64,000 bases of DNA from Scyliorhinus canicula. Lineage: Eukaryota. The notes beneath the pieces are model-generated. The model was not told where the DNA came from. It made no database searches and saw only the letters and a list, made by a program, of their open reading frames with translations. Position 1 is the first letter of the stretch. Every line of letters begins with the position of its first letter. The position numbers and the translations under genes are program-made. Positions 1 through 64,000 of the stretch are shown piece by piece. The DNA lies in contig NC_052160.1 of assembly GCF_902713615.1 (NCBI RefSeq), forward strand, positions 139,542,737 to 139,606,736. The letters run 5' to 3'.

Positions 1-166
1 TTCACAGTAACTTCATTTGAAGCCTACTCGTGACAATAAGCGATTTTCATTTCATAATGTCCTGCCTTGTTTTTACTTTATCTAAACCACTCAATATTCT
101 GTCCATGTTAGTAAAGTGTCCCTGACATGTCTTCTCCAAGGCAGGAAATTGACCTTGGAATGAAAT

Positions 167-698
167 GTACATAGTCAGGTTAATGAAGGGTTAATTATTA
201 CATCTCTGTGTAATTCAAACACTAGAGGGCACCACCACTTCTCTGTATATAAATCAGAGCTGAGGGAATGCTGGGTGGTTAATGAAGGAGAAAGCATGAG
301 AACAGCACTAGGAGAAGATTAGATTAGACAAGAGTGAACACGAGGTTAGATCATAGTATGGTTAGTGACTATTTAGATTATCGGGTACTGTAAGACAGAT
401 TCAATATTCTTTTATTATTAATTGTAGCTCAGTAGAGTGTGCAAACTTCATTCAATTAATAATCAACGATAGTGACATTTAAGGGGCATCTTGACAAATA
501 CATGAATAGGATGGGAATAGAGGGATACGTAGGAAGTGTAGAAGATTGTAGTTTAGTCGGGCAGCATGGTCGGCACAGGCTTGGAGGGCCGAAGGGCCTG
601 TCCCTGTGCTGTACTTTTCTTTGTTCTTTGTTCTTTGTAGTTTTACAATAAATTAGTTTTGTTTCAATCTAATGATTGGTGGACAAAATAACACGACA
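167..698 (+). mobile_element. Probable solo LTR with a nested CR1 3'-end fragment (~470-637)
   Basis: TG...CA ends, TATATAAA and AATAAA; the nested piece ends in (TTCTTTG)n. Confidence 0.45.
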
Positions 699-2790
699 TT
701 TTACCACCAAGGGGAATATAACAGACCTATTTTATCTTTTCTTTCTAGATTTTGACGTGGAATCGTGCGTTTCCTTTTCCTCACCAGATGGTAAACAAAA
801 GTGGTGATATATAAAGTCACATCCCACTAGAAAGGGGTTTCCATGAAGATTTAATTCAATCAAGTTATTCAAAGAAATTAAATAACCCGCAGTTGCTGAT
901 TTTTTCTTTATTCTCTCACATGGGGTGTGGGCACCGTTGGCAGGGTCGGCATTTGTTGCGTATCCCGGAATTCCCTTGATCTGAGAGGTTTGCTGGGGCT
1001 ATTTCAGAAGGGCGTTTCTCAGCCGACCGCATTGCTGTGGCCCTGAAGTCACATGAGGGGAGACTAGGTAAGGCGGCAGAGTTCCTTCCACAAAGGGATT
1101 AATGAACCAGATGGGTTTTTATCACAATCCCGGTCACCGTTACTGAGACTTGTTTTATATCCCAGATTTATTAATTGAATTTAAATTCCCCCACCAGCCA
1201 TTGAGGGATTCGAACCTTTGTCCCCAAGTTGTTACCTGAGCCTCTGGGTGTCTAGTCCAGTGACTGTGCCACGGTCACTCCATAATAATATCAGGACCAT
1301 GCTTTCACATTGAGTCTTGGGCACATAACCTAGGCTGACACTCAATGCAGTACTGAGGGAGGAACGCTCAGTCAGAGGTGCGATCTTTCGAAACCACCCG
1401 AGCTGGATATAAAAGATCCCATGACACTATCTATTCAAAGGGGAACAGGCAAATTCTCCAGGTGTCCTGGGCAATATTTATTTCACAACCAATCTCCTTA
1501 AACAGATGATAAGGTCATTTGTTTTGTTGCTGTTTTTTTGAAGCTTTCTGTGCACAAATTGACTGTCTGTCTCTCACGTCACGATAATGACGGCATTTCA
1601 CAATCGACCATGAAACATTTTGGAACATCCTGAAATCTTTAAGGTGCTGAATTAAGTCTTTCTTTCCATTTTCCTCTATGATATGCTGTATTTTGGCTGC
1701 TAAAATAAAATAGTTGGGCCTCTCAATATAACATCACGCTCAATGGGGTTGGGGAGATGGGGGGGGGCAAAGAATTAAAAAATTGAAGACCAGCTCTACC
1801 TCACAGAATATCTACAGTCACACAAGTATATTGACGATCGCCCGAAAAGTAATCCGAATTTTTCCATCTTAAGGCAGAAGAGTTCAAGAATCGGATTTCA
1901 GTTTCTGCCTCGTTTAGGTATGTTTTAGAGATTTCCAGACCTCCAGCGAGTTAGCATGAAAAACACCTTCACCTGTCCGCCAACCTTTGCCCAGGTGGAT
2001 GTGGAAAGGATGTTTCCTCTTGTGGGGGGGTCCAGAACTAGGGAGCACTGTTTTAAAATCAGGGGTCACCCTTTTAGGTCAGAGATGAGGAGAGTATTCT
2101 TTCTCCAAGGGTTCTGCGGCTTTGGAATTCTCTGCCCCAGTAGGTGGTGGAGGTGGGGGGTGGGGGGGGGTGGGGGGTCACCCGAATATTTTTAAGGCGG
2201 AAGTGAATAGATTCTTGTTGGGCAGGGGGTTGAACGGTTATTGGGGGTAGATGGGAATGTGGAATTCGCACAGATCAGCCATGGCCTTATTGAGTGGGCA
2301 AGCAGGCTCGAGTGGATGAAAGGCCTACTTCTGTTCCTATATTGTACTGGTGGATACTAGCAAGGTATCCAGGAAGTTGAGGGTGGCATGCATGCTGCCT
2401 GGATACGGGCACAGACGTCCATCATGTGCAGCTGGTGGTCACACAACAACTGTGTGTTGATATGCAGTAACAGTGTATAGAACAGTGTGTATAGCCTCCG
2501 ACCACTAGGTGTCATACAAGAGGAACAGGACACTGGAACCGGGCAGAAAACCAGTGTTGGTCAGAGTTACAGAAGCTGTTAGCAGCGTGGTTAGAAAATC
2601 CACAGTTTGGTTCGCACTAGCTTAGTCTACCCATAGTTTATTCAACATTAAATAACTGGGCTTGAACGAGATGTTCTGCCGTACACTGATTCATTTATTA
2701 CCGTGGGACATGAACACAACAGGGTGCCGGGAATGACTTGAACGGCACAGTCGTCAAACAAAGAAGAAACATTGCTGCCAGAAAAATGTT

Positions 2791-2905
2791 GGGTGGGATT
2801 CTCCGTCCCGCTCGCCGGCCAATGGCGTTTCCCATTGCCCACGCTGTTGGGAAATCCCCGTACTGCCGGAGAAGCGGAGAATCCTGACAGCAGAGAATCC
2901 AGCCC
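2791..2905. mobile_element. Short Harbinger-type MITE
   Basis: Termini GGGTGGGATTCTC ... GAGAATCCAGCCC. Confidence 0.6.
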
Positions 2906-3500
2906 ATCGTTCTGCAAATGGAAAGTCTGAAAGTTCCAGCACAGCTTCAACTTGCTGGTAGTGTGGGTGGAAATCGGTGCACGTTTAAGCAGCACTTCAC
3001 GCTGTGTGTCTCAGCTATTGGGTTGTAGGCACGGCCGGACGCGAGAAAAATTGGGTTGTTGCTCACGGTAGCAGGTCGGCTGCCAATTGAAATATATAAT
3101 GCATTTGCGTATGAGCAAGAGGAAGGCAGTAATAAATTTGATGCTGTGATCAAAGAAATTTGACGAGCATAGTACACCTAAGAAAAATGTAACAGATGAA
3201 AGGTTCATTTTTCAAATGCGTACTCATAAGACTGGTGAATCATTCAATAGTTTTCTTACTGACCTTAAGCTGAAAGTGCAGACATACAACTTCCTGACTC
3301 TGAAATCCTCCATGTTTAGAGACCAAATTGTTTGTGGATTGAATGATACTAAGGTGCATAAACGTCTTTTACGAGAAAATGATCAGAAGATGGCATAAAA
3401 ATTTGCCATGCCTGCGAACTAGTTGCATAACATGTTAATACGTTTAATGCAAGAGGTTTTGCCGTGAATATTGTGACGCACTTAGGAAGGCAACGTGCAT

Positions 3501-3822
3501 GGGCGGGATTCAGACCGGACCGGAGAATCGCCGATCAGCGGACCGGCCTCTGGGGCTGAAGGCTTCTTTTGCTCCGTGCCGGCCCCTGTAGCCCCACGCC
3601 ATGTTGCGGTGGTGCCGGCGCGGAGGAGGAACCCACCGCGTATGCGCGCATTCCCGCCAGGCGCAGCGCGCATACGCAGACACGCAGTGCCCATTTGAGG
3701 CCGGTATCAGCAGCTGGAGTAGCATGGGCCGTTCCAGTGCTGTGCTGGCCCCTGTAGAGCTGCTTGGAATCATGTTTTACGACAGCATCAACACTTAGCC
3801 TCAGGATCTGAGAACCACGCCC
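3501..3822. mobile_element. Harbinger-type MITE
   Basis: GGGCGGGATTC ... GAGAACCACGCCC; right end similar to 43500-43574. Confidence 0.6.
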
Positions 3823-4004
3823 GTGGTCTTAGGACCCATTCTAAACGGTCTGAACAAACAGCCATTGCATGTAAACGATGTAAACGATAAGCACCTACCA
3901 AGGCAACGGGCAACATGGACTGAATGACATATGTGCAACCTGGTCCAGTTATCCCATCCCCTCTGACTCTACTTCATCTATTTCATCTGAGGATTAGACT
4001 TGAT

Positions 4005-4300
4005 GGGTGGTATGGTAGCACAGTGGTTACCACTGTTGCCTCACAGCTCCAGGGTCCCAGGTTTGATTCCCGGCTTGGATCACTGTCTGTGTGGAGTCGG
4101 CGCGTTCTCCCCGTGTCAGCGTGGGTTTCCCACCAGTGCTCTGGTTTCCTCCCACAAGTCCCGAAAGACGTGCTTGTTAGGTGAATTGAACATTCTGAAT
4201 TCTCCCTCTGTGTACCCGAACTGGCGCCGGAATGTGGCGACTAGGGGCTTTTCACAGCAACTTCATTGCAGTGTTAATGTAAACCTACTTGTGACAATAT
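4005..4300 (+). mobile_element. tRNA-derived SINE (V-domain type)
   Basis: A box TGGTAGCACAGTGG, B box GGTTTGATTCCC, core CACTGTCTGTGTGGAG...TTTCCTCCCAC. Confidence 0.8.
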
Positions 4301-5217
4301 AAATTATGGCATAACATGTCCGGCTTTTGGCAAAATGTGCACAAAGTGCAAAGGGAAGAATCACTTCGCGAAACACTGTTCCTCAAATAAGAAAATTAAT
4401 GCAGGCAGTCGATTAACGTGATTGATGACACTAATTTAAGTGACACATTTTTCGTTGGCCTGGTGTGGGATGAAGACACAGTGAATGAAGCCATACAGAA
4501 TAAAATGCCACCCAGCAGTGCTGAAAGTGATATTGCAGCAGTAACAAGGGACAAATGGACCGTACCTTTGAGATAATCAATCAATGGCTAATTACTGTTA
4601 AATTACTGTTCAATTAGATACTTTGTAAAGGCAAACCTAATCAGTACAAGTGATATTAAGACCATGCAGCTAGAGCTGAGCATTCAAAATGAACCGGTCT
4701 TATTTACAGACTACAATGATGAGAAGATTGACACTTTGGGTATGTGCAAAATAGATGTGCAAGTAATAAACAAAGTGCACAAGCTGAAGTTGTCAATTGT
4801 TGCTGAAGGTCGTGAATAATTACGATATTGGTCTACCTATTCCCCAAAGCCCCCGTCCCACTCTCCACCCAGACACACACAAAACAGACACATGGTAAGC
4901 AGAGGGTAGGGGAAGAAATATATGAATGGGAATAGCAGGAAAAGGTTTGAGATGAATCTTCGCTGCTATAGTTGTGGCCTCTGTAGGCGTCGGTCGTCTC
5001 TGAATGTGACCCTCTGGGGAATGGATTTAAAGAAGAGATTCAAGTCGGTGCGATTCTATCTGTTGACCACCAGATGGAGCTTCCGTCTCCCTGAGATATT
5101 GCTAAATCAATAAAATAAATAAATAACCTTTTATTGCCATAAGTAGACTCACATTAACATTGCAATGCAGTTCCTGTGAAAAGTCCCCAGTCGCCACATT
5201 CCGGCGCCTGTTCGGGA

Positions 5218-8200
5218 TAGAAAATGGGTGACCAAAAGAAAGAGCAAGAGTAGGAAGGCAGTGCAGGTGTCCCCATGCGGTCATCTCCCTGCAAAACAGA
5301 TATACCGCTTTGGATACTGTTGAGGGAGATGGCTCACCAGGGGAAGGCAGCAGAGGCCAGGTTCATGGCACCGTGGCTGGCTCTGCTGCACAGCAGGGCA
5401 GGAAGAAAAATGGCAGGGCTATAGTGATAGGGGACTCGATCGTAAGGGGAATAGACAGGCGGTTCTGTGGACGCAATCGAGACTCCAGGATGGTATGTTG
5501 CCTCCCTGGTGCAAGGGTCAAGGATGTCTCGGAGCGGCTGCAGGACATTCTGGGGGGGGGGAGGGTGAACAGCCAGCTGTCGTGGTGCACATAGGCACCA
5601 ACGATATAGGTAAAAAACGGGATGAGGTCCTACAAGCGGAATTCAGGGAGTTAGGAGTTAAACTAAAAAGTAGGACTTCAAAGTTAGTAATCTCAGGATT
5701 GCTACCACTGCCACGAGCCAGTCAGAGTAGGAATGTCAGGATAGATAGGATGAATGCGTGGCTCGAGAGATGGTGCAAGAGGGAGGGATTCAAATTGGTG
5801 GGGCATTGGGACCGGTTCTGGGGGAGGTGGGACCAGTACAAACCGGACGGTCTGCACCTGGGCAGGACTGGAACCGATGTCCTAGGGGGGGTGTTTTCTA
5901 GAGCTGTTGGGGAGGGTTTAAACTAATGTGGCAGGGGGATGGGAACCGATGCAGGAAGTTGGAAGGTAGTAAAACAGGGACAGAAGCAAAAAGAAGTAAG
6001 GGGAAAAGTGCAAGGCAGAGAAGACATAGTCAAAAACCTAAAAGGGCGACAGTACAAGGTAGGGGAGCTCAGTGAATAGGCCCAGTAATAACAAAAGGAA
6101 TAAAACTGGAGATGTTAAGATTCAAAACAGAGGTAAAAAAACCAACATAAGTGTACTTTACCTGAATGCTCGTAGTATTCGGAATAAAGTAAATGAGTTG
6201 ATGGCACAAATCATCGTAAATGACTATGATTTAGTGGTCATTACTGAAACATGGTTAAAGGATGGTCACGACTGGGAGTTAAATATCCGAGGGTATCAAA
6301 CTATTCGGAAGGACAGAGTGGATGGTAAAGAAGGTGGTGTTGCTCTGTTATTTAAGGATGACATCCGGGCAATAGTAAGGGATGACATCGGTGCTATGGA
6401 GGATAAGGTTGAATCCATTTGGGTGGAAATCAGGAATAGTAAGGCGAAAAAGTCACTGATAGGAGTAGTCTATCGGCCACCAAATAGTAACGTTATGGTG
6501 GGGCAGGCAATAAACAAAGAAATAACTGATGCATGTAGAAATGGTACAGCAGTTATCATGGGGGGTTTTAATCTACATGTCGATTGGTTTAACCAGGTCG
6601 GTCAAGGCAACCTTGAGGAGGAGTTTATAGAATGTATCCGCGATAGTTTCCTAGAACAGTATGTAATGGAACCTATGAGGGAACAAGCGGTCCTAGATCT
6701 TGTCCTGTGTAATGAGACAGGATTGATTCATGATCTCACAGTTAGGGATCCTCTCGGAAGGAGCGATCACAATATGGTGGAATTTAAAATACAGATGGAG
6801 GGTGAGAAAGTAAAATCAAATACTAGTGTTTTGTGTTTAAACAAAGGAGATTACAAGGGGATGAGAGAAGAACTAGCTAAGGTAGACTGGAAGCTAAGAC
6901 TTTATGGTGGAACAGTTGAGGAACAGTGGAGAACCTTCCAAGCGATTTTTCACAGTGCTCAGCAAAGGTTTATACCAACAAAAAGGAAGGACGGAAGAAA
7001 GAGGGAAAATCGACCGTGGATATCTAAGGAAATAAGGGAGAGTATCAAATTGAAGGAAAAAGCATATCAAGTGGCAAAGATTGCTGGGAGATTAGAGGAC
7101 TGGGAAATCTTTAGGGGGCAACAGAAAGCTACTAAAAAAGCTATAAAGAAGAGTAAGATAGAGCATGAGAGTAAACTTGCTCAGAATATAAAAACAGACG
7201 GTAAAAGTTTTTACAAATATATAAAACAAAAACGAGTGGCTGAGGTAAATATTGGTCCTTTAGAGGATGAGATGGGAGTTTTAATAATGGGAAATGAGGA
7301 AATGGCTGAGGAACTGAACAGGTTTTTTGGGTCGGTCTTCACAGTGGAAGACACAAATAACATGCCAGCGACTGATAGAAATGAGGCTATGACAGGTGAG
7401 GACCTTGAGAGGATTGTTATCACTATGGAGGTAGTGATGGGCAAGCTAATGGGGCTAAAGGTAGACACGTCTCCTGGCCCTGATGGAATGCATCCCAGAG
7501 TGCAAAAAGAGATGGCTAGGGAAATTGCAGATGCACTAGTGATAATTTACCGAAATTCACTAGACTCTGGGGTGGTCCCAGTGGATTGGAAATTAGCAAA
7601 CGTGACATCACTGTTTAAAAAAGGAGGTAGGCAGAAAGCAGGAAATTATAGGCCAGTGAGCTTAACTTCGGTAGTAGGGAAGATGCTGGAATCTATCATC
7701 GAGGAAGAAATAGCGAGGCATCTGGATAGAAATTGTCCCATTGGGCAGACGCAGCATGGGTTCATAAAGGGCAGGTCATGCCTAACTAATTTAGTGGAAT
7801 TTTTTGAGGACATTACCAGTGCAGTAGATAATGGGGAGCCGATGGATGTGGTATATCTGGATTTCCAGGAAGCCTTTGACAAGGTGCCACACAAAAGGTT
7901 GCTGCATAAGATAAAGATGCATGGCATTACGGGTAAAGTAGTAGCATGGATAGAGGATTGGTTAATTAATAGAAAGCAAAGAGTGGGGATTAATGGGTGT
8001 TTCTCTGGTTGGCAATCAGTAGCTAGTGGTGTCCCTCAGGGATCCGTGTTGGGCCCACAATTGTTCACAATTTACACAGATGATTTGGAGTTGGGGACCA
8101 AGGGCAATGTGTCCAAGTTTGCAGATGACACTAAGATGAGTGGTAAAGCGAAAAGTGCAGAGGATACTGGAAGTCTGCAGAGGGATTTGGATAGGTTAAG

Positions 8201-9060
8201 TGAATGGGCTAGGGTCTGGCAGATGGAATACAATGTTGACAAATGTGAGGTTATCCATTTTGGTAGGAATAACAGCAAACAGGATTATTATTTAAACGAT
8301 AAAATATTAAAGCATGCCGCTGTGCAGAGAGACTTGGGTGTGCTAGTGCATGAGTCACAGAAGGTTGGTTTACAGGTGCAACAGGTGATTAAGAAGGCAA
8401 ATGGAATTTTGTCCTTCATTGCTAGAGGGATGGAGTTTAAGACTAGGGAGGTTATGTTGCAATTGTATAAGGTGTTAGTGAGGCCACACCTGGAGTATTG
8501 TGTTCAGTTTTGGTCTCCTTACTTGAGAAAGGACGTACTGGCACTGGAGGGTGTGCAGAGGAGATTCACTAGGTTAATCCCAGAGCTGAAGGGGTTGGAT
8601 TATGAGGAGAGGTTGTGTAGACTGGGACTGTACTCGTTGGAATTTAGAAGGATGAGGGGGGATCTTATAGAAACATTTAAAATTATGAAGGGTATAGATA
8701 AGATAGATGCGGGCAGGTTGCTTCCACTGGCGGGTGAAAGCAGAACTAGGGGTCATAGCCTCACAATAAGGGGAAGTAGATTTAGGACTGAGTTTAGGAG
8801 GAACTTCCTCACCCAAAGGGTTGTGAATCTATGGAATTCCTTGCCCAGTGAAGCAGTTGAGGCTCCTTCATTACATGTTTTTAAGGTAAAGATAGATAGT
8901 TTTTTGAAGAATAAAGGGATTCAGGGTTATGGTGTTCGGGCCGGAAAGTGGAGCTGAGTCCACAAACATCAGCCATGATCTCATTGAATGGCGGAGCAGG
9001 CTCGAGGGGCCAGATGGCCTATTCCTGCTCCTAGTTCTTATGTTCTTATTATGTTCTTAC
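5218..9060 (+). mobile_element. CR1-clade LINE, copy A (5' part deleted; ORF1 remnant, ORF2 APE+RT)
   Basis: ORF1 remnant has SGNH esterase motifs (GDSIV, HIGTND, DGLH); ORF2 at 6072-8957; 3' tail of (TTCTTATG)n-like repeats at ~9035-9060. Confidence 0.95.
6072..8957 (+). CDS. CR1 ORF2 endonuclease-reverse transcriptase (open frame, but disconnected from its ATG; EN motif GDFN changed to GGFN)
   Basis: 961-aa ORF with YLNARS, ITETW, SDH, SPGPDG, QHGF, AFDKV, GVPQGSVLGP, FADD, PHLEYC. The true ATG at 5926 is out of frame because of a 10-nt deletion relative to copy B. Confidence 0.85.
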   Translation: MNRPSNNKRNKTGDVKIQNRGKKTNISVLYLNARSIRNKVNELMAQIIVNDYDLVVITETWLKDGHDWELNIRGYQTIRKDRVDGKEGGVALLFKDDIRAIVRDDIGAMEDKVESIWVEIRNSKAKKSLIGVVYRPPNSNVMVGQAINKEITDACRNGTAVIMGGFNLHVDWFNQVGQGNLEEEFIECIRDSFLEQYVMEPMREQAVLDLVLCNETGLIHDLTVRDPLGRSDHNMVEFKIQMEGEKVKSNTSVLCLNKGDYKGMREELAKVDWKLRLYGGTVEEQWRTFQAIFHSAQQRFIPTKRKDGRKRENRPWISKEIRESIKLKEKAYQVAKIAGRLEDWEIFRGQQKATKKAIKKSKIEHESKLAQNIKTDGKSFYKYIKQKRVAEVNIGPLEDEMGVLIMGNEEMAEELNRFFGSVFTVEDTNNMPATDRNEAMTGEDLERIVITMEVVMGKLMGLKVDTSPGPDGMHPRVQKEMAREIADALVIIYRNSLDSGVVPVDWKLANVTSLFKKGGRQKAGNYRPVSLTSVVGKMLESIIEEEIARHLDRNCPIGQTQHGFIKGRSCLTNLVEFFEDITSAVDNGEPMDVVYLDFQEAFDKVPHKRLLHKIKMHGITGKVVAWIEDWLINRKQRVGINGCFSGWQSVASGVPQGSVLGPQLFTIYTDDLELGTKGNVSKFADDTKMSGKAKSAEDTGSLQRDLDRLSEWARVWQMEYNVDKCEVIHFGRNNSKQDYYLNDKILKHAAVQRDLGVLVHESQKVGLQVQQVIKKANGILSFIARGMEFKTREVMLQLYKVLVRPHLEYCVQFWSPYLRKDVLALEGVQRRFTRLIPELKGLDYEERLCRLGLYSLEFRRMRGDLIETFKIMKGIDKIDAGRLLPLAGESRTRGHSLTIRGSRFRTEFRRNFLTQRVVNLWNSLPSEAVEAPSLHVFKVKIDSFLKNKGIQGYGVRAGKWS

Positions 9061-10274
9061 ACCAGAAAGAGAACGTGCTCTATCTGAGTGCTGGGCCCGC
9101 ACCTTCTCTTTCTATGAAGCTGTTAGAACAAAGAGAGATCTTCTTTTAAAAAAAATGCAGTTAGAAAGAACAGCTGCTCAAAATAGGAAGTGTTTCAGAG
9201 TTAATGGACTCCTGAACAGCTATATAAATAAACACTGGTTTTTCAGAGGCTTTTCAAAGACAATGGCCCTTGAAATTGAATGTAAACAATATAGTTCAAA
9301 GCTTTTAGACTTCTATTGCTTGGAGCGAGGCTTGCAGAAAGGGCAATGAAATTGACTGCAGTAAAACCACTTCAATGGTTTCAACCACTTTAAAAGTAAG
9401 ACTTTTACCTTAATCTCACTGATCTTTGAACCTGGCATCCAGGGACACTGTTTAAAGGTGTTAAGGGTACAGGTGGGAAGATTTCACTTTCTTCTCACAG
9501 ATCTTTCTTATGGACAAGCTGAAAAACAGTTACAGGGATTAAAGGTTGCAGATGGGAAAACAAGCCAAATGACCCCATCCAGGGACAGACCCCGGCTTGA
9601 GCATTCCAGGCTACCCCAAGTCCATCCTGAACCATACCTCCTCTGAAGGACCCCCTCAGCACCCTGGAGGCAAGTGTTAGGAGGGCACCTCACCCCTTTC
9701 ACCCCTTCGATACCAAGGCGGCAGGTTGGCACTGCAAAGGGATGGGACCTGAGAGTGGGACTGAGGGCGGTGTGGAGTGGAGTGGGCTGAGGGGGGTACT
9801 GAGGGGGGGAGCTAAGGTGGGTGGGGGGGGCGAATGATGGGGGACTTGCCTGCGATTGTGGGGGGTAGGCCTTTCTAGCGAATCGGGGGTTTTCTGCAAC
9901 TTTATTCTGAGACCTGGGTGCCCTTTCAAAAAGCAGTCGGTGCTTGCTATTATTTCTGTCAGGAACCTCAGTCTGTCGTGTTGCCCTTTTCGCAGATGGA
10001 TTCATTAAACATCATTGATTTGTCGTGAACTTCAATCTGTTCCTCACTATTCATACTGTAAAGAATGAGAGATGATCTTATTCTAATGTATGAGATTCTG
10101 ATAGGGCGGACAGGGTAGATGGTGGGAGAATATTGCCCCTCCTGGAGCAATCCTGAATCACGAGGTGCAGTTTCAAAACATGGAATCCCCCATGTAAGAG
10201 AGATGAGGAAGAATTAGTTTCTCTCAGAGGGTTGGCCGCTCCAGAGGCTGTATAATTGAGTCCCATTGAGCCAG

Positions 10275-10597
10275 TGACATTCTGGCACAGTGATTAGCAC
10301 TGCTGCCTCCTGCACCAGGAATCCAGGTTCAATTCTGGCCTTGTCCGTGTGGAGTTTGCACATTCTCTCCATATCTGAGTGGACTTCCTCTGGGTGCCCC
10401 AGTTTCCTCCCACAATCCAAAGATCTCCAAGTTAGGTGAATCGGCCACGTTAAGATGCCCCTTGGTGTCCAAAGGTTAGGTGCAGTTACGGGGATAGGCG
10501 GAGGGGGTGGGCCTAAGGAGGGTGCTCTTTCAGAGGTCGCTACAGACTCAATGGGCCAAATGGCTTCATTCTGCACTGTAGGGATTCTATGATTCTC
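10275..10597 (+). mobile_element. HE1-like shark SINE (duplicate at ~35305-35628)
   Basis: tRNA-like head, V-domain core and CR1-like tail ending GATTCTATGATTCT. Confidence 0.75.
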
Positions 10598-11524
10598 TGA
10601 TTTTCAAGATGGAGTTAAAGAGATTTGTGATATACAAGGTTGTCAAGGGCTATGAGGGACGGAAAGGCAGGGCCATGGAGTTGAGCCCACAATCACGTCA
10701 GCCTTAATTGCATTGAATTGTGGAGCGGTCTTGATGGGCTAACTATCCAACTATTAGTTATGTTCTTACTTAACAACATCGCTGGCATTGAAAACAGATT
10801 ACACAGGCAGCTCAATGCAAAGAAGTTGTTGCTTTTTATTAAAATCTTTCAGATGTTTTAGTTCTGGTATTTTTGATACTCCTTTGATTCCATACACATC
10901 TGCCAATTTGTATTTTGCTTTCTGGACATTGATTTAAATGTGAATTATATTCCTACTTTTTACATCCTGCATTGCTGTCTGTGACAATTCTTCAATGTGA
11001 TTGGACGATCAGCCTACCTGTTGCCTGCCCTGTTTCTGGATGCCATACATCCCCTGGAGAAATTTGAAACTGACTTTGGGAAACAGGAAATTAGTGTTCT
11101 AGAACTGATCAAATCCACGTGGATAACTTTTATTAAGGACACAGACAAAACTGTCCCATTGTTACTGACCTGAAATTATGGGCTATCATTTCTCAGAACT
11201 TTGGGAAACATTGTTGGCCATTTTAGAATATGCGGAGCAGGGTCACTAAAGTTCAATCTGAAATGGACATAGATCCAACATCTGAAACAACGGGGACTTG
11301 TATTCGGATTATTCTGAGACATAAATAGACCAGAATGAGACTTCATCAGGCCATGTCCAAACTCCTGTAAATATTATTCAACAGTGACTTTGTATTTGAA
11401 ATGAGTTGATCCTCTCACAGGACAATTCAAATGTGAAATTAATTCAACCTCTACCCACACACAGATATCACAGGATAAAGAACATGAAACAGGAAAACTG
11501 GGAGTGCGAATTTCAAAATTATAT

Positions 11525-11530
11525 TTTATT
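11525..11530 (-). terminator. Polyadenylation signal, copy 1
   Basis: AATAAA on the minus strand ~540 nt after the stop codon; conserved in copy 2. Confidence 0.7.
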
Positions 11531-12068
11531 GAGCATTTTTAAGAACTATTATAAATGAAGTGATTGCAAAGGACAGAAAAGGCTGCTGTGTGATGTTAGG
11601 ATCACATTTACATCAAATCGGGTTTCACTGCAGAGTTCATCCACCTTCAGCAGAAATGTGTGTGTGTCTGGAGTGAATCATTGAACCAAGAATATATCAC
11701 AGCTGAAAGTCAGAATCAGGAAAGAGCTGAGTAAAAGGGTTTCACAATGAGAGAGGGAATAGAATTAGACCAAATTAACATTCTCATTTCCAATCCAGAA
11801 CCTGTTCTTAACCTGTTCCTTTAGAAGCCCACCCTGACAAGGCATTTCTTGAGTTCTTACTTCTATTTTCATTGCTTTTCAGCGTTCACTCGGTGCAATG
11901 TGCTGCTGTGCACAAACCACAGCCAAGTAGCCAATGGTCCGCCTTTGTTTATAGCCATTCTGGAGATGGTGACTTGCTCAATTATACTGTCCAGCTGCAC
12001 TGGGGAACTATGTGACGGCTCCAAATGCAAATCGGGGTGTGCTTTTAACGAGAACAGGAATAAAGAAC

Positions 12069-21949
<9,881 letters not shown>

Positions 21950-22013
21950 CTTGTCAGTTGGGTTGATTCAGAGACTCTTCAGAACCTAAAGTTTTGGGGT
22001 CTGAGCTGCAGCA

Positions 22014-22019
22014 TTTATA
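22014..22019 (-). promoter_or_regulatory. TATA box of pepsinogen copy 1
   Basis: GGCTATAAATGC on the minus strand, ~65 nt upstream of the ATG; conserved in copy 2. Confidence 0.8.
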
Positions 22020-23573
22020 GCCACTCTGACCAAACCATTCCATTGTCACGAGGACTCAGATACGATCAGTCAACGTGAGATGGAAGTTTTAATGTACTCA
22101 AGATTAGTTTATCTCAAGTGTAATCTCGTTAATTAAGGACAATCTTCAATTTACGTAGTCAGTAATTGAGTTCATTTGGATTGTAACAAATAATGTTAAG
22201 TGTTGTATGATTAAAACCTTGTGACTGATAAAACAATCATAAATATACCTGCAAATCGGGCAAAAAAACAATCATATCAGAATCACAAAATGTCAATGTC
22301 ACAAGTGCGCCAGAGAATAAGTTAACAGGTTTCACGCCAGTATAGCATTTAACTTTGGAGGTTGAAGCCTGTCCGATGGTGAATTTCCTGGAGGGTACTT
22401 TGTTCTTATACTTTAATTGAGGGTCTTAATTGACATCATCAGCTGCAAGAGTGATGCTCTGCTCACTTAGAAAAGTTATTTGACTCCAGAAAGATACATT
22501 TTCCATTTGATATTTCGAAATACACTCTTCTGCCTCGTGTGGATCTTGGTTTAGTGACAGAAATGTTACTGGTTTGGAAAGCCCCAGACCAGGACTTGAA
22601 TATGTGATCTATATGTGATAAGATAAATGACCATGTTAAAATATGGACCTTCCGCCTGTTCAAGTAAACTTTATGAGGTAAGACCAGAGGGATTTACCAA
22701 ATGGTCTACCCAATACTCACCCCCTCAACCCAACCCAGCAAACAAGCTTTTTCAAATTGTTCTCGGGGTGTGAGTGTTTCTGGCCGGTCTATCATTTATC
22801 CCTTATTGCCCATGATAACCGATCACCTTCTCTGCTGTGGGATGATGCAACTGAATGGTTTGCTTGGCCATTTCAGAGGGTAACTGGATGTCGGCAACAT
22901 TGCCTGGGTCCGGAGTCACAGGTAAGCCAGACACGATAAGGGCGGCAGATTCCTGTCCCTGAAGGTCATTAGTGATCCCGGTGGACTTTTAACAATGATT
23001 ATTACTAAAACAAGCAATTATTCCAGATTTATCAATCAATCAAATTGCAATTCACCAGCTTTGATGGTAGGATTTGAACTCTTCTGGACCATTAACTTCA
23101 GTGTCTGGATGGCAACATCACCCAACCGAGCACCCCGATCCAAATTATCCCATCCCATTGTTACTGTGGGATTTTTCTGTCTGAAAGCTGCCTGCTGCAG
23201 ATCTGTACAAACCCAGTTGTGCTCATGCTGCAGTGATAACTGATTTAATCCGTGGTGATGTAAGTTATTCCAGTCATGGAAACAGGGAAGGTTCCTGCTG
23301 CTGTTCCCATATCCGCTGGACACTGTGGATTGTTATATCTCTGGACATTGCGAAAGGACAAGATTGTAAACTGCTGTACCCGCCATTGTATCCAACAACC
23401 CACCCGCACGTTGAGAAAAGGTCACTGGCCTGAATTCAGCAGTTGCCAACAGAAGAAAAACTCCACATTTGCTGATAATCTTTAGAAATTAAAGTCACAT
23501 TCAAGAACTTTTGGCCTGGGAACTGGACCTTCTTTATAAAATGTTGTGACAGGTACTAGTACCTTATAAACTT

Positions 23574-24038
23574 TGTCACAATACCCTGGGCTAGTGCGTG
23601 GACAATTACAGCCCCTCTTAATCGGGAGTCGCAACACAGGTGAAATTAGATATATTAAATATCCAAGGTCCTTAATTAAAGAGAAAAACTACAGTCACCA
23701 GGTTTGCAGCTTTGGCACACAAGTAACCTTTTATTCTGCACTGTATTATAATTAATTAAAATATAATTAAACTGACAAAAAACGTAACTGAATATCTACT
23801 ACCCCTTTCCCAAATCCCCCTTCCTAACTCACCCCACTATCTGGACACACACACACAGACAAACAAACTAGAGGGGGAAGAATGGGGTAAAGGGAAATTA
23901 AATATTATTAACAAAATAACGATTAGGATCTTTAGTTCACTGGGATTACGTCCAGTCAATGTCTTTCTGAAGTTCACGCTTTTGTTTTGGTACTTCTTCT
24001 TTCTAGCCTTGTGATGGTTTCCTCCGGCAAATTTATCT
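23574..24038. mobile_element. Same LTR-like element upstream of copy 1, truncated at the duplication junction
   Basis: Starts TGTCACAATACCCTGGG; similarity to its relatives stops abruptly at TATCT (24038). Confidence 0.55.
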
Positions 24039-24624
24039 GTTGACCACCAGATGGAGCTTCCGTCTCCCTGAGATATTGCTAAATCAATAAAATAAATAAA
24101 TAACCTTTTATTGCCATAAGTAGACTCACATTAACATTGCAATGAAGTTCCTGTGAAAAGTCCCCAGTCGCCACATTCCGGCGCCTGTTCGGGTACACAG
24201 AGGGAGAATTCAGAATTCTCAGCTGGTACGGGAATTGAACCCGTTGCTTTGCTCTGCATCACAAAGCAGCTGTCTAGCCCACTGAGCTAAACCGTGCAAG
24301 GTAACTACAGCCCTTGGAGGGATGAGCGACATGCCCATACAGTGCCCTGGCAGTGCCCCCTGGTGCAGGTTTGCTGTAAGGTTGACACGGCTGGTGGAGC
24401 CACCACTCCATCCGTTGTGGGGGCTGTGGGCCGTTAGGTATCAATGCTGATCAGGGCGTCCCGACTTTCACCTCTATAAGGCCCTGCCCCACCAGAGTGA
24501 CAGTGTGAACTTCACCCCCATCTTTTATTCATTCACGAAGGCTCAAAACTGGAGAGTTACACGCCAGTTTTCACCCTGATCCTGACACTTTTCCAAATTC
24601 TGGTGAGATTCCGCCCGGAGTGTG

Positions 24625-27600
24625 TCAGCTTGCCCGATGGCAAGTGGGCCCCTGATGAAGTGGGCCCCCTATATCAAATAAAAATGCAATAAAGAAGCAA
24701 ACACAGACAACCGTTTTAGTAATAAAAAGGAATAAGAAAAAAAAGAGAACAGGACACAAATAAGCAGTGCATGAAAAGGAACGAAGCAGGGGAGGTAGTG
24801 GAAGGATGTGGAATAGGGGGGCCCGGGTCGGGCATAATTAAGGAAATTCCATGTTTTCAGCAAGAGTGTGTGAATTTAAAGATAAAGTTACAATTCATGA
24901 TTTGAGATGGTCGGCAACTTCAAAGTGATAAGCCATGGTTCAGCCGGTACATCGGTCTGGGGCCCGGAGAGCCAAGAAGGGGCCCGTGAACCTCTGAAGG
25001 GCCCTTAAAAATTATAATTAATTAGATAAATAAATCTCCAACTTCTTTCCTGAGATTTTTATTCTAACTTAATAAAATATAATTGTTTTTAAAAAGAGCA
25101 ATACCAAATAAAATGAAGTAAAGAAACAAACAAATAATCACTCAGTCTATGAAGGAACAAAGCAGTGTTAAACGGATGTGAAAAGGAGTGGAGGGGGGGG
25201 GGGGGGGGGGGCTGGTTCACCCGGGTCGGACATAGTTGGAAATCCACGTTTTCAGCAAGAGTGTGTGAATTTAAAGATAAAGTTACAGTTTGTGATTTGA
25301 GATGGTCGGCAACTTGAAAGGATATCAAGCAGTACATAGGGTCGTGAGGTCACCAAAAAGGAGAAGCGGTACCTTTGACCATGAATCATGAGGTCAAAGA
25401 TATTGAAGTGATAAGCCATGATCGGTAAACTCAAAGGGTTGCGACTTGTAACACTACACTGGTATCAAACTGGGCATGTTAACTTTGGTCGTGGGACCAT
25501 TCTTAATGTCTTACTATAGTCGGACCAAACTTCTAAGTTTCAACAGTTGTCTCAGTTGCTTGCTGGTGTGAACACTGGACAGTGGATTGTCGCCTCTTCT
25601 GAAGCTGCATAGGCCCCAGTAGTATTGACTAATGAACATAGCCTATTGAAGTGTAAGTAAGTTATTTTATATTTTTTATCAAGTAGGGGTTTATCCGGCG
25701 TTCCTTCAAGTTATTCTTGCAATCATCAATATTCATTTTTCCCAATGTGGGCTATTTTTAATTAAGTTTTTATTTCAGGAATATTAGCCCTACCAGCATG
25801 GAAAAGAAAAACATAAATCTGGGTCACTAAAACGCAAAGAACAAGTACTCGTTTGTATGAGAGGAAAATTATGAATGACTCAGTCCCAAGAAAATATATA
25901 ACAAAGAAAATAGATGCTTATATTGTTCATACTGCTTAGCCTTTGAGTTGAATCGGCCTACACTCTAGATAACGAGGTTCTGAATCATGGCAATTTTTTA
26001 GCTACAGTGCAGTTGATGGCAAAATATGACCCCATTATGGCAGCTCACGTTTCTGCAGTGCAAAACAAGTCTAAACAAAGAATCAAACGATTAGAGCAAC
26101 AAGGAAAGGCTCAAAGTAAAGGCCGTGGTGGACTTGTTACATACCTGAGTAAAACAACTATAAACATGTTAATCAAAATTATGAAGAATATGATACAAGA
26201 AAGAATTAGTCATGAAGTTTCTCAAGCAAAATATTATTCTATTCAGGTTGATTCAACACAAGATAATTCATCCATCGATCAGTTTAGCATTATTATTCGG
26301 TATGTGCTTAAAGGTATTATCTGTGAGCGACTACTTTCAGTTGTGCCAAGTAATGATGGTACAGGACAGGGACTTTTTGATCTATTGATTGAAACATTAC
26401 AGCATCTTAAAATTGACCCCCAAAAATGTTTATCTGATAGCACAGATGGCGCTGCAAGCTACCATGGCCAGTATAATGGTTTACAAAGTAAAATTGCTGA
26501 TGTGGCTGATCAACATGTTCATATATGGTGCTATGCACATGTCTTGAATTTGGTGATAACTGAAACAACAAAATGTTGTGTGCCTGCAGTTTCATTTTTC
26601 AATTTTCTCCAGAATATAGCAACTTTTGTGAAAGCATCATACAAGAGAATGAATGTATGGGTAGAAGTTGTTGGAAAACATCTAGGACAAGAAAAAATGA
26701 AACGATTAAAGCTTATTGGTGAGACCAGATGGTCAGGAAAATCCAATGCAGCAACAACTATATTTGGACGTTTTGATGATGCCGCTGCCAGTACTTTCGT
26801 AAATCTATTGACATGCTTATCAACGATACAAGATTCAGAAAAGTTTGATGCAAAAACAAAACATGAAGCAAATGTTTTACTTCAAAGTCTTCTAAAGTTT
26901 GAAACCATATTGACAGCATTTACTTACTTGTATATATTTCAAACTACAACGCCGTTATCAAGTTATCTACAGACAAGTGGTTTAGATATGTTTACTGCAT
27001 GGAGTTTGGTAGATACAACAAAGTTGAAGGAACAGACAAGAACATTTGATAACGTTCACAGCAAGGCTTTGTAAATAAATGTAATGACAGGATTTCACAG
27101 ATGAATATGGATGAAAATCAAACATTGGAAATTGATGCGTTGGAAACAGCATTGCCAGTTAAGAGGCAGAGGAAGAAGAAAAGAATGGCAGATGAGCTTA
27201 TTGATGATGCAAGAAATTCCTCAGATTCTCTAGCTGATTTTCGAGTAAATGTGTTTAACCTAATAATGGATTGCATTGTCCAGTCACTAGAATCACGCTT
27301 TGTACAACACAAACAGTTGTATAAAGATGTGTCCTGCTTGGACCCAGCAAAGTTTAAAACTATTGCAGAGAAGGGCCTTGAAGATGAAGCATTGGAAGGC
27401 ATTAATAAGCTGTTTCCACAAATCAGCAAAGATCAAGTAATATTGGAATTGTTTTCTTTTGTTTCAAACTTTGATGTATTAAAGCTATTGCTTAATGATG
27501 GTGAGAATATGGATTCCAGTTGCAACAATTGTAAAATTTGCAGCACTTGCCCATAGACTAAAAATTCTGGCATCCAACAGACTTCATGACAAGGCATATG

Positions 27601-28192
27601 ATAACCTTTATGAACTTTATAAAGTCATCTGCACACTTACTCAAGTCCAATGTGAGAGGACATTTTCAAAGCTAAAGATCATAAAGACAAGGTTAAGAAA
27701 TTCACTGACTGAGGAGAATTTGGAATCATACATGTTGCTATCCATTGAAAAGGAATTGTTAGATGAATTGGATGCAGAAGCAATTATTGGCAGATTCGCA
27801 CAATCATCTAGCGAACACAAACGTTTGCTCTTAATATAGTGGACTGCATGCAATGCTCTATTGTGCGTTTGAACTATCTGTTAATGTGTAAATTGTGCAG
27901 GAAACTATTTAAAAATATCAACCAATTACTTAAAATTAAAAAAAAAATTCAATTATAACATTCTGTATTTACATTTGGTATCTACTGCCAGTAATATGTA
28001 CAGTACATGTACACTGTAATTACTAAGAAATACACATTTTTTTCCACAAAAATTTTAATTGTACCTTTTTTCCATATGTATTTTTTGAAAATTTTATTTA
28101 TTCGTTATGAAAATTAAATGATAACATTGTAGTTGTGGGTGGGTCCCCTTTGTCTCCTGGCAACCAATATTTTTAGACCCAGTCCGCCACTG
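24625..28192 (+). mobile_element. hAT DNA transposon (DUF4371/ZMYM-like transposase), decayed
   Basis: Right terminus ...CCCAGTCCGCCACTG (CAG-type TIR) at ~28192; GGCCCC subterminal motifs near 24645-25005; left TIR not found, so the left boundary is approximate. Confidence 0.75.
26007..27839 (+). pseudogene. hAT transposase in three frameshifted pieces
   Basis: YSIQVDSTQD, STDGAA, WCYAHVLNL, ETRW and the dimerization motif CERTFSKLKIIKTRLRNSL are split across ORFs 26007-27074, 27101-27556 and 27495-27839. Confidence 0.88.
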
Positions 28193-28964
28193 TTTATGGG
28201 TGGTGGACAGACTTTGGGAAGTCAGGAGAAGACTAACTTGCGTTACTTTTGTATCATGGAGATCTTTGTTGTATATCATAGAGCTTCAATTTTAGCCGGT
28301 CACAGTATCATAAAGATCTATTTCATGGCATTTACAGGAAAAGAGTTCCACAATTTCATAAGGGAACAAAGTGGAGATATTGTTGGGACCAGTCTCGGGT
28401 GACGTTCCCCAAAAGCTTTTGGGCTGGAATCCTCCAGTTTGTTGGTCCCGCAGGCTGGGCACCCCCCCCCCCCCCCCCCCCCCCAACCCCACGCCCCCGC
28501 TGGTTTCCCATGGTGTGGGGCGGCTTCAGAGGGCATTCCCATTGACAGCAGCAGGAGCAGGAAATCCCACTGCCGGCGAAGAGCGATCCGTCTCCCACCA
28601 CCGAGAATCACATGGCTGTGAGGCCAGTTTTCCGCCCGTGATCCGGACGAGAACTACTCAATTTGTCACAGTCTAGCTGGGATACCCCCAAATCTGGGTG
28701 AGGTTGGGGGTGGGGGGGGTGACTGGCTTCATGTCTTTGTTCAATCCACCTTCTCCTGGTAGTAACAAGATTTAATCTAACCAGGTTCCCGTTCCCTTGA
28801 ATAACTTATCCAGACTCAATGGCTGTGTTTAAAGAGAGCCAATTTAACCAGACTTTCTTGGTTATAGTAGGGGAAATTTATTAATGACTAAAAAGGTAAG
28901 GAACAATGGTAAAACACAGACACCTATATTCATACGGATTAAACGTAAGAATTGAGTCCAATTT

Positions 28965-29190
28965 GGGCAGCAGGGTGGCGCAGTGGGTTAGCCCTGCAAC
29001 CTCACGGCACCGGGGCCCCAGGTTCGATCCCTGCTCTGGGTCACTGTCCGTGTGGAGTTTGCGCATTCTCCCCGTGTTTGCGTGGGTTTCCCCCCCACAA
29101 CCCAAAGATGTGCAGGCTAGGTGGATTGGCCACGCTAAATTGCCCCTTCATTGGAAAAAATTAATTGGGTACACTAAATTTTTTTTTTTT
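28965..29190 (+). mobile_element. Short tRNA-derived SINE
   Basis: GGGCAGCAGGGTGGCGCAGTGG ... GGTTCGATCCC ... T-rich tail; flanked by the direct repeat AATTGAGTCCAAT. Confidence 0.8.
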
Positions 29191-29903
29191 AAATTGAGTC
29201 CAATAGTAAGTAAATATAAATAACAATTTATCCGGAACGGTCCTTGAGTTGCGAGAAGTAGATGTTGACTTTTGTCACTGCTACAAGTTGATTTGTGGAT
29301 ATTTGCCTTCAGCAAGCGGTTCTTTGATTAAACTCTCCTTTCTGCAATGGCACTGCCTCTGGTGCTTTATCACACACCTTCAGTGGTGGCAATCCTCCAG
29401 CTACTTCTCAGCACAACACACACACCCATGCACTGACAGAGCAGCGGGACAGACACAGACATGCAGGCACAGTTTGGGGTAGGGGACCTGCGAAGAGCTG
29501 AAGAGGCTGCCAGGTATGACGGTGGGCTGGGAGGCGGGCCTTCCTTGGAGGTCTGGCCCCGTGCTCAAAATTTAAAAGCAATAACTAAAACACGAAACAG
29601 CCCTCATTCTTCAGCTCCATACATTCCCCCCTTGTCCCGCCCATGTCAACCGCTGCCATCCCATGCCCTTGGAAGGTAGCCCTTTCAAGGATCCTAATGC
29701 CCCCCCATGACAAGGTGTGCCCCTAAACAAATACTATAACCCCCATAAAAACCAGCATACAAACCTATGCCCCTCCACCCTTGGCTACCTATGCCTTCCA
29801 TGCCAACTGAAACTGTTCTACCCACCTCTATGGACTTTTATAACCCAACAACAATTTAGTCCCCACTGGTGTCAAATTATGATCCACACAAACCACCCTT
29901 TGT

Positions 29904-30628
29904 GCTTTTCCAGGAGACACATCCGGAGTGAGACTCATCTAGAGTGGGATTGCAACTTGGTAATTTGGTGCAGTGAGGTAAATCAGGAAAGGTAAGTGGA
30001 AAATCTAATTCTGCTGTTTTTCAGTTAAAAGTGCAGTGTGTAGCTTAGTATCTGATTGGTTGAAGCTGCCCCCACCCTAATTGCTGAGAGGCAGTTATCT
30101 GTCAATCACCTGAGGCCTGTTTAGGGGCACATTGTATTCTTCTCTTTAAAGTTTAGGTATTTTTTGAGTCATCGAATAGCTGAGGTCTGTATAAAAGACA
30201 GACAGAGATGCACTCAGTAAGCTAGCGCTTTTCCAGGAGACACATCCGGAGTGAGATTCATCTAGAGTGGGATTGCAACTTGGTAATTTGGTGCAGTGAG
30301 GTAAATCAGGAAAGGTAAGTGGAAAATCTAATTCTGTTGTTTTTCAGTTAAAAGTGCAGTGTATAGCTTAGTGTCTGATTGGTTGAAGATGCCCCCACCC
30401 TAATTGCTGAGAGGCAGTTATCTGTCAATCACCTGAGGCCTGTTTAGGGGCACATTGTATTCTTCTCTTTGAAGTTTAGGTATTTTTTGAGTCATCGATT
30501 AGCTGAGGTCTGTATAAAAGACAGACAGAGAGCGCACTCAGTAAGCTAGCGCTTTTCCAGGAGACACATCCGGAGTGAGACTCACCTAGAGTGGGATTGC
30601 AACTTGGTAATTTGGTGCAGTGAGGTAA
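29904..30628 (+). repeat. Tandem ~323-bp monomers at the CR1 5' end (2 full + 1 partial)
   Basis: GCTTTTCCAGGAGACACATCCGGAG starts at 29904, 30227 and 30551. Confidence 0.95.
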
Positions 30629-30783
30629 TTCGGCGCAGAGTGTGAGGAGGTTCTTTTTCAGAGGTGCTTTTTAACCCTGGAAAGTGACTGGTAAGTAGTT
30701 TTTCTTTTCATTCTTTTCATTGTCTAATTTATTTATTTTTATTTTGAAATTGTTATTGTATAAGTTTACCTAAGGTTTAAGAC

Positions 30784-31713
30784 ATGGCAGGAGATCCCAG
30801 ACCCGTGTCATGCTCCTCGTGTGCGATGTGGGAGCTCAGGGACATGTTCACTGTCCCTGGCTCTTTCACATGCAAGAAGTGTGTTCAGTTGCAGCTCTTG
30901 TTAGACCGCTTGACGACTCTGGAGCTGCGGATGGACTCACTTTGGAGCATCCACGATGCTGAGGAGGTCGTGAATAGCACGTTTAGCGAGTTGGTCACAC
31001 CGCAGGTGAAAATTAATGAGGAAGATAGAAAATGGGTGACCAAAAGAAAGAGCACGAGTAGGAAGGCAGTGCAGGTGTCCCCTGCGGTGATCTCCCTGCA
31101 AAACAGATATACCGCTTTGGATACTGTTGAGGGAGATGGCTCACCAGGGGAAGGCAGCAGAGGCCAGGTTCATGGCACCGTGGCTGGCTCTGCTGCACAG
31201 CAGGGCAGGAAGAAAAATGGCAGGGCTATAGTGATAGGGGACTCGATCGTAAGGGGAATAGACAGGCGGTTCTGTGGACGCAATCGAGACTCCAGGATGG
31301 TATGTTGCCTCCCTGGTGCAAGGGTCAAGGATGTCTTGGAGCGGCTGCAGGACATTCTGGGGGGGGGGGGGGGGGGGGAGGGTGAACAGCCAGCTGTCGT
31401 GGTGCAAATAAGCACCAACGATATAGGTAAAAAACGGGATGAGGTCCTACAAGCGGAATTCAGGGAGTTAGGAGTTAAACTAAAAAGTAGGACCTCAAAG
31501 GTAGTAATCCCAGGATTGCTACCAGTGCCACGAGCTAGTCAGAGTAGGAATGTCAGGATAGATAGGATGAACGCGTGGCTCGAGAGATGGTGCAAGAGGG
31601 AGGGATTCAAATTCCTGGGGCATTGGGACCGGTTCTGGGGGAGGTGGGACCAGTACAAACCGGACGGTCTGCACCTGGGCAGGACTGGAACCGATGTCCT
31701 ATGTGTTTTCTAG
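30784..31713 (+). CDS. CR1 ORF1 (Cys zinc finger/leucine zipper + SGNH esterase), C-terminal frameshift
   Basis: CSSC...CKKC followed by a heptad-like segment; GDSIV, PGA, STND, DGLH. A small deletion near 31700 shifts the last codons. Confidence 0.85.
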   Translation: MAGDPRPVSCSSCAMWELRDMFTVPGSFTCKKCVQLQLLLDRLTTLELRMDSLWSIHDAEEVVNSTFSELVTPQVKINEEDRKWVTKRKSTSRKAVQVSPAVISLQNRYTALDTVEGDGSPGEGSRGQVHGTVAGSAAQQGRKKNGRAIVIGDSIVRGIDRRFCGRNRDSRMVCCLPGARVKDVLERLQDILGGGGGGEGEQPAVVVQISTNDIGKKRDEVLQAEFRELGVKLKSRTSKVVIPGLLPVPRASQSRNVRIDRMNAWLERWCKREGFKFLGHWDRFWGRWDQYKPDGLHLGRTGTDVLCVF

Positions 31714-31737
31714 AGCTGTTGGGGAGGGTTTAAACTA

Positions 31738-33947
31738 ATGTGGCAGGGGGATGGGAACCAATGCAGGAAGTTGGAAGGTAGTAAAACAGGGACAGAAGAA
31801 AAAGGAAGTAAGGGGAAAAGTGTAAGGCAGAGAAGACATAGTCAAAAATCTAAAAGGGCGACAGTACAAGGTACAGTGAGTGAAGGGAGCTCAGTGAATA
31901 GGCTCAGTAATACTACAAGGAATAAAACTGGAGATGTTAAGATTCAAAACAGAGGTAAAAAAAACAACATAAGTGTACTTTACCTGAATGCTCGTAGTAT
32001 TCGGAATAAAGTAAATGAGTTGATGGCACAAATCATCGTTAATGACTATGATTTAGTGGCCATTACTGAAACATGGTTAAAGGATGGTCACGACTGGGAG
32101 TTAAATAGCCGAGGGTATCAAACTATTCGGAAGGACAGAGTGGATGGTAAGGGAGGTGGTGTTGCTCTGTTATTTAAGGATGACATCCGGGCAATATTAA
32201 GGGATGACATCGGTGCTGTGGAGGATAAGGTTGAATCCATTTGGGTGGAAATCAGGAATAGTAAGGCGAAAAAGTCACTGATAGGAGTAGTCTATCGGCC
32301 ACCAAATAGTAACGTTATGGTGGGGCAGGCAATAAACAAAGAAATAACTGATGCATGTAGAAATGGTACAGCAGTTATCATGGGGGATTTTAATCTACAT
32401 GTCGATTGGTTTAACCAAGTCGGTCAAGGCAACCTTGAGGAGGAGTTTATAGAATGTATCCGCGATAGTTTCCTAGAACAGTATGTAATGGAACCTACGA
32501 GGGAGCAAGCGGTCCTAGATCTTGTCCTATGTAATGAGACAGGATTGATTCATGATCTCATAGTTAGGGATCCTCTCGGAAGGAGCGATCACAATATGGT
32601 GGAATTTAAAATACAGATGGAGGGTGAGAAAGTAAACTCAAATACTAGTGTTTTGTGTTTAAACAAAGGCGATTACAAGGGGATGAGAGAAGAACTAGCT
32701 AAGGTAGACTGGGAGCTAAGACTTTATGGTGGAACAGTTGAGGAACAGTGGAGAACCTTCCAAACGATTTTTCACAGTGCTCAGCAAAGGTTTATACCAA
32801 CAAAAAGGAAGGACGGTAGAAAGAGGGAAAATCGACCGTGGATATCTAAGGAAATAAGGGAGAGTATCAAATTGAAGGAAAAAGCATATAAAGTGGCAAA
32901 GATTGCTGGGAGATTAGAGGACTGGGAAATCTTTAGGGGGCAACAGAAAGCTACTAAAAAAGCTATAAAGAAGAGTAAGATAGAGTATGAGAGTAAACTT
33001 GCTCAGAATATAAAAACAGACAGTAAAAGTTTTTACAAATATATAAAACAAAAAAGAGTGGCTAAGGTAAATATTGGTCCTTTAGAGGATGAGATGGGAG
33101 TTTTAATAATGGGAAATGAGGAAATGGCTGAGGAACTGAACAGGTTTTTTGGGTCGGACTTCACAGTGGAAGACACAAATAACATGCCAGCGACTGATAG
33201 AAATGAGGCTATGACAGGTGAGGACCTTGAGAGGATTGTTATCACTAAGGAGGTAGTGATGGGCAAGCTAATGGGGCTAAAGGTAGACAAGTCTCCTGGC
33301 CCTGATGGAATGCATCCCAGAGTGCTAAAAGAGATGGCTAGGGAAATTGCAGATGCACTAGTGATAATTTACCGAAATTCACTATACTCTGGGGTGGTCC
33401 CGGTGGATTGGAAATTAGCAAACGTGACACCACTGTTTAAAAAAGGAGGTAGGCAGAAAGCAGGAAATTACCTCCACACCTGGAGTATTGTGTTCAGTTT
33501 TGGTCTCCTTACTTGAGAAAGGACGTACTGGCACTGGAGGGTGTGCAGAGGAGATTCACTAGGCTAATTCCAGAGCTGAAGGGGTTGGATTATGAGGAGA
33601 GGTTGAGTAAACTGGGACTGTACTCGTTGGAATTTAGAAGGATGAGGGGGGATCTTATAGAAACATTTACAATTATGAAGGGAATAGATAAGATAGATGC
33701 GGGCAGGTTGTTTCCACTGGCGGGTGAAAGCAGAACTAGGGGACATAGCCTCAAAATAAGGGGAAGTACATTTAGGACTGAGTTTAGGAGGAACTTCTTT
33801 ACCCAAAGGGTTGTGAATCTATGGAATTCCTTGCCCAGTGAAGCAGTTGAGGCTCCTTCATTACATGTTTTTAAGGTAAAGATAGATAGTTTTTTGAAGA
33901 ATAAAGGGATTAAGGGTTATGGTGTTCGGGCCGGAAAGTGGAGCTGA
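31738..33947 (+). pseudogene. CR1 ORF2 copy B with RT core deleted
   Basis: ORFs 31738-33516 and 33513-33947; the junction GGAAATTA-CCT-CCACACC joins the pre-RT region to the C-terminal domain out of frame. Confidence 0.9.
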
Positions 33948-36553
33948 GTCCACAAAATATCAGCCATGATCTCATTGAATGGCGGAGCAGGCTCGATGGG
34001 CCAGATGGCCTATTCCTGCTCTTAGTTCTTATGTTCTTATGTTGTTATTATGTTCTTACACCAGAAAGAGAACGTGCTCTATTTGAGTGCTGGGCCCGCA
34101 CCTTCTCTTTCTATGAAGCTCTTAGAACAAAGAGAGAGCTTCTTTAAATAAAATGCAGTTAGAAAGAACAGCTGCTCAAAATAGGCAGTGTTTCAGAGTT
34201 AATGGACTCCTGAACAGCGATATAAATAAACAATGGTAAACCTTCCTTTGAAATTGCCTGGACCTGCCAGTCCAGAGGCTTTTCAAAGACAATGGCCCTT
34301 GAAATTGAATGTAAACAATATAGTTCAAAGCTTTTAGACTTCTATTGCTTGGAGCGAGGCTTGCAGAAAGGGCAATGAAATTGACTGCAGTAAAACCACT
34401 TCAATGGTTTCAACCACTTTAAAAGTAAGACTTTTACCTTAATCTCACTGATCTTTGAACCTGGCATTCAGGCACACTGTTTAAAGGTGTTAAGGGTACA
34501 GGTGGGAAGATTTCACTTTCTTCTCACATATCTTTCTTATTGACAAGCTGAAAAACAGTTACAGGGATTAAAGGTTGCAGATGGGAAAACAAGCCAAATG
34601 ACCCCATCCAGGGACAGACCCCGGCTTGAGCATTCCAGGCTACCCCAAGTCCATCCTGAACCATACCTCCTCTGAAGGACCCCCTCAGCACCCTGGAGGC
34701 AAGTGTTAGGAGGGCACCTCACCCCTTTCACCCCTTCGATACCAAGGCGGCAGGTTGGCACTGCAAAGGGATGGGATCTGAGAGTGGGACTGAGGGTGGT
34801 GTGGAGTGGAGTGGGCTGAGGGGGGTACTGAGGGGGGGAGCTAAGGTGGGTGGGGGGGGCGAATGACGGGGGACTTGCCTGCGATTGTGAGGGGTAGGCC
34901 TTTCTAGCGAATCGGAGGTTTTCTGCAACTTTATTCTGAGATCTGGGTGCCCTTTCAAAAAGCAGTCGGTGCTTGCTATTATTTCTGTCAGGAACCTCAG
35001 TCTGTCGTGTTGCCCTTTTCGCTGATGGATTCATTAAACATCATTGATTTGTCGTGAACTTCAATCTGTTCCTCACTATTCAAACTGTAAAGAATGAGAG
35101 ATGATCTTATTCTAATGTATGAGATTCTGATAGGGCGGACAGGGTAGATGGTGGGAGAATATTGCCCCTCCTGGAGCAATCCTGAACCACGAGGTGCAGT
35201 TTCAAAACATGGAATCCCCCATTTAAGAGAGAGATGAGGAAGAATTAGTTTCTCTCAGAGGGTTGGCCGCTCCAGAGGCTGTATAATTGAGTCCCATTGA
35301 GCCAGTGGCATTCTGGCACAGTGATTAGCACTGCTGCCTCCAGCACCAGGAATCCAGGTTCAATTCTGGCCTTGTCCGTGTGGAGTTTGCACATTCTCTC
35401 CATATCTGAGTGGACTTCCTCTGGGTGCTCCAGTTTCCTCCCACAATCCAAAGATCTCCAAGTTAGGTGAATCGGCCACGTTAAGATGCCCCTTGGTGTC
35501 CAAAGGTTAGGTGTAGTTACGGGGATAGGCGGAGGGGGTGGGCCTAAGGAGGGTGCTCTTTCAGAGGTCGGTACAGACTCAATGGGCCAAATGGCTTCAT
35601 TCTGCACTGTAGGGATTCTATGATTCTCTGATTTTCAAGATGGAGTTAAAGAGATTTGTGATATACAAGGTTGTCAAGGGCTATGAGAGACGGAAAGACA
35701 GGGCCATGGAGTTGAGCCCACAATCACGTCAGCCTTAATTGCATTGAATTGTGGAGCGGTCTTGATGGGCTAACTATCCAACTATTAGTTATATTCTTAC
35801 TTAACAACATCGCTGGCATTGAAAACAGATTACACAGGCAGCTCAATGCAAAGAAGTTGTTGCTTTTTATTAAAATCTTTCAGATGTTTTAGTTCTGGTA
35901 TTTTTGATACTCCTTTGATTCCATACACATCTGCCAATTTGTATTTTGCTTTCTGGACATTGATTTAAATGTGAATTATATTTCCTACTTTTTACATCCT
36001 GCATTGCTGTCTGTGACAATTCTTCAATCAGATTGGATGATCAGGTTGCCTGTTGCCTGCCCTGTTTCTGGATGCCATACATCCCCTGTAGAAAGTTGAA
36101 ACTGACTTTGGGAAACAGGAAATTAGTGTTCTAGAACTGATCAAATCCACGTGAATAACTTTTATTAAGGACACAGACAAAACTGTCCCATTGTTACTGA
36201 CCTGAAATTATGGGCTATTGTTTCTCAGAACCTTGGGAAACGTTAGCCATTTTAGAATATGCGGAGCAGGGTCACTAAAGTTCAATCTGAAATGGACATA
36301 GATCCAACATCTGAAACAACGGGGACTTGTATTTGGATTATTCTGAGACATAAATAGACCAGAATGAGACTTCATCAGGCCATGTCCAAACCCCTGTAAA
36401 TATTATTCAACAGTGACTTTGTATTTGAAATGAGTTGATCCTCTCACAGGACAATTCAAATGTAAAATTAATTCAACCTCTACCCACACACAGATATCAC
36501 AGGATAAAGAACATGAAACAGGAAAACTGGGAGTGCGAATTTCATAATTATAT

Positions 36554-36559
36554 TTTATT
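36554..36559 (-). terminator. Polyadenylation signal, copy 2
   Basis: AATAAA on the minus strand ~540 nt after the stop at 37097. Confidence 0.7.
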
Positions 36560-37096
36560 GAGCATTTTTAATAACTATTATAAATGAAGTGATTCAAAAG
36601 GACAGAAAAGGATGCTGTGTGATGTTAGGATCACATTTACATCAAATCGGGTTTCACTGCAGAGTTCATCCACCTTCAGCAGAAATGTGTGTGTCTCTGG
36701 AGTGAATCATTGCACCAAGAATATATCACAGCTAAAAGTCAGAATCAGGAAAGAGCTGAGTAAAAGGGTTTCACAATGAGAGAGGGAATAGAATTAGACC
36801 GAATTAATATTCTCATTTCCAATCCAGAACCTGTTCTTAACCTGTTCCTTTAGAAGCCCACCCTGACAAGGCATTTCTTGAGTTCTTACTTCTATCTTCA
36901 TTGCTTTTCAGCTGTGACGCGGTAAATGTGCTGCTGTGCACAAACCACAGCCAAGTAGCCAATGGTACGCCTTTGTTTATAGCCATTCTGGAGATGGTGA
37001 CTTGCTCAATTATACTGTCCAGCTGCACTGGGGAACTATGTGACGGCTCCAAATGCAAATCGGGGTGTGCTTTTAACGAGAACAGGAATAAAGAAC

Positions 37097-47451
<10,355 letters not shown>

Positions 47452-47515
47452 CTTGCCAGTTGGGTTGGTTCAGAGACTCTTCAGAACCTAAAGTTTTGGG
47501 GTCTGAGCTGCAGCA

Positions 47516-47521
47516 TTTATA
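47516..47521 (-). promoter_or_regulatory. TATA box of pepsinogen copy 2
   Basis: Same GGCTATAAATGC at the same distance from the ATG at 47451. Confidence 0.8.
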
Positions 47522-48452
47522 GCCACTCTGACCAAACCATTCCATTGGAAATTTTAATGTACTTGAGATTAGTTTATCTCAAGTGTAATCTCGTTAATTA
47601 AGGACAATCTTCAATTGACGTAGTCAGTAATTGAGAGCATTTGGATTGTAACAAATAATGTTAAGTGTTGTATAATTAAAACCTTGTGACTGATAAAACA
47701 ATCATAAATATACATGCAAATTGGGCAAAAAAACAATCATATCAGAATCACAAAATATCAATGTCACAAGTGCGCCAGAGAATAAGTTAACAGGTTTCGT
47801 GCCAGTATAGCATTTAACTTTGGAGGTTGGAGCCTGTCCGATGGTGAATTTCCTGGAGGTTACTTCGTTCTTATACTTTAATTGAGGGTCTTAATTGACA
47901 TCATCAGCTGCAAGAGTGATGCTCTGCTCACTTAGAAAAGTTATTTGACTCCAGAAAGATACATTTTCCATTTGATATTTCGAAATACACTCTTCTGCCT
48001 CGTGTGGATCTTGGTTTAGTGGCAGAAATGTTACTTTAGAGTCATTGCATTCTGGTTTGGAAAGCCCCAGACCAGGACTTGAATATGTGATCTAAGCTTT
48101 CGGATAAATGGCCATGTTAAAATATGGACCTTCCGCCTGTTCAAGTAAACTTTATGAGGTAAGACCAGAGGGATTTACCAAATGGTCAACCCAATATTCA
48201 CCCCTCAACCCAACCCAGCAAACAAGCTTTTTCAAATTGTTCTTGGGGTGTGCGTGTTTCTGGCCGGTCTATCATTTATCCCTTATTGCCCATGATAACC
48301 GATCACCTTCTCTGCTGTGGGATGATGCAACTGAATGGTTTGCTTGGCCATTTCAGAGGGTAACTGGATGTCGGCAACATTGCCCTGGGTCTGGATTCAC
48401 ATGTAGGCCAGACCAGGTAAGGGTGGCAGTTTCCTGCCCCTGAAGGACATTA

Positions 48453-50508
48453 CTGCGTGTCCTTGATATGTATATCCCTGTCAGGCAGGGAGGAAGTGAT
48501 CGAGTGAGGGAACCATGGTTTACAAAAGAGGGTGAATGTATTTTCAAGAGGAAGAAGGGGGCTTATGTAAGGATGAGAAAACAAGGGTCCATTCGGGCAC
48601 TTGAGGGATACAAGATAGATAGGAAGGAGCTCAGGAAAGAGCTTAGGAGAGCTAGGAGGGGGCATGAGAAGTCCTTGATGGGTAGGTCAAGGAAAACCCC
48701 AAGGCTTTTACACTTATGTGAGGAAAAAAAGAATGACCAAGGTGAAGTTAGGGCCAGTCAAGGACAGTAGTGGGAACGTGTACATGGAGTCTGAAGATAT
48801 AGGAGAGGCCCTAAATGAATACGTTTCTTCAGTGTTCACAAAGGAGAGGGGCCATGTTGTTGAGGAGGATAGTGCGATACAGACAGGCTGGTAGGCTGGA
48901 GGAGGTAGATATTCAGAATGAAGATGTGTTAGAAATTTTGAGAAGCCTGAGGATAGATAAGTCCCCTGGGCCTGATGGGATATATCCTAGGATTCTTTGG
49001 GAGGCGAGGGATGAGATTGCAGAGCCTTTGGCTTTGGTCTTTATGTCCTCACTGTGTACAGGAATAGTGCCAGAAGACTGGAGAGAGGCGAATGTTGTCC
49101 CCTTGTTCAAGAAAGGGAATAGGTATAACCCTGGGAATTATAGGCCGGTTAGTCTAATTTCGGTCACAGGCAAATTATTGGAAAAGGTCCTGAGGGATAG
49201 GATTTCTGATCATTTGGAAAGATACAGCTTAATCCAGGATAGTCAGCACGGATTTGTGAGGGGTATGTCTTGCCTCACAGGTTTGATTGTATTCTTTGAG
49301 GTAACTAAGCACATAGATGAAGGTAGAGCAGTTGATGTCGTATACATGGATTTTAGTAAGGCATCTGATAAGGTGCCCCATGGTCGGCTCATGCAGAAAG
49401 TAAGGAGGCATGGCATAGAGGGAAATTTGGCGGATTGGCTCAGTAACTGGCTGTCACATAGAAGACAGGGGGTGGTGGGAGATGGTAAATTTTCATCCTG
49501 GAGCCCAGTCACCAGCAGTGTACCACAGGGATCAGTGCTGGGTCCTCTGTTATTTGTGATTTTTATCAATGACTTGGATGATGGAGTTGAAGGTTGGGTT
49601 AGTAAATTTGCTGATGACACCAAGATTGGTGCAGTAGTGGGTAACGTGGAGGGATGTTGTAGGCTGCAAAGAGACATTGATAGGATGCAGAGCTGGGCTG
49701 AAAAGTGGCAGATGGAGTTTCACCCTGATAAGTGTGAGGTGATTAATTTTGGTCGGACAAATTTGAATGCTGATTACAGGGTTAATGGCAGGGTTCTGAA
49801 AAATGTGGAGGAGGAGAGACATATCGGAGTTCATGTCCATGGACCTCTGAAAGTTGCCACCCAAGTGGATAGAGCCGTGAAGAAAGCCTATAGTGTGCTA
49901 GCATTTATTCACAGGGGGATTGAGGTTAAGGGCCGTGAAGTTATGCTGCAACTGTACAGGACCTTGATTAAACCATATTTGGAGTATTGTGTGCAGTTCT
50001 GGTCACCTCATTATAGGAGGGATGTGGAATCATTGGAAACGGTGCAAAGGAGATTTACCAGGATGCTACCTGGATTGGAGGGTAGGTCTTATGAGGAAAG
50101 GTTGAGGGAGTTAGGGCTTTTCTTATTGGAGTGAAGGAGGATGAGAGGTGACTTAATTGAGGTGTATTAGATGATGAGAGGGATAGATAGCATGGACGTT
50201 CAACGACTTTTTCCTCGGGAGGATGTAGCTGTTACAAGGGGGCATAACTATAAGGTTCATGGTGGATGATATAGGAGGGATGTCCGAGGTAGGTTCTTCA
50301 CTCAGAGAGTGGTTGGGGTGTGGAACGCATTCCCAGCCATGGTAGTGGAGTCGGACACTTTAGGAACTTTCAAGCGGTTATTGGATAGGCCTATGGAGTG
50401 CACTAGAATGATTGGGAGTAGGTTGATTTGATCTTAGTTTCAGACAAGTTCGGCACAACAACATGGGCCGAAGGGCCTGTACTGTGCTGTACAGTTTTAT
50501 GTTCTATG
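48453..50508 (+). mobile_element. Second CR1-family LINE, 5'-truncated, inserted upstream of copy 2
   Basis: RT motifs SPGPDG, QHGF, PQGSVLGP, FADD in ORF 48815-50134; TTCTATG tail; absent at the matching site in unit 1 (~22970). Confidence 0.92.
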
Positions 50509-51143
50509 TAGGGATCCCGGTGGACTATTAACAATAATCCAATTGTCAATGATTATTACTAAAACAAGCATTTTATTCCAGATTTATCAATCGATCGAAT
50601 TGCAATTCACCAGCTTCGATGGTAGGATTTGAACTCTTCTGGACCATTAACTCCAGTGTCTGGATGGCAACATCACCCAACCGAGCACCCCAACCAAATT
50701 ATCCCATCCCATTGTTACTGTGGGATTTTTCTGTCTGAAAGCTGCCTGCTGCATATCTGTACAAACCCAGTTGTGCTCATGCTGCAGTGATAACTGATTT
50801 CATCCGTGGTGATGTAAGTTATTCCAGTCATGGAAACAGGGAAGGTTCCTGCTGCTGTTCCCTATCCGCTGGACACTGTGGATTGTTATATCTCTGGACA
50901 TTGCGAAAGGACAAGAGTGTAAACTGCTGTACCCGCCATTGTATCCAACAACCCACTCGCACTCGCTTGAAATGCTCAAGTTGAGAAAAGGTCACTGGCC
51001 TGAATTCAGCAGTTGCCAACAGAAGAAACACTCCACATTTGCTGATAATCTTTAGGAATTAAAGTCACATTCAAGACCTTTTGGTCTGGGAACTGGACTT
51101 TCTTTATAAAATGTTGTGACAGGTTCCAGTACATTATAAACTT

Positions 51144-52310
51144 TGTCACAATACCCTGGGCTAGTGCGTGGCCAATTATAGCCCCTCTTAATCGGGAATC
51201 GCAACACAGGTGAAATTAGATATATTAAATATCCAAGGTCCTTGATTGAGCCCAAAATTACAGGCATCAAGTTTATAACTTTGAAGAAAGACAAAGAACA
51301 AAGAACAATACAACACAGGAACCGGCCCTTCGGCCCTCCAAGGCTGTACCGATCATGATACCAACCTTGGCCAAAACCCTCATCACTTCCTTGTGCCATA
51401 CCCATCCTATCCATGTGTTTGTCAAGATGCCTTTTGAACGCCGTTAATGTAGCTGCTTCCACAACCTCCCCAGGCAACTCGTTCCAGGCACTCACCACCC
51501 TCTGCGTAAAAAACCTGCCTCATACATCTCCTCTAAACTTTGGCCCACCGGCTTTAAACCTATGCCCCTGGTGACTGAGCCCTCCACCCTGGCAAAGAGT
51601 GCCTGCCCATCCACTCTATCCATGCCCCTCATACTTGCAAGTAACCTTTTATTATGCACTGCATTATAATTAAACAAACAGAAAACGTAACTGAATAACT
51701 ACTACCCCTTTCCCAAATCCCCCTTCCTAACTCACCCCACTGTCTAGACACACACACACACACACAGAAACAAACGGGAGGGAAAATGATGGGAGGGGAA
51801 ATATTAATAACAATATAACGATTAGACCCTTTAGTTCACTGGCTCAGAATCATTTTAACTTTGCAGGAAAGGATGTGCCAGGCACTCACTGCTTTCAAAA
51901 CAGTGAAGCAGTTATATCGCTTCAGCAAGCAGGAGAGAGGGAGAGAGAGAAAAAGAGCGTTTCTTTCACTGCCAAGGACCAGATAAGTCTGTTCAGTTCT
52001 GTCCGAAAGCATCAAGCAGGAATCAATCACTCACGTTATCAGGCAGAATACTGTCCCTGGCCAACTCACCGGCTGCCATTAAGCCAATCAAACGGACCTC
52101 CTCCAAAGCAGGTTCCTCAGATCCACTCAATGTCGAAGTGTCTGACTTCTCCCTTCCAAAGTACACACTCTGGGAACCTGGGAAAACCTGGCAAGCAGCT
52201 GCTTCAACTTTCAACTTCTGCTTAAAGGCACACCCCGATTATGGATTCACCAACCAAAATAATTTTAAAAAAGAAATAGAAACAAAAGAAATAAATAGGA
52301 AGTATTCTTA
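51144..52310. mobile_element. LTR-like element upstream of copy 2, with a nested CR1 fragment (~51285-51632)
   Basis: TGTCACAATACC ... TCTTACA; homologous to 23574-24038 and to the inverted copy at the window end. Confidence 0.5.
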
Positions 52311-52622
52311 CAACTTTCAGGCACTAGTTTAAGATTTAGCACACAAACAATACGCTTTGGAAAAAGCACTTTGAACTTTGGACAATTCACGTGAGAAGGA
52401 TGGCATTTCATTGCTTCATTTTAATACAAGAGTGAAAGTTGCTCTGAGCACAAAGTTCCATCAGAAAGCTGTCCAACAAGCTGCAAGGTGATGAATCGGA
52501 CAAGTCCATTATCTTCTGTAATTAAAACCAGACTGAAGAACTCTGTGAAATCCCCATCAACCTCTGTTCTTAACTGTAAGAAGTCTTACAACACCAGGTT
52601 AAAGTCCAACAGGTTTGTTTCA

Positions 52623-52661
52623 AACACGAGCTTTCGGAGCACGGCTCCTTCTTCAGGTGAA
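52623..52661 (-). ncRNA. Inverted copy of the hammerhead motif
   Basis: Exact reverse complement inside the 5' inverted pLTR. Confidence 0.75.
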
Positions 52662-53865
52662 TGGAAAGGCTTGTTCCAGAAATGTTTATATAGACACAGT
52701 CAGAGATGCCCCGGAATGCGAGCACCTGCAGGCAATCAAATCATCAAAGATGCAGAGAGAGAGGTAACTCCAGGTTAAAGAGGTGTGAATTGTCCCAAGC
52801 CAGTTCAGTCGGTAGGCCTCTGCAAGTCCAGAGCCTCTGCAAAGAAGCCATCCCCTATGGACAAGCCCTCCGTATACACAGGATCTGCTCAGACAAGGAG
52901 GAGCGCAACAGACACCTACAGATGCTGAAAGATGCCCTCGTACGAACGGGATATGGCGCTCGACTCATTGATCGACAGTTCCACCGCGCCACAGCAAAAA
53001 ACCGCACCGACCTCCTCAGAAGACAAACACGGGACACCACTGACAGAGTACCCTTCGTCGTCCAGTACTTTCCTGGGGCGGAGAAACTACGACATCTTCT
53101 TCGCAGCCTCCAACACATCATCAGCGAGGATGGACATCTTGCCAAGGTCATCCCCACACCCCCACTACTGGCCTTCAAACAACCGCGCAACCTCAAACAA
53201 ACCATCGTTTGCAGCAAATTACCCAGCCTTCAGAACAGCAACCACAACACCACAAAACCCTGCCAGGGTAATCTCTGCAAGACATGCCAGATCATCGACA
53301 TGGACACCACCATTACACGTGGAAACACCACCCACCAGGTACGCGGCGCATACTCGTGCGACTCGACCAATGTAGTCTACCTCATACGCTGCAGGAAAGG
53401 ATGTCCCGAAGCGTGGTACATTGGCGAGACCATGCAGACACTGCGACAATGAATAAACGGGCATCGTGCGACTATCAACAGGCAGGACTGTTCCCTTCCA
53501 GTTGGGGAACACTTCAGCAGTCAAGGACATTCAGCCTCTGATCTCCGGGTCAGCATTCTACAAGGAGGCCTTCAGGAGACGCGACAACGCAAAATTGCTG
53601 AGCAAAAACTTATAGCTAAGTTCCGCACGCATGAATGCGGACTCAACCGGGATCTGGGATTCATGTCGCATTACATTCGGCCCCCATCAACAAGCCTGGA
53701 CTTGCAGAGGCCTACCGACTGAACTGGCTTGGGACAATTCACACCTCTTTAACCTGGAGTTACCTCTCTCTCTGCATCTTTGATGATTTGATTGCCTGCA
53801 GGTGCTCGCATTCCGGGGCATCTCTGACTGTGTCTATATAAACATTTCTGGAACAAGCCTTTCCA

Positions 53866-53904
53866 TTCACCTGAAGAAGGAGCCGTGCTCCGAAAGCTCG
53901 TGTT
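53866..53904 (+). ncRNA. Minimal type I hammerhead ribozyme in the Penelope pLTR
   Basis: CAC-CTGAAGA-A-GGAGC-CGT-GCTCC-GAAA-GCTC-GTG: catalytic core, stem II, palindromic AGCT stem III, NUH site (CUC) ending at 53899. Confidence 0.8.
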
Positions 53905-54336
53905 TGAAACAAACCTGTTGGACTTTAACCTGGTGTTGTAAGACTTCTTACTGTGCTCACCCCAGTCCAACGCCGGCATCTCCACATCATGTTCTTAACT
54001 GAACAGCGACGGCATTTTGTTTCCGTTCAAGACAACTGATTCGTTTACCACGTAACTGCCAACTGAAAACAACTTGATAACTCGTTCCTTCTGCAATGTT
54101 TAATATTTCGCTTACCATTCCAAAGATGTGCAGGTTAGGTGGATTGGCCATGATAAATTGCCCTTAGTGTCCAAAATTGCCCTTAGTGTTGGGTGGGGTT
54201 ACTGGGTTATGGGGATAGAGTGGAGGTGTTGACCTTGGGTAGAGTGCTCTCTTTCCAAGAGCCGGTGCAGACTCGATGGGTCGAATGGCCTCCTTCTGCA
54301 CTGTAAATTCTATGAAATCTTGCTTCAATTCATATC

Positions 54337-54745
54337 CATTATGTGCCTGACCCAACCAAGGCAGAGGAACAGTTCAGAGCAGGGTATGGTAGGAGAACCT
54401 GTTCTTACAAAAGCTGTTTCTTTCCTATGTTAGTAATTTATAGCTCCTGCATTTTGCCAACTCCATTTTCCCCAAGTTAGATTATTGCACTTTCTGTGAG
54501 ACAGTTGTGAAAAATGTATTGAAACAACAGGTGAATGAAACAATGCACCAGGTTTAGCCTTTTGCGCTATTGAGACAGTAACATTTAATTCTTTAAGGTT
54601 GAGATAACCTGTTTCAGTCCTGCAAGCAATCTCCTGTGCAATTATCACATGGTGCATTATCCTTGAAATGTTCTTGCTATGCCTGGATCAAGACTTGGAG
54701 TCATGTCAATGTTTTTCTGTACCGTCCAGCCCCTGGTTGTGCTCA
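54337..54745. repeat. ~410-bp direct duplicate of ~59029-59530
   Basis: Collinear similarity; the second copy has a ~105-bp MITE-like insert at ~59137-59243. Confidence 0.85.
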
Positions 54746-55519
54746 GGGATCTGTTTCAGCGGTGATTGTGACTAGATTGACATTAACGCAAGTTGAAATT
54801 CCCAAACATTTGTTCTCTATTTACTGTCATCTGTCATTTCCAAGGCATTAATGTTGAAAGCTAGAGTTCTTCGTGCAGTGCCGATGGGCATACAAGATGC
54901 CATCAAAAGTTAATTCTCTTCAAACGAACAATTTCAGGAACCTCCCTAAAAGGACATAACTGTAGCCCTTCATGTACTATTGCCTCGTGCAATTTTGCAA
55001 CATATGTCCAAGCATCCTAGAGATCCAACTCGCTGTGTACAGGCTGGGAGAGTCTGTACCAATGAGGAGGTGCACCAATGTCACAGCTTTGATATGAAAA
55101 TAAATATTTTATTTGTTAATGAAATCGGAATAAGATGCAGGGAAGTTAAAAGTCTTTTGTATATTTTTAGAATTTTATGAGAATACTGTTATCAGCAATC
55201 TCTCTGCTCGGTGGTGAAGTCATTGACCATGTACAGTATCGATAAAATCTCCATTGACACACATTGTACAAAATATTTTTTGTCTTTTTCTCTGTGTCTT
55301 CTAATATCTTTCCTTCAATGCTCTTAAATACGTCTCAATAGGTGTGTAAATGTTAAACCTCTCCAAAGGTTTTCTTGAATGTACAATTTAACGTAATCAA
55401 ATATGTATCACTGATATGAGGTATTATGGTGAATAATTGTTCTTGTAGTCTGTTCACTGGACAAGTTAGATTTTATAACATTGAGTGTAAATATTGAATT
55501 CGACAGTAACAATATTCTT

Positions 55520-57857
55520 AGGCGGGATTGGATCCCCCCCCCCGGCCCCGCCCTCGATGTACTATCCAGAAGTGAGGGCGACTCGCTATTGGTCAGCAGT
55601 GGAATCTCCTGGTTTTCGGCTGAACAGGGAGATCTTGTGCCACCTCTGCCTGCGATGGCACACCAGGAACCGCGGGGGTTTGGAAAAGAACACCTGCTGT
55701 CGGTGGACGTCTAGTTGACAGCCGCCCCGAACATCATTGCCTCGGGATCTTTCCTGGCGACGATTGGGGACCTGTCTGGAATATCCCAGTCATCCGTGTA
55801 TAAGTACATCCGTACCGTTATGGACCGCCAATATGCCAGGGCAGCTGACTTCATTATCTTCAGTCGGGACCTGGCTCACAATGTTCCCGGGCAGCAGGGC
55901 TCATCTCCTCACTGGCATGTGCCAGGTCCAGGAGGTGATTGGGGGGGACACATGTCCAACGACGGGCACTGGTCCATGAAGGGGTGTCCTTCATGTGTGA
56001 CCAAGCCAAGGGGGGACGTGCTGGAGGGGAGGATGAATACCAGGCCTCAACAGACAATGAGGAGATGGGTGATGTCAAGGGGGACAGGGGCCTAGAACCA
56101 GAGCAGGCACAGGAAGCCGTCCAACGTGTGCGGCAGGGAATCTCATTGTCTCCAGGTTCACCCACTAGGGGGCCTTGCCAATAGCAGCACATCCTCCTCC
56201 CTGTCCTACCTGCCTATATATCTCCATAGCCACTCGCACCCTCCCATGTCCCAGCTCCTCACACCCCCACCCTTGCTCCCACATCACCCTCTGAGGTTCC
56301 TACTAGCATCGCCAAAGGTCCCCACTCGGTGCCTGGAAAGACCCTCTGGCAAAAAGGGCAACAGTCACCTTGATGGCCACCAGGAGCGGGTGACCTCCCC
56401 CATGTCCCCATGGTTTCAGATGTGCCATGACCCGGCAGATGTGCCATGACCCGGCAGATGTGCCATGACCCGGCAGATGTGCCATGACCCGGCAGATGTG
56501 ATATGCAGTCTCCCTGGTTAGCCGGAGTCTTCAGCAGCATGCCCGTTCAGACAGGTCCTCTTGGGACAGGCGCTGCCGGTCTACACAAGGGCTGATGCAA
56601 CACCTTCTTCCCACCTCCTCCTCGGCCTGTTGGGCAGCCGGGTCTCCATCCTCACCTGCTGGCTCCTGCTCCTCTGGGCAGGCTCTGGTTCTGCAGGGCC
56701 TTCCCTGGAGCAGCTCCTGCCCGTGCAGCCTCAATGCCAAGGTTGCGGCAACCAGGCAGATGCCAACCACTCGTGGTTCGACACCAGAGTCCATCTTCTG
56801 CAGGGGGTGAACGACATACATGTTAGCACGGTTAATACTCCTGTGCCCAAACAGGCCCAATGGGCTGAACTGTGGCCCTGTCCTGCACTGCAGGCTCTGC
56901 TCCTGCATGTCCCCCACCAACTCCTCCCATTCACACCCTACCCAGGACATTGCCCCTGATACTTTGCCCTCCGCTCTGTATCCCTGGTTTCGTTGGTGCC
57001 TGACATTGAGGAGCCTCTAACCCCGCCATACATCCCTTCCGGCAGGGGCACCGCTGACTGCTGCTACCCATGCCAGCAGTATGCTCTGCGGCCCCTGTTC
57101 TGCGCCCTTCTGTGGGGTATACTGTGGGCGTTCGTCTTGGATGTGCCATGTGATACTCTGCCAGTGGGCTTGTACCTGGTTGTTGGGGGTAATTTGGGTC
57201 CAGTGCGCCACTGACCTGCGCCGTGCTTGGTGGCATGCATGTAGGCAGGACCCACGGGTGGAGTTCAGCAGGGGGGGGCGACGGGAGTGGGTGGGCACCT
57301 GTTCGGACTGTAGCTATGGTGCCCTGCGGATCCTATGTGCACTGGGGTGCGCCAACACTTGATGGGCCAAGGGCTCTGCTGGACCACGCCCACCCTATGA
57401 TGGGTTGGCTGGGGCAGTCAGCGGGGTGCAGAGCCAGATGCTGCCTTGTGGGCCGCAGCACTGCCGGTCCATGCCTGGGCACCGCAACCTGACGACCCAT
57501 TCCCTGGTCACACCCCGCTACTCCCCCCAGCCCAGGGAGACCTAACTGCCGTCTCCCTCAGCAGCCATGGTGCTCGTTACCAGATTCTAAATACCATATG
57601 TGAACGGCGCCATCGTCACTTCCGCCTGTCAGACGTGCTGCATCATGGGAGGCCGGAGACTATTGTGTCTGGCCCGTTAATAAGAAGTTAATGAATGCAT
57701 TCCATGCAGTGTGGAATGCATTCACGCTCCATCAATTTGCATCGATGCACCGGAGCATGCCGTTCCGTTAGGCGCCTGACACCGATCTCAATGTTCGGCT
57801 GACGCCCGATTATCCAGCTAGTCGCCATTCTGGTGTCAGTGGGCGGAGAGTCCCGCA
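55520..57857. mobile_element. PIF/Harbinger transposon relic
   Basis: HARBI1-like N-terminal motif ASGSFLATIGDLSGISQSSVYKYIRTV (+, ~55735-55860); GGCGGGA-type termini at both ends; GC-rich decayed second gene. Confidence 0.65.
56417..56500. repeat. 19-bp tandem repeat, ~4.4 copies (CAGATGTGCCATGACCCGG)
   Basis: Perfect adjacent repeats with no spacers. Confidence 0.95.
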
Positions 57858-58173
57858 AACAATGTTTCCGCCTCAACTACTTTCTGTGGTCGCAAATTCC
57901 ACAGGTTCACAACTCTCTAGTTGGAGAAATTTCTCCCTATCGCACTTCTAAATGATCTACTCCGCATCCCCAGACTGTAACCCTGGTTCTGGATTCTTCC
58001 TGCATCTACCCTGTCTAGTCCTGTTAGAATTTTATAAGAATCACCAAAATTCCCCCTCATTCTTCTGAACTCCAGCCAATGGAATCCTAACCGACTCAAT
58101 ATCTCCACATATATCCACCATGCTGTCCCAGAAATCAGTCTGTTAAAACTTCACTGCACTCTCTCTAGATCAA

Positions 58174-58952
58174 GTAAGAAGTGTTACAACACCAGGTTAA
58201 AATCCAACAGGTTTGTTTTGAACCACCAGGGCCTGTTAAGGGGCTGTTTAACACAGGGCTAAATCGCTGGCTTTGAAAGCAGACCAAAGCAGGCCAGCAC
58301 CACCGTTCAGTTCCCGTAACAGATGCTGGAATGTGGCGACTAGGGGCTTTTCACAGTAACTTCATTTGAAGCCTACTTGTGACAATAAGCAATTTTAATT
58401 TCATTTCATTTCAAAGACTCGTGGGCTGTTTAGCACACTGGGCTAAATCGCTGGCTTTGAAAGCAGACCAAGGCAGGCCAGCAGCACGGTTCAATTCCCG
58501 TACCAGCCTCCCCGAACAGGCGCCGGCATGTGGCGACTAGGGGCTTTTTACAGTAACTTCATTTGAAGCCTCCTTGTGACAATAAGCTATTTTCATTTAA
58601 TTTTTCATTCAAAGTACCATCTTGCATCATTGAATTTGTCTATATATATGTTTCCGAGGAAGGAGCTGAGCTCCAAAAGCAAGTGATTCCAAACAAACCT
58701 GTTGAACTTCAACCTGGTGTTGTAAGAAGCACAGGGGGCTAAATAGCTGGCTTGTCATGCAGAACAATGCCAGCAGCGCGGGTTCAATTCCCGTGCCGGC
58801 CTCCCCGAACAGGCGGCAGAATGTGGTGACTAGGGGCTTTTCACAGTAACTTTGTTGAAGCTACATGTGGCAATAAGCGATTAGTATATTATTATTATTC
58901 TGAGACTTATTCGTGTGCCCACCCCAGCCCAACGCCGGCATCTCCACATCAT
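58174..58952 (+). mobile_element. Degenerate short Penelope derivative interrupted by SINEs
   Basis: Inverted end GTAAGAAGTGTTACAACACCAGG; decayed hammerhead at ~58655-58690; 3' end CCAACGCCGGCATCTCCACATCAT; near-TSD CTCTAGATCAAG / CTCTAGGTCAAG. Confidence 0.75.
58240..58885 (+). mobile_element. Cluster of three copies of a short tRNA-derived SINE with a TTTCA-repeat tail
   Basis: GGGCTAAATCGCTGGC...GGTTCAATTCCCG...TGTGGCGACTAGGGGCTTTTCACAGTAACTTC. Other copies at 1-55, 45380-45548 (-) and 61715-61882. Confidence 0.8.
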
Positions 58953-59537
58953 CTCTAGGTCAAGAACACCCTTCCTCAGATAAGGAAGCCAAAACTTCCC
59001 ACAATACCCATTACACGCATTGACCCAACCAAGGCAGAGGAACAGTTCAGAGCAGGGCATGGTTGGAGAACCTGTTCTTACGAAAGCTGTTTCTTTCCTA
59101 TGTTGGTAATTTATAGCTCCTGCATTTTGCAAACTTTGGATGGGATTCTCTGTCCCGCAACCCCACATCATCGGGAAATGGCCGAGTGTGGGTGCGTTGC
59201 CGACGCAACAGAGAATCCCACCGCCGGAGAATCCACCCCTTGGTTTTCCCCAAGTTAGATTGTTGCCCTTTCTGTGGGACAGTGGTGAAAAATGTACTGA
59301 GACAACAGGTGAATGAAACAATGCATCGGGTTTAGCCTTTTGTGCCATTGAGGCAATAACCTTTCATTCTTTAAGGTTGAGATAACCTCTTTCAGTCCCG
59401 CAAGCAATCTCCTGTGCAATTATCACGTGGTGTGTTAACCTTGAAATGTTTTTGATATGCCTGGATCAAGACTTGGAGTCAAGCACACGTCAATGTTTTT
59501 CTGTACCGTCCAGTCCCTGGTTGCGCGCAAAGGTCAT

Positions 59538-62500
59538 GGGTGGGATTCTCCGTCTGCTGACGCCAGGTTGGGAAACGTGCTTGTGTGGAGAGTTGGTACT
59601 GACGGCAAAACCGTGGTGGGCACCGGTTTCACATGAAATCACAATTCTCCGGTGCCTCGACAGCAGCGTCAATGCGCTCCACTCTGCAGAACAGTAAACG
59701 CCGTTGGCGTATCATTAGCGGACCTGACCCGGTATTCTCCGGGGCCTCCGCGATTCTCCATCTCGACTGGGGGGGAATTCACGCCGGCGAAGTTCTCTTG
59801 TGCTTTTAAGAGTCGAGAAACAGGCACCATGGCTGATGAGGGAGAGAGAGGACATGGAGAGGGCTCCGGGTTCTGACACTGGTCAGGCTGGGGTTAGGGG
59901 GCCAGGGTTGGTGGGGGGGGGGGGGGGGGGGGGGGGGAACCTGTGCAGTGTTGGCCTGGGTGGCACACATGGTTGGCACCACCTCCTGCTCCTGCACGCG
60001 ATTGGACTCCTCCGCCTGCACCTGCAGCTGCTGGATCCTGCGACATCCCCTCCTGTGGTCCCTGGCTCTGTGACTGCATCTCTGCTATGGATGGGACTGT
60101 CCAATCCAGAAGCTCGAGACCCGTCAGGATGGCAGCTAGTCCCTGGGGTCGGCCTGCCCTCCAATCATCCGCCCCCCAGGAGTTCCTGCCTCCATCTGTT
60201 GTACCAGGTCTGCTGCGTGGTGCACACCAGATAGTGTCCCAGGAGCATCTTCACTGAAGCGCCCAACCGAGGCGAGCATCTCTGGATTGGTGGAGGGTGT
60301 TGGAGAAGCTGTGATGGGAAATCGATGTCATCCCCGGGCTCGAGCTGTGGGGTAGACTGGATTTCAGGTTGAGGGCTTCCATCTGTGTCGGTATCGACCT
60401 CGTCGCTGCCCGGCACCCGGGGCTCTGGCTGTGGCTGGGGGTGGGGTTCACCAGAAGGACCCCACCTATCTCCAGGCGGTCCTGCAAGACACAAGACAGA
60501 ACGCATGGTTAGGCTGCGGGATTGGGGGGGGGGGGGGGGGTTGTGGGTCTGAGTGCAGCATGGGTGAGGGGGGATGCAGATGAGAAGGTGGTGTGAGGGT
60601 GAGGGTGGAGTGGGGGTGGTGTGGGGTGAGGGTGGAGTGGGAGTGGTGTGGGGTGAGGGTGGAGTGGGGGTGGTGTGAGGTGAGGGTGGAGTGGGGGTGG
60701 TGTGGGGTGAGGGTGGAGTGGGGGTGGTGTGGGGTGAGGGTGGTGTGGGGGTGGTGTGGGGTGAGGGTGGAGTGGGGGTGGTGTGAGTTGAGGGTGGAGT
60801 GGGGGTGGTGTGGGGTGAGGGTGGAGTGGGGGTGGTGTGGGGTGAGGGTGGTGTGGGGGTGGTGTGGGGTGAGGGTGGAGTGGGGGTGGTGTGGGGTGAG
60901 GGTGGAGTGGGGGTGGTGTGGGGTGAGGGTGGAGTGGGGGTGGTGTGGGGTGAGGGTGGAGTGGGGGTGGTGTGGGGTGAGGGTGGAGTGGGGGTGGTGT
61001 GGGGTGAGGATGGTGTGGGGGTGGTGTGGGGTGAGGGTGGAGTGGGGGTGGTGTGGGGTGAGGGTGGAGTGGGGGTGGTGTGGGGTGAGGGTGGTGTGGG
61101 GGTGGTGTGGGGGTGAGGGTGGTGTGGGGGTGGTGTGGGGTAAGGATGGAGTGGGGGTGGTGTGGGGATGTGGGTGGTGTGGGGTGAGGGTGGTGTGGGG
61201 GTGGTGTGGGGGTGGTGTGGGGGTGGTGTGGGTGTGGGGATGTGGGTGGTGTGAGGGAGATGTGGGTGGTGTGAGGGTGGTGTGGGGGTGTGGGTGCTGT
61301 GGGTGTGGTGTGGGGTTGAGGGGGTGAGGGTGGTGTGGGTGTGGGTATGGTATGGGGGTGAGGGTGGTGTGGGGGTGAGGGTGGTGTGGGGTGGAGTGGG
61401 GGTGAGGGTGGTGTGGGTGTGGTGTGGGGTGAGGGTGGTGTGGAGGTGGTGTGGGGGTGAGGGTGGTGTGGGGGTGATTTGGGAGTGAGGGTGGTGTGGG
61501 GGTGAGGGTGGTGTGAGGGTGGTATGGGGACGTGGGTGGTGTGGGGTGGTGTGGGGGTGAAGGTGGTGTGGGTGTGGTGTGGGGGTGAGGGTGGTGTGGA
61601 GGTGGTGTGGGGGTGAGGGTGGTGTGGGGGTGATTTGGGAGTGAGGGTGGTGTGGGTGTGGTGTGGGGGTGAGGGTGGTGTGGAGGTGGTGTGGGGTGAG
61701 TGGATGGCTCCTGGGGATGCTGGCTTTTAAAGCAGACCAAGCAGGCCAGCAGCACGGTTCGATTCCCGTACCAGCCTCCCCGGACAGGCGCCGGAATGTG
61801 GCGACTAGGGGCTTTTCACAGTAACTTCATTGAAGCCTACTCGTGACAATAAGCGATTTTCATTTCATTTCATTTCATTTCACCTAGACATAACAATAGA
61901 GCAAGAAAGGCAAAGCACGTTGAGGATCACTGAGGGCACCAGGGAAGGGGTGAGTCGGTGGAGGAGAATAGGTAGGGGGTGCGGTGGGGTGAAGGGGTGG
62001 TGGGGACTGTGGGGCGGTACCATCAGGAGAGTGGGGCATTGTTGGACATTAATAATCCTTCACCACAACCAGTATGACTCCACTTTCACTTTCTTCTGCA
62101 ATGGGAACTGACCTCTGAACCCTTTGCCCATCTCTCCAGTCATCTCGCCCTCTCCAGGCACACCGCGTACATGTGATGGGTGTGAGCGAGTACTCAGCAG
62201 GCAGGCAGGGGTCAGATTAAGGCACAGATTGAGGAGCACCAGAGCTCAGCTCTCTGCGGCTTATCATCAACCCCCTGTCCTCGACTGTGACCCGCTGACA
62301 GTGCCAAAACTCTGTCCCAGCACCCTGGAGTGATGTGACACAGATCCTGGGAGGATTGGAAAAAGGGGGGGCGGGGAGTGGGGAAGATAGCGATGAAGGA
62401 CCATGCCATTTCCTATGTGAAGCGGGTGAGAATGAGGGTGTATCAGGCCCTCTGGGCTTGCCCCACCCCCTCCCCCCCCCCCTGCTGCAGCCTGTCCTGC

Positions 62501-63400
62501 AGCCTCCCCCCCCCCCCCCCCCCCCCACCGCTACAGCCTGTCCTGCAGCCCCCAGCTGGCCCTCCAGTTCCTCTCTGGGCTCTTCCTCCAGACCCTGCTG
62601 GACCGTCACTTCCTCATCAATCTGGTCCTCCTCCTCCTTCTTGGAGCTGGACACATGTTCCTTTTCTCAACCACCAGCACATCATCCTGCTGCTGTGCCA
62701 AGCTGTTAAGGGCAAAGCGGACCACGACAAAGCGGGCAGCCTCCGAGGCGTGTACCACAGGGCACCACCGGAGCAGTCGAGGTGTTGGAACTGCATTTTG
62801 AGCAGTTCGATGCACCACTCAATAACAGCCCGGGTGGCACATGGGCCTCGCTGTATCGGGCCTCCACTTCGCTGTCTGGCCTCCGCACTGGCGTCATTCG
62901 CCAGGTCCTCAGCGGGTATCCCTTACCCCACAAGAGCCAGCCGACCATCCTGGGGTGCTCCTTGAAGTCATCTTGTTCCAGGGATGTCTGATTGCCCCAG
63001 GATGTAGCTGTCATGTCCCTCCATTCCTCCATTGATATCACCCCCCTCCCCCATGCCTGTAACTCCCCCAGCCCACACACGCCTGGTTGCAGGTACCCCC
63101 TCAATGGACCCCAAACCCTGCACTCTGCTCATAGCTCCACCTGGACTGAGCGCTGGGCCACATGGCTGTGGATATGTCCCCAGAGCTGTGTCCCATCCCC
63201 TGGGTGTATGGATGTTGGCTGCTACGAGTGCGGTGTTGCTTCCTGCAGTATTCAGGCATCACGGTCTGATTGGGGTGCTGGACAATGACTCCCACTTGCA
63301 ACATGGCCAGCCCACCCACGGCAATCCACTTGGATTGTGTGAAGTGCTCACTTAACCATGACTGCCAATTTCCTATTAGCGATAGCCTTTAGCCGCACAG
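59538..63400 (-). mobile_element. PIF/Harbinger transposon relic
   Basis: Frameshifted transposase GWLL-GKGYPLRTW-MTPVRRP...EARY-EAH / ATRAVIEWCIELLKMQF-HLD-SGGAL at ~62740-62950; terminus GGGTGGGATTCTCC at 59538. Confidence 0.75.
60590..61700. repeat. G/T-rich minisatellite (27-bp core unit GGGGTGAGGGTGGAGTGGGGGTGGTGT, degenerating rightwards)
   Basis: Direct inspection; 9-aa periodicity in the ORF translations. Confidence 0.95.
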
Positions 63401-63544
63401 TCCGAAATCCCAATTTTGTCTGTGGGAATGGGCCGGTTGCTTCGCAAACTGTAGGGCCCCTTGCTCAGTTCTCATTTCCAGCCTCTCCCGCTGCTCACCA
63501 GCCTCGTTATACTCGAACAAGAACGCAATAGGGCCGGAAGCTCG

Positions 63545-64000
63545 CACCCTCTCTCTCCTGCTTGCAGAAGGGAAATAATTGCTCTATTGTTCTGAAAGCA
63601 GTGAGCGCCTGGCACATCCTTTCCTGCAAAGCTGAAATGATTCCGATTTCGCAGCGAAAATAGATAAACTTGCCGGAGGAAACCATCACAAGGCTAGAAA
63701 GAAGAAGTACCAAAACAAAAGCGTGAACTTCAGAAAGACATTGACTGGACGTAATCCCAGTGAACTAAAGATCCTAATCGTTATTTTGTTAATAATATTT
63801 AATTTCCCTTTACCCCATTCTTCCCCCTCTAGTTTGTTTGTCTGTGTGTGTGTGTCTAGATAGTGGGGTGAGTTAGGAAGGGGGATTTGGGAAAGGGGTA
63901 GTAGATATTCAGTTACGTTTTTTGTCAGTTTAATTATATTTTAATTAATTATAATACAGTGCAGAATAAAAGGTTACTTGTGTGCCAAAGCTGCAAACCT
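63545..64000 (-). repeat. Inverted copy of the LTR-like sequence upstream of the pepsinogen genes
   Basis: 63662-64000 is the reverse complement of 23700-24038 with about 2 mismatches; 63545-63645 matches ~51845-51940. Confidence 0.9.

What the first reader, a model, noticed from the sequence alone, without database searches (positions are those of the whole stretch)
29904..30660. CR1 LINE with tandem TATA/CCAAT promoter monomers: a possible self-renewing upstream promoter
Seen: the element begins exactly at a monomer start. Each ~323-bp monomer has an inverted CCAAT (CTGATTGGT) and ends with TATAAAAG (30190, ~30513), then TCAGT (Inr-like), then the pyrimidine-rich GCTTTTCC that opens the next monomer, ~26-38 nt after the TATA. 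Known: LINEs usually use internal promoters; monomer arrays occur in rodent L1, and in Drosophila HeT-A an upstream copy drives the next one. Inference: a TATA promoter in monomer n would start transcription at monomer n+1, so each round of transposition loses a monomer and the array must be rebuilt. I do not know this arrangement as a described CR1 feature.
Basis: partly seen in the sequence, partly recalled or inferred. Interest (0 to 1): 0.72.

Follow-up and report, generated by a model that had tools for sequence, protein, structure and literature searches.

The report
Shark CR1 LINE with TATA-bearing head repeats
A dead copy of a shark CR1 jumping gene starts with two and a quarter 323-bp repeats, each ending in a TATA box aimed at the start of the next repeat. 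The same "repeat, TATA, repeat" head occurs in related elements of a zebra shark, a skate and an unidentified sample, so it is most likely an inherited promoter design, though no RNA data were available to prove it.

Summary
A 323-bp unit is repeated 2.2 times (97% alike) at 29904-30631. It forms the 5' end of a CR1-type LINE: esterase ORF1, EN-RT ORF2 and an 8-nt-repeat tail. Each unit carries a Y-box/CCAAT and a TATAAAAG 37-38 nt before the next unit.

No second independent copy of this family was reachable, because the other copy in the window is the same insertion carried along by a segmental duplication.

Related esterase-CR1 elements show the same layout: first N nt, a TATA segment, then the same N nt again.
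- Zebra shark: 217-bp unit.
- Little skate: 79-bp unit, 1.5 copies in one element and 2.5 in another.
- One ENA contig of unknown species: 82-bp unit.

In each, the element's 5' end lies 30-37 nt after the internal TATA. Shuffle P is 0.001-0.015 per lineage.

How arrays are replenished is unknown. Repeated 5' subunits in CR1-group elements have been mentioned once in print, without promoter analysis. This scan has already noted many CR1 monomer heads on other DNA of this genome. Verdict: a new variant of the monomeric LINE promoter, of moderate to high interest.

The parts
29904..30226 (+). Monomer 1 (323 nt), first base of the element
   Evidence: TRF; the repeat finder; alignment
30227..30550 (+). 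Monomer 2 (324 nt), 9 differences from monomer 1
30551..30631 (+). Partial monomer 3 (about 80 nt, the 'R' part); departs from the unit after a GTGAGGTAA 5'-splice-site-like string
30632..30783 (+). Non-repeated leader ('tether') up to the ORF1 ATG. Holds GGTAAGT at 30690 followed by a pyrimidine-rich run; the part next to the ATG is homologous to L006
30052..30065 (+). Y-box / inverted CCAAT (CTGATTGGTTGAAG) of monomer 1. The second copy is at 30375-30388. The identical 14-mer sits in the 5'UTR of L001
   Evidence: 100% 15-16 nt match to L001 4216-4231
30190..30197 (+). TATAAAAG of monomer 1, 37 nt before the monomer 2 start
30513..30520 (+). TATAAAAG of monomer 2, 38 nt before the partial monomer 3 start
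30784..31713 (+). ORF1, 309 aa, SGNH/GDSL esterase type; open
   Evidence: (PF13472 E=6e-12)
31738..33947 (+). ORF2 remnant: endonuclease domain, then loss of about 835 nt holding the RT domain (junction 33470/33474), then the C-terminal part in another frame
34020..34059 (+). 3' tail of short 8-nt repeats (ATGTTCTT-like), no poly-A; end of element
5216..9059 (+). Sister copy of the same insertion, carried by a segmental duplication. It lacks the first 1120 nt (no 5'UTR) and keeps a 961-aa ORF2 with the RT domain

Best explanation
The 323-bp units are the inherited, repeated 5'UTR promoter of a CR1-type LINE, comparable to mouse L1 monomers plus tether.

Each unit has three parts:
- a start region R of about 80 nt;
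- a middle part with a consensus NF-Y Y-box;
- a TATA box at its end.

RNA polymerase II recruited at the TATA of unit n starts some 30-37 nt downstream, at the first bases of unit n+1. The first base of R is therefore the 5' end of the RNA and of every full-length new copy.

A copy that keeps at least one TATA unit can still be transcribed after landing anywhere in the genome. Each TATA-driven transcript, however, lacks the unit that drove it. Unit number should therefore fall unless arrays in source copies are re-expanded.

Shown here:
- the anatomy;
- its recurrence in four other elements of three other families;
- coincidence of 5' termini with the post-TATA position;
- variable unit number in a skate family.

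Inferred, not shown:
- that TATA and Y-box bind TBP and NF-Y;
- that transcription starts there;
- how units are regained.
For: Anatomy of this element.

Identity as a CR1-type LINE:
- Esterase ORF1 and EN domain.
- RT domain in the sister copy.
- 8-nt repeat tail.

Recurrence of 'R - TATA segment - R' in other elements:
- L007, Stegostoma tigrinum: 217-nt unit, 1.8 copies, 97% alike. The array starts where a foreign LINE ORF2 is interrupted. TATAAATA lies 35 nt before the second R.
- L001, ENA contig: 49-nt R twice at 98%, TATAAAG 33 nt before the second R.
- L012 and L013, Leucoraja erinacea: 79-nt unit, 1.5 and 2.5 copies. Their 5' termini lie 1 nt apart, 30-31 nt after the TATA.

Statistics: shuffles give P = 0.015, 0.0044, 0.0012 and 0.002 for a TATAWA starting 27-40 nt before the next unit.

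Conservation: the L001 and skate 5'UTRs share 79% of columns over about 290 nt, covering the TATA segment, R and twin CTGATTGG boxes. Their ORF1 proteins are only 52% identical. That points to selection on the head.

Independent terminus: L006 is a relative with no TATA unit. It begins at the position homologous to this monomer's start, joined to a 28S fragment. This fits that position being the RNA 5' end.
Against:
- There is no second independent copy of this 323-bp family. The other copy in the window is the same insertion and lacks the 5'UTR.
- The two monomers differ by 2.8%, no more than the segmental-duplication copies differ (3.3-5.6%). The unit duplication in this copy could therefore be as young as, or younger than, the insertion.
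- The TATA-to-terminus distance here (37-38 nt) is longer than the usual vertebrate spacing of about 30 nt. The TCAGT initiator-like string lies 11 nt upstream of the terminus, not at it.
- A look-alike TATAAAAAGACAG upstream of the skate copy L002 turned out to be flanking DNA. Motif coincidences do occur.
- In L013 the two units are only 89% alike and their TATA is degenerate.
Confidence: 0.62

Rival explanations
1. Local accident: after this one copy inserted, a 323-bp piece of its 5'UTR was tandemly duplicated by replication slippage or unequal exchange. Under this view the repeat has no role in the family's life cycle.
For: Only one copy with a 5'UTR is visible in the window. Monomer divergence (9/323) is no greater than the divergence of the segmental-duplication copies (96.7% and 94.4%), so a post-insertion origin is allowed by the dates. 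Notes of this scan report on-the-spot growth of another CR1 head array in this genome (s1-253613; not checked by me).
Against: A random local duplication would not be expected to begin at the element's first base, nor to place a TATA 37 nt before each unit start (P about 0.015). The same layout recurs in three other families. L006 shows the same terminus without any repeat.
Confidence: 0.13
2. Ordinary internal promoter with enhancer-like repeats. Transcription starts at the first base of the element, driven by downstream elements such as the Y-boxes and an initiator at R, as in most LINEs. The repeats only add binding sites. The TATA boxes reinforce internal starts that yield protein-coding but not self-propagating RNAs. 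No unit is lost per cycle and nothing needs rebuilding.
For: In L001 and the skate family the twin CTGATTGG boxes lie downstream of every R and outside the repeat, like the internal elements of other LINE promoters. Most copies seen have only 1-2 TATA units, which is hard to sustain if each cycle strictly loses one. L006, with no TATA unit, still has an intact-looking head. Internal promoters are the rule in non-LTR elements (PMC1636488 introduction).
Against: It does not explain why a TATA sits at a fixed 30-37 nt from each internal R start in unrelated unit sequences. It also does not explain why the TATA segment is conserved between L001 and the skate family.
Confidence: 0.2
3. Assembly artefact: the repeat is a mis-assembly of reads from several copies of the family.
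For: None specific. Repeats are error-prone in assemblies, and a 24-nt G run lies nearby in ORF1.
Against: The units differ at 9 scattered positions and stay in perfect register with a clean partial third unit. Independent assemblies of other species show the same kind of structure.
Confidence: 0.02

Closest known systems
Mouse and rat L1 monomeric 5'UTR (A, Tf and Gf monomers plus tether)
   Same: Tandem promoter units at the 5' end of a LINE, followed by a non-repeated tether and ORF1. A few units per copy: mouse subfamilies average 2.3-3.7 (PMC11602158). Tandem duplications also occur in L1 5'UTRs of horse, elephant, hyrax and opossum (PMC5381506).
   Different: A different LINE clade: CR1 with esterase ORF1, not L1. 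The units here are CpG-poor (2-3 CpG, 42% GC). They are built on a canonical TATA box plus a Y-box, rather than the CpG-rich YY1-dependent monomers of mouse L1. The array starts exactly at a unit start.
Repeating 5' subunits of CR1-group elements (Ancient Persistence and Newfound Diversity of CR1-Group Retrotransposons Across Vertebrates, PMC13343379)
   Same: The legend of its Fig. 4 states that some elements carry 1-5 species-specific subunits of 100-500 bp near the 5'UTR. This is the same kind of structure, in the same group of elements.
   Different: That paper reports it for ORF1-less elements and does not analyse it: the text holds no occurrence of 'promoter', 'monomer' or 'tandem'. Here the element has ORF1. 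A TATA-to-unit-start relation and cross-species conservation are shown here.
Drosophila HeT-A 'promoting in tandem' and TART direct repeats
   Same: A non-LTR element whose promoter lies upstream of the start site in a preceding repeat, giving an LTR-like logic (PMC5537684). For TART, a reverse-transcriptase template jump between direct repeats was proposed to restore 5' sequence upstream of the start site (PMC1636488).
   Different: In HeT-A the promoter is in the 3' end of a separate upstream element and depends on head-to-tail telomeric arrays. In TART the repeats are at the two ends of the element. Here the repeats are adjacent, inside one 5'UTR, and the element is dispersed in the genome.
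LTR retrotransposon / retroviral U3-R arrangement
   Same: A TATA-bearing segment lies directly upstream of a repeated R that begins at the RNA start. The repeated R could support strand transfer.
   Different: There are no LTRs, no primer-binding site and no integrase. Replication is by target-primed reverse transcription. The resemblance is in layout only.

Membership tests
CR1-group LINE (non-LTR retrotransposon) | ORF2 with apurinic-type endonuclease followed by reverse transcriptase | tested here: met
   PF03372 in ORF2 of this copy. PF03372 plus PF00078 in the 961-aa ORF2 of the sister copy. This copy has lost the RT part.
CR1-group LINE (non-LTR retrotransposon) | Esterase (SGNH/GDSL) type ORF1, the only identifiable ORF1 type reported in CR1 and L2 lineages (PMC13343379) | tested here: met
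   PF13472 E=6e-12. 90 homologues, nearly all from sharks, rays and amphibians.
CR1-group LINE (non-LTR retrotransposon) | 3' end of short direct repeats instead of poly-A | tested here: met
   8-nt repeats at 34020-34058, then flank.
CR1-group LINE (non-LTR retrotransposon) | RT phylogeny placing it in canonical CR1 rather than L2 | not tested
   No tree was built. 'CR1-type' rests on ORF1, the tail and relatives.
Monomeric LINE promoter (mouse L1 type) | Two or more tandem units at the 5' end, then a non-repeated tether, then ORF1 | tested here: met
   2.2 units of 323 nt, about 150-nt leader, ORF1.
Monomeric LINE promoter (mouse L1 type) | Unit number varies among copies of one family | tested here: inconclusive
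   No second copy of this family was reachable. The feature is met in a related skate family: L012 has 1.5 units, L013 has 2.5 and L002 is truncated.
Monomeric LINE promoter (mouse L1 type) | Units have promoter activity and hold transcription starts | not testable with these tools
Only indirect evidence from 5' termini is available.
TATA-box core promoter | TATAWAAR box with a start about 25-35 nt downstream at a pyrimidine-purine step | tested here: inconclusive
   A perfect TATAAAAG is present. The terminus G is preceded by C, 37-38 nt downstream; relatives give 30-35 nt. No RNA data.
HeT-A type promoter (3' end of upstream element drives the next) | Promoter located in the 3' UTR of a separate upstream element in a head-to-tail array | tested here: not met
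   The promoter-like units lie in the element's own 5'UTR. The upstream flank is unrelated DNA.

The most novel reading that the evidence does not exclude
Elasmobranch esterase-CR1 LINEs carry an LTR-like, self-regenerating promoter. The head is terminally redundant (R - TATA segment - R). Transcription from the TATA drops one unit. When reverse transcriptase reaches the RNA 5' end (R), the nascent cDNA re-anneals to an internal R and recopies the TATA segment plus R, adding units back. This would be a strand-transfer step inside a non-LTR element. The design would have been kept since before sharks and skates split, because the TATA segment and R of L001 and of the skate family are still alignable.
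Probability: 0.15. Interest if true: 0.85.

Novelty: new variant of a known kind. Interest (0 to 1): 0.6.

Why it matters
LINEs are textbook examples of elements that must carry an internal promoter, because anything upstream of the start site is lost on copying. A canonical upstream-type TATA promoter held inside a short terminal redundancy is a different answer to that problem. It recurs in CR1 families of a zebra shark, a skate and an unidentified relative.

CR1-group elements make up 22-34% of elasmobranch genomes (PMC13343379). Their promoter design therefore bears on how these very large genomes were built. It also bears on the regulatory motifs (TATA, NF-Y sites, splice-donor-like strings) that each insertion scatters near genes.

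The design gives a simple, testable system for how monomer arrays are lost and regained, a question still open for mouse L1.

Tried and rejected
No read laying was possible.

2. ORF1 search for same-family copies: the best hit is only 75% identical (Pristiophorus japonicus). The family itself is not in the protein collection.

3. The search for related loci on metagenome contigs with an ORF1 alignment: only two distant, uninformative loci.

4. Pattern scan of genome contigs for the Y-box-to-TATA module: no match.

5. Several contig look-ups gave no DNA or no record. L005 is degenerate with no clear head. The Logan contigs L008-L011 all start 112-126 nt before the ATG and were uninformative.

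6. I first took the TATAAAAAGACAG upstream of GCTTTTACC in skate locus L002 as a conserved homologue of the window's TATA. Alignment with two sister copies showed that L002 is 5'-truncated and that this TATA is flanking DNA. The idea was rejected.

7. I first took the second CR1 in the window as an independent copy for dating. Its 3' flank is homologous for more than 15 kb, so it is the same insertion. The idea was rejected.

8. I considered that GTAAGCTAGCGC before the unit start is a decayed ancestral TATA. The multiple alignment instead aligns the present TATA with those of the relatives, so the idea was dropped.

Full report
**What is there.** Tandem Repeats Finder reports one strong array at 29904-30628: period 323, 2.2 copies, 97% matches. 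The repeat finder carries the third, partial copy to 30631.
- Monomer 1 (29904-30226) and monomer 2 (30227-30550) differ at nine positions, one of them an indel.
- Each unit holds CTGATTGGTTGAAG (30052, 30375). From general knowledge this is a perfect match to the NF-Y Y-box CTGATTGGYYRR.
- Each unit also holds TATAAAAG (30190, 30513) and TCAGT (30214, 30538).
- The next unit opens with GCTTTTCC at 30227 and 30551, 37 and 38 nt after the first T of the TATA.
- The units are CpG-poor: 2-3 CpG and 42% G+C.
- About 150 nt of non-repeated leader follow, then ORF1 at 30784.

**The element.**
- ORF1 (30784-31713, 309 aa) is an SGNH/GDSL esterase (PF13472).
- ORF2 (from 31738) has the endonuclease domain.
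- The 3' end is a run of 8-nt repeats at 34020-34058 without poly-A.
- These are the marks of the CR1 group (PMC13343379).
- The closest ORF1 in 5.8 billion proteins is only 75% identical (Pristiophorus japonicus). All near relatives are from sharks and rays.
- This copy is dead. About 835 nt holding the RT domain are missing at 33470/33474.

**The second copy in the window is not independent.** A copy at 5216-9059 is 96.7% identical. Its 3' flank is also homologous, and the match runs on to about 23.7 kb versus 51.3 kb. The CR1 therefore inserted once and was then carried along by a segmental duplication whose edge lies inside ORF1.
- That copy keeps a 961-aa ORF2 with RVT_1, so the RT loss here happened after insertion.
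- It lacks the first 1120 nt, so the window gives no second look at the head.
- The 2.8% difference between the two monomers is not larger than the 3.3-5.6% between the duplicated segments. The two units were therefore near-identical when the element inserted, or were duplicated later.

**Evidence from other DNA.** I fetched DNA upstream of related ORF1 genes instead.

1. *L007, Stegostoma tigrinum.* A 217-nt unit, 1.8 copies, 97% alike, lies directly before ORF1. The array begins where another LINE's ORF2 is interrupted. TATAAATA sits 35 nt before the second copy. The second copy departs from the first exactly at the TATA.
2. *L001, ENA contig, ORF1 73% identical to ours.* A 49-nt stretch occurs twice at 98%, separated by a segment with TATAAAG 33 nt before the second copy. 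The identical 14-mer Y-box of our monomer lies downstream.
3. *Leucoraja erinacea, three copies of one family*.
   - L012 has 1.5 units of 79 nt and L013 has 2.5.
   - Their 5' ends lie 1 nt apart, 30-31 nt after the TATA of the internal unit, at a pyrimidine-purine step.
   - L002 is truncated inside the last R. The TATA upstream of it is flank, a warning about coincidences.
4. *L006, JGI contig, ORF1 77% identical.* The Rfam match to 28S rRNA ends at 740. The CR1 5'UTR, alignable with our monomer start, begins within 5 nt of the homologous position. It has no repeat and no TATA.

**Is the TATA placement chance?** Shuffling each unit gives the probability of a TATAWA starting 27-40 nt before the next unit:

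| Locus | P |
|---|---|
| window | 0.015 |
| L007 | 0.0044 |
| L001 | 0.0012 |
| L012 | 0.002 |

Counting L001 and the skate family as one lineage, the product is of the order of 1e-7. The L001 and skate heads share 79% of columns over about 290 nt, covering the TATA segment, R and twin Y-boxes. Their ORF1 proteins are only 52% identical. The head therefore looks more constrained than the protein.

**Reading.** The common design is R, then a TATA-bearing segment, then R again, then the leader. The first base of R is the 5' end of inserted copies. The simplest account is that the start of R is the RNA start, set by the TATA of the preceding unit.
- In this window's family the unit has grown to include the Y-box region. 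Each TATA therefore has an NF-Y site 137 nt upstream.
- A TATA-driven transcript lacks the unit that drove it. Copies with 2.2 units imply sources with more, or a way to add units.
- Candidates for adding units are unequal exchange or slippage in source copies, or a reverse-transcriptase jump from the terminal R to an internal R. A jump of this kind was proposed for the TART direct repeats (PMC1636488). Nothing here decides between them.
- In L013 the two units are only 89% alike. That speaks for arrays being inherited through RNA rather than being remade at every cycle.
- Alternatively, the first R may be used through downstream elements, as in ordinary LINE internal promoters. Then nothing is lost per cycle.

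**Weak points for this locus.**
- The distance of 37-38 nt is long for a TATA-directed start.
- The initiator-like TCAGT lies 11 nt upstream of the terminus.
- The 5' end is defined only by the end of repeat homology plus the L006 comparison.

**Comparison with what is known.**
- Monomer arrays are classic in mouse and rat L1. Tandem duplications occur in several other mammalian L1 5'UTRs (PMC5381506; PMC11602158).
- HeT-A uses a promoter in the preceding element (PMC5537684).
- For CR1-group elements, one 2026 paper mentions repeating 100-500 bp subunits near the 5'UTR, in a figure legend and without analysis (PMC13343379).
- My other full-text searches found no description of a TATA-aimed repeat in CR1.
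- This scan has already logged about 22 notes on CR1 heads made of monomers on other DNA of this genome. Most concern a 131-bp family, and a few carry the same 'TATA aimed at a repeat of the first bases' reading. I did not check those loci.

Noticed in passing
window 5216-23714 versus 31024-51283: Large direct segmental duplication (83-97% identity in blocks), with one edge inside the CR1 ORF1. Also, 5057-5216 matches 24034-24193 at 99.4%, and 23700-24041 matches 64000-63659 inverted at 99.1%. This looks like a tandemly duplicated gene region.
   Followed up: partly
L006 1-1015 (JGI 3300026616, Ga0262470_11016): A diverged 28S rRNA fragment (Rfam LSU model positions up to 3003) is joined head-on to the 5' end of a CR1. 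It is either a template-switch chimera made at the RNA 5' end or an insertion into an rDNA pseudogene.
   Followed up: partly
window 29991, 30314, 30690; also L006 about 920-1000, L007 4623: Consensus 5' splice-site strings (GGTAAGT/GGTGAGT) recur in CR1 5'UTRs (P = 0.007 by shuffling here). In the window and in L006 one of them is followed by a pyrimidine tract and an AG just before the ORF1 ATG, like a retained mini-intron. In L001, L007 and the skate the TATA directly overlaps a GTGAGT. A scan note (s1-236538) reports mini-exon/mini-intron monomers in another family of this genome.
   Followed up: partly
window 31359-31382: A 24-nt G run inside ORF1, in frame (a glycine stretch), where relatives have no such run. 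It may be a homopolymer expansion or a sequencing problem.
   Followed up: no
L001 4299-4387; L002 4693-4871; L012 2667-2902; L013 2750-2867: Short 16-19-nt tandem repeats of variable number lie between the Y-boxes and ORF1 in the 5'UTRs of related CR1 families. This is a second, smaller repeat layer in the head.
   Followed up: no
window 60587-61696: G-rich 27-nt minisatellite, 41 copies, 86% matches.
   Followed up: no
protein hits P0009, P0027, P0067, P0084: CR1 ORF1 sequences appear in public records under other names: a 'Pseudomonas aeruginosa' SGNH hydrolase on a 4-kb contig (likely contamination), and isoforms named 40S ribosomal protein S24, transmembrane protein 204 and ABHD14A-like in rays (likely gene models that swallowed a CR1).
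   Followed up: no
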